From an uncultured Bacilli bacterium (GTDB lineage: Bacteria > Bacillota_I > Bacilli_A > RF39 > UBA660), in assembly GCA_934086485.1 (NCBI GenBank), contig CAKOIF010000006.1, positions 3,932 to 67,931 of the forward strand: a stretch of DNA of 64,000 bases. The letters run 5' to 3'. The notes under the pieces were generated by a model that saw only the letters and a program-made list of their open reading frames with translations, did no database searches and was not told the origin of the DNA. Position 1 is the stretch's first letter. Each line of letters begins with the position of its first letter. This document shows positions 1 to 64,000 of this stretch, piece by piece. The translations under genes and the position numbers were made by a program.

Positions 1-1701
1 ATTTAGCATTACTATACAAGGTGAACTAAATCCTTTTATCTTTTGCATTTCTTTTAGTGTTGATAAACCACTTATCTCTTTCATTTCATCACTAATAAGT
101 ATAAAATCATATTTTTTATGCGATTTAATTTTATCTACTGCATCTAGCCCATAATATAATACAGAATATGAAACACCATTTTTATTTAATATATTTTTAA
201 TCTTACTTATTAAAGTTTTATCTTGTGATACTATTAAGGCTTTTTGATAGTTATTAACCACATTTTCATAATTTGATAAGATACTTTTCGTTTCATCATG
301 ATATACTCTTTGATCTATTGTAAGGATAAATTCACTACCTTTTCCTAAATCACTTTTTATCATTAAGTTTCCACCCATCAGTTTAGTTACTTTTTGACAT
401 AGTTTTACATCTACTTCTTTTTTATTAAGAAGTTCTACTTCTTCCTTATCAAGAGCACCAGTCGCAGATAATATTTCATTTATTTTATCTATTTCTATAC
501 CAGGTCCTGAATCTGTTACCATAAATATTACTCTTGCATAATCATATTTTTCAATTACATTTACTTTAAACTCTACATACCCTACATTTGTTTTTTCTAA
601 TGAATTTACTATTAATGAATAAAGTACTTGTTTTATTTTCATATCATCACCATATAAATATAAATCATTATGGGGAATAATATATTTAAATTCAATATCT
701 TTTTTATTTTCTAAGGATACTCTTTTTGTAAGTTCTTCGCATACTTTTTTTAAATTATATTTTTTATCTATTATATTTATTTTTTGAGCATCAAGTGTTG
801 ATACATTCATTACATTATTTATAGTAAAATCTAATCTTTTTGCTAAATTTGATAAATCTTTAACATTTTCTTTGATTACTTTTATATCTTTTTCATTTTC
901 GATATTATTACATATACTTTCAATACTTTTAAGGGGATTTCTACTTTCTTGAGTTATTTCAAATAAGAAGTTATATTTATCTTCGTAATTAGATTCCATT
1001 ATTTCTTTATTTTTATATAGTTCATTAAGTATTTTTACATCTGGATTTTCAATGGTAAAGAACATTAGAAATGTTACGAAAGTTTGCATTGGAATCATAA
1101 GTGTTAATTCCGGATTAAAATATTGAACTAGCATTGTAATAATGCCAAGAATTATAAAAGAAAAAACTGGTGTATACTTTTTAGTTTTAATATTTCTAAA
1201 GTTTCTAATAAGCATAAATATTATAAATGCAATCATTATACCACTTAAACCATAAACATAATTAGCACTTGGTCCATAAGTATAATTTATATCATTGGCA
1301 TATAAAGGTAATATAGTAACTAAAACAATTGATATTATGCAAATGAAATACATAATCTTTTTCATTTTTTTAATTTTGGATAAATAAATATTTTTTTCCT
1401 TATACCTATCTTTAGAACTAATAACATAAATATAATAAGTAAATATTAACATCCACACTACGAAATAATATAATATAAACTTTAAAATAAATATTGCCAT
1501 ATTAGGATTAACATTATTGATTACCCTTATTGCTAGTGTAGCGGGAAATATCTCAATAACTAATCCTAAAAAGTTTGCTAAAACAAGTCTTTTATATATA
1601 GCATTTTCATCACTATCAATTCTTTGTTTGGAAAAATACACTATAATAAGCATTATACTATAAAATAAACTTACTATAGAAAAAAATATGTTATCCTTCA
1701 T
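1..1701 (-). CDS. Hybrid sensor histidine kinase-like protein with C-terminal receiver-like domain (partial, C-terminus beyond window start)
   Basis: Not in the ORF track because it runs off the window edge. Manual minus-strand translation starts at ATG 1701, with a GGTGG RBS just upstream. It gives a multi-TM hydrophobic N-terminus, an H-box-like FLFEITQESRNPL (~931-972), a G-box VTDSGPGIEIDKI (~485-540) and a receiver-like YDFILISDEMKEISGLSTLKEMQ (~60-190). All are in one frame. Confidence 0.6.
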   Translation of the reverse strand, partial: MKDNIFFSIVSLFYSIMLIIVYFSKQRIDSDENAIYKRLVLANFLGLVIEIFPATLAIRVINNVNPNMAIFILKFILYYFVVWMLIFTYYIYVISSKDRYKEKNIYLSKIKKMKKIMYFICIISIVLVTILPLYANDINYTYGPSANYVYGLSGIMIAFIIFMLIRNFRNIKTKKYTPVFSFIILGIITMLVQYFNPELTLMIPMQTFVTFLMFFTIENPDVKILNELYKNKEIMESNYEDKYNFLFEITQESRNPLKSIESICNNIENEKDIKVIKENVKDLSNLAKRLDFTINNVMNVSTLDAQKINIIDKKYNLKKVCEELTKRVSLENKKDIEFKYIIPHNDLYLYGDDMKIKQVLYSLIVNSLEKTNVGYVEFKVNVIEKYDYARVIFMVTDSGPGIEIDKINEILSATGALDKEEVELLNKKEVDVKLCQKVTKLMGGNLMIKSDLGKGSEFILTIDQRVYHDETKSILSNYENVVNNYQKALIVSQDKTLISKIKNILNKNGVSYSVLYYGLDAVDKIKSHKKYDFILISDEMKEISGLSTLKEMQKIKGFSSPCIVMLN

Positions 1702-1746
1702 ACAACCACCTAGTATAAGAATAACATATTTTGAATTTTATTTAAA

Positions 1747-3549
1747 CTATTTATGTAAAACTTTTATATTATTTTTTTCAAGTTCAATAGTTTCACATTC
1801 AATATTATTTGCAAGTTTATCAAGAGTTTGATAATCAACTTTTCCAAGTGGAGTTCTAGGAAGTGATGGGTAAATTACTAAATAAGCTGGTCTTTCCTCG
1901 GAAGCAAAAGCATCATTTAAATAATTTATAAGTTCATTTGTGCATTCTTCTTTAGTTTTTCCACATAAATCATCAAAAGAAACGTGACAAACTATTTTTT
2001 CATCTTTATGATTTAATTTACATAATTTAACACAAGGAAGTTCCTTTATTTTTTCCGCGATTAAAATGAGATTTACTTCTTTAGAATTGATTTCAAGTGG
2101 TTTTTGATCTCTATCAAGAACAAATAAACTTCCTGTATCGTGAACAAAACCAAAATCTTTAGTATTGTACCATTTTACGCCATTTTTATCAGTATAAATT
2201 ACACTATCGGTCATCTGTGGATTATTATAATAACAATTCATCATTGCTGGTCCAGTAACCCATATTCTACCTGGTTCATTATAACTTAAATCATTAAAAC
2301 TTCTATCTTTAATCATTACATTATTAAATGGAAGTGGAAGTCCTGATGATCCTATCATATTACAATTTGGATGTGCAACAGTAAAACAAGAATCCATTTC
2401 GCTTGCACCATAACCAGCTTCTTGAGTTATACCTGTTTCAGATTGAAATCTATTAACTTGGTTTATATCAGGTCTTTCACCACCAATAACAACTTTTTTT
2501 AGATTTCCAATATATTCATCTTTATTTTTATCATAAAGTACTGAATCCCATAAATATTGACTCCATATACCATAATTTGGTTTATGTTTAGCTAAATATT
2601 TTGGAACACTTTCATAACTTAAATCCATTTCAAGTATATTTTCAAGTCCAAGACTCATTGCCATACCAATTATATCAGCATCCCAGAATGCTAAGAATGG
2701 TGGAACAAGTGCTAAATTCTTTTCTCCTCTTTTAAGACCTAAATCAGCAATTTCGTGTTGCTTTGCAAGTGCATTATTTGCATCGTGTGAAAGTAATATT
2801 GCTTTGCTTTCTCCAGTTGTGCCTGAAGAAAGTGCAATATTCGAAGGAAGATGGTCTTCATAAACACTTTCCATAGGTCCATTATAATACTGACCATAGC
2901 TAACAAATTTACTTAAACTTATTGCTCCCTTAACATTTTTATTTTGGAGTTTATTATTAAGTGTAAATAATGCGGTCTTTAATTTTTCATCATTTAAAAT
3001 CGGTGTTGAAGCAGAAACTGGAAGTCTTAACTTTTTAATACTTTTAAATTCTTCATTATTTAATACTTCACTAATGCTAGGCTCTAAAATATCAAGAAAC
3101 ATAATTAAACTTGGATTTAAAAGTTTAATATGTTTATACATTTTTTCTTTATCTTCAGTAAAGTTAAAATGTGCAGTTATTGCTCCAACATAAGCACAAG
3201 CATATTTAAAAGCTATTAATTCTGGAGTAGAAAGTGCAATTGATACAACCTTATCTCCTTTTCCAATACCCATAGCTTTTAAAGAACGTATATATTTATT
3301 ACGCATAGCTATAAACTCACTATTAGTGATTTTTTTAAGACCACGGTTATTTAAAATAACATCATTTGGATAATCTTTATTACATGTTTCCTCGTAATCT
3401 GCTTGATTCATTTTAGGCAAATTCTCTTTCATTTTTTTAGGATCGTACCATTGTTCCCAAATTCTATCATTTTGAATAACTCCAGTAATTTGTCTATTTA
3501 GGTTAAATTTTTTATTGTTTTTTACAACATCATTTTCTCTCATTAACAA
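1747..3549 (-). CDS. AMP-dependent synthetase/ligase (adenylate-forming, acyl-CoA-ligase-like)
   Basis: 600-aa ORF with the AMP-binding signature SSGTTGESKAILLSH and downstream GYGASE / C-terminal PLGKVD-type motifs. Confidence 0.8.
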   Translation of the reverse strand: MLMRENDVVKNNKKFNLNRQITGVIQNDRIWEQWYDPKKMKENLPKMNQADYEETCNKDYPNDVILNNRGLKKITNSEFIAMRNKYIRSLKAMGIGKGDKVVSIALSTPELIAFKYACAYVGAITAHFNFTEDKEKMYKHIKLLNPSLIMFLDILEPSISEVLNNEEFKSIKKLRLPVSASTPILNDEKLKTALFTLNNKLQNKNVKGAISLSKFVSYGQYYNGPMESVYEDHLPSNIALSSGTTGESKAILLSHDANNALAKQHEIADLGLKRGEKNLALVPPFLAFWDADIIGMAMSLGLENILEMDLSYESVPKYLAKHKPNYGIWSQYLWDSVLYDKNKDEYIGNLKKVVIGGERPDINQVNRFQSETGITQEAGYGASEMDSCFTVAHPNCNMIGSSGLPLPFNNVMIKDRSFNDLSYNEPGRIWVTGPAMMNCYYNNPQMTDSVIYTDKNGVKWYNTKDFGFVHDTGSLFVLDRDQKPLEINSKEVNLILIAEKIKELPCVKLCKLNHKDEKIVCHVSFDDLCGKTKEECTNELINYLNDAFASEERPAYLVIYPSLPRTPLGKVDYQTLDKLANNIECETIELEKNNIKVLHK

Positions 3550-3616
3550 CCACCCCTCTTAATGTCACTAATTCTATCACATATTTATTAAAATGTCAAA
3601 TTTGTGTCAATAAGTA

Positions 3617-3646
3617 GTAAAAAATCAGTAATTTTACATACTGATT
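3617..3646 (-). terminator. Rho-independent terminator after the U32 gene pair
   Basis: 8-bp stem AATCAGTA/TACTGATT (3623-3630 / 3639-3646) followed on the minus strand by a U-run (plus-strand A-run 3619-3622). It overlaps the stop codon of 3645..4814. Confidence 0.6.
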
Positions 3647-4814
3647 AATTTATTTTAACTCTTAATAAATCATTTTCATTTAAATGTTTATCAACTTTTA
3701 ACTTAACAATCATTCTAGGCATATTTGCTTTTTCAATTAGTTCATCATTATCATTAAATATTTCATTTACTATGTAATCAAAAGTTTCTGTATTAGGTCC
3801 AAAAAACTGAATATTATCTCCTTTTTTAAAGAAATTTCTTTCTTCGATTACTGCAATATGAGTATTTTCATCGTATGATTTAACGATACCTAAAAAGTCT
3901 TGATTACTTTCTTCATCACGAAGATTATAATATTGATCATTTACACTCGGAAGACTCTTAAAAAACTGTGGAGCACTATCTCTATTTGCAACTCTATTAA
4001 GAACTTTTAAATAATATGATTTATCTTCTTCGGTTAGAGTATTATTTAATATTTTATCAATAATTTTACGATAGCATAGTATTACCGTAGAAATATAGTA
4101 TATAGAACGCATTCTACCTTCGACTTTAAATGTAGTTACTCCCAAATCAATCATTTCTTTGATATTTTCAATCATATTTAAATCTTTTGGTGTCATTGTA
4201 AATGGAGTTTTATCTTCATTAAAAACCCATCTGCAAATTTGAGCACATCCACCTCTGTTAGAGTCTCTTCCTGTCATAAATGAAGATAATATACATTTAC
4301 CAGAAATACTCATGCACATTGCTCCGTGAACAAAACATTCAAGTTCAAGACCAGTTTTGTCCTTTATAGCTTTAATATCATTTGTTAAAGCCTCCCTTGC
4401 AAGTACTATTTGATCTACACCAAAGTCTTTATAAAACTCTGCCGTAAAAGAGTTAAGTGTACTTGCTTGAGTAGAAAGTATTACCTTTGTTTTAAGTTTT
4501 AAATCTTTAATCATTTTTAAAACTACAATATCACTTGCAATAATGCCATCAACATTAACTCTTTCTAGATATAATAAATAGTCTTTTAAACCCTCAAGGT
4601 TTTCATTATGAAATACAATATTTACCGTAACATATACTTTTTTGTTTAAACTATGAGCATACTCTGTAGCATTTTTAATATCATCTAAATCAAAATTTTT
4701 GGCATTAGCACGAAGTGAGTAATTTTGACCACCAAAATATACTGCATCAGCACCATATAAAAAAGCAAATTTTAATCTTTCAAAATCTCCCGCTGGAGCA
4801 AGTAACTCGATCAT
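3645..4814 (-). CDS. Peptidase U32 family protein (YrrO/TrhP-like, tRNA U34 hydroxylation family)
   Basis: N-terminus MIELLAPAGDFERLKFAFLYGADAVYFGG is typical of the U32 family. It sits in the mltG-yrrM-yrrN-yrrO arrangement known from B. subtilis. Confidence 0.85.
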   Translation of the reverse strand: MIELLAPAGDFERLKFAFLYGADAVYFGGQNYSLRANAKNFDLDDIKNATEYAHSLNKKVYVTVNIVFHNENLEGLKDYLLYLERVNVDGIIASDIVVLKMIKDLKLKTKVILSTQASTLNSFTAEFYKDFGVDQIVLAREALTNDIKAIKDKTGLELECFVHGAMCMSISGKCILSSFMTGRDSNRGGCAQICRWVFNEDKTPFTMTPKDLNMIENIKEMIDLGVTTFKVEGRMRSIYYISTVILCYRKIIDKILNNTLTEEDKSYYLKVLNRVANRDSAPQFFKSLPSVNDQYYNLRDEESNQDFLGIVKSYDENTHIAVIEERNFFKKGDNIQFFGPNTETFDYIVNEIFNDNDELIEKANMPRMIVKLKVDKHLNENDLLRVKIN

Positions 4815-5584
4815 TTCTTGTCCCCCTTTATTTTATAAATAGTTTTATTATATAAAAATCCATCATCTGTTTCTACATTTATTTTTCCATTTACTAAATC
4901 TTTTATATCGTTTTCATTTAAACATATTGGATGATATATTGCATACTTAATATCCTTATTTAAATTATTAAGACCGTTAAAGTAAGGTAAATGATAAAAA
5001 TATGTACCATACTCATTTTCAAATAAAATAAATTTATGATTATTATTTTCTATAACCAAAGGATTTTCATACTTAACATTTTCATGTTTACTATAGTTTT
5101 TAATTAAGTATCTTCGTGAATAAGCACTTCCAATAAGTCCAAAAGCATATAAAGAAACCTTTTTCGAAGATTTAGAAATTATTTCATCCACTTCATCCTC
5201 GGTTATATCAAAAGGAAGTACTATGCTATCTACATATTCATTATAAATATTAACGCCTTCATAGTTACAAGCAAAATGACTTGGCATTAATATCTTTTCT
5301 ATTTTAACATCCTCAAGCATTTTAATAATACCTACATCATCAAAGATAATTCCTTTTATATTACTTGGAAGACTATGAAGCAAAGTATTTAACTTATTAG
5401 CACTATCTTCATCAAGAACTCTATTTACAAATAAATAACTATTTTCTTCCTTAATTTCACTTAAAGAAAATTCATTTTCTACGCCAACACAAAATGAAAA
5501 AAGTGGGTAAACAAAACTATCTACACCATTTTCCTTAAGTAAATTAATTTCTTTTTCACTTTTAATAATAAAAAGTTTATTCAT
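4811..5584 (-). CDS. Peptidase U32 family-like protein (YrrN-like partner)
   Basis: ORF ATGA-coupled to the downstream U32 gene, in the YrrN position of the conserved cluster. The likely start is MNKLFIIKSE (5584) rather than the track start at 5614. Confidence 0.6.
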   Translation of the reverse strand: MNKLFIIKSEKEINLLKENGVDSFVYPLFSFCVGVENEFSLSEIKEENSYLFVNRVLDEDSANKLNTLLHSLPSNIKGIIFDDVGIIKMLEDVKIEKILMPSHFACNYEGVNIYNEYVDSIVLPFDITEDEVDEIISKSSKKVSLYAFGLIGSAYSRRYLIKNYSKHENVKYENPLVIENNNHKFILFENEYGTYFYHLPYFNGLNNLNKDIKYAIYHPICLNENDIKDLVNGKINVETDDGFLYNKTIYKIKGDKK

Positions 5585-6173
5585 GATTTTTCTTCTTACT
5601 AACTGAAAGTCCATCCCCTATATCATAAAAGGTTGTCTCAAAATCAGTATTGTTTTTTAGAAAATCTATATAACTTTCAATTTTTGATACTAGTTGGCGT
5701 AAATTTTTACTTTCAATCGTATCACTTTTACCTACATAACCATGAAATTTTAAATTATCAGTTATAATAACACCAGTGTCCTTTAAAAAATATTGATATT
5801 TTTCAAAAAATCTTGTGTACTGTCCTTTAGCGGCATCAATAAATATTAAATCATATTTAGCCTCCACTGGAATATTTAACTCTAAAGCATCTTGAAGTGC
5901 AACATTTATTTTTTTATCAAGACCACATTCTTTAATATTTTTAACGCACTCTAAATATCTTTTTTCATCTCTTTCAATTGTGGTTACATAAACATCATCT
6001 TTAGCACTTGCCATAAGTATTGCAGAATAGCCTATTGCACTACCTATTTCTAATATATTTTTTACATTATTATCTTGAATATATTTCATAATAAATGCTA
6101 TTGAGTTTTTTTCAATTATCGGAACGCTATTTTCTTCCGCATATTTTTCTATTTCCTTTAATTTTTCTTTCAT
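5577..6173 (-). CDS. trmR: SAM-dependent O-methyltransferase (YrrM/TrmR-like)
   Basis: Class I methyltransferase motifs ILEIGSAIGYS and FIDAAKGQY. Its position between mltG and the U32 pair matches B. subtilis. Confidence 0.65.
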   Translation of the reverse strand: MKEKLKEIEKYAEENSVPIIEKNSIAFIMKYIQDNNVKNILEIGSAIGYSAILMASAKDDVYVTTIERDEKRYLECVKNIKECGLDKKINVALQDALELNIPVEAKYDLIFIDAAKGQYTRFFEKYQYFLKDTGVIITDNLKFHGYVGKSDTIESKNLRQLVSKIESYIDFLKNNTDFETTFYDIGDGLSVSKKKNHE

Positions 6174-6175
6174 TT

Positions 6176-7213
6176 TTAATTTTCACCTAATTTCTTTTGA
6201 ATTTCATAAAACCCTTTTATATCCTCGGCAAAATAAACTTTTCCTGTATTTATATCAGCATAAAAGTATTCAAAGTTTGTGTCTGATGGATTAAGTGCTG
6301 CATTAATACTTTCAAGTGATGGATTACATATTGGACCTACAGGAAGACCAATAAATGATAAATTTCTTGTATTATACGGATTAACTGCATTAAGTTCTTT
6401 AGTCGTAATTGTCTCTTTTAAAGATAAATGAGATCCATAATATGCTGTAACGTCCATTCCAAGAGCCATCTTTTTATCAAGCCTTGTATAAATAACTTGA
6501 CTTACTTTTTCTCTATCTTCTTTATTAACAGCCTCTTGTTCTATAATCGAAGCAATTGTAAGAAGTTCATGTATAGAATATTTACTAGATTTTAAATCTA
6601 AATTACTTAATTTTTTTTGAGTATTATTAAGCATTGTTCTAACTATTGTTTCAAATGATGAATTTTCATAAAACTCATAAGTATCTGGATATAGATAACC
6701 CTCTAAAGAGTAGTAAATATCTTTATTTTTTATATCATTTGTTATAAATGAATAATCTTTAATTAAACTATCTAAAAATTTTTCATCTTTTAAAGTTTTA
6801 ATCATATCATCATAGGTAATATCAAAATTAGCCTCAATTTGTTTTAGATATGTTTCTATACTTTTACCTTCGACAAAAGTAATATTAATTGTTTTAACAA
6901 TTTGATCTATTTTACCATCATTAATTTGATTAATTATACTTATTGCATTTTGCTTTTTATTAAATGTATATTTACCTGCTTGTAAGTTTAAACTTGGATT
7001 TATAAATACATAAGCAAGAGTTGTAAATTTACTTTTAATAAGTCCTGCTTTTTTTAAATTTGATACTATTTTTACTTTATTATCACCAGCATTTACACTA
7101 AATGATACTGAAGTATCCTCTTTATGGCCTGTAAAAAGTGTAATATAAGAAAATACTCCAATAAGTAGAACTACCACTGCTACAGTTATAATTATTATAT
7201 TTTTCTTTTTCAT
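6176..7213 (-). CDS. mltG: Endolytic murein transglycosylase MltG (YceG-like)
   Basis: N-terminal TM anchor and the YceG signature EGYLYPDTYEF. Synteny with ruvX. Confidence 0.88.
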   Translation of the reverse strand: MKKKNIIIITVAVVVLLIGVFSYITLFTGHKEDTSVSFSVNAGDNKVKIVSNLKKAGLIKSKFTTLAYVFINPSLNLQAGKYTFNKKQNAISIINQINDGKIDQIVKTINITFVEGKSIETYLKQIEANFDITYDDMIKTLKDEKFLDSLIKDYSFITNDIKNKDIYYSLEGYLYPDTYEFYENSSFETIVRTMLNNTQKKLSNLDLKSSKYSIHELLTIASIIEQEAVNKEDREKVSQVIYTRLDKKMALGMDVTAYYGSHLSLKETITTKELNAVNPYNTRNLSFIGLPVGPICNPSLESINAALNPSDTNFEYFYADINTGKVYFAEDIKGFYEIQKKLGEN

Positions 7214-7449
7214 TTTGCCCTCTTTATTTTATCTAATATTCTATTGGCAATTTCAATTTCTTCATCAGTTAATTCATTTAAAATTAAATCATCCTTAATT
7301 TTACCAATGTATGCATATTTAATACCTTTACTATTTTCTTTATTATCTGTGTAAACAACTATTGTCTGCTCTAAATCATTTTCAAATGTAAAAAGTATAT
7401 TATTCTCGGTTTTTGATTTACCATTTCCTGTAACAATTTTAGCCTGCAT
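7210..7449 (-). CDS. DUF1292 family protein (YrzB-like)
   Basis: 79-aa acidic protein between ruvX and mltG, in the same position as B. subtilis yrzB. Confidence 0.6.
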   Translation of the reverse strand: MQAKIVTGNGKSKTENNILFTFENDLEQTIVVYTDNKENSKGIKYAYIGKIKDDLILNELTDEEIEIANRILDKIKRAK

Positions 7450-7864
7450 TTTTACTCCTTATATATGTTTCAAGAATTATGGCTGCGGCTTGCATATCAA
7501 CTTTGTCTTTAATGTCTTTAGCGTGTTTGCCATTTGCAAGGAGAATCTTTTGTGCCTCTACTGAGGATAATCTTTCATCCACTAAAGCGACTTTTATATC
7601 AAGCGTTTTAAGAAGCTCGCAAAAATTATATGTTCTTTGAGCAGCAAAGCCTTCACTTCCATCCATATTTTTAGGAAGCCCAATTGCTATTTCTGTTATA
7701 TCCTCTTTAGCAATTATTTCCTTAAGTTCTAAAAAAGCAGTTTCATATTCTTCACTATTAAATCTAATTACTTTATAAGGTGTAATAATTGTATTTGTTC
7801 TATCGGAAATTGCAATACCTAACGTTTTTGTACCTAAATCTAGGCCCATATATCTTGTTTTCAT
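7439..7864 (-). CDS. ruvX: Holliday-junction-resolvase-like / pre-16S rRNA nuclease RuvX (YqgF)
   Basis: N-terminus MGLDLGTKTLGIAISD and size (141 aa) are typical of YqgF. Confidence 0.9.
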   Translation of the reverse strand: MKTRYMGLDLGTKTLGIAISDRTNTIITPYKVIRFNSEEYETAFLELKEIIAKEDITEIAIGLPKNMDGSEGFAAQRTYNFCELLKTLDIKVALVDERLSSVEAQKILLANGKHAKDIKDKVDMQAAAIILETYIRSKNAG

Positions 7865-8109
7865 CGTCCTAAATACCCATTTATAATAGCCATTAATACT
7901 TCTTCACGAGAAAATTTAGTAATCTTTTTTCTAGCATCTTTATATGATGTAATATATGTTGAATCACCAGATAGTAAATAACCAATTAGTTGACTAGTGG
8001 GATTATATCCCCTTTCCTCAATGGCCTTAATAACTTCATTAATACTTATCATAATTAACTCCTGTCTTAAAACTTTTAAATCAAATATTGAAGTTTTTTC
8101 AGAATTCAT
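7861..8109 (-). CDS. IreB family regulatory phosphoprotein (UPF0297, YrzL-like)
   Basis: GYNPTSQLIGYLLSGDSTYITSYKDARKKI matches the UPF0297 core. The likely start is MNSEKTS at 8109; the track start at 8163 adds an unlikely extension. Confidence 0.75.
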   Translation of the reverse strand: MNSEKTSIFDLKVLRQELIMISINEVIKAIEERGYNPTSQLIGYLLSGDSTYITSYKDARKKITKFSREEVLMAIINGYLGR

Positions 8110-8196
8110 TAAAATTTCACTTCCTTGCACTTTTATTTTATCAAAAAAAATATTAAACTGCAACCTTACAAAAAAATGTAAGCATTTTAACTTACA

Positions 8197-9498
8197 TTAA
8201 TCATTCTTATTTTTAAATTCTAATATAATTGGTGTTCCATCAAGTTCAAAGGTTTTTCTTATTTGATTTTCTAAATATCTTTCATAAGAAAAATGTACTA
8301 ATTTTTTATTATTTACCTCAAAAGTGAATTTCGGAGGTTTAATACTTGTTTCAGAAGCAAAATATATTTTAAGTCTTTTTCCTTTATATGAAGGTGGATT
8401 ATGCATTTGAACGCTTTCAATTATGCAATCATTAAGCGTGCTTGTTGCAATAACTCTATTATGTGATTCATAAGCATTAATTATTTCTGGCATTAATGTT
8501 CCAAGTCTTTTTGAGGTCTTTGCAGAAACAAATACTACTTTAGCATAAGACAAAAACTTAAATTCATTTTCCATTAACAGCTTCCATTTTTTAAGTTCTT
8601 CTTCAGGGCTTTCTACAGTATCCCATTTATTTACACATATTACAATAGCCTTACCAGCATCAGTTATATATGAGGCAATATGTTTATCGTGTTCAATAAT
8701 GCCCTCTTTGGCATCAATTACAAGGACACATACATCACTTCGATCAATTGCTTTTAAAGAACGAATATAAGAATATTTCTCAATTTGCTCATAGATTTTA
8801 CCTTTTTTTCGCATACCGGCAGTATCAATAACAACATATTCATTTCCATTATATTTAAATATACTATCAACAGCATCTCTAGTGGTTCCTGCAATATTAG
8901 AAACTATCAATCTATCCTCTTTCAAAAGAGCATTTACTAATGAACTTTTTCCTACATTTGGTCTTCCGACAAAGCAAAATTTTACTCTATTATCTTCTTT
9001 TTCTTTACCTTCACAAATATTTGCCTCTAAATAAGAATTTAATTTATCAAAACCAATATTATGTTCTGCAGAAATAGCAATCATTTCCTCAAAGCCTAAT
9101 TCATAAAAGTTATATAAATTATTTTGCCTTTCTTTATTATCGGCTTTATTTACTAAAACTAATACTTTTTTATTAGATTTATGAAGCATACTTGCAACCA
9201 TTTTATCTTCAGTAGATATTTCACAAGTGGCATCCACAATAAAAAGGATTAAATCAGCCTCATCAATTGCAAGAGTAGCCTGCGCTAAAATATCTTTATT
9301 AAAGTCACCATTTTCTAAAGAAAGTCCTCCGGTGTCAATCAAATGAAATGCTTTATCTTTTAAATTAACAATTCCATAAATTCTATCTCTTGTAACACCT
9401 GGTGTATCCATTATAATTGATTTTTTTTCTTTTATTAATCTATTAAAAATTGTACTTTTACCAACGTTTGGTTTTCCTATTAAACATACAGTTTGCAT
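8197..9498 (-). CDS. der: Ribosome-associated GTPase Der (EngA)
   Basis: Two tandem GTPase domains (GKPNVGKST...DTGG and GRPNVGKSS...DTAG) plus a KH-like C-terminus. Confidence 0.95.
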   Translation of the reverse strand: MQTVCLIGKPNVGKSTIFNRLIKEKKSIIMDTPGVTRDRIYGIVNLKDKAFHLIDTGGLSLENGDFNKDILAQATLAIDEADLILFIVDATCEISTEDKMVASMLHKSNKKVLVLVNKADNKERQNNLYNFYELGFEEMIAISAEHNIGFDKLNSYLEANICEGKEKEDNRVKFCFVGRPNVGKSSLVNALLKEDRLIVSNIAGTTRDAVDSIFKYNGNEYVVIDTAGMRKKGKIYEQIEKYSYIRSLKAIDRSDVCVLVIDAKEGIIEHDKHIASYITDAGKAIVICVNKWDTVESPEEELKKWKLLMENEFKFLSYAKVVFVSAKTSKRLGTLMPEIINAYESHNRVIATSTLNDCIIESVQMHNPPSYKGKRLKIYFASETSIKPPKFTFEVNNKKLVHFSYERYLENQIRKTFELDGTPIILEFKNKND

Positions 9499-9513
9499 AA
9501 ACTGTCCCCCTTT

Positions 9514-10008
9514 CTAATTACAATATAAATCTTCACTATACTTATCAAAATCAACAATTAAAGTCTTGTTATTGTTTGTTTTTTCTATACACGCATAAAC
9601 TCTTTTATTTTTTGTAAATACTTTAATTGATAACTCATTAACTACTAAATTATCATAATTATTAGTTACAACATTTTTACATAATTCACCATCATTATAT
9701 CCAAGTTTAGAACTCTTATTATTAGAGCATTTTGTATAACTATAAAGTTTTGGATCAACGGCTTCCTCAGATTCATAGTAATTATTGATAATCAAATCAC
9801 CAATAGTTAAAGTTGTTTCTAAACTATCTTTATTATCTTCTCCCCATTTTTCCGCTGCTGCTATCGCACTAGACATTTTATCTTCGAATAATTTTCTATT
9901 CATTTGTTTTCGCACGCCAATTACGCTAGACACACCAATTAAAGCAACAACTGATATAAGCACTATAACTGCCATAAGTTCCACTAAAGTAAATCCTTTT
10001 TTATTCAT
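9514..10008 (-). CDS. Prepilin-type N-terminal cleavage/methylation domain protein (pseudopilin-like)
   Basis: Class III signal MNKKGFTLVELMAVIVLISVVALIG (G/FTLVE motif). Confidence 0.75.
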   Translation of the reverse strand: MNKKGFTLVELMAVIVLISVVALIGVSSVIGVRKQMNRKLFEDKMSSAIAAAEKWGEDNKDSLETTLTIGDLIINNYYESEEAVDPKLYSYTKCSNNKSSKLGYNDGELCKNVVTNNYDNLVVNELSIKVFTKNKRVYACIEKTNNNKTLIVDFDKYSEDLYCN

Positions 10009-10022
10009 ATTCTTTTTCTCCT

Positions 10023-10604
10023 TTATAAATAACTTTCTATAATTTTAAGTATATCATCTCTACCTTTTTTCGTAATCGTAGAAAAAGGTACAAACACTTC
10101 TTCATCACCAAGTTTTAATGCACTCTTTATTAATTTATCTTGTTTAATACGACCATTTTTCTTGATCTTATCATATTTCGTGGCCACTACAGTGATATTT
10201 AAATTATAATATTTTAAATAATTATACATTAGTATATCATCCTCAGTCGGTTTATGACGATAATCCACAAGTAAAAAAACACATTGTAAATTACTTCTAT
10301 TTTTAATATAGTCCTCAATCATAAGACCAAATTTCTTTTGTTTTTCTTTAGAAACATTTGCATATCCATAACCAGGTACATCTACTAAATAAAAAGTATC
10401 ATTTACTAAATAAAAATTTAGAGTTTGAGTTTTACCTGGCTTCGAAGATGTATGAGCAAAATTTTTTCTTTCAACTAAGGAATTTATAAAACTTGATTTT
10501 CCTACGTTACTTCTTCCGACAAGTAAAAATTCTTTTTTATTATCACCAGGATATTGAGATACCCTAACTGCTATATTGGGTTCTTTTACAGATATTATAT
10601 CCAT
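10023..10604 (-). CDS. engB: Ribosome biogenesis GTPase EngB (YsxC/YihA)
   Basis: GRSNVGKSSFINSL and DVPGYGYA motifs. The likely ATG is at 10604, behind a GGTGGTG RBS; the track start at 10622 is a TTG. Confidence 0.9.
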   Translation of the reverse strand: MDIISVKEPNIAVRVSQYPGDNKKEFLLVGRSNVGKSSFINSLVERKNFAHTSSKPGKTQTLNFYLVNDTFYLVDVPGYGYANVSKEKQKKFGLMIEDYIKNRSNLQCVFLLVDYRHKPTEDDILMYNYLKYYNLNITVVATKYDKIKKNGRIKQDKLIKSALKLGDEEVFVPFSTITKKGRDDILKIIESYL

Positions 10605-10711
10605 ATACTTTTTCACCACCAATTAAATTATAAAGGAAAATGTTAAAAAAAGCAACATTCACAAATTTTAAAATTGTATTGAAAATGCAAAAAAAGAGCA
10701 TAAACTCTTTT

Positions 10712-11572
10712 TTATTTGGAACTAATTTTTAAAATGAATTTATCAAAATATGGACTTGCAAATGATAATATTAAACTTACTAAATAAATACCTATATTAA
10801 TATCTATAAAACTAAATGCAAAAGTAAAAACTCCTAAAAGAAAACCATATATATACTGCCCACCTTTAGTATAAGGTGAAAAAATACTTACTGTATTTAA
10901 AATTACAAAAGAAAATATTAAATTACTATTAATTGCTAAATTATGATCAAAACTTTTTGATAGTGCAAAATATAATGAAAGCAAGATATAATAAGTAATC
11001 AAGGCCGTGGTTGAAATATGCTTTTTATAGAAAAAATTGCAAAGTAAATATACAAGTAATAAAATACTATAAATAAATAAAGTATTGCTTATACCCCCTT
11101 CACCACTACCAAACAAATAATTTATTATACTATAACTATGACTGACTGATGTTTCATAAACATTTAAAAATGTATACTTATGAAATATTATAGCAATTAA
11201 AATTAATAACAAAATAGTGATTAAACTTATATTAACTTTTTTATATGTATATAAAATATTTACTAAAAATAAAATTATTAAATAAATAAAGATATTTGTA
11301 TTAGGCATAACTATTAATCCACTTAAAAGGTTTAAATAAAGTCTATAAGAAATAAAATCTTCTTTTTTATATTTTGAAAATACATAACTAATTAAAAAAG
11401 AAATTAAAATTAATAGCAAAGGTTTAAAACTATTAAAGATATTTACATATCCATTTTTATAAAGCAATATCCCATTTTTATATATACCATAAAGTAAAAA
11501 TGGAATTAATAATAGCATCTGTTTTAATAATATTTTTTTTTCATTAATTTTTGACTCTAAATATACTTTCAT
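10712..11572 (-). CDS. Polytopic membrane protein, RnfD/NqrB-like
   Basis: Very hydrophobic multi-TM ORF. ATG 11572 forms an ATGA overlap with the stop of the upstream RnfC-like gene. The N-terminal segment resembles RnfD N-termini. Confidence 0.45.
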   Translation of the reverse strand: MKVYLESKINEKKILLKQMLLLIPFLLYGIYKNGILLYKNGYVNIFNSFKPLLLILISFLISYVFSKYKKEDFISYRLYLNLLSGLIVMPNTNIFIYLIILFLVNILYTYKKVNISLITILLLILIAIIFHKYTFLNVYETSVSHSYSIINYLFGSGEGGISNTLFIYSILLLVYLLCNFFYKKHISTTALITYYILLSLYFALSKSFDHNLAINSNLIFSFVILNTVSIFSPYTKGGQYIYGFLLGVFTFAFSFIDINIGIYLVSLILSFASPYFDKFILKISSK

Positions 11573-12711
11573 TTTTGCCCTCTTAAATATTTTCTTAAAT
11601 TGATTTTGCACGGACATATATAAGTGCATAGTCCACAGTCAATACAATTTTTACTTTTTTTACCAGTGTCCATAACATTTTTGGGGTTTACTTTTACTGG
11701 ACATATTTTATAGCACATACCACATAAATTGCATTTCTTTGCTTCTTCATTTTCATTTGGAATAATTAAAACAGCCTTAGTATTATTTGTAACTACACAT
11801 TTTTTATAATCAATTTCGTACCCTGTCATTAAGCCATTATAAATATATAAAGCATCTTTAATATCAATATTTAATTTTTGAAAAACATCACTTAATAAAG
11901 TCCCTATTTTTACATTAACAACATAACTTTTTTCTAAAAAGGGGCTTGCAATTGTAATAAACGTATTATCTTTAAAATCATTATAAACTAAACCATTATA
12001 AATACTTAACATATCTTTTGCACTTATTACTAAACTATTTTCAGATAATCCCATATTTTCTAGCAAAAAGAAATTTGTCCCTAAAAGATATTTATCTTCG
12101 ATTAAACTTAAATTTATATTTGTATAAGTTCCTATTTTACTTAAAAATAAATTAATATTTTCTGTATCGTTACTTTTAATTGCAATATATGAATTTTTAA
12201 TTTTAAATGTATCACTAAAAACATCAGTCATTTTTAAAATCTCATTAGCATAAAATTGTAAAATATAGGGATTATTTTCTATATATGGTTCATCCTCGAG
12301 ACCATTTACCACTATATTGGAGATTTTTCTTGTCCTAATAATATTTAAATAGTCATCAAAGTTAAGACTTGTAAGAGTGCTAATTATATCCTCAGTAGTT
12401 ACACTCTTTATTTTATTTTTAGTCTCTTTAGTATTTTCTTCATAATTATTTTCAATGACAATACACTCTTTTAATGCTTCATCACATATTAAATTAGTTG
12501 TACCAATAATTTTTCCTGATATACTACTTTTAATTTTTTTTAATTTATTTTCTAATATGGCTTCGTTTTTTAAAACTTTAGAGTTTTGCTTTTTAATAAG
12601 TTCATAGCCATCTTCAATTGGAACATAAATATGGTCTGGATCCATAAATGAAAATATTTTACTTGCAAATTTTATGTCATATATTCTATCTAATTTTATC
12701 AATTTTCTCAT
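11569..12711 (-). CDS. RnfC-like iron-sulfur protein (2x[4Fe-4S] ferredoxin-type C-terminus)
   Basis: NGLEDEPYIEN resembles the RnfC GxECEPY motif. C-terminal CNLCGMCYKICP and CIDCGLCTYICP cluster motifs. Confidence 0.6.
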   Translation of the reverse strand: MRKLIKLDRIYDIKFASKIFSFMDPDHIYVPIEDGYELIKKQNSKVLKNEAILENKLKKIKSSISGKIIGTTNLICDEALKECIVIENNYEENTKETKNKIKSVTTEDIISTLTSLNFDDYLNIIRTRKISNIVVNGLEDEPYIENNPYILQFYANEILKMTDVFSDTFKIKNSYIAIKSNDTENINLFLSKIGTYTNINLSLIEDKYLLGTNFFLLENMGLSENSLVISAKDMLSIYNGLVYNDFKDNTFITIASPFLEKSYVVNVKIGTLLSDVFQKLNIDIKDALYIYNGLMTGYEIDYKKCVVTNNTKAVLIIPNENEEAKKCNLCGMCYKICPVKVNPKNVMDTGKKSKNCIDCGLCTYICPCKINLRKYLRGQK

Positions 12712-12894
12712 ATAATTTCCTCATTTATAATGATATCATAATCTTATCTAACTTACAATTTTAAATTTTGTTGAAAATATTCATTTATTATTTCTAATAC
12801 TTACAATTATGTTTTTTCTATTTTTCTCTATATTTTTAATTACAAAATTTTCATTATAATCAAAATACTATTTCATAAAGTTATATCGCATAGT

Positions 12895-13220
12895 TTAAAT
12901 GTGTTTCATAGATAAAAGTTCTCTATAATGACTCCAGGTCAATTGTGTCCACATTGTGGACACTTTTTGATTACTAAACAAATTATAAAATTGTTTCATT
13001 CTAAAAAGTGTTCTACGATTATATTTTTTACCAACTTCATTAACTAGTTTTTCTGCATATTTACCAATAATATCATTACTGTACTCTTTTCCAGCCTCAC
13101 TTAAAAGTTTACCTACTTCCAAATTAGTAAGAATTTTATTTCTTTTTTTAGATTAATCTTTTATCTTTGCATAAATTTCATTTTTAATAATTTTTCTTTT
13201 ATTTCATCATAATAATTCAT
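12895..13220 (-). pseudogene. N-terminal remnant of a third DUF1016/YhcG-like gene
   Basis: ATG at 13220 reads MNYYDEIKEKLLK and then shifts frame. The 75-aa ORF 12895..13122 matches residues ~35-110 of the two intact neighbours and ends there. Confidence 0.75.
12945..12963. repeat. Intragenic hairpin, copy A (GTGTCCAC-att-GTGGACAC)
   Basis: Perfect 8-bp stem and 3-nt loop, GC-rich in an AT-rich gene. It sits at the same codons (just upstream of LTWSHY) as in copies B and C. Confidence 0.7.
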
Positions 13221-13235
13221 TTAATCATTTCCTTT

Positions 13236-14129
13236 CTAATTTGTAATTTTAAATTCTCTTGCAAATATTCTTTCATCAGAACAGTACTCAATTATAAATT
13301 GATTATTTTTTTTAGATATAATAATACCAATAGTTTTCTCATGGTATGGTTTCTTAATAACTTTATCAACATAATTCATATAAACCTCAATTTGCCCAAT
13401 ATGTTCTTTTTTTAGTTCAGTTACTTTTAATTCAATAACAACATAACAGTTATACTCTGTATTAAATAAAAGTAAATCTATGTAATTATAATTATTACCT
13501 ATTTTAATTTTGTATTCATTGCCTCCATAAAGAAAACCATTACCTAATTGTCTTAAAAAATTATCCAAATTATTAAGTATAGCTTGTTTTAATGCATACT
13601 CGGTTAATTTTTCTTGATTGTCTTCAAATTTAATCAAAATTGGATTTGGCACTAAATCAGGTAACTTTAATTCTTCATTTTTAATTAATTTATTCTTTGT
13701 TTCTTCGCCTAGTCTTTCATATTCTTTGAATTTTATAAGCATTCTTAAACTTCTTACGTCTAAATTTCTTTGTTCACATACTTTAATATAATAATTAATT
13801 TTATTGTTATCATTTAATGGTAATAATTCTACATAATGGCTCCAGGTCAAAAGTTGCGACAACGTCGCGACTTTTGTATCAAAAAAGATATTGTAGAATT
13901 GTTTCATTCTAAATAAGGTACTTCGATTGTATTTTTTACCTACTTCATTAACTAGTTTTTCTGCATATTGGCCAATTATATCATTACCATACTCTTTACC
14001 AGCTTCACTTAAAAGTTTACCTACTTCAAAATAAGTAATAACTTTATTTCTTTCTTTAGAATAATCCTTTACCTTTGCATAAATCTCATTTTTTAATAAT
14101 TTTTCTTTTATTTCATCATAATAATTCAT
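13236..14129 (-). CDS. DUF1016 / YhcG-like PD-(D/E)XK nuclease family protein, copy B
   Basis: N-terminal YhcG-type region (GKEYGNDIIGQYAEKLVNEVGKKYNRSTLFRMKQFY...LTWSHY). C-terminal nuclease core IDLLLFN...VVIELKV. Confidence 0.8.
   Translation of the reverse strand: MNYYDEIKEKLLKNEIYAKVKDYSKERNKVITYFEVGKLLSEAGKEYGNDIIGQYAEKLVNEVGKKYNRSTLFRMKQFYNIFFDTKVATLSQLLTWSHYVELLPLNDNNKINYYIKVCEQRNLDVRSLRMLIKFKEYERLGEETKNKLIKNEELKLPDLVPNPILIKFEDNQEKLTEYALKQAILNNLDNFLRQLGNGFLYGGNEYKIKIGNNYNYIDLLLFNTEYNCYVVIELKVTELKKEHIGQIEVYMNYVDKVIKKPYHEKTIGIIISKKNNQFIIEYCSDERIFAREFKITN
13853..13871. repeat. Intragenic hairpin, copy B (GTTGCGAC-aac-GTCGCGAC)
   Basis: 8-bp stem with one T:G pair on the plus strand and a 3-nt loop. 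The flanking CAAAA/TTTTG can extend the stem. Confidence 0.7.
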
Positions 14130-14144
14130 TTAATCATTTCCTTT

Positions 14145-15041
14145 CTAATTTGTTAATTTAAATTCTCTTGCAAATATTCTTTCATCAGAGCAGTACTCAA
14201 TTATAAATTGATTATTTTTTTTAGATATGATAATACCAATAGATTTATCATCAGTTAAGTCTTTAACATTACTATCAATATAGTTCATATAAACCTGTAT
14301 TTGACCTATATGTTCTTTTTTAAGTTCGGTTACTTTGAGTTCTATAACTACATAACATTTATATTTTACATTATATAAAAGTAAGTCTATATAATTATAA
14401 TTATTACCTATTTTAATTTTGTATTCATTACCAATATAACTAAAGCCATTACCAAACTGTTTTAAAAAATTATCCAAATTATTAAGTATAGCTTGTTTTA
14501 ATGCATACTCGGTTAATTTTTCTTGATTGTCTTCAAATTTAATCAAAATTGGATTTGGCACTAAATCAGGTAACTTTAATTCTTCATTTTTAATTAATTT
14601 ATTCTTTGTTTCTTTGCCTAGTCTTTCATATTCTTTGGATTTTATTTTATTTCTTAAATCATTTCTACTTAAACACTGCTCTTCACAAACCTTAATATAA
14701 TAATTAATTTCATTTATGTCTTTTAATGGTAAAAGCTCTATGTAATGACTCCAAGTCAATTGTTGCGCCAGTGGCGCGACTTTTTCATCAGAAAAAATAT
14801 TGTAGAATTGTTTCATTCTAAATAATGTACTTCGATTATATTTTTTCCCTACTTCATTAACTAATTTTTCGGCATAACTACTAATTATATTATTACCATA
14901 CTCTTTACCAGCTTCACTTAAAAGTTTACCTACTTCAAAATAAGTAAGAACTTTATTTCTTTCTTTAGAATAATCTTTTACCTTTGCATAGATTTCATTT
15001 TTTAATAATTTTTCTTTAATTTCATCATAATAATTTACCAC
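14145..15041 (-). CDS. DUF1016 / YhcG-like PD-(D/E)XK nuclease family protein, copy C
   Basis: Paralog of 13236..14129. The likely GTG start at 15041 lies 6 nt after a GGAGG; the track start at 15128 adds a hydrophobic artefactual extension. Confidence 0.8.
   Translation of the reverse strand: MVNYYDEIKEKLLKNEIYAKVKDYSKERNKVLTYFEVGKLLSEAGKEYGNNIISSYAEKLVNEVGKKYNRSTLFRMKQFYNIFSDEKVAPLAQQLTWSHYIELLPLKDINEINYYIKVCEEQCLSRNDLRNKIKSKEYERLGKETKNKLIKNEELKLPDLVPNPILIKFEDNQEKLTEYALKQAILNNLDNFLKQFGNGFSYIGNEYKIKIGNNYNYIDLLLYNVKYKCYVVIELKVTELKKEHIGQIQVYMNYIDSNVKDLTDDKSIGIIISKKNNQFIIEYCSDERIFAREFKLTN
14762..14780. repeat. Intragenic hairpin, copy C (GTTGCGCC-agt-GGCGCGAC)
   Basis: 8-bp stem with one T:G pair on the plus strand and a 3-nt loop, at the same codon position as copies A and B. 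Confidence 0.7.
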
Positions 15042-15244
15042 TTTGTTCCTCCATTTCTTTAGTTTTTGAATTTTTACTGCAAAATAAAAAGCAGAAAAAC
15101 ATACCATTTTCCTTAAGAAAAGGTACATCTTTCCGCTTCGTATATATTTATTACCCCTATTTAAATATATGTAATCGTCTAATAATAATTGCTTGGTTTA
15201 TAAGAGGTCTACCTTGCATATACATAATATCAAAAATAATTTTA

Positions 15245-16660
15245 TTAATCAAGTTTTTTATGAAGTAATTCTTTTGTAATAATTGGGTTAGCTTTACCTC
15301 TAGTTTCTTTCATAACTTGACCAACAAAGAAATCAAAAATATTAGTTCTACCATTTTTATACTCGTTAATTTCTTTTTCGTGTGAAGATAAAATTCTATC
15401 AATTATACTTTCAATTAAATCTTCATCACTAACCTGTGCATCTTCTTTAGAAATAAAGTTTTTAGGTTCTTTTTCTTCCTCTAAAGATTTATAGAAAACC
15501 TCTTTAACTTGTTTTGATGATAAGACTCCACTTTCTTTTGCATCATTAATTTGTTTTAAAAATTCTGGTTTTAAATAAAAATCATTTATATTAATATCTT
15601 TTTCATTTATATATGAAGTAATAATTCCGTTAATATAATTTGCAGCCTCAATTGGTTTAATTCCTACTTCAACACATTTTTCAAAATAGTTTGCAATATT
15701 AATATCTTTAATTAAAATATTAGCATTATATTCATCAAGTCCTAAATTACTCATATAATTATCTTTTCTAGCATCTGCTAAAACTGGAATAGTTTTTCTA
15801 ATATTTTCTACAAATTCATCAGTTATTTCATAAGGTGGAATATTAGGTTCTACAAAATATTTATAGTCAATTGCATCAGCTTTACTACGCATATGGACTG
15901 TTGTACCTGTAGATTCATCAAATCTACGAGTTTCTTGATATAATGGTTCATTATTTTGAAGTGCCTCAAGTTGTCTTTTTTCTTCGTATAAAATAGCTAG
16001 TTTTACATTTGCTAAACTATTTACATTTTTTATTTCAACTTTTGGAGTAATATAATTTCCATTATCATCCATAAGATTTACGTTAACATCACATCTTATT
16101 TGGCCTTTTTTAGTATCTGCCTCGGAGATATCCGTATATTTATAAATTCTACACATTGTTTCTAAAAAAGCTATTGCTTCATCAGCTGAATGCATACAAG
16201 GTGCAGTAACTGTTTCAAGAAGTGGCACACCAGCACGATTATAATCAATAAGTGAAAAAGTCTGCAAGTGGTCAAGTGCCGCAGCATCTTCCTCTAAATG
16301 GATATCTAATATTTCTACATTAAATTTAGTGCCATTAAGTGATACCTCTAAATTACCATTAATACCTACAGGTCTTGTATTTTGAGTAATTTGATAACCT
16401 TTTGGAAGATCAGGATAATAGTAATTTTTTCTATCAAAAATCATATATTTTGCAACATCACATTTTAATATTAAAGCCATTTCAACTGCTTTTTTAACGC
16501 ATTCTTCATTTAAAGAGGGCATAAATCCTGGAAATGCTAAATCAATTTCATTAATATTTACATTAGCCATTTTATTATATACATTTGAAGATGGTGAAAA
16601 TACTTTTGTAGTACTTTTCATTTCAGCATGCATTTCAAGGCCAATAACTAACTTAGTCAT
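15245..16660 (-). CDS. gatB: Asp/Glu-tRNA amidotransferase subunit B
   Basis: 471 aa with GLEMHAEM... typical of the GatB N-terminus and a YqeY-like tail. Lies in gatC-gatA-gatB order. Confidence 0.95.
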   Translation of the reverse strand: MTKLVIGLEMHAEMKSTTKVFSPSSNVYNKMANVNINEIDLAFPGFMPSLNEECVKKAVEMALILKCDVAKYMIFDRKNYYYPDLPKGYQITQNTRPVGINGNLEVSLNGTKFNVEILDIHLEEDAAALDHLQTFSLIDYNRAGVPLLETVTAPCMHSADEAIAFLETMCRIYKYTDISEADTKKGQIRCDVNVNLMDDNGNYITPKVEIKNVNSLANVKLAILYEEKRQLEALQNNEPLYQETRRFDESTGTTVHMRSKADAIDYKYFVEPNIPPYEITDEFVENIRKTIPVLADARKDNYMSNLGLDEYNANILIKDINIANYFEKCVEVGIKPIEAANYINGIITSYINEKDININDFYLKPEFLKQINDAKESGVLSSKQVKEVFYKSLEEEKEPKNFISKEDAQVSDEDLIESIIDRILSSHEKEINEYKNGRTNIFDFFVGQVMKETRGKANPIITKELLHKKLD

Positions 16661-18086
16661 GGATATCCTCCTTTATAATTTTTTCAATATCATTTGCTAC
16701 CGCAAGCATATAACAATCATTTTTAAAGCCTGATGTAATATTTATTCCAACTGGCATACCTTCAAGTTTATTATAAGGTAAAGTTATTGATGGATACCCA
16801 CCAAAGTTTCCTATAACTAAATGATTATCAAGTACATTTTCATCTTTGCCCATTTCATCAGTTGTATCACATGTTTTCGGAGCAATATCACTTTGTGCAG
16901 GAAGAATTAATCCATCATACTTAGTAAATAATTCATTAAATGTATTTACAACTACTCTTCTTACTTTTTTAGCATTAATAAAATACTTTTCTTGATTTTC
17001 TTTTTGTAAGATAAATGAACCAATTACAAATCTTCTTTTGATAAGAGAGGAAAAGTTTTTAGTTCTAAAGTTTTTAATAACATCCATTGCACTTTCACCT
17101 TTTTCACGATGACCAAAACTTATTCCAGTAAGATTTGAATTATTTGATGTAACCTCAGCACAAGAAATTGATGTATAAACTGGTTTTAAAGCCTTTAATA
17201 GATTTTCATCAATACTTTCTTCATAGATTTCATAACCATTACTCTTTAATAAATCTAAAAGTTTATTAAAATCATCAATTATTTTAATTGTATTTGGATT
17301 TGTATATTTTGATTTATCTACTATTTCTTTAATATAAAATAATTTTTTACTATTTAAATTATTAAAATCTTTTGTTAAATCAACTTCATCCATATCTTTA
17401 ATAGTGGTCATATCTTTTTCATCAGAACCTTTAACTGCATTTACTACTGTTGCAGCATCTATCACAGAATTTGTAATAACGCCAATTGTATCAAGAGAGG
17501 AAGCAAAAGCAAAAAGTCCATATCTACTTATAAGACCATAACTTGGTTTATAACCCACTACGCCAGTATAAGCTGCTGGTTTTCTAATTGAGTCTCCAGT
17601 ATCTGTACCAATTGCAAAAGGTACTGTTTTTGTAGCCACTGCAACGGCACTTCCTGCTGAAGAACCAGCTGAAATTCTTTCTTCATCATAAGGATTTTTA
17701 ACTATGCCAGCATTACCAGTAAGGCCAGTTCCACCCATAGCAAGTTCATCCATATTAGTTTTGCCAATCATTATAGCACCACTTTGAGAAAGTTTTTCGT
17801 AAACTGTAGCATTATAAATAGGAACATAGTCTTTTAAAGTATTAGAGCAAGCTGTAGTTCTTATTCCTTTAGTTGAAATATTATCTTTCATTGCATAAGG
17901 AATACCACTTAATAATGAATTAATTTCATTATTTTCCTTTGGATCTAATACTAAATTATAAGCATTATATTTTTCATTTGTTTCTAATATCTTACTTTTA
18001 GAAAAATCAATAAGTTCTTTTGAAGTAACCTTCTTATTTATTAATTCATTATGAATTTCAATAATATTTTTATCATAATAGTTCAT
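16653..18086 (-). CDS. gatA: Glutamyl-tRNA(Gln) amidotransferase subunit A
   Basis: Amidase signature GGSSAGSAVAV-like (SAGSSAGSAVAVA), 477 aa. Confidence 0.95.
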   Translation of the reverse strand: MNYYDKNIIEIHNELINKKVTSKELIDFSKSKILETNEKYNAYNLVLDPKENNEINSLLSGIPYAMKDNISTKGIRTTACSNTLKDYVPIYNATVYEKLSQSGAIMIGKTNMDELAMGGTGLTGNAGIVKNPYDEERISAGSSAGSAVAVATKTVPFAIGTDTGDSIRKPAAYTGVVGYKPSYGLISRYGLFAFASSLDTIGVITNSVIDAATVVNAVKGSDEKDMTTIKDMDEVDLTKDFNNLNSKKLFYIKEIVDKSKYTNPNTIKIIDDFNKLLDLLKSNGYEIYEESIDENLLKALKPVYTSISCAEVTSNNSNLTGISFGHREKGESAMDVIKNFRTKNFSSLIKRRFVIGSFILQKENQEKYFINAKKVRRVVVNTFNELFTKYDGLILPAQSDIAPKTCDTTDEMGKDENVLDNHLVIGNFGGYPSITLPYNKLEGMPVGINITSGFKNDCYMLAVANDIEKIIKEDIHD

Positions 18087-18376
18087 TACTTCACCACCCT
18101 TATTATTTCAACTTCTCTATCAATATAGTCATCACAATTTTTAAGTGCATCCTCAATATCAATCATTCTTGAAGTTTTTCCATCACGTATTTCTTTTACC
18201 GTTAAATCCTGAGGAAAATGTAAAGGTTCTATATTTTCAAGTCCCTTTACATTATTTATTTTAGACATATTATCATTAATAACATCAAATTCCCTTAATA
18301 AAAGTTCATTTTCTTCCTCAGTAAGGCCAATTAATAGTTTATCAGCATAATCATTTATTATGTCTTTAGTAAACAT
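18086..18376 (-). CDS. gatC: Asp/Glu-tRNA amidotransferase subunit C
   Basis: 96-aa ORF immediately upstream of gatA, typical of GatC in size and position. Confidence 0.85.
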   Translation of the reverse strand: MFTKDIINDYADKLLIGLTEEENELLLREFDVINDNMSKINNVKGLENIEPLHFPQDLTVKEIRDGKTSRMIDIEDALKNCDDYIDREVEIIRVVK

Positions 18377-20118
18377 TATTTTTCCTCCGTAATGGTAATA
18401 CCTAACTCTTTTAATTGTTTATCAGTAAGTGTATTTGGACTTCCCATTAATAGGTCCATACCTTGTACATTTGGAGGGAATACTTGTACTTCACGAAGAT
18501 TTTCTTCATCAGTAAGAAGCATTACAATTCTATCAATACCTGGAGCCATTCCAGCGTGAGGAGGAGCTCCAAAAGTAAAGGCAGTATAAAGACTTCTGAA
18601 TTTATCTTTAACAACATCTTCAGTATAACCCGCTATAGCAAAAGCTTTTTTCATAATATTTATATCATGATTTCTAACAGCTCCTGAGGCCATTTCATTA
18701 CCATTACATACAAAGTCATATTGATATGCAACTATATCACCAGGATTCATATTATTTAATGCATCAATTCCACCCTGAGGCATACTAAATGGATTATGTC
18801 CAAAATCCCATTTTTTATCTTCTTCATTATATTCAAAGAATGGAAAATCATTAACAATACAAAATTCAAATCTACTATGATCAGTAAGTTCTAACTCTTC
18901 GCCTAAATAGTTACGAAGAAGTCCTGCAATTTTAATAATATGTTCATCTCCAGCAAGGACAAAAAGAACATCACCATCTTTAAGTTCAAATCTTTCATCT
19001 AAACTATTAATTTCTTCTTCAGATAAGAATTTTAAGATAGCACTTTTAATTTCACCGTCATTCTTTTTAAGGTAAGCAAGACCACCTGCTCCTTTACTTT
19101 TAACAAACTCCTCTAAATGTTTATACCAAGAATTACTCTTAGTTACATTAGAGCATTTTATGCATCTAACTATTTTACCTTTAAAACCAGCAAATTCACT
19201 ATTTTCAAATATATCTGAGGCATCTTCAATAATAAGTAGATTTCTTAAATCTGGTTTATCGCATCCATATTTTAACATTGCTTCTTTAAAAGATATTCTT
19301 CTAAAAGGTGCTGGAGAAACATATTTATCAGTAAAGTTTTTAAATGTTTCATAAAATACTTTTTCACCAACTTCGTATACATCTTCATCAGTAGCAAAAC
19401 TCATTTCAAGGTCTAATTGATAAAATTCAAGTGTTCTATCAGCACGGCAATCTTCATCTCTAAAACAAGGAGCTATTTGAAAATATCTATTAAATCCTGA
19501 TACCATTAAAAGTTGTTTATATATTTGAGGTGCCTGAGGAAGTGCATAAAACTTACCATGATAATTCCTTGAGGGAATTACGAAGTCTCTTGCACCTTCC
19601 GGAGAAGATCCCGTAATAATTGGTGTAGTAATTTCAGTAAAATCCATTTCTTTCATAGTTTTACGGATAAAATCTACTACTTTACTTCTGAAAACTATTT
19701 TATCATGAACATCTTTATTTCTTAAATCAAGATAACGATATTTAAGTCTTGTTTCTTCGTTTGCTTCTTTACTACGATTTATTTCAAATGGAAGTACATT
19801 TTCACATTTACCTAATACTTCAATAGTATCAAGAATTATTTCTATTTCACCAGTTTTCATATTAGGGTTTACATTACCACTTCTTTTTTGAACAGTACCA
19901 GTAATTGTTACAGTGCTTTCTCTAGTTAAATCTGAAAGTTTTTCACTTTCTTCACTTATAACTTGAACAATACCGCTTTCATCACGAACTGTTAAAAATA
20001 CAAGTGAGCCAAGATTTCTAATTGAATTAATCCAGCCACCAATTCTAACTGTTTTACCAGCATCCTCTATAGTTATTTCTCCACAATATTTATTTCTATA
20101 TTTATTATTACTATTCAT
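18376..20118 (-). CDS. aspS: Aspartate--tRNA ligase (bacterial type)
   Basis: 580 aa with class IIb motifs FYALPQAPQ, FRDEDCRADR and GMAPGIDR. Confidence 0.95.
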   Translation of the reverse strand: MNSNNKYRNKYCGEITIEDAGKTVRIGGWINSIRNLGSLVFLTVRDESGIVQVISEESEKLSDLTRESTVTITGTVQKRSGNVNPNMKTGEIEIILDTIEVLGKCENVLPFEINRSKEANEETRLKYRYLDLRNKDVHDKIVFRSKVVDFIRKTMKEMDFTEITTPIITGSSPEGARDFVIPSRNYHGKFYALPQAPQIYKQLLMVSGFNRYFQIAPCFRDEDCRADRTLEFYQLDLEMSFATDEDVYEVGEKVFYETFKNFTDKYVSPAPFRRISFKEAMLKYGCDKPDLRNLLIIEDASDIFENSEFAGFKGKIVRCIKCSNVTKSNSWYKHLEEFVKSKGAGGLAYLKKNDGEIKSAILKFLSEEEINSLDERFELKDGDVLFVLAGDEHIIKIAGLLRNYLGEELELTDHSRFEFCIVNDFPFFEYNEEDKKWDFGHNPFSMPQGGIDALNNMNPGDIVAYQYDFVCNGNEMASGAVRNHDINIMKKAFAIAGYTEDVVKDKFRSLYTAFTFGAPPHAGMAPGIDRIVMLLTDEENLREVQVFPPNVQGMDLLMGSPNTLTDKQLKELGITITEEK

Positions 20119-20130
20119 ATTAAATCCCTT

Positions 20131-21486
20131 CTAAAATTCACAATTTTTTGGTGTTCTTGGGAAAAGTATTACATCACGAATATTATCTACACCAGTAAGA
20201 TAAATAAGAAGTCTTTCAAATCCCATTCCAAATCCTGAATGAACACATGAACCATATCTTCTTAAATTTAAATACCAATCCATACTTTCAGTATCCATAT
20301 TAAGTTCTTTCATACGAGCAAGAAGTTTATCATAATCTTCCTCTCTTTGACTTCCACCCATTAACTCACCTGCTTCAGGTACTTCAAGGTCAACTGCTGC
20401 AACGGTTTTACCATCAGCATTTTGTTTCATATAAAATGCTTTAATATCTTTTGGCCAGTTATAAATAAATACTGGTCCATTAAAATATTCTGTAATATAT
20501 TTTTCGTGTTCTTTAGCAATATCTTCACCATACTTTGGTTCAAATTCAAACTTCTTACCACTTTCAATTAAAAGTCTAATACATTCTTCATGTGTAATTC
20601 TTGTAAATTTTGAATTAACTAATTTTGTAAGTTTTTCTATTAAGCCTTTTTCTACAAAACTATCTAAAAATTTCATTTCATCTTGAGCATTATCTAGTAC
20701 ATACTTAACAACATACTTTAGCATATCTTCCATAACACGCATATCTTCATTAAGATCTGCAAAAGCAATTTCTGGTTCAATCATCCAAAATTCTGCAGCA
20801 TGAGTTTTTGTATTACTCTCTTCTGCTCTAAAAGTTGGACCAAATGTATAAACTTTTTTATAAGCAAGAGCACATGTTTCTGCCTGAAGTTGGCCTGATA
20901 CTGTTAAAGCAGTCTTTTTACCAAAAAAATCTTTTGAATAATCAGGCTTTTCTCCTAAAGGAAGAGTTGTAACCTCAAACATTTGACCAGCACCTTCGCA
21001 ATCACTTGCAGTAATAAGTGGTGTATGTACATATACATAGTTATGTTCATTAAAATATTTATGAATTGCATAAGCTGCTACACTTCTTACTCTAAATACG
21101 GCTGTAAATAGGTTTGTTCTTGGTCTTAAATAAGCTTGCTCTCTTAAAAATTCACGAGTATGTCTTTTTGGTTGAATTGGGTAGTCTTCAGGACAAGAGG
21201 ATAAAATTTCAATAGAGTTTGCTTTAATTTCATAATCATCTTTACCTTCCGAAGGAACTAAAGTACCTTTAATTTTTAATGCAGATGACACTAAAAGTTT
21301 ACTTACATCCTCAAAATTATTCAAAGTTTTATCATAAACTACTTGGATTCCACCTTGAGTAGTACCATCAGAAAATGATATGAAACCAAATTCTTTCTGA
21401 GGGCGATGATTTTTAATCCAACCACATATTTCTATTTCTTTTCCAACATACTCTTCTTTTTCTTTTAATAAATCTTTTATATCCAT
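20131..21486 (-). CDS. asnS: Asparagine--tRNA ligase
   Basis: 451 aa. FRAEESNTKTHAAEFWMIEPE and GFGMGFERL are typical of AsnRS. Confidence 0.9.
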   Translation of the reverse strand: MDIKDLLKEKEEYVGKEIEICGWIKNHRPQKEFGFISFSDGTTQGGIQVVYDKTLNNFEDVSKLLVSSALKIKGTLVPSEGKDDYEIKANSIEILSSCPEDYPIQPKRHTREFLREQAYLRPRTNLFTAVFRVRSVAAYAIHKYFNEHNYVYVHTPLITASDCEGAGQMFEVTTLPLGEKPDYSKDFFGKKTALTVSGQLQAETCALAYKKVYTFGPTFRAEESNTKTHAAEFWMIEPEIAFADLNEDMRVMEDMLKYVVKYVLDNAQDEMKFLDSFVEKGLIEKLTKLVNSKFTRITHEECIRLLIESGKKFEFEPKYGEDIAKEHEKYITEYFNGPVFIYNWPKDIKAFYMKQNADGKTVAAVDLEVPEAGELMGGSQREEDYDKLLARMKELNMDTESMDWYLNLRRYGSCVHSGFGMGFERLLIYLTGVDNIRDVILFPRTPKNCEF

Positions 21487-21487
21487 C

Positions 21488-22720
21488 TTAAATCACTCCT
21501 AAAATATAATCTATTATTTCATCCTCAGGAACTTTTACTTCTTCTTTTGTAACATTATCTTTTACTGTAACAAGTCCTTTAGATAAATCTTCACTATTAA
21601 GTATAATTAAATTTTTTGCATTCATATTATCAGCTTCTTTAAACTGGGCTTTTAAACTTTTACCCATAACATTAGTTTCACATATAATATTATTTAATCT
21701 TAAATCTTGAGTAATAATATTTGCTTTAATCTTTTCTTCATCATTAACACACATTACATAAACATCGATATTATCAAGGCTATCATCACTCATTTGGTTA
21801 ATAATTCTTTCTATACCGCAGGCAAATCCTACCGCTGGTACTTCAGGTCCTCCTAAATTTTTAACAAGGTGATTGTATCTTCCACCACCACCAAGTGCTA
21901 AAGAATCATTAAGTTTAAGTTCATAAACCATATAATCATAATAATCAAGACCTCTTACTAAAGTATTATCAATTTCATAATCAACATCAAGATAATCTAA
22001 ATATGATAATATTTTATTAAATCTATCATTACTTTCTTTAGAATGATAGTCAAGTATACTTGGGGCATTTTTAAGTATTTCACTCTGATCATCTACTTTA
22101 CAATCAAGTATTCTTAAAGGATTAGTTTTAATTCTATTTTGACAATCTTCACATAAATTATTTATATGTGGAGTTAAATACTCTACTAAAGCTTTTTTAT
22201 AATTTTCTCTGTCTTCTGTCGAACCTAAATTATTAATTTTAACAGTTACATCAAGTCCAAGTTCTTTTAAAATGTTATATGATAGTGATATTACCTCAGC
22301 ATCAATCATTTCATCATCAGAGCCTAAACATTCCACACCAAATTGAGTAAATTCGCGATTTCTACCTAGTCCTGGCCTTTCATAACGATACATTGTACCA
22401 ATATAAAATTCTTTTACTACTGATGATTGATTTCCATAAAGTTTGTCTTCAATAAAGTTTCTTACTACTCCAGCAGTACCTTCAGGTCTTAAAGTAAAAT
22501 CTCTTCCTCCACGATCAGTAAAATCATAAGTTTCTTTTTGAACTATATCTGTGGTATCTCCAACACCTCTTTTAAATAGCTCAGTACTTTCAAAAAGTGG
22601 TGTTCTAATATATTTATAATTATAAATCTTAGCATATTCAGAAACTACTTCGCATATTCTTTGATACTTTTTAGAAACATCTCCAGTTACATCATAACAT
22701 CCTTTAGGTTTTGTAATCAT
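21488..22720 (-). CDS. hisS: Histidine--tRNA ligase
   Basis: 410 aa. RPEGTAGVVR and the class IIa motifs. Confidence 0.95.
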   Translation of the reverse strand: MITKPKGCYDVTGDVSKKYQRICEVVSEYAKIYNYKYIRTPLFESTELFKRGVGDTTDIVQKETYDFTDRGGRDFTLRPEGTAGVVRNFIEDKLYGNQSSVVKEFYIGTMYRYERPGLGRNREFTQFGVECLGSDDEMIDAEVISLSYNILKELGLDVTVKINNLGSTEDRENYKKALVEYLTPHINNLCEDCQNRIKTNPLRILDCKVDDQSEILKNAPSILDYHSKESNDRFNKILSYLDYLDVDYEIDNTLVRGLDYYDYMVYELKLNDSLALGGGGRYNHLVKNLGGPEVPAVGFACGIERIINQMSDDSLDNIDVYVMCVNDEEKIKANIITQDLRLNNIICETNVMGKSLKAQFKEADNMNAKNLIILNSEDLSKGLVTVKDNVTKEEVKVPEDEIIDYILGVI

Positions 22721-22740
22721 TTTAATTCCTCCTTATTACA

Positions 22741-22960
22741 AAAAAACCTAGATACTGTAAGGGCAGAAATAAATTCCACGGTACCACCTTACTTCTAGGT
22801 CTTAACTTTTTATCGCACTTATGCGTTTCTATGTTAACAAAAGTTTGTCGGGCTTTCCATAGAAAAAAATATTACTTTATTAATATAACACACTTTTTCT
22901 TAAAATTCCACTAAAAAATTACATTTTTTTAAGAAATAATAAATAGTATAAATTATGTAA
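22741..22960 (-). promoter_or_regulatory. T-box leader (tRNA-sensing antiterminator) of the hisS-asnS-aspS-gatCAB operon
   Basis: The minus strand reads AGUAAGGUGGUACCGUGG (22776-22793), the T-box consensus. It is followed by a terminator helix CCUAGAAGUAAGG/CCUUACAGUAUCUAGG plus U6 (22741-22800), which competes with an AGAAGUAA/UUAUUUCU antiterminator pairing. The upstream boundary and the specifier were not resolved. Confidence 0.8.
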
Positions 22961-23021
22961 AGTTATCTTCATAATCATTTACTAAAAAAGAAAAAAATTA
23001 TATAATTTAAATGGTGATGAT

Positions 23022-24380
23022 ATGAAAAAATATATATTTAGAGAATATGATGTAAGGGGTATATACCCTACTGATTTAAATGAAGAAGATGCATTTACTT
23101 TTGGTCATGCTTTTGCTTCATACATAAAAAATAATAAAGTATTAATTGGTCATGATAATAGACTTTCCTCAGAGGGATTAAATTCTTCTTTAGTAAAAGG
23201 CCTTTTACAAGGTGGAGCACACGTAATTGATTTAGGATTATGTACGACTCCTATTTACTACTACTATAAAAAACTGCTTAACGTTGAAAATGGCATTATG
23301 ATTACTGCCTCTCATAACCCTAAAGAATATAATGGTTTTAAATTTTCTTTTTCAATAAAGGGAAATGCCTGTGGTAAAGAAATATATGATTTTAGAGATT
23401 TTCTATTTAATGGTAATTTTAGAAATGCTCAAGGATTTTATCAAGAATATAATGATAATTTTGAAAGTTATATAAATAAAATTACTGAAAGTATAGATTT
23501 AGGAAGTAAAAAAATAAAAGCTGTATTTGACCCGGGAAATGGTACAGGGAGTATAATTTTAGAAAGAATCCTTAAAAAATTTGATATTGATTACAAAATA
23601 ATTAATGGAATTAGTGATGGTAACTTTCCAGCTCATCATCCAGATCCTTCAGTCGAAGAAAATATGCAAATGCTTAAAGAGGAAGTTGCAAATAATCATT
23701 TTGATATAGCTCTTGGTATAGATGGTGATGCTGATAGAGTTGGAGTTGTTGATGATAAGGCAGTATTTACACCCATTGATAATGTAATGATAAATATGTA
23801 TAAGTATTTAAATCCTAATTTAAAAAATAGAAATGCAATAATGGATGTTAAATGCTCTAAAGCAGTTATTGATGAAATGGAAAAAATTAACTTACCTCTT
23901 ACAATTTATCGTACAGGTAATAGTTATATGAATTTAAAAATAAATGAAATGAATTTAGATTTTGGTGGAGAGTTTTCAGGCCACCTTTGGTTTAAGGATA
24001 AATGGATTGGAACTGATGATGGAATATATAATGCTTTAAGAATTATTGAAATGCTTTCTAAAAGTAATCAAACATTTAGCCAGATGACTGAAAGCATTCC
24101 AAAATACTACCATACTCCTGAAATTAAAATTGAAGTAACCGAAGAAAATAAATCAAAAATAATCGATAAATTAAAAGAATATCTTGATAATGAAAATATT
24201 AAATATAATAATATTGATGGCATAAGAATTGATTATGAAGATGGATTTACTTTAATAAGACAATCTAATACAGGGCCAGTTCTTACAGTAAGATTTGAAA
24301 GAAAAGATGAGGAAACTTTAGAAAAAGAAAAACAAAAATATTTAGATTTAATCAAAAAAATATCATTAGAACTTAACTAA
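23022..24380 (+). CDS. Phosphoglucomutase/phosphomannomutase family protein
   Basis: Active-site loop ITASHNPKEYNGFK and Mg loop GIDGDADR; 452 aa. Confidence 0.9.
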   Translation: MKKYIFREYDVRGIYPTDLNEEDAFTFGHAFASYIKNNKVLIGHDNRLSSEGLNSSLVKGLLQGGAHVIDLGLCTTPIYYYYKKLLNVENGIMITASHNPKEYNGFKFSFSIKGNACGKEIYDFRDFLFNGNFRNAQGFYQEYNDNFESYINKITESIDLGSKKIKAVFDPGNGTGSIILERILKKFDIDYKIINGISDGNFPAHHPDPSVEENMQMLKEEVANNHFDIALGIDGDADRVGVVDDKAVFTPIDNVMINMYKYLNPNLKNRNAIMDVKCSKAVIDEMEKINLPLTIYRTGNSYMNLKINEMNLDFGGEFSGHLWFKDKWIGTDDGIYNALRIIEMLSKSNQTFSQMTESIPKYYHTPEIKIEVTEENKSKIIDKLKEYLDNENIKYNNIDGIRIDYEDGFTLIRQSNTGPVLTVRFERKDEETLEKEKQKYLDLIKKISLELN

Positions 24381-24387
24381 TGATTTT

Positions 24388-24693
24388 TTAATTCATAATA
24401 CTTTTCCATTTTGCTTTTAAAGTAATATTATCAAATACTAAAGTATTTTCATCAAACTTTTTATCATCGTAATACCATCCTTCAAAAATATAACCCTCTT
24501 TTACTGGTGATGGTGGTAAATCAATTTTTTGTGCAGGTCTTACAGAAATTGCTTCATAACTCTGTGCGCCATCAGTATCGAATGTTACTGTATATGATTT
24601 ACTACACCAAAGTATTAAAAAAGCAAGTAAAACAGTAATCATTATACCTAAAAAAATGTATGTAAATCTATACGCTTTTGTCACACTTTTCAC
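24388..24693 (-). CDS. Small membrane-anchored protein with a Listeria/Bacteroides-repeat (Flg_new-type) domain
   Basis: TM anchor followed by YTVTFDTDG...PVKEGYIFEGWYYD...ITLKAKW, typical of that repeat. The start is uncertain (GTG at 24693 or 24684). Confidence 0.6.
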   Translation of the reverse strand: MKSVTKAYRFTYIFLGIMITVLLAFLILWCSKSYTVTFDTDGAQSYEAISVRPAQKIDLPPSPVKEGYIFEGWYYDDKKFDENTLVFDNITLKAKWKSIMN

Positions 24694-24773
24694 CCTTTTT
24701 CTATTTTCTATCTATTAAAATAATATAATATTTTTTTTATTTAGTCAATGAATAACCATTATGTTTTATTTTT

Positions 24774-26489
24774 TTATAGTGTATTATTTTGAATCCTCAC
24801 ATCATTTCCCTCAAAAGAAAGTAAGTTAGGCATATATATAGTATTAATTTTATCCCTGTTATTATGTAAGAAATTACTATCAATAAATTTAACATTTGGA
24901 ATATAAATATTTTTAATTATTTTATTACTATATAAAAAGTTTGCTCCAATAACCTCAAGGTTTGGTAAATAAAGATGGCATAATGCAATATTATTTGCTA
25001 AAAAATTATCCTCAACACTAAATAAGTTTGGTGCATTAAGTCTACTTAAATCTCTATTTTTTCTTAAGAATGAAGCGCCAACTAAATTTAGATTCGGAAA
25101 ATCGCACTCTATTAAAGAATTATTTTCACTCATAAAGGAATAACCTACTCTTCTTAAATTTGGTAAACAAAGTGATTTTAATTTCTCATTGTAATATAGA
25201 AAACTATTGCCTGCTACCTCTAAAAAAGGCATATATACACTTTGAACATTTTTAGCATATGATATAAAACTGTAATCAACGCGTTTAACATTTGGTAAAT
25301 TAATAGTTTTCAAATTTTCCGCTCGCAATGCAAAACTATTACCAATAATTTCACATTTAGGTAAATAAATATATTCTAGTTCAAAAGAGCTTTTAAGAAC
25401 TCTATCTTCGATAATAATTGTATCTTTCGAAGAAAATCTTCTTATATGAAAACTATTTTGCATAAAATCATAATTAATTCTTCTTACGCCATCCATTACC
25501 ACACTGACAACTTGATTAAATTTATTAAGTTCTAAATATATTTTAATACCATCTTCACAAACAATATAAATTTCTTTACCCGTATCAATATTTTCAATCT
25601 TAATTGTTTTGATATGTTTGATAACATCCTCAGCAGTATCATATCTACATTTATCATAACATTTAAATTTTTTATTTACTAAGTCAAGAACAAAGCCATC
25701 AAATAATATATATTTTTCTTTTGGAAAGGTTACTTCCTCAAAATTATGAATTACAATGTTATCTGTACAGTAATAAATATTATTACATTCAAGATTGTAT
25801 CTATAATACTTTCCATCAATAGTTCTCACATAATTTGGCATTTCAAAAGCACAATTAGTATTTCTTTGCTTTATTCCAAAATATTTTTCAAAGGAATACG
25901 TAAGACCTTCAGCAATATTTTCTAAATTATTTTGATATGTAGCATCTGGGTTATTAACTGTATGATTATATCTATTTTTAATTGATAAATAATTAGTGGC
26001 TAATGTAAACTGCAATGAAAGGACACTAGTTCCGTACTCATCCTCCCTTTGGGGAATAGATTTTCTTTCTATACCTAAAGCATTATTTTTAACTGCAAAA
26101 AATACTCTATTTGTTTCAAGACGATTACTTTTAAAGGTACATAATTCTTCACCTTCAGCATAATACTTTTTATATGATAGTACTTCTTCATTAGTATGGC
26201 ATTCTTTTAAAGTATAGCCTGCATCTTCAAATAGTTCATAAGGTGTCTTTAAAGTCTGACTTAAAATTACATTATTTTTATTAAATTCATTCATAATAAA
26301 TTCTTGGAACTTATTAACCATATTATTTTCAATTAAATCGTCATACAAAAAATGATTTTCCTTAAATAAGGATAATATTAAGGAAGATAATACGCCTTCA
26401 TTTTCAAGTATACTTGGAAATAAGTCTCTACATAATTTACTAAATTTTTCACCATATTTTTTCTTTATAATTTTTAAATCACTATTCAT
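24774..26489 (-). CDS. Leucine-rich-repeat (BspA/LRR_5-like) protein with an unknown ~340-aa N-terminal domain
   Basis: The C-terminal ~230 aa consist of ~22-23-aa repeats (LPNxxxxxxxFxxxxxxLxxxx), for example IGNSFALRAENLKTINLPNVKRVDYSFISYAKNVQSVYMPFLEVAGNSF. No signal peptide. Confidence 0.65.
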   Translation of the reverse strand: MNSDLKIIKKKYGEKFSKLCRDLFPSILENEGVLSSLILSLFKENHFLYDDLIENNMVNKFQEFIMNEFNKNNVILSQTLKTPYELFEDAGYTLKECHTNEEVLSYKKYYAEGEELCTFKSNRLETNRVFFAVKNNALGIERKSIPQREDEYGTSVLSLQFTLATNYLSIKNRYNHTVNNPDATYQNNLENIAEGLTYSFEKYFGIKQRNTNCAFEMPNYVRTIDGKYYRYNLECNNIYYCTDNIVIHNFEEVTFPKEKYILFDGFVLDLVNKKFKCYDKCRYDTAEDVIKHIKTIKIENIDTGKEIYIVCEDGIKIYLELNKFNQVVSVVMDGVRRINYDFMQNSFHIRRFSSKDTIIIEDRVLKSSFELEYIYLPKCEIIGNSFALRAENLKTINLPNVKRVDYSFISYAKNVQSVYMPFLEVAGNSFLYYNEKLKSLCLPNLRRVGYSFMSENNSLIECDFPNLNLVGASFLRKNRDLSRLNAPNLFSVEDNFLANNIALCHLYLPNLEVIGANFLYSNKIIKNIYIPNVKFIDSNFLHNNRDKINTIYMPNLLSFEGNDVRIQNNTL

Positions 26490-26551
26490 AATACCCCCAG
26501 AAAGTAATAACTATTATAACATTATTTTAAAAAAAAGAAATAGATTTTGCT

Positions 26552-27691
26552 CTATTTCATCTTTCTATTAAAATCTTTTATTTCATCTTCATTATCAAGG
26601 TTACTATCTAAAAGTTCTTTGAATAATTTCTTTTGGGATAAAGTAAGTTTTGTAGGAATAATAATGTTTACTACAACATACATATTACCACGCATAATTG
26701 AGTTTGGACTTTTTAAACCTTTTCCTTTAAGTTTTAACTTTGTATAATTTTGAGTTCCAGGTTTTATTTCAAGAATAACATTTCCAGTAAGTGTTGGAAT
26801 TTCTTTTTCACAACCTAAAGTCGCCTCGGCAACATTAATTGGAAGTTCAAGATAAATATCATTTCCTTGTCTTTCAAAAAGAGGATGCTCTTTTATTTCA
26901 AAATCTACATAAAGATCGCCATTTTCACCATTTGAAGAGGCATTACCTTTACCAGCAAGTCTTAACTCGTGGCCAGAATCAACGCCTTCGGGTACTTTGA
27001 TTTTAATAGATTTTTTTTCATTAACAATACCAATTCCCTTACAATCAGGACAAATATTTTGATAAGTAACACCTTTACCCATACAATCTGGACATACTTT
27101 TTGAGTTTGCATCACCCCAAATATAGAACGAACCTGCTCTAAAACTACACCTCGGCCACCACATTTTGAACACGATTTTTCATTAAAACCGCCTTTACCA
27201 TCACAGGTTTTGCAAGGAGTTTTTAAATTTACCTCAATTGTTTTTTCACAACCAAATGCTGCCTCTTCGAAAGTAAGAGGAATAGTTACTTTTATATCAC
27301 TACCTCTTGAAGTTCTTTGTCTTCTTGCTCCTCCAAATGAGGAAAAACCACTTGTAAAGGATGAACCAAAATCATCATCCTCTCCAAAAACATGGCGAAG
27401 AATATCTCCTAAATCGATATCACTGGCATTAAAATTAAATCCGCCTTGACCACCAAAGTTACCTGTTCCATCAAATGCTGCAGAACCATACTGATCATAT
27501 GCTTTTCTTTTCTGTGGATCAGATAATATTGCATAAGCCTCTCCTATTTCTTTAAACTTTGCTTCATCACCCGTTTCTTTATTATCTGGATGATACATTT
27601 TAGCAAGTTTTCTAAAGGCTCTTTTAATTTCTTCGTCAGTGGCTGTTTTTGAAACACCTAAAAGTTCATAATAATCTTTTTTACTATTCAT
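26552..27691 (-). CDS. dnaJ: Chaperone DnaJ
   Basis: J domain YYELLGV...YHPD, a G/F region and four CxxCxGxG repeats. Confidence 0.95.
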   Translation of the reverse strand: MNSKKDYYELLGVSKTATDEEIKRAFRKLAKMYHPDNKETGDEAKFKEIGEAYAILSDPQKRKAYDQYGSAAFDGTGNFGGQGGFNFNASDIDLGDILRHVFGEDDDFGSSFTSGFSSFGGARRQRTSRGSDIKVTIPLTFEEAAFGCEKTIEVNLKTPCKTCDGKGGFNEKSCSKCGGRGVVLEQVRSIFGVMQTQKVCPDCMGKGVTYQNICPDCKGIGIVNEKKSIKIKVPEGVDSGHELRLAGKGNASSNGENGDLYVDFEIKEHPLFERQGNDIYLELPINVAEATLGCEKEIPTLTGNVILEIKPGTQNYTKLKLKGKGLKSPNSIMRGNMYVVVNIIIPTKLTLSQKKLFKELLDSNLDNEDEIKDFNRKMK

Positions 27692-29447
27692 AAAGACTTT
27701 CTAACTCCTTTCTTTTTTCATCAAAGAATTCAAATACTTCATCATAAAGTGATGGACTTTGTATATCTACGCCCGCTACTTTTAAACTTTTAACTGGTTC
27801 AAGTGTTGAACCAAGTTTTAAAAATTTAATATAACTTTCTAAAGCACCATCTTTTTTATTTATAATATCATTTGCTATTTTGAGTGCTGCAGCATAACCT
27901 GTAGCATATTGATAAACATAGAAATTATAATAAAAATGTGGAATTCTATAACATTCATATTTAATATCTTCATCAACTTCAACATTTGGTCCAAAATATA
28001 ATTTATTTAAATCTAAATATTCTTTTTGTACTAATTCTTTAGTAAGAACTGTTCCTTTCATTTCTTTGTTATGAAGATTATCTTCGAAATGTGCAAACAT
28101 AGTTTGCCTTATCATAGTTGCTTTAAATCTTTGTAATATACTATCTAATATATATTTTTTCTCTTCAATATTATCTGTATGATTTAACATATAATTTGTA
28201 AGAATTATTTCATTTACTTGACTTGCAACCTCCGCTACAAAGATGGAATAATTATAATCTTCATAAGTATTAAAGTTTTGAGCATAGTAATAATGCATTG
28301 CATGGCCTAGTTCGTGAATAAGAGTTGATACATCATCAAGTTTTCCTTCATAATTTATAACTACATAAGGATGAGCAAGATATGCACAAGTACAGTATCC
28401 ACCATCTCTTTTATTTTTCTTTGGATATACATCAATCCAATTATCTGAAAATGCTTTTTTAATTACCTCTACATAAGAATTTCCCATTACCTCTAAAGAA
28501 GATATTACAAGCTTTTTTGCTTCATCATATGTATATTTTTTATCAAAATCTTTTGTAATATTTGCATAAGTATCATATATATGAATTTTTTCTAAACCTA
28601 ATACTTTCTTTTTTAAGTCATAATATTTATAAAATTTAGGTAAATTATTTTTAATACCATTTATTAAATTATCATAAATATCATTTTTAATATCATTTGA
28701 ATATAAACTTAAACTTCTTGCGGAAGGAAATCCTCTTAATTTAGCAACTTTATTATTACTCATTACTTTTGTTGTATATATTGTATTAAAGGTATTTTCA
28801 TAATGTTTAATTTCTTTATAAATTTTTTCAAAAGCCTCTTTTCGAACGCTTTGTTTACTACTTTGTAAATATGTACTAAAGTTAGATATTGTAAGAGGTA
28901 CAACTTTACCTTCTTCATTAGTAATAGTGCCAAAGTCCATATCCGTTGTAAGAAGCATTTCACTTGCATCCTCACTTTTAGAGTACACAGATGTTAAAAG
29001 TGTAATAATTTTTTCTTCTTCTTTAGACTTAATATATTTTTTAGCTCTATAAATACTTTTTAAATTATTTTCATATTCCTTTAACTTTGGAAATTTTTTT
29101 ATATATTCTTTAACAAATTTAAAATCTTTTTCAAGTAGTTCTGGAACAACATAACTTTCTTTTTCTGATAATTCATTTAAGAAGTTAAGTACACTACCAA
29201 GCATTTCATTATAATTTTCATTTGTTAAATCTAAATCATTATTAATATGAGCATACAAATAAAGCCTTTCAAGTCTTTTTGAAATTTCATTATCATACTC
29301 CAAATATTCATATAACATTTCTGGACTAGATAATATTTTACCTTCATATTTAGAAATATTTTTAGCGTATTTTTTCAAAGATGCAAGCTCTTTTTTAGCA
29401 TCTTCATCACTTTTAAATAAAGCGCTTAAATCAATTTTTCCTTTCAT
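27684..29447 (-). CDS. pepF: Oligoendopeptidase F (M3B family)
   Basis: 587 aa with zinc motif HELGHAMH and an M3B-like overall layout. Confidence 0.85.
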   Translation of the reverse strand: MKGKIDLSALFKSDEDAKKELASLKKYAKNISKYEGKILSSPEMLYEYLEYDNEISKRLERLYLYAHINNDLDLTNENYNEMLGSVLNFLNELSEKESYVVPELLEKDFKFVKEYIKKFPKLKEYENNLKSIYRAKKYIKSKEEEKIITLLTSVYSKSEDASEMLLTTDMDFGTITNEEGKVVPLTISNFSTYLQSSKQSVRKEAFEKIYKEIKHYENTFNTIYTTKVMSNNKVAKLRGFPSARSLSLYSNDIKNDIYDNLINGIKNNLPKFYKYYDLKKKVLGLEKIHIYDTYANITKDFDKKYTYDEAKKLVISSLEVMGNSYVEVIKKAFSDNWIDVYPKKNKRDGGYCTCAYLAHPYVVINYEGKLDDVSTLIHELGHAMHYYYAQNFNTYEDYNYSIFVAEVASQVNEIILTNYMLNHTDNIEEKKYILDSILQRFKATMIRQTMFAHFEDNLHNKEMKGTVLTKELVQKEYLDLNKLYFGPNVEVDEDIKYECYRIPHFYYNFYVYQYATGYAAALKIANDIINKKDGALESYIKFLKLGSTLEPVKSLKVAGVDIQSPSLYDEVFEFFDEKRKELESLYE

Positions 29448-29463
29448 ATTTTATAACCAAATA

Positions 29464-29487
29464 TTAGGTCCTAGAAATAGGACCTAA
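29464..29487 (-). terminator. Stem-loop between dnaK and pepF (possible attenuator or terminator)
   Basis: 10-bp perfect stem TTAGGTCCTA/TAGGACCTAA with a 4-nt loop. The trailing U-tract on the minus strand is weak. Confidence 0.45.
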
Positions 29488-29505
29488 TACTCTACCTTTC
29501 TTTTA

Positions 29506-31323
29506 TTATTTTTCTTTATATTCAGCTTCCTGTGCATCGTCTGATGAATCATTTGAACTAGTTGTTTCAGTATTTTCAGCATTTGCTTTATTTGCCTCAT
29601 ATACTTTACCAGCAAGTTCCATAGCCTTTTTATTTAAACTTTCAGTCTTAGCTTTAATATCTTCGATGTCATTTCCCTTAAGGGCTTCCTCAAGGTCTTT
29701 AATTAATTTTTCAGCTTCTTCTTTATCTTTAGGATCAACTTTATCTTTTAAGTCCTCTAAAGCACGATTTGTTGCAAGAATCATTGAATCTGCTTCATTT
29801 CTTGCTTCACTTTCAGCCTTTTTCTTTTCATCAGCATCTTTATTAGCTTCAGCCTCTTTCATCATCTTATCAATTTCTTCATCTGAAAGATTTGTTGATG
29901 ATGTAATTGTAATTGATTGTTCTTTATTAGTTCCAAGATCTTTGGCAGTAACGTTTACTATACCATTAGCATCAATATCAAATTTAACCTCAATTTGTGG
30001 AACTCCTCTTCTTGCTGGAGGTATATTAGTAAGTTGGAAGTTTCCTAAAGTTTTATTATCTGATGCCATAGGTCTTTCACCTTGAAGTACGTGAATATCT
30101 ACAGCAGGTTGGTTATCTGCAGCAGTTGAGAATACTTGACTCTTACTTGTTGGAATAGTTGTATTTCTAGGAATAAGTACAGTCATAACATTTCCTAATG
30201 TTTCAATACCAAGTGATAGTGGAGTTACATCAAGTAGTACTACATCATTTACTTCACCAGTAAGTACGCCACCTTGAATAGCAGCACCCATTGCTACAAC
30301 TTCATCAGGGTTTACACTCTTATTTGGTTCTTGTCCAAGTTCTTTTTTAACAAGTTCTTGAATATAAGGAATTCTTGATGATCCTCCAACAAGGATTACT
30401 TTATTAATATCTTTTGCAGTAAGTCCAGCATCTTTTAAAGCTTTTCTAACTGGTTCAAGTGTAGAATCAAATAAATCTTTATTTAAATCTTCGAATTTTG
30501 CTTTTGATAAAGTAATGTCCATATGAAGTGGTTCTTTATTTTCATTTTGAGTTATAAATGGAAGTGAAATTTGTGTTGTAGTCATAGAGGATAAATCTTT
30601 TTTAGCTTTTTCAGCAGCATCTTTAACTCTTTGCATTGCCATAGCATCTTTTGATAAATCAATACCATGTTCTTTCTTAAATTCTGATACTAAATAATTA
30701 GCAACTCTTTCATCAAAGTCATCTCCACCTAAATGGTTATTACCTGCAGTAGATTTAACTTCGAAAACACCATCACCAAGTTCAAGAATTGAAACATCGA
30801 ATGTTCCTCCACCTAAGTCATATACTAAAATTGTTTGAAGAACATCTTGTTTATCAAGTCCATAAGCAAGAGCAGCAGCAGTTGGTTCATTAATAATTCT
30901 TTCAACATCAAGTCCTGCTATTTTACCAGCATTTTTAGTTGCTTGTCTTTGTGCATCATTAAAGTATGCAGGAACTGTAATAACAGCTTTAGTTACTTTA
31001 TCTCCTAAATAACTTTCTGCATCTTTTTTTAACTTAGAAAGAATCTTTGCACTGATTTCCTCTGGTGTATACATTCTTCCATTAGCCTCAACTTTTTCAT
31101 TTGTTCCCATTTTTCTTTTAATTGAGGAAATTGTATTTTTAACATTTGTTACTGCTTGTCTTTTTGCAGTTTCTCCAACTAGTTCATCGTCACCTTTAAA
31201 AGCAACTACTGAAGGAGTTGTACGGTTTCCTTCGGCATTAGGAATAACTTTTGCTTCCCCACCTTCAAGTACCGCTACACAACTATTTGTTGTACCTAAA
31301 TCTATACCAATAATTTTACTCAT
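29506..31323 (-). CDS. dnaK: Chaperone DnaK (Hsp70)
   Basis: 605 aa. [14 protein letters not shown] and the other Hsp70 signatures. Confidence 0.97.
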
Positions 31324-31343
31324 AATTTATCATTCCTTTCTTT

Positions 31344-31646
31344 TTATCGAGTAATTTTATTTTCATTATCTAATCTTGAATTAATTTCATTAACAATGTT
31401 AACTATTTCATCATTAATAATAATTTGTTCTTCACTAGATAAATTACTTAAAATTTTATTATAATTACTAGAAAACTCTTCATGCGAAGTAAGTCCTCTG
31501 GTAACTTTTAAAAGCTCCATTAATGAATCAAAATATGCTCTATCAAGTTCTTCAGATGTAAGTTTACTATGAATATCACTACTTTCTAAATGATACTCAC
31601 CAAAACTATTAAAAATTAATGACAAAGCTAGAAAATTATTATTCAT
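31344..31646 (-). CDS. Hypothetical 100-aa protein inserted between grpE and dnaK
   Basis: An ORF that overlaps the grpE stop by 8 nt. No recognisable motif. Confidence 0.4.
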   Translation of the reverse strand: MNNNFLALSLIFNSFGEYHLESSDIHSKLTSEELDRAYFDSLMELLKVTRGLTSHEEFSSNYNKILSNLSSEEQIIINDEIVNIVNEINSRLDNENKITR

Positions 31647-32205
31647 TAACTTTTACCATAGCTACTCTTATAACTTTATCATTATAAGTATAGCCTTTTT
31701 GCATTACTTCCACAACTACGCCTTCCTCTTCTTCCATAATACTGGTAGTCATAATTGCTTCCATAGTTTTTGGATCAAACTGTTTACCCATTGCTTCTAT
31801 CTCTTTAACACCAATTGCATTTAAAGTAGATAAAAGTGATGTATATATCATTTTAAATCCAGATAAGAATTTTGAAAGTTCATCAGTTAAGTTATCATCA
31901 TCAAGAGATATTGCTCTTTCAAAATTATCAATAATTGGTAAAATCTCTTTAATAAGTTTTTCACCATCATATTTATAAATATTAGCTTTTTCTTCATTAA
32001 AGCGTCTATTCATATTTTGCATTTCAGCATTTAATCTTAATATTTTATCTGAAAGTGCATTTTTTTCTTCAATTAATTTTTTATTTTCTTCAGCAAACTT
32101 TTTAATTTCTTCCATACATTTTTCATGATGATTATTTTTTTTATCTTTCTTAATTTCTTTTTCATTTACTGAAACTTTTTCTTCTTTTTTAATATCTTCT
32201 TTCAA
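31639..32205 (-). CDS. grpE: Nucleotide exchange factor GrpE
   Basis: 188 aa with a coiled-coil N-terminus and a GrpE-like C-terminus (MQKGYTYNDKVIRVAMVKV). Position between hrcA and dnaK. Confidence 0.9.
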   Translation of the reverse strand: MKEDIKKEEKVSVNEKEIKKDKKNNHHEKCMEEIKKFAEENKKLIEEKNALSDKILRLNAEMQNMNRRFNEEKANIYKYDGEKLIKEILPIIDNFERAISLDDDNLTDELSKFLSGFKMIYTSLLSTLNAIGVKEIEAMGKQFDPKTMEAIMTTSIMEEEEGVVVEVMQKGYTYNDKVIRVAMVKVNE

Positions 32206-32213
32206 GTTATCAC

Positions 32214-33212
32214 CTACTTTTTCTTCATTTGTTCTAGGACATAATCAAGTAGTCCATATACTTTAGCATAATCCATTCTTTTTGGGCCTATTATTGCAAT
32301 AGAACCTTTTTCTCCATTAATATCATAAGTCCTTTTTACAATAGTTGTATTATCATCGACTTGTGATTCATCACCTATATAAACCTTTATTTCATCACTA
32401 CCATCAATACTTGTAACTTTTTTGATAAATGATTCATCCTCAAGTTTATATGCAAGTTTTTTAATTGATTCTGGATTATCATACTCAGGCTGCTCTAATA
32501 CTTTAGCTTTTCCATTTACAGTAACATTTGCATTTTCATCAACAAAATCTGTAAAAGCATTATAAAATATATTATATACTTTTTCATAATTACTTATTTC
32601 CTGTGCAATAATTGGTTTTATTTCAAACTCTAAACGCTCTGAAACATCTTTAATTGGTGTTCCAATAAGCATCTTATTAATTATTTCACTAGTTTTAATA
32701 AGTTCTTTAACATTTGTACCCTCCGGTAAAATAAATTTTTTATTTTCTACAAGTCCTGTATTTGTACATACTAAAGCAACAATTTTATTTTCATCTATTG
32801 GAATAATACTTACTTGTTTAAGCAAATTATCCATGCTACTACTTCCTAAAACTATTGAAGCATAATTTGTTAAATCACTAATTATCTCCATACACTTAGT
32901 TATTGCATCAGATAATACTAAATCTTGATTTTTAACTACTCTCTGAAGTTTTAACATTTCGCTACCATTAAGTTTTTCAGGTTCCATTAAGTTTTCAACA
33001 TAATATCTATAACCTTTTTCTGAGGGTATTCTTCCAGAGGATATATGATTTTTTTCAATATAACCTAAATCCTCTAAAGTAGCCATCTCATTTCTTATTG
33101 TGGCACTTGATAAATTAAACTTTTCACAAAGTGACTTACTTCCAACAGGTTTAACGGACTTTACATAAGTCTCTACTATTACTTTTAGTAACTGTTTTTG
33201 ACGATTATCCAT
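32214..33212 (-). CDS. hrcA: Heat-inducible transcription repressor HrcA
   Basis: N-terminal winged helix RQKQLLKVIVETYVKSVKPVGSKSL, 332 aa, with CIRCE sites upstream. Confidence 0.93.
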   Translation of the reverse strand: MDNRQKQLLKVIVETYVKSVKPVGSKSLCEKFNLSSATIRNEMATLEDLGYIEKNHISSGRIPSEKGYRYYVENLMEPEKLNGSEMLKLQRVVKNQDLVLSDAITKCMEIISDLTNYASIVLGSSSMDNLLKQVSIIPIDENKIVALVCTNTGLVENKKFILPEGTNVKELIKTSEIINKMLIGTPIKDVSERLEFEIKPIIAQEISNYEKVYNIFYNAFTDFVDENANVTVNGKAKVLEQPEYDNPESIKKLAYKLEDESFIKKVTSIDGSDEIKVYIGDESQVDDNTTIVKRTYDINGEKGSIAIIGPKRMDYAKVYGLLDYVLEQMKKK

Positions 33213-33222
33213 AATGTCCTTT

Positions 33223-33249
33223 CTAGCACTTTCTTAACCAAAATGCTAA
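33223..33249. promoter_or_regulatory. CIRCE-like operator 1
   Basis: The minus strand reads TTAGCATTT-N9-AAGTGCTAG, against the consensus TTAGCACTC-N9-GAGTGCTAA. It lies 11 nt upstream of the hrcA ATG. Confidence 0.7.
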
Positions 33250-33268
33250 CATTATTATATTATGCAAA

Positions 33269-33295
33269 TTAGCACTTGTCAATACCTTTTGCTAA
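33269..33295. promoter_or_regulatory. CIRCE-like operator 2
   Basis: TTAGCACTT-N9-TTTTGCTAA (plus strand). It has 9-9-9 spacing but a weaker inverted symmetry. Confidence 0.5.
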
Positions 33296-33319
33296 ATATT
33301 TTTTATAAAAAAATTAATG

Positions 33320-34984
33320 TTATTTTCCTAACACTAATTTTTCTTCTGTAGTTAAGAATTCATTTACTTTAACAGCACTTTTTTGTAAAAAATCTAAAAA
33401 GTCATTAATACTAATACTTGCTTTGAAAGTAACCTCACCCTCATAAAAATCAGTAAACTCTATTAAAGAATCTTTTAAAGTTTCTTTTTGAATAACTTTA
33501 TAGTTTCCATGAGCAATACTATTTCTAATACCATTAATTATTTTTTCATTTTTAATTAATTTTGAATAAGTATTTACATAACTATTTACATTATTTATAG
33601 TAGACTGAATATTTATTAAATCATTATTATATCCACTAAGGTTTACATTAATTATATTTATTTGATTAGTTATTTTATTTATAGCATCAAGTTTTCCCAG
33701 TGAAGTTACTTTTGCTAAACTATTATTACAACTAACTAAAGCATTATTTAATTTATTTATATTATTTTTAATAGCATTTTCTTTTACACCTAAATCAGTA
33801 ATATATCCATCATCTGTTTTTTCCACTTCAACATTAAATGAACTTGTATCTATAAGTGAATAATCAAAACCATCTAAGTCTAAATTTTGATATTCATTTT
33901 TATTATGTAAGACATCATCATAACCATATGCAAATAAAGCATTAAACGAGGATATTAAACTTTGGGCTAAGTCATCAGTGGCTATATAAAGTTTACCATA
34001 TTTTCTTATTATATCATCATGAACTTTTTCATAATTAGATGTTCCTAATTCTTTTATTGAATTAAGAAGTAATAGATTATGAACACCAGAGACAATCATA
34101 CTAAAATTATCAAATTTATCTTTATTAAATAATTTATCAACTTCATATCCTACAATTTCAATAACTCTTTCATATGGCGTATTTGGAGTTGTACTATTAT
34201 AAAGGAAATTTGCTAATACATTTGTATCTTCATTTTTAGTACTAACTTTATTCCAAGAAACCACATAATCCTCTTTAACTTTTCTTTCAAAATTCATAAG
34301 TTCATTTAAATTTAAAGATTTAGAAAACGATGTAACAGTTTCATTAAATTTATCAAATATATATCCCTCAATTGGACTTCCGTCTTTTCTTTTAATTGTA
34401 ATATTATATTTATAATACATAGAAATCATATTTTTATATTCATTTAATGAATATCTTTCTTTATCTTTACCAACCCTGCTTTTAGTGTATACAAAACATC
34501 TTGTAAAAGATGAAGTATTATAATTTTGTAATGTTGAGGAAAATGATGATATAACAAAATTTGTAAGTTTTGGTATCGGAATAACTATATCATTACCTGA
34601 TACTTTTAATATAACTCTGTTATGAGCAAAATCTATCAAATACTCGCCATGACCTAGTTTATTTCTAATCGTAGTAACTAAAGTATAGCTATCTTTAAAA
34701 GTATAACCATTTATTTCATAACCATCTATTGTTTTATTAGCAATTAAATTTACATTTTTTTCCATTAATGAAAAAGGAAGTAAAATATTATTATTTTTAT
34801 CAACCATTTTTTCTTTAATAGCTAAAAATATACTTGAAACATTTCCCATAATAGCTCCATTTAAGTATTCCTTATTAGAAATATATTCACTATAAATAGG
34901 ATTACCAAATATCATCCCCATTAAAAATAAATCATATGCATAATTTCCTGAAAAATATTTTATTATAGTTTCTTCTTTATTCAT
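33320..34984 (-). CDS. Uncharacterised 554-aa protein with two HEPN-type RNxxxHG motifs
   Basis: TTIRNKLGHGEY (R107/H112; nt 34649-34666) and NGIRNSIAHGNY (R487/H492; nt 33509-33526). An Asn-rich coiled-coil-like segment lies between them. No signal peptide or TM segment. Confidence 0.55.
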   Translation of the reverse strand: MNKEETIIKYFSGNYAYDLFLMGMIFGNPIYSEYISNKEYLNGAIMGNVSSIFLAIKEKMVDKNNNILLPFSLMEKNVNLIANKTIDGYEINGYTFKDSYTLVTTIRNKLGHGEYLIDFAHNRVILKVSGNDIVIPIPKLTNFVISSFSSTLQNYNTSSFTRCFVYTKSRVGKDKERYSLNEYKNMISMYYKYNITIKRKDGSPIEGYIFDKFNETVTSFSKSLNLNELMNFERKVKEDYVVSWNKVSTKNEDTNVLANFLYNSTTPNTPYERVIEIVGYEVDKLFNKDKFDNFSMIVSGVHNLLLLNSIKELGTSNYEKVHDDIIRKYGKLYIATDDLAQSLISSFNALFAYGYDDVLHNKNEYQNLDLDGFDYSLIDTSSFNVEVEKTDDGYITDLGVKENAIKNNINKLNNALVSCNNSLAKVTSLGKLDAINKITNQINIINVNLSGYNNDLINIQSTINNVNSYVNTYSKLIKNEKIINGIRNSIAHGNYKVIQKETLKDSLIEFTDFYEGEVTFKASISINDFLDFLQKSAVKVNEFLTTEEKLVLGK

Positions 34985-36069
34985 TTTTTCACCATTATCA
35001 AAGGTACATACATTTCATCTTCTGTAAAACCAGCGTGATTAGATTTAAATATATGTCCTCCCCTTTTATACTTAAATATTTTATCACTTTTTGCAAGAGC
35101 AATAAAGTCCCCAATAGAATCTTCAAAGTATTTGTTTTCATTATTTAGGCCAAATAATTTAGACTCTATAGTTTCATTTTTATTCATTAATTTAAAATAT
35201 GCTGAAAAGTATTTATTAAATAATTTTTTAAATAAAGTTTTATCAGTTACATTAAAACTGCAGCATCTTCCCTCAAGCCAAACATTATCTATAATTAAAT
35301 CAAATAAATCAGGATAATCGCATAAATAAATATATTCACTATCAATATGACCATGATCTGCTGTAATAATTAATAAAGTGTTATTTAAATTTTTTGCAAA
35401 CTTTTCACATTTATCATTAATCATTTTCAAAATAGATAATACTTCTTTACTATCATTACCTTTTACATGCAAAGTGCTATCTGGATCCATATAATAGGCA
35501 TAAATATAATTTTTTTCTTTTATATTTAAATTGGATTTTATCATAGATAGCATTTCATCAATATCTTTATATGTTTCTTCATATTTAATTGGAAACACAA
35601 TTTTTGAATGATATTTACCATTTTCTAGAATTCTATCAGTAATCGTTTTATAAGGGAAATATTTTTCTGCAATATTAAACGGATATTCTTCATCACTATC
35701 TTTATATTTATTGGTAAACATTGTTACAAAAGCATTTTCTTTTTTATAATACATATCCCATCCTAAATAACCATGCGTGCAAGGATATTTTCCTGTCATA
35801 ATCGAAGTTGTAGCGCTAGTGGTGGTCGAAGGACAAGTCGAGGTAACTTTTTTAACTATATTATTTACTAAAAATGTATTAGGTATTTTTTTATTTATTA
35901 AATTATAACCCATTCCATCAAATAAAATAACCACTACATTTTTAGGCTTAAAAGAATTTAATACTTCATCAATTTCCCCGAGTGAGAAAACATTGCTTGC
36001 TAAATCAAAATATTTTTCAATACTACCTGCAATATTAACAACACTATTTTTATAATCTGGATAAATCAT
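34981..36069 (-). CDS. Alkaline-phosphatase-superfamily enzyme (nucleotide pyrophosphatase/phosphodiesterase- or PglZ-like)
   Basis: VVVILFDGMGYN (metal Asp), PSTTTSATTSIMTG (nucleophile Thr/Ser), DPDSTLH and ITADHGH motifs. 362 aa, no signal peptide. Confidence 0.7.
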   Translation of the reverse strand: MIYPDYKNSVVNIAGSIEKYFDLASNVFSLGEIDEVLNSFKPKNVVVILFDGMGYNLINKKIPNTFLVNNIVKKVTSTCPSTTTSATTSIMTGKYPCTHGYLGWDMYYKKENAFVTMFTNKYKDSDEEYPFNIAEKYFPYKTITDRILENGKYHSKIVFPIKYEETYKDIDEMLSMIKSNLNIKEKNYIYAYYMDPDSTLHVKGNDSKEVLSILKMINDKCEKFAKNLNNTLLIITADHGHIDSEYIYLCDYPDLFDLIIDNVWLEGRCCSFNVTDKTLFKKLFNKYFSAYFKLMNKNETIESKLFGLNNENKYFEDSIGDFIALAKSDKIFKYKRGGHIFKSNHAGFTEDEMYVPLIMVKK

Positions 36070-36491
36070 AAATGCCTCGAATATTTAATTTTTTCTATAA
36101 CTTTCTTAATCATTATAAATCCTGGAATATAAAATGTCAGTGAAAATATAAGCATTACAATACTTCCATCATTCCAATTTTTTATAATTATATAATTAAA
36201 ATATAATAAAAAGCTAAACCACATAATTATAAAAACAATATAGTATATATTACTAAATAAATGAAGCATTTTATTACCAGCATCTTCATTATACAATTTT
36301 ACAATTTGACAAGCATTCGAATAAATTCCTAGTAACATTCCAATTGAAAATAATAATATTATTATTTTATTAAATCCTCCATTCGAAGGTATACTTTTTA
36401 TTAAAAATAGCCATATAAAAAACATTATTATAATTGCTATACCATAAGTAATCGTATACAAAGTTTTTGAAATTTTATCAATTTTTTTCAT
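36066..36491 (-). CDS. Small 4-TM membrane protein (paralog of the upstream gene)
   Basis: 141 aa with four hydrophobic segments. Shares NWN(D/N)...FLYxPGxxM...KIKY with 36488..36955. Confidence 0.6.
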   Translation of the reverse strand: MKKIDKISKTLYTITYGIAIIIMFFIWLFLIKSIPSNGGFNKIIILLFSIGMLLGIYSNACQIVKLYNEDAGNKMLHLFSNIYYIVFIIMWFSFLLYFNYIIIKNWNDGSIVMLIFSLTFYIPGFIMIKKVIEKIKYSRHL

Positions 36492-36955
36492 ATAATATAC
36501 CCATATTTAATTTTTCTATAAGTTGCAAGACTCATAAGAAGGCCTGGTAAATATAAAAATAAAGTACAAAGAAATTCCTTTAAGTTTGAATTATTCCAAT
36601 TATTTATTAACGTATAATCATAGAAAATTAAGCTGCCAAACCAAAATATAAGAAAAGTTAAATAAATAATTATACTTACTATATTCAATATTTTTTCATC
36701 CTTTTTCTTAGTGTAAAAATCTAGCACTATAAAAATAAACACCAATGATGAAAGTATAAAAATACCGCCAATAAGAATTAATAATAATTTGATAATTCCC
36801 GTATAATCTTTAGTAAGGTGAAACATTAATTTGCTGCACATTGCCATTAAAAAACTCATAAAAATTGAAATTGTACTTAAGATTTTCTTCATATTTTTGT
36901 CTTTTGTTAAAGCTTTTTCTAATCTTTTTATCATTTTTTCTAATTTTTCTTCCAT
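36488..36955 (-). CDS. Small 4-TM membrane protein with a short amphipathic N-terminus
   Basis: The likely start MEEKLEK at 36955 lies 4 nt after GGTAGGAGG; the track start at 36988 is probably upstream read-in. ATGA overlap with the next gene. Confidence 0.6.
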   Translation of the reverse strand: MEEKLEKMIKRLEKALTKDKNMKKILSTISIFMSFLMAMCSKLMFHLTKDYTGIIKLLLILIGGIFILSSLVFIFIVLDFYTKKKDEKILNIVSIIIYLTFLIFWFGSLIFYDYTLINNWNNSNLKEFLCTLFLYLPGLLMSLATYRKIKYGYII

Positions 36956-37000
36956 AAAACCTCCTACCCTATAATTTAATAATAACACATATTGTTAATT

Positions 37001-37029
37001 AAAAAAAGGATGAAAATAAAATTTCATCA
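37001..37029 (-). terminator. Rho-independent terminator after surface-protein gene 37030..38580
   Basis: Stem GATGAAA/TTTCATC followed on the minus strand by CTTTTTTT. It separates that gene from the four-gene cassette. Confidence 0.65.
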
Positions 37030-38580
37030 CTAACTTGCTGTGTAAACATCATTATATGTACCACTGCCTGATAACTTTGCTTTAGATGATAGAGAAACGA
37101 CAGGGCGAGCGCCATATGCACCAGTCACAGTAGCGTAGTCCAAATCACCCGATGAAGAAACAAGGAACCCAAAAGCACCATAAATACTGGAAATAGCAGG
37201 CGACCCCGACCAATAATTTTGGTTTGTATACAAATAATATGAACTGTTGCTTGTATTATATACTCCTCCTGCCATTGCTACTTCATCCGCTGTTATTAAT
37301 CCTACTGGGTAGGTTAATGCCTTATTTCCTATACTACTTCCTTTTGATGTAAATTTATCACTTTCTGTTGGACAAGTTAATATTGGTTTTTTATTACTAT
37401 TTAATCTTACATTTGCTCCATAGAAATATGTTGTGCTAGTACTCATACTTCCACTTATTTCTCCTGGGGTTCCACTACTACTTGTTGTTGCACTTCGATC
37501 GTTACAAAATATTTGATCCGCCACTAAACTTTTTGTCGTTGCATCTATTTCCAATGTTGTTGTTTTATACCAATTATCTATTGCTGTTTTTATTGTACTT
37601 GCGGTGCTAGTTCCGTGTTGTGCACTTGCTGTATACATATAACCTACATACTCTGCTTTATTATAACTACTATTAAAGGTATAAGTTGTCGCATTTATTT
37701 GTGTTCCTGTTCCTGTCATTACTGTCGCTGTACTACTTGTTGGAGCCGTTGTACCAGAGTATATCATCCTTATACTTCCATCGCCATTAATTCTGATTAT
37801 TCTCCAGTACATATCTTTATCTCCTTCTTTTCCAAATTTTACCCAGTTATTATTTACTGCCCCCCTAAAGTAATATGACTTCATTCCAGTTGATGCAGTA
37901 TAATCATCATCAGCTTTATATAATCCTTTTTCACTTGCTGTTGTTACTTTACTAAAATCTGGAGTCGTTTCATTTACTGTATTATTTGCTAAAATTGTTT
38001 CCCATCCTTTTTTCTCTAAATCTATTACATCAGAAACCACTTTATTTCCTGCACTATCTTTAATCCATAAATAATACGTTCCTTCTGTTGTTATTGTAGT
38101 ACTTAAATTATAAGATATTCCACTTATTGAGGTCCAACTTGTTGGTTCAGTGCTGTTACTTGTACTTATTCCATAGCCAGATAGTTCTATATTATCAGTA
38201 AGTATTGCAGTTATTGTTGTGTCATTTATAATTAGATTGGATATAACTGGCTTTTCTGTATCAATTATCTTATCAAAATATAGTGAACACCTATCACTAC
38301 CGATAAAAGAGAAACTTACTGTACCTGAAGTACTATCATAGTTTAATACTTTACCATTATTTTCACAAATAGTCTTTTCTTCATTTAAAACATAATTACC
38401 TTTAGGTATTGCATCTGAACTTATATATTCTCCTGATTCACCTTTTACCATTATTGCTAAATTATTTTTCTTCGGTATGTATTTATTTTTAGGTTTATTA
38501 TATATTTTATTTACAAATAAAATACCTCCAATTAAAATTACTAATGATGTTAAAATTATAATTACCTTTTTATTTTTCAT
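37030..38580 (-). CDS. Membrane-anchored surface protein, hypervariable-C-terminus family (member 1)
   Basis: N-terminal signal anchor. Modules are shared with 47392 (KTICENNGKV...GSDRCS) and 61689 (EKPVISNL...GTYYLWIKDSAGNK). C-terminus NYWSGSPA...[variable]...GARPVVSL. Confidence 0.7.
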   Translation of the reverse strand: MKNKKVIIILTSLVILIGGILFVNKIYNKPKNKYIPKKNNLAIMVKGESGEYISSDAIPKGNYVLNEEKTICENNGKVLNYDSTSGTVSFSFIGSDRCSLYFDKIIDTEKPVISNLIINDTTITAILTDNIELSGYGISTSNSTEPTSWTSISGISYNLSTTITTEGTYYLWIKDSAGNKVVSDVIDLEKKGWETILANNTVNETTPDFSKVTTASEKGLYKADDDYTASTGMKSYYFRGAVNNNWVKFGKEGDKDMYWRIIRINGDGSIRMIYSGTTAPTSSTATVMTGTGTQINATTYTFNSSYNKAEYVGYMYTASAQHGTSTASTIKTAIDNWYKTTTLEIDATTKSLVADQIFCNDRSATTSSSGTPGEISGSMSTSTTYFYGANVRLNSNKKPILTCPTESDKFTSKGSSIGNKALTYPVGLITADEVAMAGGVYNTSNSSYYLYTNQNYWSGSPAISSIYGAFGFLVSSSGDLDYATVTGAYGARPVVSLSSKAKLSGSGTYNDVYTAS

Positions 38581-38800
38581 AACCTACTCCAATTCCGCTT
38601 AAATACTGGAGTACATTTTCCTAGATTATAATCATTTAGGAAAATTGCATCTCAATTTTATGGGAAAAGGACTAGAAATCTAATCAAAAAAATGCTAAAA
38701 TTAGGATAGAAATAGCATAAATACTAGGATTGATTTTCCTATATGATTATACTTTATGAAAGACTATTCCTTATAAACACTGGGTTTGTGAGACTTTTAA
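38581..38800 (-). promoter_or_regulatory. Conserved upstream module L1 of the surface-protein family
   Basis: Shares ordered blocks with 48712-48905 and 63530-63735: ACAAAC-N5-GTTTAT, TTTC(A/G)TAAAGTATAA, GAAAAT-N6-CCNAGTATTTA (twice), CCTTTTCCC(A/G)TAAAAT and TTCCTAAATGNTTATAAT. Confidence 0.6.
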
Positions 38801-38845
38801 ATACTTTTTTTAATACTTAAATTTCATTAAAAAAATGGAGCTTTT

Positions 38846-40351
38846 CTACTCCACAGTTTTAGTAATGATATTAATTTTATCATTTAGTTTTTTATTTTCC
38901 TCTTTTAAAGAATTATTTTCTTCTTTTAAAGTATTATAATTATCTAAAAGTTCATTATACTTATCGGTGATTTCATCATATTTTTCATTAATATCATCAA
39001 TAATATCAGTTTGATTTTTAATATTTTCATATTCTTTTTCAATATTATTTTTTAAAATATTAATATTTTTTTCATTAGCATAAATTTTAATTATACTATT
39101 ATCTCTAAAGTTATAATTATACACTTTATTATGCTTTAAATTATCGACTAAATCATCAAATATATTTTTAGCATTTACTCCATATTGATGTAAAATAATT
39201 CTATAAACGTAAGCATTTTCTTCAGTATGTGATGTAACAAAATCTGGGTATGTTTCTACTTCAATTTTAATATTATCTAAAGTATTATCAATTACAAATT
39301 CATAATGAGTATTTGTATCAATTAAAAGATTATCTTGCATCTTTACATTAAACTCACTTTTTGTAGTTTTAAACTTTGGAGAAATGCTATTTACATAGTT
39401 AATTTTAGATACCTCAATTGAAAATAATCCAGAACCTATTCCAAATATGGAAAGTGATGCAATTAAAGTAATAAGCATTCTTTTGAAAGGCACTTTCTTA
39501 CTAAATAATAAGTCAAATAAAAATTCTATAGTTAAAATATTTAAGAAAATAGTTGATAATGAAATAAGAATTAAGCCAATGTATGTAAGTCCATTAAAGG
39601 CAAAATATAGTATTATAATAAGTCCTATAAAAAATATAATTAAGGTAACTAGAAATGGAAATGTAAAGCAAGCTATAAAAAATTTAACAAAAACAATTAA
39701 AATATTAGAAAATAAATTAATAAATGAATAATTTTTATTTTCATTTCTATCTTTTTCTTTAATAGGTTTACTTTCCTTTACCTCTTTTGCAAATTTTAAA
39801 TCATTATCTTTTTTTAAATCCATTTTGTCTAAAAAACCTATTTTAAATATATATATCATTACTATAATAAATAAAGCAACATAAGCAAAGTCAAATATAA
39901 ATTCAAAGAAATTTGCCACAAAAATTGTAAAATCATTTTGACTAACGCTTGTTATTAAATTAGTTACTTTATCACTTAATAAGTTAACTGGTAACTTTAA
40001 TATTAATAATGCTAAAAAAGTAAACATCATAACTAAAAAACATTTTGTATTATCAAGAAGTGTATTATTAACAATAAAGTTATAAGTATTTTTTACAAAA
40101 CTAAAGAAACTATCAATTACATTTTTATCTTTATTTTCAGTATTATTAATATCTACCTCATCATTTGTAAGACTATCTAAAGAAACATTAAATATTTTAC
40201 ATATAGCAAGTAGCTTGTCCATTTCTGGGTATGTTTGCCCACTTTCCCATTTTGATACAGATTGTCTTGATACATCAAGTGATGCTGCCAAGTCTTCTTG
40301 ACTCATCTTATTTTCTTTTCTAAGTTTTACTAACTTTTCACTAAAATTCAT
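38846..40351 (-). CDS. Membrane-bound XRE-family HTH regulator with a C-terminal coiled coil
   Basis: N-terminal HTH_3 KLRKENKMSQEDLAASLDVSRQSVSKWESGQTYP, several TM helices, an extracytoplasmic domain, and a heptad-rich tail. Confidence 0.75.
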   Translation of the reverse strand: MNFSEKLVKLRKENKMSQEDLAASLDVSRQSVSKWESGQTYPEMDKLLAICKIFNVSLDSLTNDEVDINNTENKDKNVIDSFFSFVKNTYNFIVNNTLLDNTKCFLVMMFTFLALLILKLPVNLLSDKVTNLITSVSQNDFTIFVANFFEFIFDFAYVALFIIVMIYIFKIGFLDKMDLKKDNDLKFAKEVKESKPIKEKDRNENKNYSFINLFSNILIVFVKFFIACFTFPFLVTLIIFFIGLIIILYFAFNGLTYIGLILISLSTIFLNILTIEFLFDLLFSKKVPFKRMLITLIASLSIFGIGSGLFSIEVSKINYVNSISPKFKTTKSEFNVKMQDNLLIDTNTHYEFVIDNTLDNIKIEVETYPDFVTSHTEENAYVYRIILHQYGVNAKNIFDDLVDNLKHNKVYNYNFRDNSIIKIYANEKNINILKNNIEKEYENIKNQTDIIDDINEKYDEITDKYNELLDNYNTLKEENNSLKEENKKLNDKINIITKTVE

Positions 40352-40384
40352 AATCTTTCCTTCTTTCTAAAAAGATTTTATCAT

Positions 40385-40439
40385 GTAACTCAGTTGCGGA
40401 AAACCAATTTTAGGTTGTTTTTTGTAACTTTTTAGTTGC
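40385..40439. promoter_or_regulatory. Two GTAACT-N-AGTTGC near-palindromes upstream of the XRE-TM gene
   Basis: GTAACTcAGTTGC (40385-40397) and GTAACTttttAGTTGC (40424-40439), in the 89-nt gap before the ATG at 40351. Candidate autoregulatory operators. Confidence 0.35.
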
Positions 40440-40440
40440 A

Positions 40441-42600
40441 TTATCTATAATATGCTTCCTCTTTTACATGTCCATCCTTATCAAAATAGCTTGCATACTC
40501 TTTTTCTAAACTTAAATATTCATTATATTCATTTATAGCTCTAGGATCATTTCCAACAATGCATGAAATAATACTATAATCATCATTAATTAAAATGAAA
40601 AAGTCTTTATTATATATTATCTTTAAAGCATGCGATAAATCTAAAATTCCTAATGCTTTTTCATAATATATTTTATTTATATTTGTTATGTCTTCTTTGG
40701 TAATATACTCTTTTTCTATTTCTTTAGTTTCCATTCTTGGATCTAAATATCTAACAGTGGCTTCAAAACTTGAGGTAGTATAAAGTGATGTATCATCTTT
40801 TTTAGTAATTATATAGTTTGCATAATCATATCCACCCATATTAGCGTACATATCTGGTGTTTCATTTAATGGCCTTAAATTTTCATAACTAATAAGATCT
40901 TTAGGCATCATTTCAAAACCACCAATTCTTTCAATTTGATTTTTATAATTACCCATAAGTACTAAAGAAATGCTTTCTTCTTTACTTTCATTTACCGAAG
41001 AAATTTCAATCATTTTTTCAAAAGCAGTTTTTCCCACATTAAATATATTTCTCATATAATCAATATTTTTTACACTTATAGATTCAATTGAGTTACATAA
41101 AAGTACATTACCGTTTCTTACAAAAGGAATCATTGCACATACATTACCATTACTATCTTTTATAACTAAAACTCTTCCGTTAACATTTTCAGCGCAGTAC
41201 CTAACAAAAGAGTCTGCTTCCCCACCTATTTTAAAACAACAATTAGTTTTTGAACCCATTACAAATAAGTTAGGATCATCACAAGTAAGTGTTTCATAAT
41301 AATAACCATTTTGAGTTCCACTTACATAAGGGATAGTTTTTTGATAGTTATGGCGCACCTTTCTATATTCCTCACTTACATTTTGAATAATTTTATTATC
41401 ATCAGAAAATGATTGAAACTGTTTATTATCAACACATTCATTAATAATACTTCCCTCAAGTGGTGCTAAATCTGGATCAAGAGGTCTTAATATACCATTT
41501 TTAAGTAAATCTTTATAAAAATCTATTTTATTATAAATATGTTGTGTTTTAAATCTTTTTTCATATTCACTAAAGCCTGCATAAATAACACCAATATTTT
41601 GAGATATTTCATAATCGTTATTAAGAATACTTTTTAATAAACCATTAGGGCTAAAAAAGAAATTAATAAACTGTTCATCGTAAATAATTTTACCAGAATT
41701 TAAATGAATTTTTTGTAAATCTATTAAATATAAACTACTAAATACTTTTCTAAATTTATTTTCATCTTTATTTAACATATTAATTAACTTTTCAGAGTTT
41801 TGATAACCTAAGACCGCAATTAAATTTATAGCAAAACGCATTTGTCTATCATAATTATAATGTTTAAAATCTTCGAAATCATTTTGAACTACAGTAATTA
41901 AATTTTTAACTTGTTTAGGTTTAATATCAAGAAGTACCTCTAAAGAGTTATTATCAAAATTATTTAATTTATCTTTATATTTTCCTTCGACTAAAATTCT
42001 TTTATAAGAACTATAATTATACCCTATGATATCAATAAGATTTATATCACCACTTAATAAATAACCAATAATTTCATTTATTTTAGAATCTATATTTTCT
42101 AAATTAGAATTTTCCTTAAGAATATTAGATTTTAAATAATCATTTAAAGTAGATAAAACATTATCATTAAGTTTACCAGTTTGAATGTAATCTTTTTTCA
42201 TTTGTAAAAAAGTATTAATAAATTTTATATCTTTAATATCTTTATAATCTATATCTATATTATTAATCAATCCCTTATTAAAAAGTATTTCATATTCATT
42301 AAATATTACATTATAATCAAATCTTTTATCATCAAAACTATTTCCATTAATATCATTTATATTTGACATATCAAAAAATAAAGGTAAAGTTTTAGCAATA
42401 GTAATAAGCATTTTTTTATAATATTTATCGTAATCATACATATAAATATACATAAAAAGTTTACTTGCATTATCAAAAGAAATAGAACATAAATTTATTA
42501 ATTCTTCCTCAGTAAAGTCACGAAATCCATCTTCATTTAAAAACATTGTATTATTTATTTTAATATTTGGATGAGCATTAATAAACTGTTCTTTTGTCAT
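40441..42600 (-). CDS. Hypothetical 719-aa cytoplasmic protein, no recognised domain
   Basis: Long uninterrupted ORF with a GGAGG-like RBS (cggaggtaaaaATG). No TM segment or signal. Contains a Cys-containing segment TNCCFKIGGEADSFVRYCAENVNGR. Confidence 0.6.
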   Translation of the reverse strand: MTKEQFINAHPNIKINNTMFLNEDGFRDFTEEELINLCSISFDNASKLFMYIYMYDYDKYYKKMLITIAKTLPLFFDMSNINDINGNSFDDKRFDYNVIFNEYEILFNKGLINNIDIDYKDIKDIKFINTFLQMKKDYIQTGKLNDNVLSTLNDYLKSNILKENSNLENIDSKINEIIGYLLSGDINLIDIIGYNYSSYKRILVEGKYKDKLNNFDNNSLEVLLDIKPKQVKNLITVVQNDFEDFKHYNYDRQMRFAINLIAVLGYQNSEKLINMLNKDENKFRKVFSSLYLIDLQKIHLNSGKIIYDEQFINFFFSPNGLLKSILNNDYEISQNIGVIYAGFSEYEKRFKTQHIYNKIDFYKDLLKNGILRPLDPDLAPLEGSIINECVDNKQFQSFSDDNKIIQNVSEEYRKVRHNYQKTIPYVSGTQNGYYYETLTCDDPNLFVMGSKTNCCFKIGGEADSFVRYCAENVNGRVLVIKDSNGNVCAMIPFVRNGNVLLCNSIESISVKNIDYMRNIFNVGKTAFEKMIEISSVNESKEESISLVLMGNYKNQIERIGGFEMMPKDLISYENLRPLNETPDMYANMGGYDYANYIITKKDDTSLYTTSSFEATVRYLDPRMETKEIEKEYITKEDITNINKIYYEKALGILDLSHALKIIYNKDFFILINDDYSIISCIVGNDPRAINEYNEYLSLEKEYASYFDKDGHVKEEAYYR

Positions 42601-42818
42601 TTTTACCTCCGATTAATTTATATTTTTAAGACAGTATTTGCATGATATTTATATAATATGAGCATTTTATATCATCGATTGATTTTACACCTAATATTAC
42701 AACATTTTATGAACTTAGATTATTATTTTCTTTTTCATAAAATTCACACCTATTTATAGTATATATTTTTTTATAAACATTGTATATCATTTAACACACA
42801 CTTTACATTTTGATTTAC

Positions 42819-42856
42819 ACTATACAATTTTCAGGACTTTTACTATACAATTTTCA
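42819..42856. repeat. Direct repeat ACTATACAATTTTCA x2 (23-nt period) in the promoter region of the 719-aa gene
   Basis: Exact 15-nt copies at 42819-42833 and 42842-42856, between the small XRE gene and the 719-aa gene. Confidence 0.6.
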
Positions 42857-42884
42857 AAAAATAAAAATAGGACACTAAGTCCTA
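42855..42884 (-). terminator. Terminator of the small XRE gene
   Basis: Stem TAGGAC/GTCCTA (42868-73 / 42879-84) followed on the minus strand by TTTTTATTTTTT. It overlaps the stop codon. Confidence 0.55.
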
Positions 42885-43451
42885 CTCTATTGTAGTATTG
42901 CATGAACCATTATGATCTTTGAAGTAATCCTCAATATGCGCAAGCATTACATTAACATCATCATATTTTATAACATCAACATGATTAGCAATAAATGAAT
43001 CTCCACCCAAATTTATTACTTGATAATTTTTATTATATTCAATTTCATAAACATACTGTTCATTATCTAACATGCATTCAATTCTTGATTTACCTACAAT
43101 TTCTCTACCAGTGCTTCTTGCCCTAAATAAGATAAAAAGTAAAAATAGAAAAAGAGTAAACACAGCAATTCCTATACCAAATATTTTTAATAGTTTAATG
43201 ATAATACCCGCTAAACGTTCTGTATTGCTAACCTTTTGCACTAAAACATTATTAATATCATTTGAGGTAAGTTCATCTAAACTTATATTAAATATCTTTG
43301 ATAAAGTTTTTGCTTGCATAATATCAGGTGATGTTTCTCCAAGTTCCCACTTTGATATTGTTTGTCTTGTTACGCCAACTCTTTCAGCTAAATCTTCTTG
43401 TGAAAAATTATTTTGTTTTCTTAAATTTGCAATTTTTTCTCCTAAATCCAT
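42882..43451 (-). CDS. Membrane-anchored XRE-family HTH regulator (189 aa)
   Basis: HTH_3 NLRKQNNFSQEDLAERVGVTRQTISKWELGETSP, a single TM helix and a ~70-aa C-terminal domain. Confidence 0.8.
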   Translation of the reverse strand: MDLGEKIANLRKQNNFSQEDLAERVGVTRQTISKWELGETSPDIMQAKTLSKIFNISLDELTSNDINNVLVQKVSNTERLAGIIIKLLKIFGIGIAVFTLFLFLLFILFRARSTGREIVGKSRIECMLDNEQYVYEIEYNKNYQVINLGGDSFIANHVDVIKYDDVNVMLAHIEDYFKDHNGSCNTTIE

Positions 43452-43540
43452 AATATTCTCCTTTCATAAAAAAATTCTATCATTTTAAATACATTATCTC
43501 TACCAATATTTAATGGAACTTACGCAATTTTTATTAACAT

Positions 43541-43750
43541 TTAATATTTTATTTTTTTAACTGTATACTTATTCCAAATATTTTGAGGAATATTCTCATC
43601 AGCTAAATTAAATTGTTTAAGTCTTTCAATATACTTTCTTTCTAACTTCTTAAGTACCTCTTTAAAGGTGAGTCTTGATTTATCATTTGTAGAATAAGAA
43701 ATTTTATCGATATCGCAAAAAGTTTTAGAAAAGCTTATTGCATCTGTCAT
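43541..43750 (-). CDS. Hypothetical 69-aa protein
   Basis: ORF only, with no motif. Coding status uncertain. Confidence 0.3.
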   Translation of the reverse strand: MTDAISFSKTFCDIDKISYSTNDKSRLTFKEVLKKLERKYIERLKQFNLADENIPQNIWNKYTVKKIKY

Positions 43751-43785
43751 AAGTTCATTATCAAACCATATTTTTTTATAAATTT

Positions 43786-44964
43786 TTATTTCCTATCTAA
43801 TATGCAAAAGCATTCAATATGATATGTATAAGAAAACATATCTAAAATATAAAACTTTTTTATTTCATAATTAGTTAAATCTACTAAATTATTTGCTAAA
43901 CTTTGTGTATCACAAGAAACATAAATAATCCGTTGAGGACTAAGTTTATTAATAACCTCAATTGTCTTTTTATCAAGTCCTGCCCTTGCAGGATCTACAA
44001 TAATGGTATCAATTTTATCATTAATAAAACCTATTTTATCCTCGACTTTACCTAAAATAAAATTAATATTATCACATTTATTAATCTTTGCATTTATTAA
44101 GGCATTTTTAACAGCATTGGCAATTACCTCAATTGCATAAACCTTATTTACTGCTTTACTTGCTACAATTGATAGTGTTCCAACTCCTGAATATAAATCA
44201 AGTGTAGTATTTCCTACAATATTTTCTTTTATCAAATTAAAAAGGATCGAATTTATATAATTATTAACTTGAAAAAAAGAATTATAACTTACAGTAAAAA
44301 ATAAATTATTAATCATTTCCATAAAATTATCTTGTCCATAAATACATTTATCATTTAAAATTATTCCAAGAGTTTTATAATCCTCGGGTTTTAAAATAAC
44401 TGGAGTTTCTTTAGAATCGATTATAACAAGAATTTCATCATTATAATTTGCTCTTATAGTAACATTTGCATTTTTTAACTTCATATTTTTAACAAATTCA
44501 AATGCTTTATTAATTGATTTCTTAGTTATTTTACACTCCTCTATTTCAATAAGATTATGAGTTCTTTTTTCATAAAATCCAAGTTTTCCACCAACTATTT
44601 TAAGTTCTATTTTATTACGATAATACAAATCACTTTCATTTTTTATTACGTTTATATCTGGAATATCATATTTAGATAAAATATTTTTAACTCTTTCTTT
44701 TTTATATTCTAATGTATTTTCATAATTTAAATGACATAAACTGCATCCACCACATATGCCAAAATATTTACAAAATGGTTCTACCCTTTTAGAACTTTTG
44801 TATATAAAGGAATTAATAGTTCCTTCCATATAACTTTTTTTATCTTTTGTAATTATTACATCTACGGTTTCACCAGGAAGTGCTCCCTTTACAAAAATAA
44901 TTTTACCACTAATATTTCCAATTCCATTTCCCAAATGATCCATTCTATCAATATGTACTTGCAT
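43786..44964 (-). CDS. 23S rRNA (uracil-5-)-methyltransferase, RumA/RlmCD family
   Basis: TRAM-like N-terminus, Fe-S Cys cluster CKYFGICGGC, SAM fold LDLYSGVGT, catalytic C-terminus. The likely ATG is at 44964. Confidence 0.85.
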   Translation of the reverse strand: MQVHIDRMDHLGNGIGNISGKIIFVKGALPGETVDVIITKDKKSYMEGTINSFIYKSSKRVEPFCKYFGICGGCSLCHLNYENTLEYKKERVKNILSKYDIPDINVIKNESDLYYRNKIELKIVGGKLGFYEKRTHNLIEIEECKITKKSINKAFEFVKNMKLKNANVTIRANYNDEILVIIDSKETPVILKPEDYKTLGIILNDKCIYGQDNFMEMINNLFFTVSYNSFFQVNNYINSILFNLIKENIVGNTTLDLYSGVGTLSIVASKAVNKVYAIEVIANAVKNALINAKINKCDNINFILGKVEDKIGFINDKIDTIIVDPARAGLDKKTIEVINKLSPQRIIYVSCDTQSLANNLVDLTNYEIKKFYILDMFSYTYHIECFCILDRK

Positions 44965-45006
44965 CTTAATCACCAAGAATATTTTACCATAATTACTATA
45001 AAAAAA

Positions 45007-45858
45007 CTATTTTCGAGGCATATTTTTTAAATATTCTGTCTTAATATAATCATCAGTTATGTGAGTATATATTTCAGTCGAAGAAAGTGATGCGTGGCCT
45101 AAAAGTTCCTGTACGCTTTTAAGCGGGCACCCATTTTTTAACATATGTGTAGCAAAAGTATGTCTAAATGTATGAGGACTAACTTTAACTTTTAAACACG
45201 CTTTATCAATAATATTTTTGATAATAAGTTCAATTCCTCTTACAGTTATCTGTTTTCCTTTATTATTTAAAACTAAATACTCACTACTAAACTGTCTAGC
45301 ATTTAAATAATCATTAATTGCTTTAAGTGAATGATTGTTAAAGAAGACTATTCTTTCTTTACTACCCTTACCCATAACTTTAATACTATTATCCGAAAAG
45401 TTTATGTCCTTTATTTTAATATTTTTAAGTTCACTAACTCTTATTCCCGTAGCATATAAAAGTTCAATAATCATTTTATTTCTAAGCCCTAAAGCATCCT
45501 CATTATCAATACTATCAATTACTTTACGCATATCTTCATAGCTTAAAAAAGTTGGCAATTTCTTTTCTAATTTTGGATTACTAATTAGTTTAAAATAATT
45601 TACATTTACATAATTATTATCAAGTAAATAGTTATAAAAACATCTTAATGCAGATAATACAGCACTAATACTTTTATTTGATAAATTATCTATATATTTT
45701 AAATAATTCATTATTATATCTTTATTAATATTTTGATAATCTATATTATTATTTTTGCAATATGAAATAAATTCATTTACGTGAATTATATATTCCTTAA
45801 TTGTATATTCTGAGTAGTTTAATTCATATTTTAGGTATTCATTATATTTTTCTATCAT
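45007..45858 (-). CDS. Tyrosine recombinase, XerC/XerD-like
   Basis: ATGIRVSEL, HTFRHTFATHML and LGHASLSSTEIYTH catalytic motifs; 283 aa. Confidence 0.85.
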   Translation of the reverse strand: MIEKYNEYLKYELNYSEYTIKEYIIHVNEFISYCKNNNIDYQNINKDIIMNYLKYIDNLSNKSISAVLSALRCFYNYLLDNNYVNVNYFKLISNPKLEKKLPTFLSYEDMRKVIDSIDNEDALGLRNKMIIELLYATGIRVSELKNIKIKDINFSDNSIKVMGKGSKERIVFFNNHSLKAINDYLNARQFSSEYLVLNNKGKQITVRGIELIIKNIIDKACLKVKVSPHTFRHTFATHMLKNGCPLKSVQELLGHASLSSTEIYTHITDDYIKTEYLKNMPRK

Positions 45859-45910
45859 ATTTTATCCTTTTACCACCATAATTATATAAAATTAAAGTAT
45901 CCATTTCAAG

Positions 45911-45942
45911 TAAAAAAGTATAATCGTTTTCATATTATACTT
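45911..45942 (-). terminator. Rho-independent terminator after gene 45995
   Basis: 9-bp stem AAGTATAAT/ATTATACTT followed by a U-run on the minus strand. Confidence 0.6.
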
Positions 45943-45994
45943 CACTATTTTTTATTCAAAAATCGCTCTTCACAAAAGCGAAACACGATTTATA

Positions 45995-47068
45995 TTACAT
46001 CCCTATCCTATATGGATCTACTTTTGTTCCTGTCCCACTTACCACATATACATTAGATTTCAGATATAAGACTGGTCTGATAGAGCAGCCACGCGAAGCC
46101 GAGAAGTTGTCAAGATAGCCATAGTGGGAAACGAGAAGAGGTTTTGAAGAAGAATATGCACTCATTGTCCATTCATAACCATTTGAAAATAGCCAGTTTT
46201 TATTAGATGAGTTTTGAGGACTTCCACTACTTCCTAATACTCCAGTAAAGCCTTCGATTGCATAACCCCAATCACTTGCATACATCAGTCCTATTTTTGA
46301 AGTACCAGTTGCATGGGTAGCTATTTCCTGAGTATAATAATTTGCTGCAGTTTTATATGTTGAATCTCCTGCATCTATATTATAGTATACATCCTCAACC
46401 ATCTTGCCATAAAAATCAGTTACATCTATTCCATCTAATGAATAATCACATAGACCTTTTGCTGAAGTAAAATATGTATAACAATAACTATCGCATGAAG
46501 ATTTTCTTCCTAAATAACATGTATTTAAAAGATTTTGAATATTACTTCCCATCCATGTTGAATTACCTCCATATTTTATAGCCCCTATTGAATCATTTCT
46601 TATTATTTTTACTCTATTTTGAGTACTACTACATCCACTTTCTAAACATACTGGAATATTTCCTATTATTCTCCATAATTCATCATTAAACCATATATAG
46701 TTATCGGGGTTTTTACCTTGATATCTTTTACCATTTTCATTTCTAGTAGCTTTATTATTAACCTGCGTAATCAAATTAGTTACACTAGAGTTAAACGAAA
46801 CATCACAAGTAACTGTTCCAGTTATTTTAGTTATTTCTAATTTCCATGTTTTAGGATTCCATCTACCTTTTGCATTATTACAATTAACAGTTACATTATA
46901 TTTACCACTTGCTGGAAAAGACGTTGCACTATTACCATCAACAGTTAATGCAATAGTACTTCCTTTATATTTAAATGTTTTATTAGTATTTTTATTAATT
47001 AATATTAATGAAATAATAGAAATTAAAATTAATAATACACATATAACTATTTTTTTACTAGATTTCAA
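45995..47068 (-). CDS. Membrane-anchored surface protein, hypervariable-C-terminus family (member 2)
   Basis: By eye, about 85% identical in protein sequence to member 3 over the C-terminal ~270 aa. The likely TTG start at 47068 lies 6 nt after GAAAGAAGG; the track start at 47134 reads through a hairpin. Confidence 0.7.
   Translation of the reverse strand: MKSSKKIVICVLLILISIISLILINKNTNKTFKYKGSTIALTVDGNSATSFPASGKYNVTVNCNNAKGRWNPKTWKLEITKITGTVTCDVSFNSSVTNLITQVNNKATRNENGKRYQGKNPDNYIWFNDELWRIIGNIPVCLESGCSSTQNRVKIIRNDSIGAIKYGGNSTWMGSNIQNLLNTCYLGRKSSCDSYCYTYFTSAKGLCDYSLDGIDVTDFYGKMVEDVYYNIDAGDSTYKTAANYYTQEIATHATGTSKIGLMYASDWGYAIEGFTGVLGSSGSPQNSSNKNWLFSNGYEWTMSAYSSSKPLLVSHYGYLDNFSASRGCSIRPVLYLKSNVYVVSGTGTKVDPYRIGM
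46079..46153 (-). repeat. VR-like hypervariable patch of member 2
   Basis: Encodes SSSKPLLVSHYGYLDNFSASRGCSI. About 15% A on the coding strand. Homologous to 47245-47318 and 47476-47580. Confidence 0.6.
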
Positions 47069-47107
47069 AATATACCTTCTTTCTAAATTAATTTTAAATG
47101 TCGATAG

Positions 47108-47127
47108 AAGAAGCACGTATGCTTCTT
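47108..47127. repeat. Perfect 8-bp/4-nt-loop hairpin AAGAAGCA-cgta-TGCTTCTT
   Basis: Read directly. It lies between the TR-like copy and the start of gene 45995. Confidence 0.6.
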
Positions 47128-47244
47128 TGCCCATCTATTATTTTTTAAAAGTATAAAACTTTTAAGGATAATTAATATTTCTTATGCTTAACACTTTATA
47201 GCCATAGCCATAAAACCTAAACCAAACACAAGAAGTTCTAAAAA

Positions 47245-47318
47245 GATGGAGTAGCCATTCGAAGCCGAGTTGCTACCCAATAGCCGTTGTTGTTAGCGTT
47301 AAGAGGGTTCGAAGAAGA
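47245..47318 (-). repeat. Isolated noncoding AAC-rich copy of the hypervariable patch (template-repeat-like)
   Basis: Minus-strand sense: TCTTCTTCG AAC CCT CTT AAC GCT AAC AAC AAC GGC TAT TGG GTA GCA AC TCG GCT TCG AAT GGC TAC TCC ATC. Homology to the genes stops at both patch edges. It is not in an ORF. Confidence 0.6.
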
Positions 47319-47391
47319 CCAAATTTTAAAATAATTACCCTATATATACCTTTATTCAAAATCGGCTTCACATAGCGAAACACGATTTATA

Positions 47392-48711
47392 TTATATTCC
47401 TATCCTATATGGATCTACCTTACTTCCATTACCACTTACTACATATACATTAGATTTTAGATATAAGACTGGCCTGATGGAGTTGCCATACGAAGCCGAG
47501 GAGGAGGTGGAATAGGCAAACGAAGCCAACATGTTGCTGAGATAGCCGGGACTGATAGCGTTAAGAGGAGCCGAAGAAGAATATGCACTCATTGTCCATT
47601 CAAAACCATTTGAAAATAACCAATTTTTGTCTGATGAACTTTGAGGACTTCCATCACTTCCTAATACCCCACTGAAGTCTTCGATTGCATAACCCCAATC
47701 ACTAGCATACATGAGTCCTATTTTAGATGAAGTTGTTGCATGAGTTGCTATTTCTTGTGTATAATAATTTGCTGCAGTTTTATATGTTGAATTTCCTGCT
47801 CCTACATTAAAGTATACATCTTCAATCATTTTGCCATAATAGTCAGTTATATCTATTCCATCTGCTGAATAATCACACGTTCCTTTTGCTGATGTAGAAT
47901 ATGAATAGCAATAACTATCACATGATGATTGTTTTCCTAAATAACATGTATTTAATAAATTTTGAATATTACTTCCCATCCATGTTGAATTACTTCCATA
48001 TTTTATAGATCCAATTGAATCATTTCTTATTATTTTTACTCTGTTTTCTGCATTTGCACATCCACTTGTTAAACATACTGGAATATTTCCAATTATTCTC
48101 CATAGTTCATCATTAAACCATACATAATTATCTGGATTTTTGCCTTGATATCTTTTACCATTTTCATTTCTTGTGGCTTTATTATTTACTACTGTAGAAA
48201 GTAGTTCTTCATTACTTGGCGTTTTTGGAGTAAATGTAATATTGCATGATGAATTTGTTTTTGAAATATTATCAATTATAATACCATTAATTTTATAATC
48301 CCATGTACCACCAGTAATGCCATCACAATTAGTAATGCTTTTTGTATATCCCCCTAAAAGGTAATCTGGATTTGGAACATTAATTGTGAAATCTGGTATC
48401 TTTTCATAATATAAATAAACACTACATCTATCAGAACCTAATGTTTGATAAGCTAGTTTATTACCCACTATTGAGACTTTACCACCGTTTTCACATATGG
48501 TCTTGTCTTCATCAATATGATAATTTGTTAAATCACTTGGAATAGTATCTACTGAAGTATAACTTGTTTCTCCATCATTTTTAATATTAAATGCATAAGA
48601 CTTTTTTATAATACTTTTATTATCATCCTTTCTTGGATAAAAAATTATAGATAGAATTACCACTACAAATAATGAGAATAAAATGTATGCATATTTCCGA
48701 TTTTTGCCCAT
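47392..48711 (-). CDS. Membrane-anchored surface protein, hypervariable-C-terminus family (member 3)
   Basis: Signal anchor, an N-terminal module shared with member 1, and a C-terminal region shared with member 2. Confidence 0.75.
   Translation of the reverse strand: MGKNRKYAYILFSLFVVVILSIIFYPRKDDNKSIIKKSYAFNIKNDGETSYTSVDTIPSDLTNYHIDEDKTICENGGKVSIVGNKLAYQTLGSDRCSVYLYYEKIPDFTINVPNPDYLLGGYTKSITNCDGITGGTWDYKINGIIIDNISKTNSSCNITFTPKTPSNEELLSTVVNNKATRNENGKRYQGKNPDNYVWFNDELWRIIGNIPVCLTSGCANAENRVKIIRNDSIGSIKYGSNSTWMGSNIQNLLNTCYLGKQSSCDSYCYSYSTSAKGTCDYSADGIDITDYYGKMIEDVYFNVGAGNSTYKTAANYYTQEIATHATTSSKIGLMYASDWGYAIEDFSGVLGSDGSPQSSSDKNWLFSNGFEWTMSAYSSSAPLNAISPGYLSNMLASFAYSTSSSASYGNSIRPVLYLKSNVYVVSGNGSKVDPYRIGI
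47476..47580 (-). repeat. VR-like hypervariable patch of member 3
   Basis: Encodes SSSAPLNAISPGYLSNMLASFAYSTSSSASYGNSI. Carries a 30-nt insertion relative to member 2 and the TR-like copy. About 14% A on the coding strand. Confidence 0.6.
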
Positions 48712-48905
48712 AACTTCGCCTTCCTTTTTTCGTAAATTATATACATTTAGGAATTTTTATAGGCGATTTTATGGGAAAAGGGGTAGCAAAAATTAAAAAA
48801 ATTTGGTAAAATATATACATAAGGTAGGAAAATACTGGGATATATTTTCTCAAAAGTATATAATTTATGAAAAATAATGTTAGGTAAACGCTGAGTTTGT
48901 AGGAC
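48712..48905 (-). promoter_or_regulatory. Conserved upstream module L2 of the surface-protein family
   Basis: Has the same ordered blocks as L1 and L3, but the second GAAAAT-N6-CCNAGTATTT box is replaced by the RBS. Confidence 0.55.
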
Positions 48906-49156
48906 ATATCAGTGTTTTTTTATTTTTTAGTAAAAATAATAATACTTTACACTTTTTTAATATGTATAATTATGTAAAGTTTTTAGATAAAATATGTAAA
49001 TAAAATGTAAAATTTTGACTTTTTTTAAAAAATTTATCAAAAAAAGGAGGAAATTAGAAATTTTCCGGTAATAAGTATAGTGAAAGAAGAATTTTAAAAT
49101 GACATAGAAAATAATAAAAAGTGTAAAGTAGAATTTTTTCAAAAGGAGGTAAGAAT

Positions 49157-50158
49157 ATGACAGAAAATACTTTATATAATTCAAACAAAAAAGGACAATT
49201 TATGAAAGATAAGTTTGCAAGAGCTATACTAACTAACCCTGCAAATGAAGACTATTTAATAGCACTTTATAACTCATTAGAACCAGATAAAAATATTAAA
49301 GCAATTGGTGCTAAAATAATAACTAATGAAATTAATAATTATAAAGATGCTAAAGAAAGAATTACTGATGCAATAATGGAGGTAGAAACCACTAAAGGAA
49401 TTGATTTAGTTAATTTTGAAGTAAATGCTTTTAAATCTGATAAAATAATTAGAAAGAACCTATCTTATGTTTGCCATATGGTAATTAGAATGGTAGATGA
49501 AAATACGGGAGAATATTACAATAAGGTTGTACAAGTTAATATTAATAATTTTGATAGATTTGGGCAAGGAAAATTTGTATATAAATCAGAACTTTTTCCA
49601 AATGCTGAAGAGTTATTAGTAATATATGACATAAATGTTGCATTATTATCAAAAATGTCATATGATGATTATAGAAAATTTAATAAATTATCAACTGAAT
49701 ATTTATCTATAATTTTTACAAACAACGATGAGAAAATTTTCAAAGGTAATAAAATGATAATGAAAATAGTAAAGGAGTTGGAAGATATGTCAAAAAGTTT
49801 AGATGAGATGCTATACTATAATCCGGAAGAGTTTCTTAAGAAGGCTGCGCTTGATGCAATTACCGATGACATGAAAAAAGAAGCAGCCCAAAAGTCAGTT
49901 ACTGAAGAAATGAAGAAGGAAGCAGCACGAGAATCTGTTACTGATGAAATGAAGAAGGAAGCAGCACGAGAATCTGTTACTGATGAAATGAAAAAAGAAG
50001 CTGCAATTGAAATTGTAATCGAAGAAAATAATATAGCTGCTGCAAAAGAATTAATTAAAAATGGTATATCAAAAGAAATTATCTTAAAATCAATTGATAT
50101 AACTGAAAAACAGTATAATGATCTAAAAAATGAAGTTCAAAAAGAAACTAATAAATAA
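49157..50158 (+). CDS. Rpn/YhgA-like PD-(D/E)XK putative recombination-promoting nuclease with a repetitive C-terminus
   Basis: N-terminal region (ITDAIMEVETTKGIDLVNFEVNAFKSDKIIRKNLSYVCHM) resembles the PDDEXK_2 family. Good RBS AAAGGAGG. Confidence 0.55.
   Translation: MTENTLYNSNKKGQFMKDKFARAILTNPANEDYLIALYNSLEPDKNIKAIGAKIITNEINNYKDAKERITDAIMEVETTKGIDLVNFEVNAFKSDKIIRKNLSYVCHMVIRMVDENTGEYYNKVVQVNINNFDRFGQGKFVYKSELFPNAEELLVIYDINVALLSKMSYDDYRKFNKLSTEYLSIIFTNNDEKIFKGNKMIMKIVKELEDMSKSLDEMLYYNPEEFLKKAALDAITDDMKKEAAQKSVTEEMKKEAARESVTDEMKKEAARESVTDEMKKEAAIEIVIEENNIAAAKELIKNGISKEIILKSIDITEKQYNDLKNEVQKETNK
49859..50014 (+). repeat. About four tandem 39-nt (13-aa) repeats inside the Rpn-like gene
   Basis: Units encode (I/V)T(D/E)(D/E)MKKEAA(Q/R)(K/E)S. 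Units 49898-49936 and 49937-49975 differ at one base. Confidence 0.85.
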
Positions 50159-50194
50159 CTTAGTTTCTTTTTTTCTATAATAAAAAATGATGAA

Positions 50195-52219
50195 TTATTC
50201 ATCACAAGTAGGACAAATTACTTCACCATTTTTAATAACTAATAAATCATTACATTTAGGACATTTATCACCTGTTGGTTTATACCAAGATGCATATTTA
50301 CATTTAGGGAAATTATCACATCCGTAAAATTCTTTTCCCTTTTTAGTTTTTCTAACAATAATATTACCTTCGCATTTTGGACATTTACAAATAATTTCTT
50401 TTTCTGTTTGTTTATTTTCTTTTTTAATATACTTACAAGTTGGGTAATTAGAGCATGCTGTAAACTCACCGTACTTACCTTTTCTAATAACTAAAGGGCT
50501 GCCACATTCTGGACATTTTTCACCAGTTTCTTCGGGTTTCTTCTTTTCCATATTTTTAAAGGCATTATCTACAAGAGGAGCAAAATTATCATAAAAGTCT
50601 TTTAACATTTTTTTATAATCCTCATTACCTTCGGCAATCTCATCTAAATCTTTTTCCATATTAGCGGTATATTTAACGTTTACAATACTTGAGAAAAATT
50701 CTTGCAGTTTATCAGTGGTTTCAAAACCAACCTCTGTTGGAACAAACTTTTTATCCTCAAGGGTAACATATCCCCTATCTTTAATTGTGGAAATAATTGT
50801 TGCATAAGTTGAGGGTCTTCCTATACCAAGTGATTCAAGTTCTTTAATAAGAGAGCTTTCCGTAAATCTTGCTGGTGGTTTTGTAAAGTGTTGAGTTTTC
50901 GTAATTGTATCAGATAAAATTATACCTGCTTTATAATTTTTAAAGTCTGGTAAAATTGTATCTTCTTGATCTTCATAATCACCATAAACTTTTAAATAAC
51001 CATCAAATGTAAGAACACTACCAGTTGCTTTAAAACCATAATCATTATTATCAAGTAGTACAGTTGTCGAATTAAATTTAGCATCAGCCATTAATGAAGC
51101 AAGAGCTCTATAGTAAATAATTCTATAAAGTTTATATTCATCAGGTGCTAAATACTTTTTAATTTTATCTGGTTCATAATTAATATTTGTTGGTCTAATA
51201 CCTTCGTGAGCATCTTGAACATTTTCAGTCTTTTTACCCTTTTTAACATAACCTACATAGTCTTTACCAAACTTACTATTAATATAGGCAAAAGATGCAG
51301 AAGTAAATTCATCAGAAAGTCTTACACTATCAGTACGCATATAAGTAATAAGGCCATGAAATCCATCCTCAAGTTCAATACCCTCATAAAGTTTTTGAGC
51401 AATTTTCATTGTCTTTGAGGCAGCAAACCCTAGTTTATTAGAGCATGCCTGTTGAAGTGTTGAAGTTTTAAATACTTCTTTAGCACTTCTTTTCTTTTCT
51501 TTTTCTTCGACACTTTTAATAGTAAATGTATTTGTTAAACTATCAAGTATTTTATCAGCCTCTTTTTCATTTGGAATTTCTATGTCTTTTTCTTTATAAG
51601 TTTCTAAATTTGCCTTAAAGTCTTTGAAGTCAGCCTCAATAGTCCAATATTCTTTAGGAATAAATGCAAGTATTTCTCTTTCTCTATCCACAATAAGTTT
51701 TAGAGCAACAGATTGTACTCTACCCGCAGATTTACCAGCTGTTTTAGATTGCATAACTTTGCTTAATCTAAAACCAATAATTCTATCTAGAAATCTACGT
51801 GCTTCTCCAGAATGAACTAAATTCATATCAATTCTTCGAGGATTTTTTAAAGCCTTTAGAACAACATCTTTAGTAATTTCATTAAAAACAATTCTATCAT
51901 ATTTTTCATCAGGTACTTTTAATTCATCATATAAATGCCAAGAAATAGTTTCCCCCTCACGGTCTGGGTCGGTTGCAAGGTAAATATGATCTGCTTTTTC
52001 AATTAAATCTTTTAAATATTTAACATCTTTCTTTTTACCCTTAATTATTTCATAACTAGGTTTAAAATCATTTTCAATATCAATACCAAGCCCATATTTT
52101 CCAGATGTTGCTAAATCTCTAATATGACCTTTCGAAGAAACTACAGTGTAATCCCCACCTAAATATTTTGAAATTGTTTTACATTTTGCAGGGGACTCCA
52201 CGATTATTATGTTTTTCAT
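50195..52219 (-). CDS. topA: DNA topoisomerase I
   Basis: Toprim N-terminus IIVESPAKCKTISKYLG, the active-site Tyr region, and three C-terminal zinc ribbons. Confidence 0.96.
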   Translation of the reverse strand: MKNIIIVESPAKCKTISKYLGGDYTVVSSKGHIRDLATSGKYGLGIDIENDFKPSYEIIKGKKKDVKYLKDLIEKADHIYLATDPDREGETISWHLYDELKVPDEKYDRIVFNEITKDVVLKALKNPRRIDMNLVHSGEARRFLDRIIGFRLSKVMQSKTAGKSAGRVQSVALKLIVDREREILAFIPKEYWTIEADFKDFKANLETYKEKDIEIPNEKEADKILDSLTNTFTIKSVEEKEKKRSAKEVFKTSTLQQACSNKLGFAASKTMKIAQKLYEGIELEDGFHGLITYMRTDSVRLSDEFTSASFAYINSKFGKDYVGYVKKGKKTENVQDAHEGIRPTNINYEPDKIKKYLAPDEYKLYRIIYYRALASLMADAKFNSTTVLLDNNDYGFKATGSVLTFDGYLKVYGDYEDQEDTILPDFKNYKAGIILSDTITKTQHFTKPPARFTESSLIKELESLGIGRPSTYATIISTIKDRGYVTLEDKKFVPTEVGFETTDKLQEFFSSIVNVKYTANMEKDLDEIAEGNEDYKKMLKDFYDNFAPLVDNAFKNMEKKKPEETGEKCPECGSPLVIRKGKYGEFTACSNYPTCKYIKKENKQTEKEIICKCPKCEGNIIVRKTKKGKEFYGCDNFPKCKYASWYKPTGDKCPKCNDLLVIKNGEVICPTCDE

Positions 52220-54210
52220 TTAACATTCTCCTTTTCATTTTCAATTTTTTCAAATAAGTAAGCAAAATAATTATTTTTAATTGCTTTACTACTCATATTC
52301 ATTTTAGCATAAATTAATTCATTTATCTTCTTAATTTCTTCATCAGAATATGTAAAGTCTGTAAAGTAAGTAATCTTACCAGTACTTGCATTAAAATATG
52401 CATATTCATTTTTCCAAGAATAATCATAGAACACTACTAAACTTTGATAATTATCAGAAAATAAATCATCACCCATATAATATCTAGGATCATAATCTAA
52501 ATCAAAAAGGTTTGCCACTGTCGGAAGAATATTAATATAACTTGTATATTCATCCATAGTTATAGTTTCTTTTAAAGAACTATCATAAATAACAAGTGGT
52601 ACTTTTTCATTTTCATAATCACTTAAATCTCTATCAAGTATTTCATTTAATATATTAAGATTTATACCATAAGGATAATGATCTCCGAAAAGTACTATAA
52701 TAGTATCATCTAAAAGATTTCTTTCTTGTAAACCATCAATAAGTACGCCTAAAGCATTATCAAGTTCAGTCATTTTTGAAAGATATCTTTTAAGTTCAAT
52801 TGAATAAGAAGTATCCTCGAATTTATCTAAATATTTATCTCCATATTCACTATGTGATGCATAAGGTTGATGAGTTGTAACAGTTGTAATATAACTCATA
52901 AATTTACCATCAATATCATCGAGTTTTTCTAAATATTTTTCCATTAAAGTTACATCACTAGGCCAAGCACCATAAACATTGGAATAATCCATATTTAAAC
53001 TATTAACATCATAATAATTTTGACTACCCATATTTGGATGAATACTTGTTCTTTCATAATAAGTATTATCATAATCATGAAAACTATTTGTGGTATAACC
53101 TTTATTATTAAATAAATTAAATATACTTTCTGGATAAGTATTATTTACATATAAATTTGATGTACAATTATTATATATTGAATAAAGTGATGTCATTGCA
53201 CTAAATTCATTATTACCTGTAGCACAACTATTTCTCGGAGAATAATTATTTTCAAAGTAATAACTTGAACTTAATAATTTATAAAAGTTTGGAAAATATT
53301 CTTCATTAATAATGATGTCATTAACACTTTCCATCATAATAACTATTAAGTTCTTATCTTTATATTTACCAGTATATTCATTTTTACTAGTTATCATATT
53401 ATTAATATAAAAACTATTTAAGGAGTTAAGTGTACTATCAGTTTCATTATTTATAATATTTTCCCAAGTAGTATCATCAATATCTCTTTTATCTTTATCA
53501 GGATTATAGGCAATTACATCATTTTTATCAAGATTTGTTTCAATATATTTACTTTTTAAATCTAGTAAGCCATATGAAATAATACCAAAGTCTTTTACTA
53601 CTAAACTAGGATTTGAGGTTCCTTCGAAAAGTTCTTTTAAAGAAAGTACTTGATATTTATCGTTGTATTTATCGCTTAATGAATGATAATAAAATATTGA
53701 TGATAAGCAAAGTACTATAAGTAAAATGCAAGATACAATTTGATATTCATATCTATATTTCTTTTTTAAATGAAAATCTTTAGGTTTAGTTTTAAGTCTT
53801 ATACCATTAATAATAAAAACTAACATAAGAAGTATAAATGGTAAAAATAAAGTTAGAAATACTGGTTTACTGCTTTTAAGAAAATCTTTTATGTAATCTT
53901 TTACAGCCCCTGCTTGACTTACAGTATTAAAGGACATATAAACTCCTAAAAAGTTTAAAAATAGCATTTGGGCAAATGAATAAACAGAAAATATTAAAAC
54001 TGTTATACTCGAAAATATGTAAGAGACTTTTCTAGAAAATATTGAGTATATTAATGATAATACAATAGCAATTACATTAATACCTATAAAGGTTCTCAAA
54101 AAGGAAAAATTTAAAATATTTAAATTATTAATTAACCTAAAAATAACTTCGATTAAAAATCCTGAAGTAAGCAAAATCAAATAATTATTTAATATTTTAT
54201 TTTTACTCAT
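52216..54210 (-). CDS. LTA-synthase-family sulfatase-domain membrane protein (LtaS-like)
   Basis: Five N-terminal TM helices and an extracellular sulfatase-type domain (IVIMMESV, NEFSAMTS, FGDHYPYG). Confidence 0.8.
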   Translation of the reverse strand: MSKNKILNNYLILLTSGFLIEVIFRLINNLNILNFSFLRTFIGINVIAIVLSLIYSIFSRKVSYIFSSITVLIFSVYSFAQMLFLNFLGVYMSFNTVSQAGAVKDYIKDFLKSSKPVFLTLFLPFILLMLVFIINGIRLKTKPKDFHLKKKYRYEYQIVSCILLIVLCLSSIFYYHSLSDKYNDKYQVLSLKELFEGTSNPSLVVKDFGIISYGLLDLKSKYIETNLDKNDVIAYNPDKDKRDIDDTTWENIINNETDSTLNSLNSFYINNMITSKNEYTGKYKDKNLIVIMMESVNDIIINEEYFPNFYKLLSSSYYFENNYSPRNSCATGNNEFSAMTSLYSIYNNCTSNLYVNNTYPESIFNLFNNKGYTTNSFHDYDNTYYERTSIHPNMGSQNYYDVNSLNMDYSNVYGAWPSDVTLMEKYLEKLDDIDGKFMSYITTVTTHQPYASHSEYGDKYLDKFEDTSYSIELKRYLSKMTELDNALGVLIDGLQERNLLDDTIIVLFGDHYPYGINLNILNEILDRDLSDYENEKVPLVIYDSSLKETITMDEYTSYINILPTVANLFDLDYDPRYYMGDDLFSDNYQSLVVFYDYSWKNEYAYFNASTGKITYFTDFTYSDEEIKKINELIYAKMNMSSKAIKNNYFAYLFEKIENEKENVK

Positions 54211-55103
54211 TACTGTTTCCTTTCTATAATTTTTTTAACTGGACCGTAAGTAGTCCTATAAATATCTAATATACCATATTTTTCTAATAATTCAAGATGC
54301 CTTTTTGTAGGATAACCTTTATGTTTTTTATATTCATACTGTGGGTAAACTTTGTCATATTCATCCATTATATGATCTCTTGTTACTTTTGCAAGGACTG
54401 ATGCAGCCGCTATGGTAATACTTTTAGCATCTCCTTTAATTATTCCTAAGGAGTTTTCTCTTTTTAAATCCATTGCATCCGTTATTATAAAGTCTGGTTT
54501 AACTTTTAGGTTATCTACTGCTGTATTCATACCAAGTCTTGATGCCTCCAAAATATTTATTTCATCTATTTTTTTATTATCAATTATACTTATACTATAA
54601 CTTATAGCATCTTTTTTAATAATTTCAAAATATTTTTCTCTTTGTTTTTCGGTAAGTTTTTTTGAATCTGTTAAACCTGGAAGTTCATAGTTATGAGGAA
54701 GTATTACTGCTGCTGCAACCACTGGTCCACATAAAGGTCCTCTTCCTGCTTCATCAGTACCGGCAATTAGTTTATAACCTTTATTATATAATTCTTTTTC
54801 AAAATGGTGATTATCTTTTATAAGGATTAAATCTTCGATTTTTCTTTTTAAAGTTTTATTTTCCTCTTTAGAAAAAAGTGATTCTAAAGATTCAACTTTA
54901 AAATTATGAACTAATTCAAAATCACAAGTTTCATTTATAACTTTAATAAATTCATTATCAATGTTTTCACTACACATTAAAAATATATAATCACATTCTT
55001 TTATTATGCCATAAATAGTAAGTGCAGTTTTACCTGTAATTATATATTTATCTTTATCTATATTTAAATCATTTAAAATACTAATTATCTGTCTTTTCTT
55101 CAT
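54210..55103 (-). CDS. rnhB: Ribonuclease HII with a ~100-aa N-terminal extension
   Basis: GTDEAGRGPLCGPVVAAAV and DSKKL motifs in the C-terminal 200 aa. Synteny with rbgA. Confidence 0.88.
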   Translation of the reverse strand: MKKRQIISILNDLNIDKDKYIITGKTALTIYGIIKECDYIFLMCSENIDNEFIKVINETCDFELVHNFKVESLESLFSKEENKTLKRKIEDLILIKDNHHFEKELYNKGYKLIAGTDEAGRGPLCGPVVAAAVILPHNYELPGLTDSKKLTEKQREKYFEIIKKDAISYSISIIDNKKIDEINILEASRLGMNTAVDNLKVKPDFIITDAMDLKRENSLGIIKGDAKSITIAAASVLAKVTRDHIMDEYDKVYPQYEYKKHKGYPTKRHLELLEKYGILDIYRTTYGPVKKIIERKQ

Positions 55104-55941
55104 CTAGTGTAATTCCTTTTATTTTTCCTCCAATAATATCATTATATAGTCTTTCACTAACTTTTGTAAAGTCTGTTTCTCCATTTTTTGTGAATCCCCA
55201 TTTTAAAGATAAATTATCAAATACCTCAATTGCATCAGTTTCTGATGTTTTATAAATATCTTTTAAAATATTTGGGTAACTTTTAAGATAAAAATTAATT
55301 ATGTACATACCAATATCAGAGATATTTAAGACTTCTTTTTTTATTGAGCCAATTGTTGCCATATTATAAGCGTGAGTCATATTATCAAGTTTTGGCCATA
55401 ATATTCCCGGAGAATCTAAAAGTGTTATACCATATTTTGTAGGTAAGAAATTTAAATTTTTAGTTACTCCAGGTTTATTGCCAACATTTTGAACTTTTTT
55501 ACCAACCATATTATTAATTAAAGTTGATTTACCTACATTAGGAATACCTATTACTAAAGCTTTAATTTCTTTTTCTTTTAAGCCTTTATTTTTTCTTTTT
55601 TCTTGAATATATGAAGTACACTTTTTAGTAATATCAAATAATTTTTTAAAATCTTTATTATTTTTCAAATCAAGAAGAATTACTTCATAACCTGATTTTT
55701 TATAAAGCTCTACAAAATAATTTGTTTTCTTTTCATCACATAAATCTTTTTTGGTCATAACTAAAATTTTAGTTTTACCTTTTATTATTTCATTTATATC
55801 CTTTATCATCGTAGAGACTGGACATCTTGCATCAACAACTACATAGACAATATCAATTAAATTAATATTTTCAAGTATTTGTCTTTTTGTTTTAGCCATA
55901 TGTCCTGGATAATAATTAATTTTTGTTATATTTTCATTCAT
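55081..55941 (-). CDS. rbgA: Ribosome biogenesis GTPase A (YlqF)
   Basis: INYYPGHMAKTKRQ and a circularly permuted GTPase (TKKDL...GIPNVGKST). The likely start is MNENITK at 55941. Confidence 0.9.
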   Translation of the reverse strand: MNENITKINYYPGHMAKTKRQILENINLIDIVYVVVDARCPVSTMIKDINEIIKGKTKILVMTKKDLCDEKKTNYFVELYKKSGYEVILLDLKNNKDFKKLFDITKKCTSYIQEKRKNKGLKEKEIKALVIGIPNVGKSTLINNMVGKKVQNVGNKPGVTKNLNFLPTKYGITLLDSPGILWPKLDNMTHAYNMATIGSIKKEVLNISDIGMYIINFYLKSYPNILKDIYKTSETDAIEVFDNLSLKWGFTKNGETDFTKVSERLYNDIIGGKIKGITLDEEKTDN

Positions 55942-55956
55942 TACTTTCACTTCCTT
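55928..55956. repeat. 29-nt direct repeat, right copy (covers the rbgA start region)
   Basis: ATATTTTCATTCATTACTTTCACTTCCTT matches 58867-58895 at 27 of 29 positions. Confidence 0.75.
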
Positions 55957-56959
55957 ATTCATTATCACTATTTTCATTTAAATATTTATTATAAAATTCA
56001 TCCATTGAAGAAATATATTTTTGATCTTGTATAACCCTAAATTTTTCATATTCTTTTTCCGCTTTTTCTACTGCTTCCATATGAGATATACTGCCACTAT
56101 TATTTAATATTTCTTTTCTTCTAAATTTTAATAAATCATCAGTTGCATCTATCCAATCTTTCATTGTCATTACATGTCTTTGTTTTGCTTCATCTTCTGC
56201 AAAAACTAAAAACATATTTGTTAAATCTTTTAAATTATTCATTTCTTCTTCAGTTAAATAATTTTTAGCAACAGCTACATCATATTTATATATTAAACCA
56301 TCTGGAGAATTTTTCCAATTAGTTAATCCCATATGCTCTTTATCTGAGTTTGCTCTACTATATATTAATTCGGCAGCAGTATGCCCACTTATAGCGAAAT
56401 GTAATTTATTTTGAACTATTTTAAAAAAAGTGTATGCTTCTTCAGATTTAGGACTGTAATCAGTTGAAGTTGCAATAAATAAATCAGTTATTTTTTGATA
56501 TGCCATTCTTTCACTTACTCTAATTGTTTTAATACGTTCTAATAATTCATTAAAATATTTTGTATCATATTTATTTCCATTTATAAAACGTTCATCATTT
56601 AATGCAAATCCCTTTGTCATATATTCTTTTAGAATTTTTGTAGCCCATATTCTAAATTCTGTTGCTTTTTTAGAATTAATTCTATAACCAACAGCAATTA
56701 TAGCATCTAAACTATAAATAGTTGTGTTATAGTTTTTCCCATCATCGGCAGTTAACGAGCATTTCTCGGTAACTGAATTTTTATCTAATTCTTTTTCCTC
56801 AAATATATGTTTCAAGTGTAAACTTATATTATCTGTAGAACATTCAAAAACCTTTGACATACCTTTTTGTGATAACCATAAAGTTTCGTCTTTATAAATA
56901 GCATCTACTATAATATTACCTTCACTATTTTTATATATAATTAGTTTATTATCCTCCAT
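55955..56959 (-). CDS. RhuM-family protein
   Basis: WLSQKGMSKVF...IYSLDAIIAVGYRINSKKATEFRIWATKILKEYMTKGFALNDERF is typical of the Virulence_RhuM family; 334 aa. Confidence 0.8.
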   Translation of the reverse strand: MEDNKLIIYKNSEGNIIVDAIYKDETLWLSQKGMSKVFECSTDNISLHLKHIFEEKELDKNSVTEKCSLTADDGKNYNTTIYSLDAIIAVGYRINSKKATEFRIWATKILKEYMTKGFALNDERFINGNKYDTKYFNELLERIKTIRVSERMAYQKITDLFIATSTDYSPKSEEAYTFFKIVQNKLHFAISGHTAAELIYSRANSDKEHMGLTNWKNSPDGLIYKYDVAVAKNYLTEEEMNNLKDLTNMFLVFAEDEAKQRHVMTMKDWIDATDDLLKFRRKEILNNSGSISHMEAVEKAEKEYEKFRVIQDQKYISSMDEFYNKYLNENSDNE

Positions 56960-57198
56960 TAATATCCTCCTTTTCTATAGTTTTTTTAATTTTCAATATA
57001 TCACTTTCACTTTTTGGTTCATTTAATTGTCAAAATCAGAATTATGCAATAAATCTTGTATAACTCTAAATTTTTCATATTCCACTACTGTTACTTTCAA
57101 TAATATGGGTACTTGCAACAAATATCTTTGATAACAAGACATTTATTGTTTTATTAATCTCTTATTTATTATTAAAAGCAATTTCAATCATACAATAC

Positions 57199-58074
57199 TT
57201 AATCATTTGTCCCACCAATTAATTTTTGATCATCTAATTTCGTTATACCTATTATATTATTATCGCTTGCTAAAATAGTTATTTGTCTTTTAGCAGTTTC
57301 ATTTAGTTTTTCTAATCTATCTTTTTGACCAATATTATTTTCTATCATACTAGCATTTAATACCTCTAAATTAGATAAGACAACTAAATGTAAAATATCT
57401 GTATAATCTCTTATATTACCCTCCAATTTTGGATTATTTTCTCTCCACTCTTTTGCAGTCATCCCAAACAATGCTACATTTATTACATCTGCTTCGTTAG
57501 CATAAACAAAAAGTTTTTGTTTATCTGTTAAAGTAGGAACTAAATTTTCTTTAATACTATCAGTATGTATTCTATAATTTGTTTTTGATAAGCTTCTTCT
57601 AACAGACCATTCTATTTTTTCTTGATATGTTTCATTATATTTTAATCTTTCAAATTATTGAATCAAATATAATTTAAATGCGGGATCTATCCAAGACGCA
57701 AATTCTAAGGCAATATCTGGATGTGCAAATGTACCACCATCATATTTTCCTCTTTTACTTACAAAACCTTTAGCATTTGTAGTACTTATCCATCTAGAAG
57801 GACTCATTGTAAAAGAATTATTTGCAGAGTCATTTTTAAACTCGCGAGATTCCGCTAGTTTAAAATTTTCATTAAACAATTCTTCCCAAAGTGAATAAAA
57901 ATCAAAAGAACTTTTATTGCTCATCCACTTAATAACAACATCACCAGGATTATCAGGATTTTTGTATCTTGCCAAATCTGTTAAAGATATATAATCTATA
58001 TTATCAATTCTCATTACGTTTATCAAATTATCTTTTACATTCATTTTTGTTGTAATTTTATTATTCATATACAA
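57199..58074 (-). pseudogene. KilA-N domain protein interrupted by a single in-frame TAA
   Basis: ORFs 57655..58074 (KilA-N: LTDLARYKN...FAHPDIALEFASWIDPAFKLYL) and 57199..57471 are in the same frame. The sequence between them translates without a stop (FERLKYNETYQEKIEWSVRRSL...). The only block is the TAA at 57655-57657. Confidence 0.7.
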
Positions 58075-58232
58075 TCCTTCCTTTCTATTTTATATTTTAG
58101 ATACTACAAGAAAAATCAAATATATATTAAAAATCAATTTCATTTAATAAATTTTAGTATCTAAACATGTTTTTTTCTTATTATAAAAATGTTAAAAGAC
58201 TTATTTAACTGGCTTTTTATTTTTAACTTAGC

Positions 58233-58841
58233 CTAGAAACATATTACATAATGCATTTTATTTTGAACCTTTTTAAAAAACTTAATTGTTGTCGGAGATT
58301 TTTTATCATAATCCACACTTGTCGCATAAATATCAGTAACTTTTTGATAAAAGCGTCTTTCTGATAATCTTATTTCTCTTATTTCGGCAAGTAAAGAATC
58401 ATAATAATCTTCATCAAAGAACGTACCATTTGCCATTCTCTTTTTATCTATTATATAACCTTTTTTTGAATACTCTTTTAATATATAAGTTGCCCACCTT
58501 CTAAATTGGATGGCTCTATCTGAGTTTACTTTGTAACCTACTGAAATAACTATATCTAAATTATAAAAGAGTACATTCCTAGTAATTTCTCTATTGCCTT
58601 CTTTTTGAACTAGTGCAAAATTTGCACTAGTTGAATCTTCATTAAATTCAAGCTCAGAATATATGTTTTTAATATGCTTAGTAACTACAGTTCTATCAAC
58701 ATTAAAAAGTTCTCCAATAGCTTTCTGTGTTAGCCATAAATCACCATCTTCAAATCTAACTTGAATTCCCCTATCATGTGTTTGTCTTTCGAATATTAGA
58801 AATTCCGCACTACTGCTTCTTATCATTAAATCTTTTGCCAT
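58233..58841 (-). pseudogene. C-terminally truncated RhuM-family gene
   Basis: Aligns to residues ~1-200 of 55955..56959 and stops at ...KMHYVICF, whereas the full-length copy continues for ~130 more aa. A RhuM C-terminal scrap (VEYEKFRVIQD) lies at ~57020-57090. Confidence 0.65.
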
Positions 58842-58859
58842 TTTCATCACCTCCAGCAT

Positions 58860-59171
58860 TTATTGAATATTTTCATTCATTACTTTTACTTTCTTTTTTC
58901 TTATCAACTTTAATATCAAAAAAATAATTCCATATATTGTCCAAATTACTATATCTAATAATATACTATAAATTACAATGACAAATCCCAATACTTTTGC
59001 ACCCATAAATGATGTTAACTCCACTATGCCTAAAAAATTTGATCCATCTACATATAAATTGTTATCAGCACTATTTATTAGGTTATTAGATACACTTATT
59101 CCAAATATTATTCCCAAAATAATTATAATAATTGATATTACCACCAGTATTTTTTTGATATTTTTATTCAT
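58860..59171 (-). CDS. Small 2-TM membrane protein whose 3' end is formed by the left direct repeat
   Basis: Hydrophobic ORF. Its last codons ...KVKVMNENIQ* duplicate the rbgA start context KVMNENITK. Confidence 0.5.
   Translation of the reverse strand: MNKNIKKILVVISIIIIILGIIFGISVSNNLINSADNNLYVDGSNFLGIVELTSFMGAKVLGFVIVIYSILLDIVIWTIYGIIFLILKLIRKKKVKVMNENIQ
58867..58895. repeat. 29-nt direct repeat, left copy
   Basis: ATATTTTCATTCATTACTTTTACTTTCTT matches 55928-55956 at 27 of 29 positions. Confidence 0.75.
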
Positions 59172-59346
59172 TTTTACTATCACCCTTTTTCATTTTGTCA
59201 TATTTCATAGCACTTTTCTTCTTAATATATTTAATTTAAAATAAATATTTATAATTTTAATAAAAGAATCCTATCAAACTCATACATTCTAAGTATAACA
59301 CAATTGTGATATAAAAAAAAGAAAATAATCACTTATCTTCTTTTTA

Positions 59347-60795
59347 CTATATTCCTCTTACACGGGAAAAACGAAATTTTTCTTTTGGCACATTGCAATC
59401 TATTATTTGTCTATATTTTGGACCAAGATATTTTTTAAAATCGTCATATATACCCTTTTTAAGATTATATCTCTCTTTATATTGTAGGCCATACATATAA
59501 GGATAGTAAGAAGATTTATCCATTAATCCTAAATCACTTGCTCTACCTACCTTTATAGTTCCTATGCCATTGTTGGTTATATAAATAACTGTTCCATAAC
59601 ACATATAAATTGCAAGTATTCCATTACTATAATATTTATTAAAGAAAACAGCATTATCTAAAAAATCATCTAATCTCATATATTTTTCATAAAAATTGCT
59701 TTCAGAGGTAAAAAATTCATCAACTTCGGTTTTTTGACTATCATTTATATATTTTCTTAAAAAATGAATAAATTTTCCATCATTGCTTAATTTGATAACA
59801 AATTCCGGATCATTACTATACACATTTCTTGTTATAAAAATTTCATAATTATCATTTTCTTGGCTTTCATTCTTATCATTAGCATTTTCAAAATTCAACT
59901 TGACTTTAAAATCCAATTTTCTAAGACTTGATAATGTTTCTTTGTTTAATTTATTTTCTTTTACAAGTTGTAACTTTGCTAAAGCATCCTTTAATACATC
60001 TAAAGAAGTTTGAATTTGCTCATTATCAGTAAATTTTAATTCTTTCATTCTAGCATTAAAGTTTACTAGTATAGCATTATAAGTTTCATCAAGTTCTTTA
60101 TCTAATGCCTCTTTTTGCATAACCACAGTCATTATTTCACAGCGAAGTCTATTAGCACCATCTTGTAAACTAATTTTATCATCAATGATATCATTTAAAA
60201 TAACTTTTTTCATATTAAGTATTTTTTCTAAAGTACTCGCATCTATAGTTATATCTAGTGATTGAACTACATTATTCAATGTATTTTCAATATTTTCATA
60301 ATTTTTCTTTATAACATTTACTTTTTTAATAAATTCATCAATGCAATCTACTATATTATTATCATACTTTTTTAGAAACTTTTCAGGAATATTATTCAAA
60401 ACAGTTTTTCCATATTCTGATAGTACACTATTAATTTTTGCTAAAATGTTGTTGTAAGCTGAATTTAAAATAACCTTATTAGAAATATAAGCAAACGAAT
60501 TTACAAGTTCATTAATTTTATTAACACATTCATATTCAGCACTTCCAGATTCATAAACTTTTTTACTTACAAATTTTTGCAATTTTTCTTTTAAACTATT
60601 GAAGTATGTTAAATCATAATTCGTGGATTTACCTTTTAAAACAGCATAAGCAGCATTTACTTTTTTCATCATTTCATCACTTCCACCCATATCTGGATGA
60701 TATTTTTTTGAAAGTTCTAAATATTTTTTTCTTAAATTTTCCTCAGTAAAAGTACCTGTAAAACCAAATAAATTTAATGATTCACTATAATTCAT
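59347..60795 (-). CDS. Orphan J-domain protein (482 aa) with an unknown C-terminal region
   Basis: N-terminal J domain LRKKYLELSKKYHPDMGGSDEMMKKVNAAYAVL (HPD present). The remaining ~410 aa have no recognised motif. Confidence 0.7.
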   Translation of the reverse strand: MNYSESLNLFGFTGTFTEENLRKKYLELSKKYHPDMGGSDEMMKKVNAAYAVLKGKSTNYDLTYFNSLKEKLQKFVSKKVYESGSAEYECVNKINELVNSFAYISNKVILNSAYNNILAKINSVLSEYGKTVLNNIPEKFLKKYDNNIVDCIDEFIKKVNVIKKNYENIENTLNNVVQSLDITIDASTLEKILNMKKVILNDIIDDKISLQDGANRLRCEIMTVVMQKEALDKELDETYNAILVNFNARMKELKFTDNEQIQTSLDVLKDALAKLQLVKENKLNKETLSSLRKLDFKVKLNFENANDKNESQENDNYEIFITRNVYSNDPEFVIKLSNDGKFIHFLRKYINDSQKTEVDEFFTSESNFYEKYMRLDDFLDNAVFFNKYYSNGILAIYMCYGTVIYITNNGIGTIKVGRASDLGLMDKSSYYPYMYGLQYKERYNLKKGIYDDFKKYLGPKYRQIIDCNVPKEKFRFSRVRGI

Positions 60796-60977
60796 AATAA
60801 CCCCCTAAAAAAACTCATTAATTATACAATGAGTCTCAATTTCACTTTTTTGCAACCCCCATTGCTTAATCAGTGATTTAATTATAGCATAAAAGAGACA
60901 AAATGTCAAATCAGTGTAAAGTTTTAATTGTATTTTAATTTACCTTATTTTTAATTTTTTCATAATCTTTATGAACA

Positions 60978-61598
60978 TCATAATAATCTGGAAAAATATT
61001 TTTTGTATTTATTATATATTTTAAGCCAATCATCAAAAAGTTCTTCCTCTTTTAAAGAGGATAACACTAATTTATATAGTTCTTCTTTCTTTGTTATTCC
61101 AGTATTTTTAATATAATTTATACCTTCATCAATTTTATTCATTGAAAAATATATTTCTAATTTGAGAAACACTTGAAGCTCCAAAAGTATTCCAACTAGA
61201 AAATAGTAAAGAATATGATCCTCTTGAAAGTCTATTATAAACCATAATAAGTAAATTTGTTGCACCTAAACCATCTTTTGCATCCAGAGATATTTTAGTA
61301 AGATTTTTATAATAATTTTTAACTTTAAATCTCCATTTACTTCATTCTGTCTTTGATATTATTCTATTCGGACTTGCATATACATCAGACAGAAAAGATA
61401 ATATTTCATTTGCTAAATCATCAAAGTTAATAGTCTCGATCTTTTTAGTATTGGTTTATCAATATTAATGATAATGTCATCAATCTCTTTTTTCTCTTTT
61501 ATTTTTTTAGGAATAGACTTATAAAGTCCCACGATAACCTTTTCTAAGTCAGCTTTTGGATAATCTTTAATTTTTTCTTTTAATTCACAAACTTTCAT
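60978..61598 (-). pseudogene. Frameshifted remnant of a ~200-aa gene of unknown function
   Basis: ORFs 61413..61598 and 60978..61265 are collinear fragments. The intervening sequence translates in shifted frames (..ETINFDDLANEILSFLSDVYASPNRII.. / ..WRFKVKNYYKNLTKISLDAKDGLGATNLL..). Confidence 0.45.
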
Positions 61599-61688
61599 AT
61601 AAAACCTTTCTATTTAAAAATTCCCCAATTCATTCATTAACAATGAACCATTTATTTATCATTTTATGCAAGGTATTATCACAAATTT

Positions 61689-63529
61689 TTATCCAATATG
61701 ATATGGATCTGTAGAGGTTCCTGTTCCTCCAACTATTTTTAGGATACTAGAATCTAGATAAAATGTTGGTCGGACCGCAAACTGGCTAAGGCGGACATAA
61801 CTATCAGAGTAAACACGACCAGCCGAACGCAAACCAGAAGCACCATCCGAATACGAGCCATACGGGGTAAGTAACCATTCATCTTTATTAGACCCCCAAC
61901 TAGTTACTTGTGATGTAAATACCCAATCATTATTTTTACAATCACTATATGATGAACTGTTCCAATTATATAATGCTTTAGCTCTACAATTTGCCTTATA
62001 GTTGTACTACCACCAACTGTTGCATATCCATAATCGCTTGGATACATTAGTCCTACTTTAGCAAATACATATTCCGGATTACCACTATATAAATTTTGTA
62101 GTGTCCCACTTGTAGCATACGGACTTCTTTCTGCTTTATAATAGTTTTCTGTTGTTATTGTTTGACAATAATATTTACTTGATGAAGTTGCATTTTCCCC
62201 TCCTAAATGCCATTTTGCATTTACTATTGTACTGGATAATTTACTATTTACTCCACTTGTGGCAAGAAGTGTACTTAAGTAAGTTCCATTAAGTTCTGTT
62301 TTCAATGTTGCTGTAGACCAGTCATTAAGATTTTTACCGCTAGTTTGTGTTTGATTCCAATACTTACCACTTGTTCCTCCATAGTTATTTGTATCAAGTA
62401 TTTTTAACAAATTTTTTTTACCTGCACTAGTTGTTCCATTTGAGGAATATTCTTCTTTAAATAAACCTATTATTCTAAATAATAATGAAGATGAAGAACA
62501 AGTACCTTCTTTATTACTATCTAAGCATATATAATTATTTGGATCTGCTCCTTCATACCTTATACCATTCTCATTAAAAATATCTGTATTATTTGCTACC
62601 ATTAATGTCTCAAATGATGTCCCGAGTGATATTGTAAACTCTTTTGTAGTTTTGTTATTAGCACTATCTTTTACCCATAAATAATATGTTCCTTCAGCAT
62701 TTTGTGTAAAGGAAATTGTTTGACTTGTTCCTGAAAAGCTATTATATTCTTCAGGCTCTATAGTACTACTTTCACTTACTCCATAAAATGCAAGTGATAT
62801 GTTATCTGTAGCGGTAAATGTAACTGTAGTATCGTTAACACTTAACGAAAAAATAACTGGTGCTTCACTATCACTATTTTTATCAGCATATACATTACAT
62901 ATTGCTTTTTTGGTTGTTAATACTACAATGTTTCTCCCAACTATTGAAACTGTTGCTCCATTCGTACAACTTGTTTTACTTGTATTTATGGTGTAATAAT
63001 AACCTGTTTCATATAATGGTAATTGGCCCATTTGATTATAATTTTTATCATCAGTATTGCCTAATTCTTGTTGAACAAAAAGGTTTACTTCATAATCATC
63101 AATATAACCATCAATTGCATCAAAGTATACTTTACATTTTCCTTTCTTTGTGGCATCTACATAAAACTTTTGATTTTCATATTTTTCTATTGTTATTCCT
63201 GTATCACATACTGTCTTTGAACTTTGATATGTGTATGAAGTTGCACTTGGCACATAATAAGAAAGTGCATATGTACCAAGACCTACTCCATTATCATTTT
63301 TATTTTCTCTATATACTTTGATTGATACATCTGATGAATCTATTAAAGCTACTCCGGAGATTATTAATTTTGAACTCTTATTTTGATAAAATGAATATGA
63401 TATTAAAATTATACTAGAAAGTATTGATAAAATAATTATTGTTAATATTGTTAAGCATCTTTCTTTATTATTACTATAATACTCCTTAAAATTATTTACT
63501 AATTTTTTCAAACCTCTCACACCTTCCAA
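61689..63529 (-). pseudogene. Surface protein, hypervariable-C-terminus family (member 4), with a 1-nt frameshift near 62000
   Basis: The track ORF ends in out-of-frame sequence after ...YGYATVGGSTT. Shifting frame at ~61998-62002 restores KANCRAKALYNWNSSSYSDCKNNDWVFTSQ...EWLLTPYGS...AVRPTFYLDSSILKIVGGTGTSTDPYHIG* (stop at 61689-61691). The start is either TTG 63529 or TTG 63511. Confidence 0.7.
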
Positions 63530-63735
63530 ACCTAGGTAAATACTGGCATCTATTTTCGCAAATTATAAACATTTAGGAAAACGGCATATCGATTTTACGG
63601 GAAAAGGACTAGAAATTCACTCAAAAAAATGCTAGAATTAGATTAGAAATAGCGTAAATACTAGGATAGATTTTCTTAAATGTTTATACTTTACGAAAGA
63701 CAAAGCCTTATAAACACTGGGTTTATGAGGTTTTT
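63530..63735 (-). promoter_or_regulatory. Conserved upstream module L3 of the surface-protein family
   Basis: Collinear with L1 block by block, including both GAAAAT-N6-CCNAGTATTTA boxes. Confidence 0.6.
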
Positions 63736-63789
63736 AATTACTTTTTTTAATTAAAAAAAAATTAGTATTTTTACATACCAATTTATTTT

Positions 63790-64000
63790 TTAACCAATAT
63801 GATATGGATTTGGTGATGTTCCTGTTCCTCCGACTATTTTTAACATACTAGAATCCAAATAAAATGTTGGTCTAACAATATATTTACCGCTTGCTACTGA
63901 ACCAGCAGTTCCATTCATAGCAGATACGCTTCCAGTCCAACCTAGCATCGCTGCACCATATGAGGTGACCGAATCTGGTGAAATCATCCATTCTCCACCA
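63790..64000 (-). CDS. Surface protein, hypervariable-C-terminus family (member 5), C-terminal fragment cut by window end
   Basis: GEWMISPDS...[variable]...YIVRPTFYLDSSMLKIVGGTGTSPNPYHIG*. The 3' ~90 nt are closely similar to 61689-61780. Confidence 0.7.
   Translation of the reverse strand, partial: GGEWMISPDSVTSYGAAMLGWTGSVSAMNGTAGSVASGKYIVRPTFYLDSSMLKIVGGTGTSPNPYHIG

Follow-up and report, generated by a model that had tools for sequence, protein, structure and literature searches.

Three genes for putative surface proteins in the 64,000-nt stretch of DNA analyzed here (the window) are each preceded by a similar intergenic region, which raises the question of what this repeated sequence does for the genes behind it. 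The three regions (38581-38800, 48712-48905, and 63530-63735) were collinear, with a mean column identity of 76% in the alignment, and boxes (a) to (f), which an earlier note had described in them, were all found in place, as was the lack of box (f) in the copy at 48712. The ACAAAC/GTTTAT palindrome reported for box (a) was likewise present, but the arms are complementary (at least 5 of 6 positions) in no more than 9 of the 45 copies; comparison of the 45 shows that what is generally conserved in this region is nnGT(A/G)TTTA. The boxes had been read as duplicated promoter-plus-operator units or as a structured leader, shared by the paralogs and possibly recognized by a neighboring membrane-bound XRE-type regulator. 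The observation behind this reading was confirmed, and the interpretation was partly supported: a shared module and a leader able to pair both hold, while the tandem promoters, the operators, and the link to the XRE protein fail.

The window belongs to the assembly of an uncultured human-gut bacterium (1.34 Mb in 30 contigs; 25.7% G+C). A DNA search of this genome with the 220-nt module returned more than 40 copies at 70 to 94% identity, a similarity far beyond chance. In three places, the middle of the query (positions 40 to 184) matched the opposite strand while both ends matched the same strand, which is the signature of an inverted internal segment. A census of the genome by BLAST and then by profile HMM yielded 46 elements, 45 of which adjoin a long open reading frame (ORF); these 45 modules lie 20 to 110 nt upstream of an ORF of 300 to 730 amino acids (aa), except where the gene is cut by a contig end. 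The proposal of a regulatory module common to the paralogs was thereby extended from three genes to 45 modules in front of 45 family genes. The remaining match (contig C8, 57545-57689) is an orphan half-element, consisting of the right site and part of the inner segment, with no adjoining family gene.

Conservation in relatives was assessed with a sequence-only covariance model of the 145-bp element, a search that the earlier note had proposed. The module was detected in 9 of 21 congeners, and human-gut metagenome contigs carried it as well. Under strict filters, the covariance model had no match in 60 other genera of the family, each represented by one genome, and a 17-mer from the inner segment returned single chance matches only among species-representative genomes. 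In an Rfam scan of the whole window, no family reached its gathering score, so that no curated leader RNA or riboswitch was matched.

All copies of the module are in rigid register. Read toward the gene, the order is box a, left site, inner segment, right site, box f, ribosome-binding site (RBS), and start codon, and in all intact copies the two sites, which are inverted relative to each other and start exactly 118 bp apart, flank a 91-bp inner segment, so that the whole element measures 145 bp. Each site comprises 27 bp, with a 9-nt arm (TTTCnnAAA), a 9-nt center, and an inverted arm (TTTnnGAAA). The two sites correspond to boxes (b) and (e), which are mutually reverse-complementary; they look like direct duplicates, though they are inverted repeats, because each site is itself palindromic. 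The GAAAAT of the earlier description is an arm of a site, and its CCAGTATTT is box c or box f. Box a ends 13 nt before the left site, the inner segment begins with box c 8 nt beyond that site, and box f lies 8 nt beyond the right site. The sequence nnGT(A/G)TTTA thus recurs at three fixed places per module (box a, 35/45; box c, 42/45; box f, 38/45). The features of the three modules in the window, with their predicted promoters and assigned states, are as follows.

38617..38761, minus strand: putative invertible element of module 1, 145 bp, assigned OFF; profile match at C6:42548-42692, in register with the other copies
38773..38789, minus strand: module 1 box a, fixed in place (folding and census of copies)
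38735..38761, minus strand: module 1 left site, TTTCATAAA-GTATAATCA-TATAGGAAA, equal to box (b) (core matching)
38718..38728, minus strand: module 1 box c, CCTAGTATTTA, which together with the GGAAAAT arm is box (c), inside the invertible segment (42/45 copies, fixed offset)
Inside the inner segment, minus strand: module 1 box d
38673..38701, plus strand: module 1 predicted promoter, TAGAAA, 17 nt, and a TG-preceded TAAAAT, directed away from the gene (promoter scan)
38617..38643, minus strand: module 1 right site, TTTCCTAAA-TGATTATAA-TCTAGGAAA, equal to box (e) (core matching)
38600..38610, minus strand: module 1 box f, TCCAGTATTTA, which together with the GGAAAAT arm is box (f), fixed in place (38/45 copies)
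38590-38587 and 38580, minus strand: module 1 GGAG and ATG
48728..48872, minus strand: putative invertible element of module 2, assigned OFF; a divergent copy without box f (profile search)
~48784-48812, plus strand: module 2 predicted promoter, TAGCAA, 17 nt, and TAAAAT (motif scan)
63554..63698, minus strand: putative invertible element of module 3, assigned OFF (profile search)
~63610-63638, plus strand: module 3 predicted promoter (motif scan)

The centers of the sites behaved as crossover cores. In module 1, the 7-nt core of the left site (TATAATC) is the reverse complement of the right-site core, and the same relation was found in 36 of 38 modules of this genome, in 26 of 28 modules from five congeners, and in 41 of 47 modules on metagenome contigs; in random module pairs, the cores matched in 22%. 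Five core types occur in the genome itself (TATAAAC, TATATAC, TATAATC, CATAAAC, and CATATAC), and those of relatives and metagenomes, which include TATATAG, TATGTAG, TAGGTAG, CTTATAC, TATAAAG, and CATATAG, bring the total to more than 10. Matched cores of this kind are expected at such sites because strand exchange by a tyrosine recombinase requires them.

Both orientations of the inner segment were present among the paralogs. Eight modules have the stretch between their sites turned around with respect to the fixed flanks. In these copies, the two sites have exchanged their inner arms and kept their outer arms in place, which puts the crossover in the center of the site. The module at C6:69614 and its neighbor at C6:71697 have opposite orientations and identical inner segments. 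Two modules in the ON orientation (contig C1, 99427-99571, and contig C5, 51025-51165) have a decayed left site, and one of them has a shortened inner segment; these may be locked ON.

A protein-guided scan of metagenome contigs, including several named human-gut assemblies, gave 80 loci with 47 modules, 34 assigned OFF and 12 ON. When these were clustered by gene identity, two groups contained mixed orientation states. The flipped contigs come from relatives whose gene products are approximately 70 to 76% identical to those of the window, and not from the window's own loci. In the first group, contigs from two human-gut assemblies (L163, OLHG01005406.1, and L164, OIYS01001046.1) show no difference in the 400 nt compared upstream or the 1500 nt compared downstream; between the two cores, one sequence is the exact reverse complement of the other. 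In the second group, L182 is flipped relative to L181 and L183, but the comparison is less clean: the downstream match between L183 and L182 covers only 1251 of 1500 nt, and L181 differs in its upstream flank. Between positions 150 and 340 of L181 (OLHA01005283.1), the right side and the gene match L182 and L183, and the DNA to the left is the leader of another family gene in reverse; here, sites belonging to two different modules appear to have recombined, giving a larger inversion or a promoter common to two divergent genes. On a congener contig (G015:C37, L137), long ORFs lie on either side of one element.

Taken with the site anatomy and the matched cores, these arrangements make it very probable that each module is an invertible promoter switch (inverton) and not a set of tandem promoters. 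A tyrosine recombinase would exchange strands within the 7-nt core and flip the segment between the sites. A promoter of the sigma-70 type with an extended -10 element would then either face the gene, which would be ON and transcribed, or face away from it, leaving the gene OFF and silent. With a separate switch for each of 45 genes, a population could display many combinations of their products.

Such a promoter was predicted at a fixed position and on one strand of the inner segment, with a -35 element TAGAAA or TTGAAA, a 17-nt spacer, and an extended -10 element (TGnTAAAAT, TGnTAGAAT, or TGGTTAAAT). The promoter scan finds about three promoter-like sites per 400 nt by chance in DNA of 26% G+C, and as these motifs are so common in AT-rich DNA, the argument depends entirely on their conserved position and strand. 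The exact motif TGnT[AT]nAAT was found in 42 of the 45 inner segments and is kept in the alignment of the divergent copies from congeners. At a reversed locus (L022), the promoter scan found the same box pointing at the gene, and when the best gene-ward promoters of the two arrangements were compared across the genome, the proposed ON arrangement had the higher score in 37 of 45 modules and tied in 6. In the assembly, this promoter is directed away from the gene in 37 of the 45 modules, including all three in the window, and toward it in 8. Judged by these consensus motifs, 37 genes would be OFF and 8 ON; the latter would include the next family gene in the window, listed here.

63790..64000, minus strand: last 70 codons (C-terminal end) of the next family gene, whose switch, at C6:69614-69758 just beyond the window, is assigned ON

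Which enzyme would invert the segments was approached through the distribution of recombinases. The genome encodes six.

C9:30282-31388 (G000): 369-aa tyrosine recombinase; one ortholog (56 to 94% identity) in 9 of 9 module-bearing congeners and in 0 of 12 others
45007..45858, minus strand: XerC-like tyrosine recombinase, 283 aa; orthologs in 20 of 21 congeners with or without modules, the exception being a genome that is 85% complete
Contig C1: XerD-like recombinase; in most congeners, including those without modules
Elsewhere: 423-aa tyrosine integrase; patchy distribution among congeners
Elsewhere: two large serine recombinases; patchy distribution, multicopy in some genomes

Of these, only the 369-aa enzyme, which is single-copy, co-occurs with the module. 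The presence of the 423-aa integrase does not track the module, nor does that of the two large serine recombinases, and the XerC-like and XerD-like genes are uninformative as markers, being found in nearly all congeners. The 369-aa protein keeps the catalytic R, H-x-x-R, H, and Y in alignment with Xer proteins, and the nearest folds to its structural model are the Tn1549 and lambda integrases (PDB 6emz, 5j0n, and 1z1g). Its modeled N-terminal domain has three strands and a helix at the place where the Tn1549, Tn916, and lambda enzymes carry their arm-binding domain; a Pfam search of this N terminus returned no family and no arm-binding match. Unlike the Tn1549/Tn916 and lambda integrases, which integrate and excise mobile DNA, the candidate is single-copy, conserved within a subclade, and located among housekeeping genes: its gene lies between three uncharacterized ORFs and valS, in a region with Hsp20, ABC-transporter, and SufS/NifU genes, a context that appears to be housekeeping and not prophage. 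No module was found within 1.5 to 8 kb of it. Outside the genus, only homologs at 33 to 41% identity were found, in 7 of 60 other genera (G075, G065, G090, G069, G055, G024, and G077); this module is absent from those seven genomes, which may have switch families of their own with a different sequence. Given its distribution and fold, the 369-aa recombinase of the Tn916/lambda type is a reasonably likely invertase, with the qualification that a correlation confined to one subclade may reflect a single evolutionary event.

The principal competitor for this role is the housekeeping XerC/XerD pair. No dedicated recombinase adjoins the modules, and the XerC-like gene lies between modules 1 and 2, 6 kb from the former; the XerD-like gene is 3.5 kb from another module (C1:34583). 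In addition, Xer-like enzymes have been proposed or shown to act as invertases in mycoplasmas and Ureaplasma (PMC2268961 and PMC3599477). A weak lead is that the module arms, TTTCGCAAA, look like the left arm of the genome's best dif-like site, but both arms of a module site are of one type and dif has two different arms. This dif-like site (G000:C1:127967-127994; TCTTCGCATAA-TATATA-TTATGTTAACT) was found with what we take to be the dif sequence of Bacillus subtilis. Both Xer genes also occur in congeners and genera that lack the module, so that their distribution is uninformative either way, and the XerC-like protein, present in 20 of 21 congeners regardless of modules, looks housekeeping. 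Catalysis by the Xer pair in place of the 369-aa recombinase is accordingly the less probable assignment, unlikely but worth keeping in mind.

A second reading accepts the recombination sites and takes the opposite orientations for old, fixed rearrangements in modules that no longer switch. The sequences compared are assembled consensus sequences, and the two ON copies with decayed left sites (C1:99427 and C5:51025) would fit such a history. It is difficult to reconcile, however, with inner segments that are 100% identical between oppositely oriented paralogs, or with two contigs (L163 and L164) that differ solely by the inversion across 2 kb. Both sites and their matched cores, moreover, persist across six genomes and in metagenomes, something that requires continuing selection for recombination. 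Loss of switching throughout the family is therefore very improbable.

The original proposal, tandem promoters with operators read by a transcription factor, retains still less probability and is scarcely tenable. In its favor are the two TATAAT-like boxes of modules 1 and 3, each with GAAAAT-N6-CCAGTATTT behind it, and the XRE gene, which ends 46 nt upstream of module 1.

38846..40351, minus strand: membrane-bound XRE-type protein, linked to the family by one adjacency alone

The supposed duplicate units are the two inverted 27-bp recombination sites, boxes (b) and (e), and the two TATAAT-like boxes are their crossover cores. These boxes vary across modules and yet match the partner site of the same module in the proportions given above, and neither has a usable -35 element at 16 to 18 nt. 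One congener has the core TAGGTAG, which bears no likeness to TATAAT and, by its letters, cannot be a -10 box. The segment between the boxes occurs inverted inside otherwise identical DNA, and the conserved promoter within it lies on the opposite strand in the window's three copies. The XRE protein, for its part, has a single full-length copy that adjoins only 1 of the 45 modules, and nothing ties it to the family. It has an N-terminal helix-turn-helix, three to four hydrophobic segments (around residues 100-125, 140-175, and 210-255), and a coiled-coil-like C-terminal region, an architecture that is predicted to make it a membrane-tethered regulator. Equally implausible is a miniature mobile element spread in front of the genes, which would fit a short sequence with terminal inverted repeats in 45 copies but not its constant distance from the start codon of one gene family, the conserved fixed flanks (boxes a and f) beyond the repeats, the absence of a visible target-site duplication in the copies examined, or its inversion in place within identical flanks.

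Inversion of the promoter may not be the only level at which the switches act. Folding agreed with the earlier note that AGGAAAAT and ATTTTCCT segments are able to pair in a leader RNA, and the inverton gives this pairing a possible role. In the predicted fold of the ON leader, a long hairpin forms when box c, now inverted, pairs with box f over the palindromic right site, and the GGAG stays free; at L022, this hairpin has a folding energy of -25.6 kcal/mol (z = -4.7). In the OFF arrangement, box f pairs with the GGAG itself (RBS, 38587-38590 in module 1). With the other state of each module built by in silico reversal of the natural segment, the mean predicted probability that the RBS is unpaired was 0.84 for ON versus 0.32 for OFF (43 modules), and it was higher for ON than for OFF in 39 of the 43, counts that are not independent trials because the paralogs are related. 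From these folds we infer that pairing of the inverted box c with box f in the ON state would free an RBS otherwise sequestered by box f. Module 2, which lacks box f, is an exception to this scheme.

Box a may have a separate function. On the strand that would be read from an OFF-oriented promoter, G-U pairs extend its palindrome to a hairpin of 9 to 14 bp that is followed by a U-rich tract; in 39 of 45 modules, the predicted stability of this hairpin exceeds that of its complement. In 22 of 45, a hairpin of -5 kcal/mol or lower was predicted together with a U-rich tail. Box a is thus probably, and with moderate confidence on the strength of these folds, a terminator for outward transcripts of the OFF switch. 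Additionally or alternatively, the recombinase could use the boxes as arm-type sites.

These elements can be combined into a more speculative scheme, which we put forward tentatively as a possibility and consider doubtful in its entirety, namely, a double lock with a single domesticated mobile-element integrase in charge. On inversion, the promoter would come to face the gene, and box c would at the same time arrive in inverted form. Every transcript of the OFF arrangement would have its RBS kept closed by box f, and box a would end those directed outward. The N-terminal domain of the Tn916/lambda-type recombinase might, in addition, recognize the three GT(A/G)TTTA boxes as arm-type sites. If this were true, a single enzyme would govern 45 independent and tightly silenced switches in a 1.3-Mb genome.

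The proteins encoded behind the switches belong to one family, of which three genes lie in the window along with the C-terminal end listed above.

37030..38580, minus strand: family gene 1, 516 aa; N-terminal membrane helix, then Ig-like beta-sandwich domains (low-confidence model)
47392..48711, minus strand: family gene 2, 439 aa
61904..63529, minus strand: family gene 3, likely start TTG at 63511; frame broken near the 3' end

All three window products have an N-terminal hydrophobic helix. Pfam and NCBIfam searches with these three proteins returned no family, and the family profile had no match among PDB sequences. Language-model neighbors of the family are unnamed Bacillota clusters, some with fn3 or DUF6273 domains. 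The low-confidence AlphaFold model of gene 1 (pLDDT 58) has the membrane helix and, after it, Ig-like sandwiches that weakly match adhesin BIg, Ig, and FN3 domains. Across the genome, the 45 products are mosaics that join one of three N-terminal types (membrane anchors of two kinds or an ..ASFAYFG-type signal) to one of two C-terminal types (..RPTFYLDSS..GGTGTS..PYHIG and ..RPV.SLSS..G.GTY..VY.V.), and this shuffling among paralogs suggests recombination within the family. The N-terminal type ending in ..(V/I)TASFAYFGSF was seen, for instance, in genes C1:58411, C7:38570, and C12:22276; its ending resembles what we take to be the signal peptides of SipW-dependent proteins of the TasA/camelysin type. 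No lipobox cysteine was found in the family N termini, and the products are not lipoproteins. On this modest evidence, they are likely membrane-anchored or secreted surface proteins. The genome has five genes for transpeptidase-domain proteins (penicillin-binding proteins), which indicates that the organism is walled.

Two other observations were made in the window. The ORF of gene 3, which encodes 541 aa, ends in an aberrant tail (61700-61990, minus strand), and the conserved C terminus (..VRPTFYLDSSILKIVGGTGTSTDPYHIG) continues in another frame; the break could reflect a frameshifted pseudogene, a sequencing error, or a slippage site. Two RhuM-family genes (55955-56959 and 58233-58859, minus strand), one full length and one a half-domain, lie near a gene for a DnaJ-domain protein (59347-60795).

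Approximately 5% of this 1.3-Mb genome is devoted to a single switchable surface-protein family, which suggests that host immunity or phages exert strong pressure on this very reduced commensal. The module itself, compact and stereotyped, with 27-bp sites, covarying cores, and a single candidate invertase, offers a convenient system in which to ask how one recombinase would serve dozens of sites, how the identity of the cores would prevent exchange between different switches, and whether the structure of the leader RNA provides a translational lock on top of DNA inversion. The case also holds a lesson for annotation: in AT-rich intergenic repeats, apparent "tandem TATAAT boxes" can prove to be recombination cores. 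The switch modules also explain the assembly breaks at these loci in this group.

Several known systems share parts of this design. In Escherichia coli, fimS is a single invertible promoter switch acted on by the tyrosine recombinases FimB and FimE, whose genes are adjacent to it. The present modules likewise have a short invertible segment, with a predicted promoter that would give ON/OFF control of surface proteins, but none of them has an adjacent dedicated recombinase. In Clostridioides difficile, the unlinked tyrosine recombinase RecV acts on several switches (cwpV and flagellar), fewer than ten in all, some of which operate through leader RNA. That organism is also a member of the Bacillota with short invertible elements upstream of surface-related genes; its switches have unrelated sequences and targets, whereas one large paralogous family would be controlled here. 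Bacteroides fragilis has dispersed promoter invertons with related inverted repeats and an unlinked recombinase, and its main global enzyme, Mpi, is a serine recombinase. Many dispersed invertons with related repeats are common to both organisms, and in the present genome too they would be flipped by an unlinked recombinase and give combinatorial surface variation in a gut commensal. Unlike the case of Mpi, the site architecture and the codistributed gene here point to a tyrosine recombinase, and the density of 45 switches in 1.34 Mb is much higher than that in B. fragilis. The capsule and surface-protein invertons of B. fragilis and their globally acting recombinases are also cited in PMC2268961.

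The closest likeness is to the mpl (P35) lipoprotein family of Mycoplasma penetrans, in which each of 38 genes has its own invertible promoter (Horino et al. 2003, via PMC2268961). This likeness is one of design, as judged from the published description of mpl in that source: in both cases, a multigene family of surface proteins (38 genes there, 45 here) has one short invertible promoter per gene, the genes lie in clusters dispersed over a small genome, and the invertases are proposed to be tyrosine recombinases. The host here is, in contrast, a walled human-gut member of the Bacillota with 26% G+C and the standard genetic code. Its products are not lipoproteins but have a membrane helix or an ..ASFAYFG-type signal, its sites are 27-bp composites, and its candidate invertase is of the Tn916/lambda type and not Xer-like. 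Invertons are widespread in gut bacteria (PMC11602134), and the type of switch described here is already known; its design matches the one that was found independently in M. penetrans, and what sets this genome apart is the density, with 45 switches in 1.34 Mb, and the possible translational lock.

Follow-up and report, generated by a model that had tools for sequence, protein, structure and literature searches.

[quoted passage not shown] The DGRs that compare best with the present locus are the avd-RT-TR elements (B2; Wu et al., 2018, Nucleic Acids Res. 46:11, PMC5758913). Shared with these are the adenine-specific differences between template repeat (TR) and variable region (VR), the position of the VR at the C-terminal end of a surface protein and, in relatives of the bacterium studied here, the presence of bAvd and a reverse transcriptase (RT) of ~350 aa. 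[quoted passage not shown]

The locus differs from avd-RT-TR elements in several respects. The window (the whole 64-kb stretch of DNA that was analysed) contains no RT, no Avd and neither of two small ORFs, and its TR is frameshifted and has two flanking targets. In relatives the TR is 3' of the RT gene instead of between avd and RT. No Pfam domain scores above threshold in the target family, and the host is an uncultured, reduced-genome gut member of the Bacilli. Remote DGR targets were also described by Wu et al. (2018; PMC5758913), and for incomplete DGR loci of Thiohalocapsa PB-PSB1 diversification by components encoded elsewhere was proposed (PNAS 2024, PMC10907252). Such remote loci usually lack a TR and borrow both TR and RT, whereas the RT-less locus described here keeps a distinct TR and scaffold RNA and would borrow proteins alone; the module in the window itself appears to be no longer usable. 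A literature search found no paper on an RT-less TR serviced by the RT of another DGR, PMC10907252 being the nearest, and a full-text search found none that mentions both DGRs and RF39.

Template repeat and target genes

The loci compared with the window are designated by L-numbers; the relatives in which the complete cassette is found are gut Bacilli represented by 'Mycoplasma sp. CAG:472'-like MAGs. The template and its targets are arranged as follows.

47392..48711, minus strand: gene A, upstream DGR target paralogue, 439 aa; orthologues flank an Avd-RT cassette in L003 and L089
47476..47580, minus strand: VR-A, 105 nt, within gene A
47358..47388, minus strand: terminator-like hairpin and T-run 3' of gene A; fold of -12.1 kcal/mol
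47245-47318, minus strand: TR, 74 nt, AAC-rich and non-coding, between genes A and B
45995..47068, minus strand: gene B, downstream DGR target paralogue, a 357-aa surface protein starting at TTG 47068; homologues are called at 357 aa
46079..46153, minus strand: VR-B, 75 nt, within gene B
45963..45981, minus strand: terminator-like hairpin 3' of gene B

Genes A and B share 72% identity over their C-terminal 310 aa, and gene A has a hydrophobic N-terminal segment, interpreted by eye as a membrane anchor or signal. The element at 47358..47388, which recurs with 91-97% identity downstream of the target genes of every locus examined, is read as a putative intrinsic terminator. Homologues of gene B number 1378, almost all in gut metagenome assemblies, so that a large surface-protein family with no annotation and no Pfam domain would be added to the DGR targets of the human gut. 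Searches of genes A and B against Pfam and NCBIfam returned no match, and a profile of 24 diverse family members gave a chance match alone against PDB sequences. AlphaFold2 models had a pLDDT of 33-34, too low to give a fold, both for full-length gene B (42 sequences) and for its C-terminal 249 aa (30 sequences).

Both VRs are located at the C-terminal end of their protein. They are compositional outliers (46-54% GC, compared with 26% GC for the window). A screen for 90-nt stretches with a GC content of 45% or more and an A content of 17% or less on one strand yields three in the window, among them VR-A. In VR-A the final 30 nt of the repeat are duplicated in tandem (units 47506-47535 and 47476-47505), with different A-site substitutions in the two units. 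Family members show weak matches to DUF6273 at the VR (profile positions 132-172 of 172); these score ~15 bits, under the 23.5-bit Pfam cutoff, and come from relatives, genes A and B themselves giving none. The arrangement resembles that of DUF6273/C-type-lectin-like phage targets ('tentaclins', PMC10743442; Faecalibacterium prophages, PMC11792537), in which the VR likewise occupies the C-terminal extremity of the domain, with an (R/Y)P(V/A)LYL-type strand after it. Unlike these targets of Firmicutes phages, genes A and B are chromosomal cellular genes, and the DUF6273 matches are sub-threshold and seen in relatives alone.

An earlier reading of the sequence alone had proposed that the AAC-rich copy is a TR, 'or a decaying one', serving both genes. 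Its minus-strand sequence of 47245-47318 was reproduced exactly on re-reading, as were the codon substitutions listed between copy and genes. The copy aligns solely with the patches at VR-B and VR-A, lies outside every listed ORF of at least 50 aa and is the one TR-like copy found by blastn in the window. As claimed, the homology has sharp edges: the genes read GAGTGCATAT/patch/AG(A/G)CCAGTC and the copy AAAATTTGG/patch/TTTTTAGAAC. We attach negligible probability to a chance resemblance or an assembly artefact: the arrangement recurs in independent assemblies from different assemblers, the copy matches VR-A by blastn within the window (25 nt at 92%, E=2.9e-4), and nhmmer searches with the RNA module match the VRs of relatives down to E=6e-8.

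In a formal TR-versus-VR count, mismatches were enriched at TR adenines in both genes. VR-B differs from the window TR at 11/18 A sites and 9/56 non-A sites (Fisher p=4.6e-4), and VR-A at 9/18 and 11/56, respectively (p=0.015, alignment-dependent). The original estimate that roughly half of the adenines are substituted therefore holds, whereas that of one in eight for non-A positions was somewhat optimistic, the value being nearer one in five or six. Compared with the intact TR of a sister lineage, VR-B is mismatched at 12/22 A and 5/53 non-A sites (p=6.8e-5), the five non-A changes all being C>T or C>A, and VR-A (5' part and unit 2) at 13/22 and 3/53 (p=1.4e-6). Both VRs are closer to the intact sister TR than to the window TR. 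Among gene B homologues, the hypervariable columns coincide with the AAC, AAT and TAC codons of the TR.

A different origin can be considered, in which the copy is no DGR template: it could derive from part of a third paralogue, or act as a silent donor from which gene conversion generates antigenic variation in genes A and B. Genes A and B and their relatives do recombine: the A-TR-B segment is near-clonal where the topA genes of the strains differ by 0.6-2.8%, L092 joins a cluster-4 gene B to a different TR and gene A, and in L100 the VRs of both genes are identical. We nevertheless regard this origin as very unlikely, since the copy has AAC or AAT where the genes vary and the mismatches are A-biased; two further arguments are given below.

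RNA scaffold and ancestral cassette

The TR is embedded in a predicted RNA module with the following elements.

47108..47340, minus strand: DGR RNA module, comprising the TR and structured flanks
47332-47340 (GGGUAAUUA) with 47166-47174 (UAAUUAUCC), minus strand: duplex bracketing the TR
47224-47235 with 47178-47189, minus strand: RNA helix
47145-47165, minus strand: stem-loop followed by an A-run
47108-47127, minus strand: 8-bp hairpin with UACG loop, AAGAAGCA-TACG-TGCTTCTT

The hairpin at 47108-47127 is perfect, as had been noted, and is also conserved, with compensatory changes at 6/8 pairs (18 loci). RNAalifold analysis of 18 loci gave five helices in which 96.3% of cells are paired, compared with 44-53% in slid controls, and 18 pairs changed on both sides, compared with 3-5. 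The MFE fold of the window's own sequence reproduces all module helices. Judged by these folds, the RNA scaffold around the window template is intact. An Rfam search of 45800-48900 gave no match at E<=1, and a promoter scan around the TR was uninformative (12 sites, with 9.0 +/- 2.9 expected by shuffling). The A-B spacer is ~97-98% identical in RT-less genomes (by eye, from the alignment); identity at 4-fold sites is 87-95% for topA and 71-85% for genes A and B. These values were compared as a test for selective constraint on the TR-spacer, but the spacer doubles as the 5' region of gene B, and its conservation is therefore non-discriminating.

In relatives, the order of the cassette is gene A, accessory ORF, bAvd, 353-aa RT, TR with structured 3' RNA, small ORF and gene B. 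A bAvd gene and fragments of the RT are present between the A and B orthologues in L002-L005 and L009; there, directly after the RT stop, comes a TR flanked by the same sequences as that of the window. The bAvd of relatives matches PF22296 (E=5e-8 and 3.6e-7) and, over its full length, NCBIfam DivGenRetAVD (E=3e-7, under the curated cutoff). The RT is broken in L003, L009 and L010; that of L089 (P0193) is intact, with 353 aa, an RVT_1 match at E=1e-16, a YMDD motif and 96-99% identity to the L003 fragments. A [LIV]GxxxSQ motif is a mark of DGR RTs; the corresponding sequence is IGNQSSQ or IGNMTSQ in L016-L018 and L025, and a variant, LGGQVQQ, is present in L013-L015. For the paralogous RT of L014, the best match of solved structure is the 328-aa chain 8ub7_A ('Reverse transcriptase', E=7e-13), which we take to be BPP-1 bRT.

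The position of the orthologous copy directly 3' of the bAvd and RT genes, within the same flanks, bears out its identification as a DGR template repeat, as does the adenine bias. The flanks of the copy are a conserved structured RNA, found 3' of the RT gene in relatives, and not gene sequence, which again argues against a paralogue fragment or silent donor. A silent-cassette system of the pilS/pilE or vls type was likewise rejected: the copy is single, it has RNA-scaffold flanks, and the differences are adenine-biased rather than mosaic.

Comparison with these cassettes points to two deletion scars in the window.

47341..47357, minus strand: scar 1; relatives (L003, L089) hold ~1.8 kb here, with the accessory ORF, bAvd and 353-aa RT
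47069..47100, minus strand: scar 2; the last ~7 codons (…INLERR) of the 81-96-aa small ORF remain

The 257-nt A-B spacer of the window aligns end to end with those of the RT-less loci L001, L006-L008 and L072, with one common junction. These loci retain ~18 nt from the end of the RT gene (AGGTAGAAATACCATTAA), and the window is short of a further 28 nt. Scar 1 is common to the window and every other locus with a TR ending in TACTCCATC; the 3' end of the TR is TACTCCATC at RT-less loci and GCAGCT, GCGGCT or GCAGT in all RT-linked TRs. At scar 2, an ORF of 81-96 aa lies between the TR and the target in every RT-bearing cassette (the window was compared with L003 9700-10000), and its remnant is read as a probable spurious N-terminal extension of ORF 45995-47134. 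The statement that the window lacks an RT was upheld, as tblastn with three intact RTs gave only E>0.8 in the 64 kb and no RT-like ORF bearing YxDD was found. Searches by tblastn of the window with the intact RT, Avd and both small ORFs likewise returned nothing (all E>0.6), Avd included. The proposal that RT and Avd are encoded elsewhere needs amendment as written: they were formerly encoded at this spot and then deleted, the scar being common to RT-less relatives.

State of the template in the window

The window TR is 1 nt shorter than VR-B, through a deletion after GGCTAT at 47280/47279 that puts it out of frame with the VRs. Template and targets are thus not co-linear, at 74 nt for the TR, 75 nt for VR-B and 105 nt for VR-A; the sister TRs of L001, L006, L008 and L072 are 75 nt long and in frame. 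The stretch 47269-47279 (TGGGTAGCAAC) is degenerate, the intact relatives having CTCAACAACAAC, and A>G changes are present. In RT-less genomes, the TR evolves at about the neutral rate.

L078-L081, which come from four samples, have the same TR, VR-A and VR-B, although their contigs are 99.1-99.99% identical and the flanks diverge by up to 0.9%; this invariance is that of a small sample of four near-identical assembled metagenome contigs. Samples with the window lineage are ERZ4561121, ERZ28615111, ERZ15610132 and ERZ4561357, and contig NODE_476 of ERZ4561121 matches the window at 99.99% identity over 13 kb. Of 13 near-full-length members of the window's 90% protein cluster, eight share one VR-B peptide and three others depart from it by a single residue (H to N); one of the eight was seen on 26 contigs. 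L084 has the TR and VR-A of the window, and its VR-B differs at 23/75 positions compared with 14/915 in the rest of gene B, which indicates turnover of VR-B somewhere in the wider lineage. As eight of the 23 differences fall outside A sites, exchange of old alleles by recombination is a better explanation than recent homing.

The template deletion and A>G changes, the closer match of the VRs to the sister TR and the identity of the VRs in four samples lead us to read the window module as a decaying relic. We put the probability at roughly 85% that the window TR is a genuine DGR template, that RT and Avd were deleted from the locus, and that it is now an inactive relic with VRs that are frozen records of the last homing. 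The alternative offered by the sequence-only reading, a decaying TR, is supported by the frame-breaking deletion and by the VR comparisons; that the template serves these genes would be true of the past and not of the present. On this reading the annotation of the window would be settled as a dead DGR template with frozen VRs rather than active hypermutation.

We consider it unlikely, though less so than a silent donor, that the TR is still working, transcribed in place and supplied by RT-Avd from elsewhere in the genome, with VR-A and VR-B continuing to diversify. In its favour, the window RNA preserves the scaffold required for cDNA synthesis, an intact RT occurs in a second DGR of relatives, and other loci, described below, show VR changes at TR adenines alone or a VR that fits this type of TR beside an intact cassette. 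However, homing of a TR that is 1 nt short would frameshift its target, and neither VR carries the deletion. At non-A sites VR-B has 9/56 mismatches to the window TR, compared with 5/53 when the intact sister TR is the reference, and the VRs are invariant in the four samples and most protein-cluster members. Furthermore, CAG:472 has an intact second RT, yet the VRs of its orphan module show 11-12/56 non-A mismatches.

Sister lineages and proposed history

L072-L077 have the same deletion and an intact TR, with no RT at the locus; samples of the L072 type are ERZ8157916, ERZ925123 and ERZ27261757. The VR-B of L072, L075 and L076 represents three alleles, each randomised independently, that differ at 14-15/75 positions, all at TR adenines, and that are mismatched to the TR at 12/22 A sites and 0-1/53 non-A sites; outside VR-B, the segment from gene A to gene B is near-clonal, with at most three differences. 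Conversion from a single cassette cannot yield such alleles, which weighs further against a silent donor. Differences confined to template adenines imply that RT is supplied in trans, and the intact, enzyme-less template appears still to rewrite its target gene in this lineage. The expected variation at TR adenines was therefore found among related contigs in the RT-less sister lineage and not in the lineage of the window, which is invariant.

Possible lenders of the enzyme exist in relatives. One CAG:472 assembly contains, besides the RT-less L008, a paralogous second DGR whose RT is intact (L014); L015 (intact RT) and L009 are likewise in one MAG, and L085 is also of the second-DGR type. In L101, the VR matches the orphan-type TR at all non-A sites, and an intact accessory-ORF/Avd/RT/TR2 cassette follows 0.3 kb downstream. 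Flanks of the L085-type second DGR, sought in the window, gave paralogue matches alone; a scan of IMG/VR for an RT relative of phage origin found none, and among the few samples retrieved none held both RT-less loci and RT contigs.

These sister lineages (L072-L077, L100 and L101), rather than the strain of the window, give about an even chance that the RT-less module works as a template gene in its own right, with RT-Avd borrowed from another DGR cassette that has a different TR. If so, the lender would be a cassette next door (L089, L101) or a paralogous DGR elsewhere on the chromosome (L014, L085 type), a single enzyme pair would serve at least two unrelated templates, and template modules would be gained, lost and exchanged among strains independently of the enzyme. 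The window would then be the end state of a stand-alone module, just after its template was disabled.

In the history that we propose, 47108-47340 (minus strand) would be the RNA-template module of a chromosomal DGR that once diversified the C-terminal ligand-binding patches of both flanking genes. As the comparison with relatives shows, a single deletion of ~1.8 kb took the accessory ORF, Avd and RT, and one of ~0.25 kb the small ORF, leaving an enzyme-less TR between two targets. By analogy with the sister lineage, the module may then have been copyable into VR-B given RT-Avd from another DGR cassette. In the lineage of the window, the template then lost 1 nt and gained several substitutions, and the VRs apparently ceased changing and now drift by ordinary GC>AT mutation.

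The species complex would thus offer a natural series of one DGR: intact; with the RT broken; with the RT deleted and the template still used; and with the RT deleted and the template decayed. With existing metagenomes, this series makes it testable whether RT-Avd services a foreign template RNA in a natural host, and how fast TR and VR drift once homing stops. Non-A mismatches between TR and VR amount to 1-2/50 at the intact-RT locus L015, 3-6 of 52-55 at broken-RT loci and 4-15 of 49-57 at RT-less loci, with 0-1/53 in the RT-less L072 lineage; as sequence counts across loci, they form an apparent gradient of decay.

Target genes and the template repeat

The two target genes, their variable regions (VRs) and the AAC-rich template-repeat copy (TR) lie in the window as follows.

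47392–48711, minus strand: gene A, 439 amino acids, a paralogue of gene B
47476–47580, minus strand: VR-A, G+C-rich patch ending gene A
47245–47318, minus strand: TR
45995–47134, minus strand: open reading frame of gene B; the real start is TTG 47068, giving 357 amino acids and matching the length of homologues
46079–46153, minus strand: VR-B, G+C-rich patch ending gene B

Genes A and B share 72% identity across the C-terminal ~310 residues, and a hydrophobic N-terminal segment, read by eye in both, may be a membrane anchor or signal. The VR patches reach 46–54% GC in a window of 26% GC. Nearly all of the 1378 gene B homologues were found in human-gut metagenome assemblies, and their hypervariable columns (SSSxPLxxxxGYLxxxSASxGxSIRPV) coincide with the AAC, AAT and TAC codons of TR. 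No Pfam domain was found in the target family; relatives of A and B gave sub-threshold matches, precisely over the VR, to DUF6273, a C-type-lectin-like target domain of diversity-generating retroelements (DGRs) in Firmicutes phages (PMC10743442, PMC11792537).

TR reads exactly as given in the sequence-only reading, and its resemblance to the VR-A and VR-B patches only, stopping abruptly at both edges, was borne out. Three features had been missed: TR has 1 nt less than VR-B and a degenerate stretch at 47269–47279, VR-A contains a 30-nt tandem duplication, and the extension of the gene B reading frame upstream of 47068 is spurious. A formal alignment showed mismatches enriched at TR adenines for both VRs.

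Mismatches between VR and TR at TR adenines (A) and at other (non-A) sites. L072 is a homologous locus on a relative's contig with an intact TR.
VR-B versus window copy: A 11/18, non-A 9/56, Fisher p = 4.6e-4
VR-A versus window copy: A 9/18, non-A 11/56, Fisher p = 0.015
VR-B versus intact sister TR (L072): A 12/22, non-A 5/53, Fisher p = 6.8e-5
VR-A (5' part and second duplicated unit) versus intact sister TR: A 13/22, non-A 3/53, p = 1.4e-6

The counts against the sister TR indicate that the VRs were written from an intact ancestor of the window copy, since when TR and VRs alike have drifted. All five non-A changes between VR-B and the sister TR are C>T or C>A. The VR-A duplication (47476–47535, minus strand) consists of two tandem 30-nt units from the last 30 nt of TR with different A-site substitutions and with non-A changes at 5/22 (unit 1) versus 1/22 (unit 2) positions; it could have arisen by template jumping in cDNA synthesis or by duplication followed by partial re-homing.

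Loss of the reverse transcriptase and survival of the scaffold RNA

The host group comprises gut MAGs labelled 'Mycoplasma sp. CAG:472' or 'uncultured Bacilli'. In loci L002–L005, on contigs with the homologous protein P0071, the gene A and gene B orthologues are separated by 2.4 kb holding, in order, a 95-aa ORF, the accessory protein gene bAvd, a fragmented reverse transcriptase (RT) gene, a TR orthologue and an 81-aa ORF. The TR orthologue directly follows the RT stop and keeps the flanks seen in the window, GGGTAATTATTTTAAAA on the 5' side and TTTTTAGAACTTCTT on the 3' side. An intact version of the L003 RT (353 aa, RVT_1, YMDD; 96–99% identical to the L003 fragments) is encoded in L089, and the relatives' Avd matches Pfam bAvd and NCBIfam DivGenRetAVD. 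For the RT of the paralogous DGR in L014, the top solved-structure match was 8ub7_A (328-aa chain; E = 7e-13), above a group II intron maturase. Because its orthologue adjoins RT and bAvd in relatives, the window copy is a DGR template repeat, and the element is mechanistically an ordinary member of the avd–RT–TR type (PMC5758913).

The 257-nt spacer between genes A and B in the window was aligned end to end with those of L001, L006, L007, L008, L072–L077, L082, L084 and the first module of L089. One junction is common to these RT-less spacers, running from the gene A terminator through GAATAAAGGTATATAT to what is left of the RT gene, its last ~18 nt; here the window lacks 28 nt more than the other RT-less loci. 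Of the small ORF that separates TR from gene B in relatives, only the last codons were spared by a second deletion, also shared. Intact RT, Avd and both small ORFs gave no tblastn match in the whole 64-kb window (E > 0.6). Together with the shared junction, this places the loss of RT and Avd at this very locus. The earlier proposal of a DGR template repeat, 'or a decaying one', was right in part: the copy is a template repeat and is decaying, but the proteins, which it took to be merely encoded elsewhere, were deleted from this spot. The loss was a single event, in a common ancestor of several lineages with topA genes differing at 5–13% of four-fold sites.

The RT-bearing cassettes examined keep two small ORFs, one before avd (72–147 aa) and one between TR and target (81–96 aa), at 7856–8143 and 9751–9996 in L003, 3641–4084 and 5757–6026 in L014, and 7441–7659 and 9329–9589 in L089. 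They are traceable in other species at 37–46% identity, the pre-avd ORF has a weak MutS_I match (E = 0.058), and the pair, missing from the window by deletion, may be equivalent to the 'MSL' accessory genes of Wu et al. (2018). In the window gene B is followed by a XerC/D-type tyrosine recombinase (45007–45858, minus strand; Phage_integrase, E = 4e-45), a position occupied in most relatives by a 244-aa ORF and an amidoligase and in L089 by an entire second DGR module; this synteny break could mark where a neighbouring RT cassette was lost.

An RNA consensus was derived by aligning TR and its 3' region over 18 loci, including the paralogous DGR and more distant species (L016–L018, L025). Its elements in the window are as follows.

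47332–47340 (just upstream of TR) with 47166–47174 (70 nt downstream), minus strand: 9-bp duplex
47224–47235 with 47178–47189, minus strand: internal helix, 9–10 bp
47145–47165, minus strand: stem-loop, then an A-run
47108–47127, minus strand: UACG hairpin

The last is the 8-bp hairpin of the sequence-only reading, which is real. Across the 18 loci 96.3% of all cells in the helices are paired; 18 pairs are changed on both sides, against 3–5 with the 3' partners slid, and none of 500 shuffles reached the observed covariation score. The window's own sequence adopts the consensus fold, and the module has the layout of described DGR RNAs: an upstream–downstream duplex around TR, next to it a stem-loop with adenosines after it, and a stem capped by a tetraloop (bioRxiv 10.1101/2023.10.23.563531). 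The RNA part has survived in the window despite the loss of RT.

Use of the template in the window's strain and in sister lineages

The evidence argues that TR is no longer used in the window's strain: it is out of frame, its deletion is absent from both VRs, and the VRs are invariant across four samples, the VR-B peptide also in most of its protein cluster. Four contigs from four samples, 99.1–99.99% identical to the window over 10–13 kb and with up to 44 mismatches in 7.5 kb, have identical TR, VR-A and VR-B. The VR-B peptide is the same in 8 of 13 near-full-length members of the window's 90%-identity cluster (one of the eight being found on 26 contigs) and one residue off in three more. L084 shares TR, spacer and VR-A with the window and differs from it at 23/75 positions in VR-B versus 14/915 elsewhere in gene B; eight of the 23 VR-B differences are at non-A sites, a pattern better explained by recombination among old alleles than by recent homing. 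Across loci, RT loss is accompanied by rising non-A mismatches, with one exception.

Non-A mismatches between TR and VR by state of the RT.
Intact (L015): 1–2 of 50
Broken (L003, L009): 3–6 of 52–55
Deleted (window, L001, L006–L008): 4–15 of 49–57
Deleted, L072 lineage: 0–1 of 53

What remains in the window is a relic: the kind of element is known, and the host lineage and the target family are new. More interest lies in the wider series of loci. L072–L077 and L094–L099 carry the window's two deletions, but their TR is intact and in frame. No RT was found within 6 kb either side in L072–L076, and tblastn found no RT or Avd on the L096–L100 contigs. In pairwise comparisons of L072, L075 and L076, there were 0–1 differences in gene A outside VR-A, none in VR-A, none in the 434 nt of gene A 3' end, spacer and TR, 0–2 in gene B outside VR-B (936 nt) and 14–15 in VR-B (75 nt). 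Each VR-B allele mismatches TR at 12/22 adenines and at 0–1/53 other positions, making them three independent randomisations of one template in a near-clonal backbone. RT-less TRs all end TACTCCATC and RT-linked TRs all end GCAGCT, GCGGCT or GCAGT; the three VR-B alleles end TCCATC, which indicates that they were written from the orphan (RT-less) template after the deletion, so that the RT must have come from elsewhere. An RT-less module with an intact TR can, on these sequences, apparently still work.

Three candidate sources of RT were found. In L089 the orphan module is directly followed by a complete cassette that has its own template, TR2. In L101 an accessory ORF, Avd, intact RT and TR2 lie 0.3 kb downstream of a VR that agrees with the orphan-type TR at all non-A sites. 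The third is the paralogous DGR at another chromosomal site (L013–L015, L085), which shares assemblies with RT-less L008 and broken-RT L009. One caveat on supply in trans is that in CAG:472, which does have the second RT, the VRs of the orphan module appear to be old. The sister-lineage evidence comes from metagenome contigs, with the caveat that a sub-population may retain the Avd–RT cassette at the locus. L094 has the one non-A mismatch of L072 and differs from it by two A-site changes only, which means that part of the variation is point mutation. Incomplete DGR loci are on record, as is the diversification of remote targets in trans (PMC10907252), and experiments quoted in PMC5758913 show that avd, TR and brt work when supplied in trans; we found no description in the literature of an RT-less locus that retains a distinct TR and scaffold of its own, the proteins alone being borrowed.

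Within 2001–9000 of L072–L077 the ~2.7-kb segment from gene A to gene B is nearly identical (≤3 differences outside VR-B) and its neighbours diverge more (topA at 13–59 of 2126 positions, downstream genes at up to 141 of 1900), which suggests that the whole module was recently swept or horizontally exchanged. L092 is a composite: its gene B belongs to cluster 4, its gene A is a different one and its TR is frameshifted. In RT-less L100, VR-A and VR-B (2028–2102 and 3452–3526) are mutually identical and match TR at every non-A site from the CCT codon on; gene conversion between targets, one cDNA used twice and assembly collapse are possible causes. By our own reading, gene B of the L089 orphan module (4433–5128) is a pseudogene with an internal stop (231-aa ORF); the TR of this module is frameshifted like the window's and the adjacent complete cassette is intact, a picture that resembles the same decay at a different stage.

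Other VR-like patches and a putative promoter switch

In the 64 kb, only VR-A and two further patches have ≥45% GC and ≤17% A on the coding strand.

37081–37210, minus strand: VR-like patch in gene 37030–38580
61741–61900, minus strand: VR-like patch at the end of gene 61692–63529

Both are C-terminal ends of distant A/B paralogues, just 5' of an RPV/RPT…L motif, and look like VRs of other DGRs; no template matching the 61741–61900 patch was found within the window. The 541-aa ORF 61904–63529 (minus strand) and the VR-bearing C-terminal piece 61692–61934 are in different frames, reflecting either a frameshifted pseudogene or a sequencing error. The C-terminus of another paralogue (63793–64000, minus strand) is cut off by the end of the window.

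Just upstream of gene A, 35-nt inverted repeats (48726–48760 and 48840–48874; 4190–4224 and 4314–4348 in L072) bracket 79–89 bp. Compared with L072, a ~148-bp segment here has the opposite orientation in L073, L074, L075 and L077 (reverse-strand HSP of 96% identity; 60 forward mismatches), and L076 is oriented as L072. The four contigs of the window's lineage showed no inversion. The segment looks like an invertible, phase-variable promoter, for which the recombinase at 45007–45858 is a candidate invertase. By our own reading, the sequence upstream of gene 61904–63529 is similar to that upstream of gene A.
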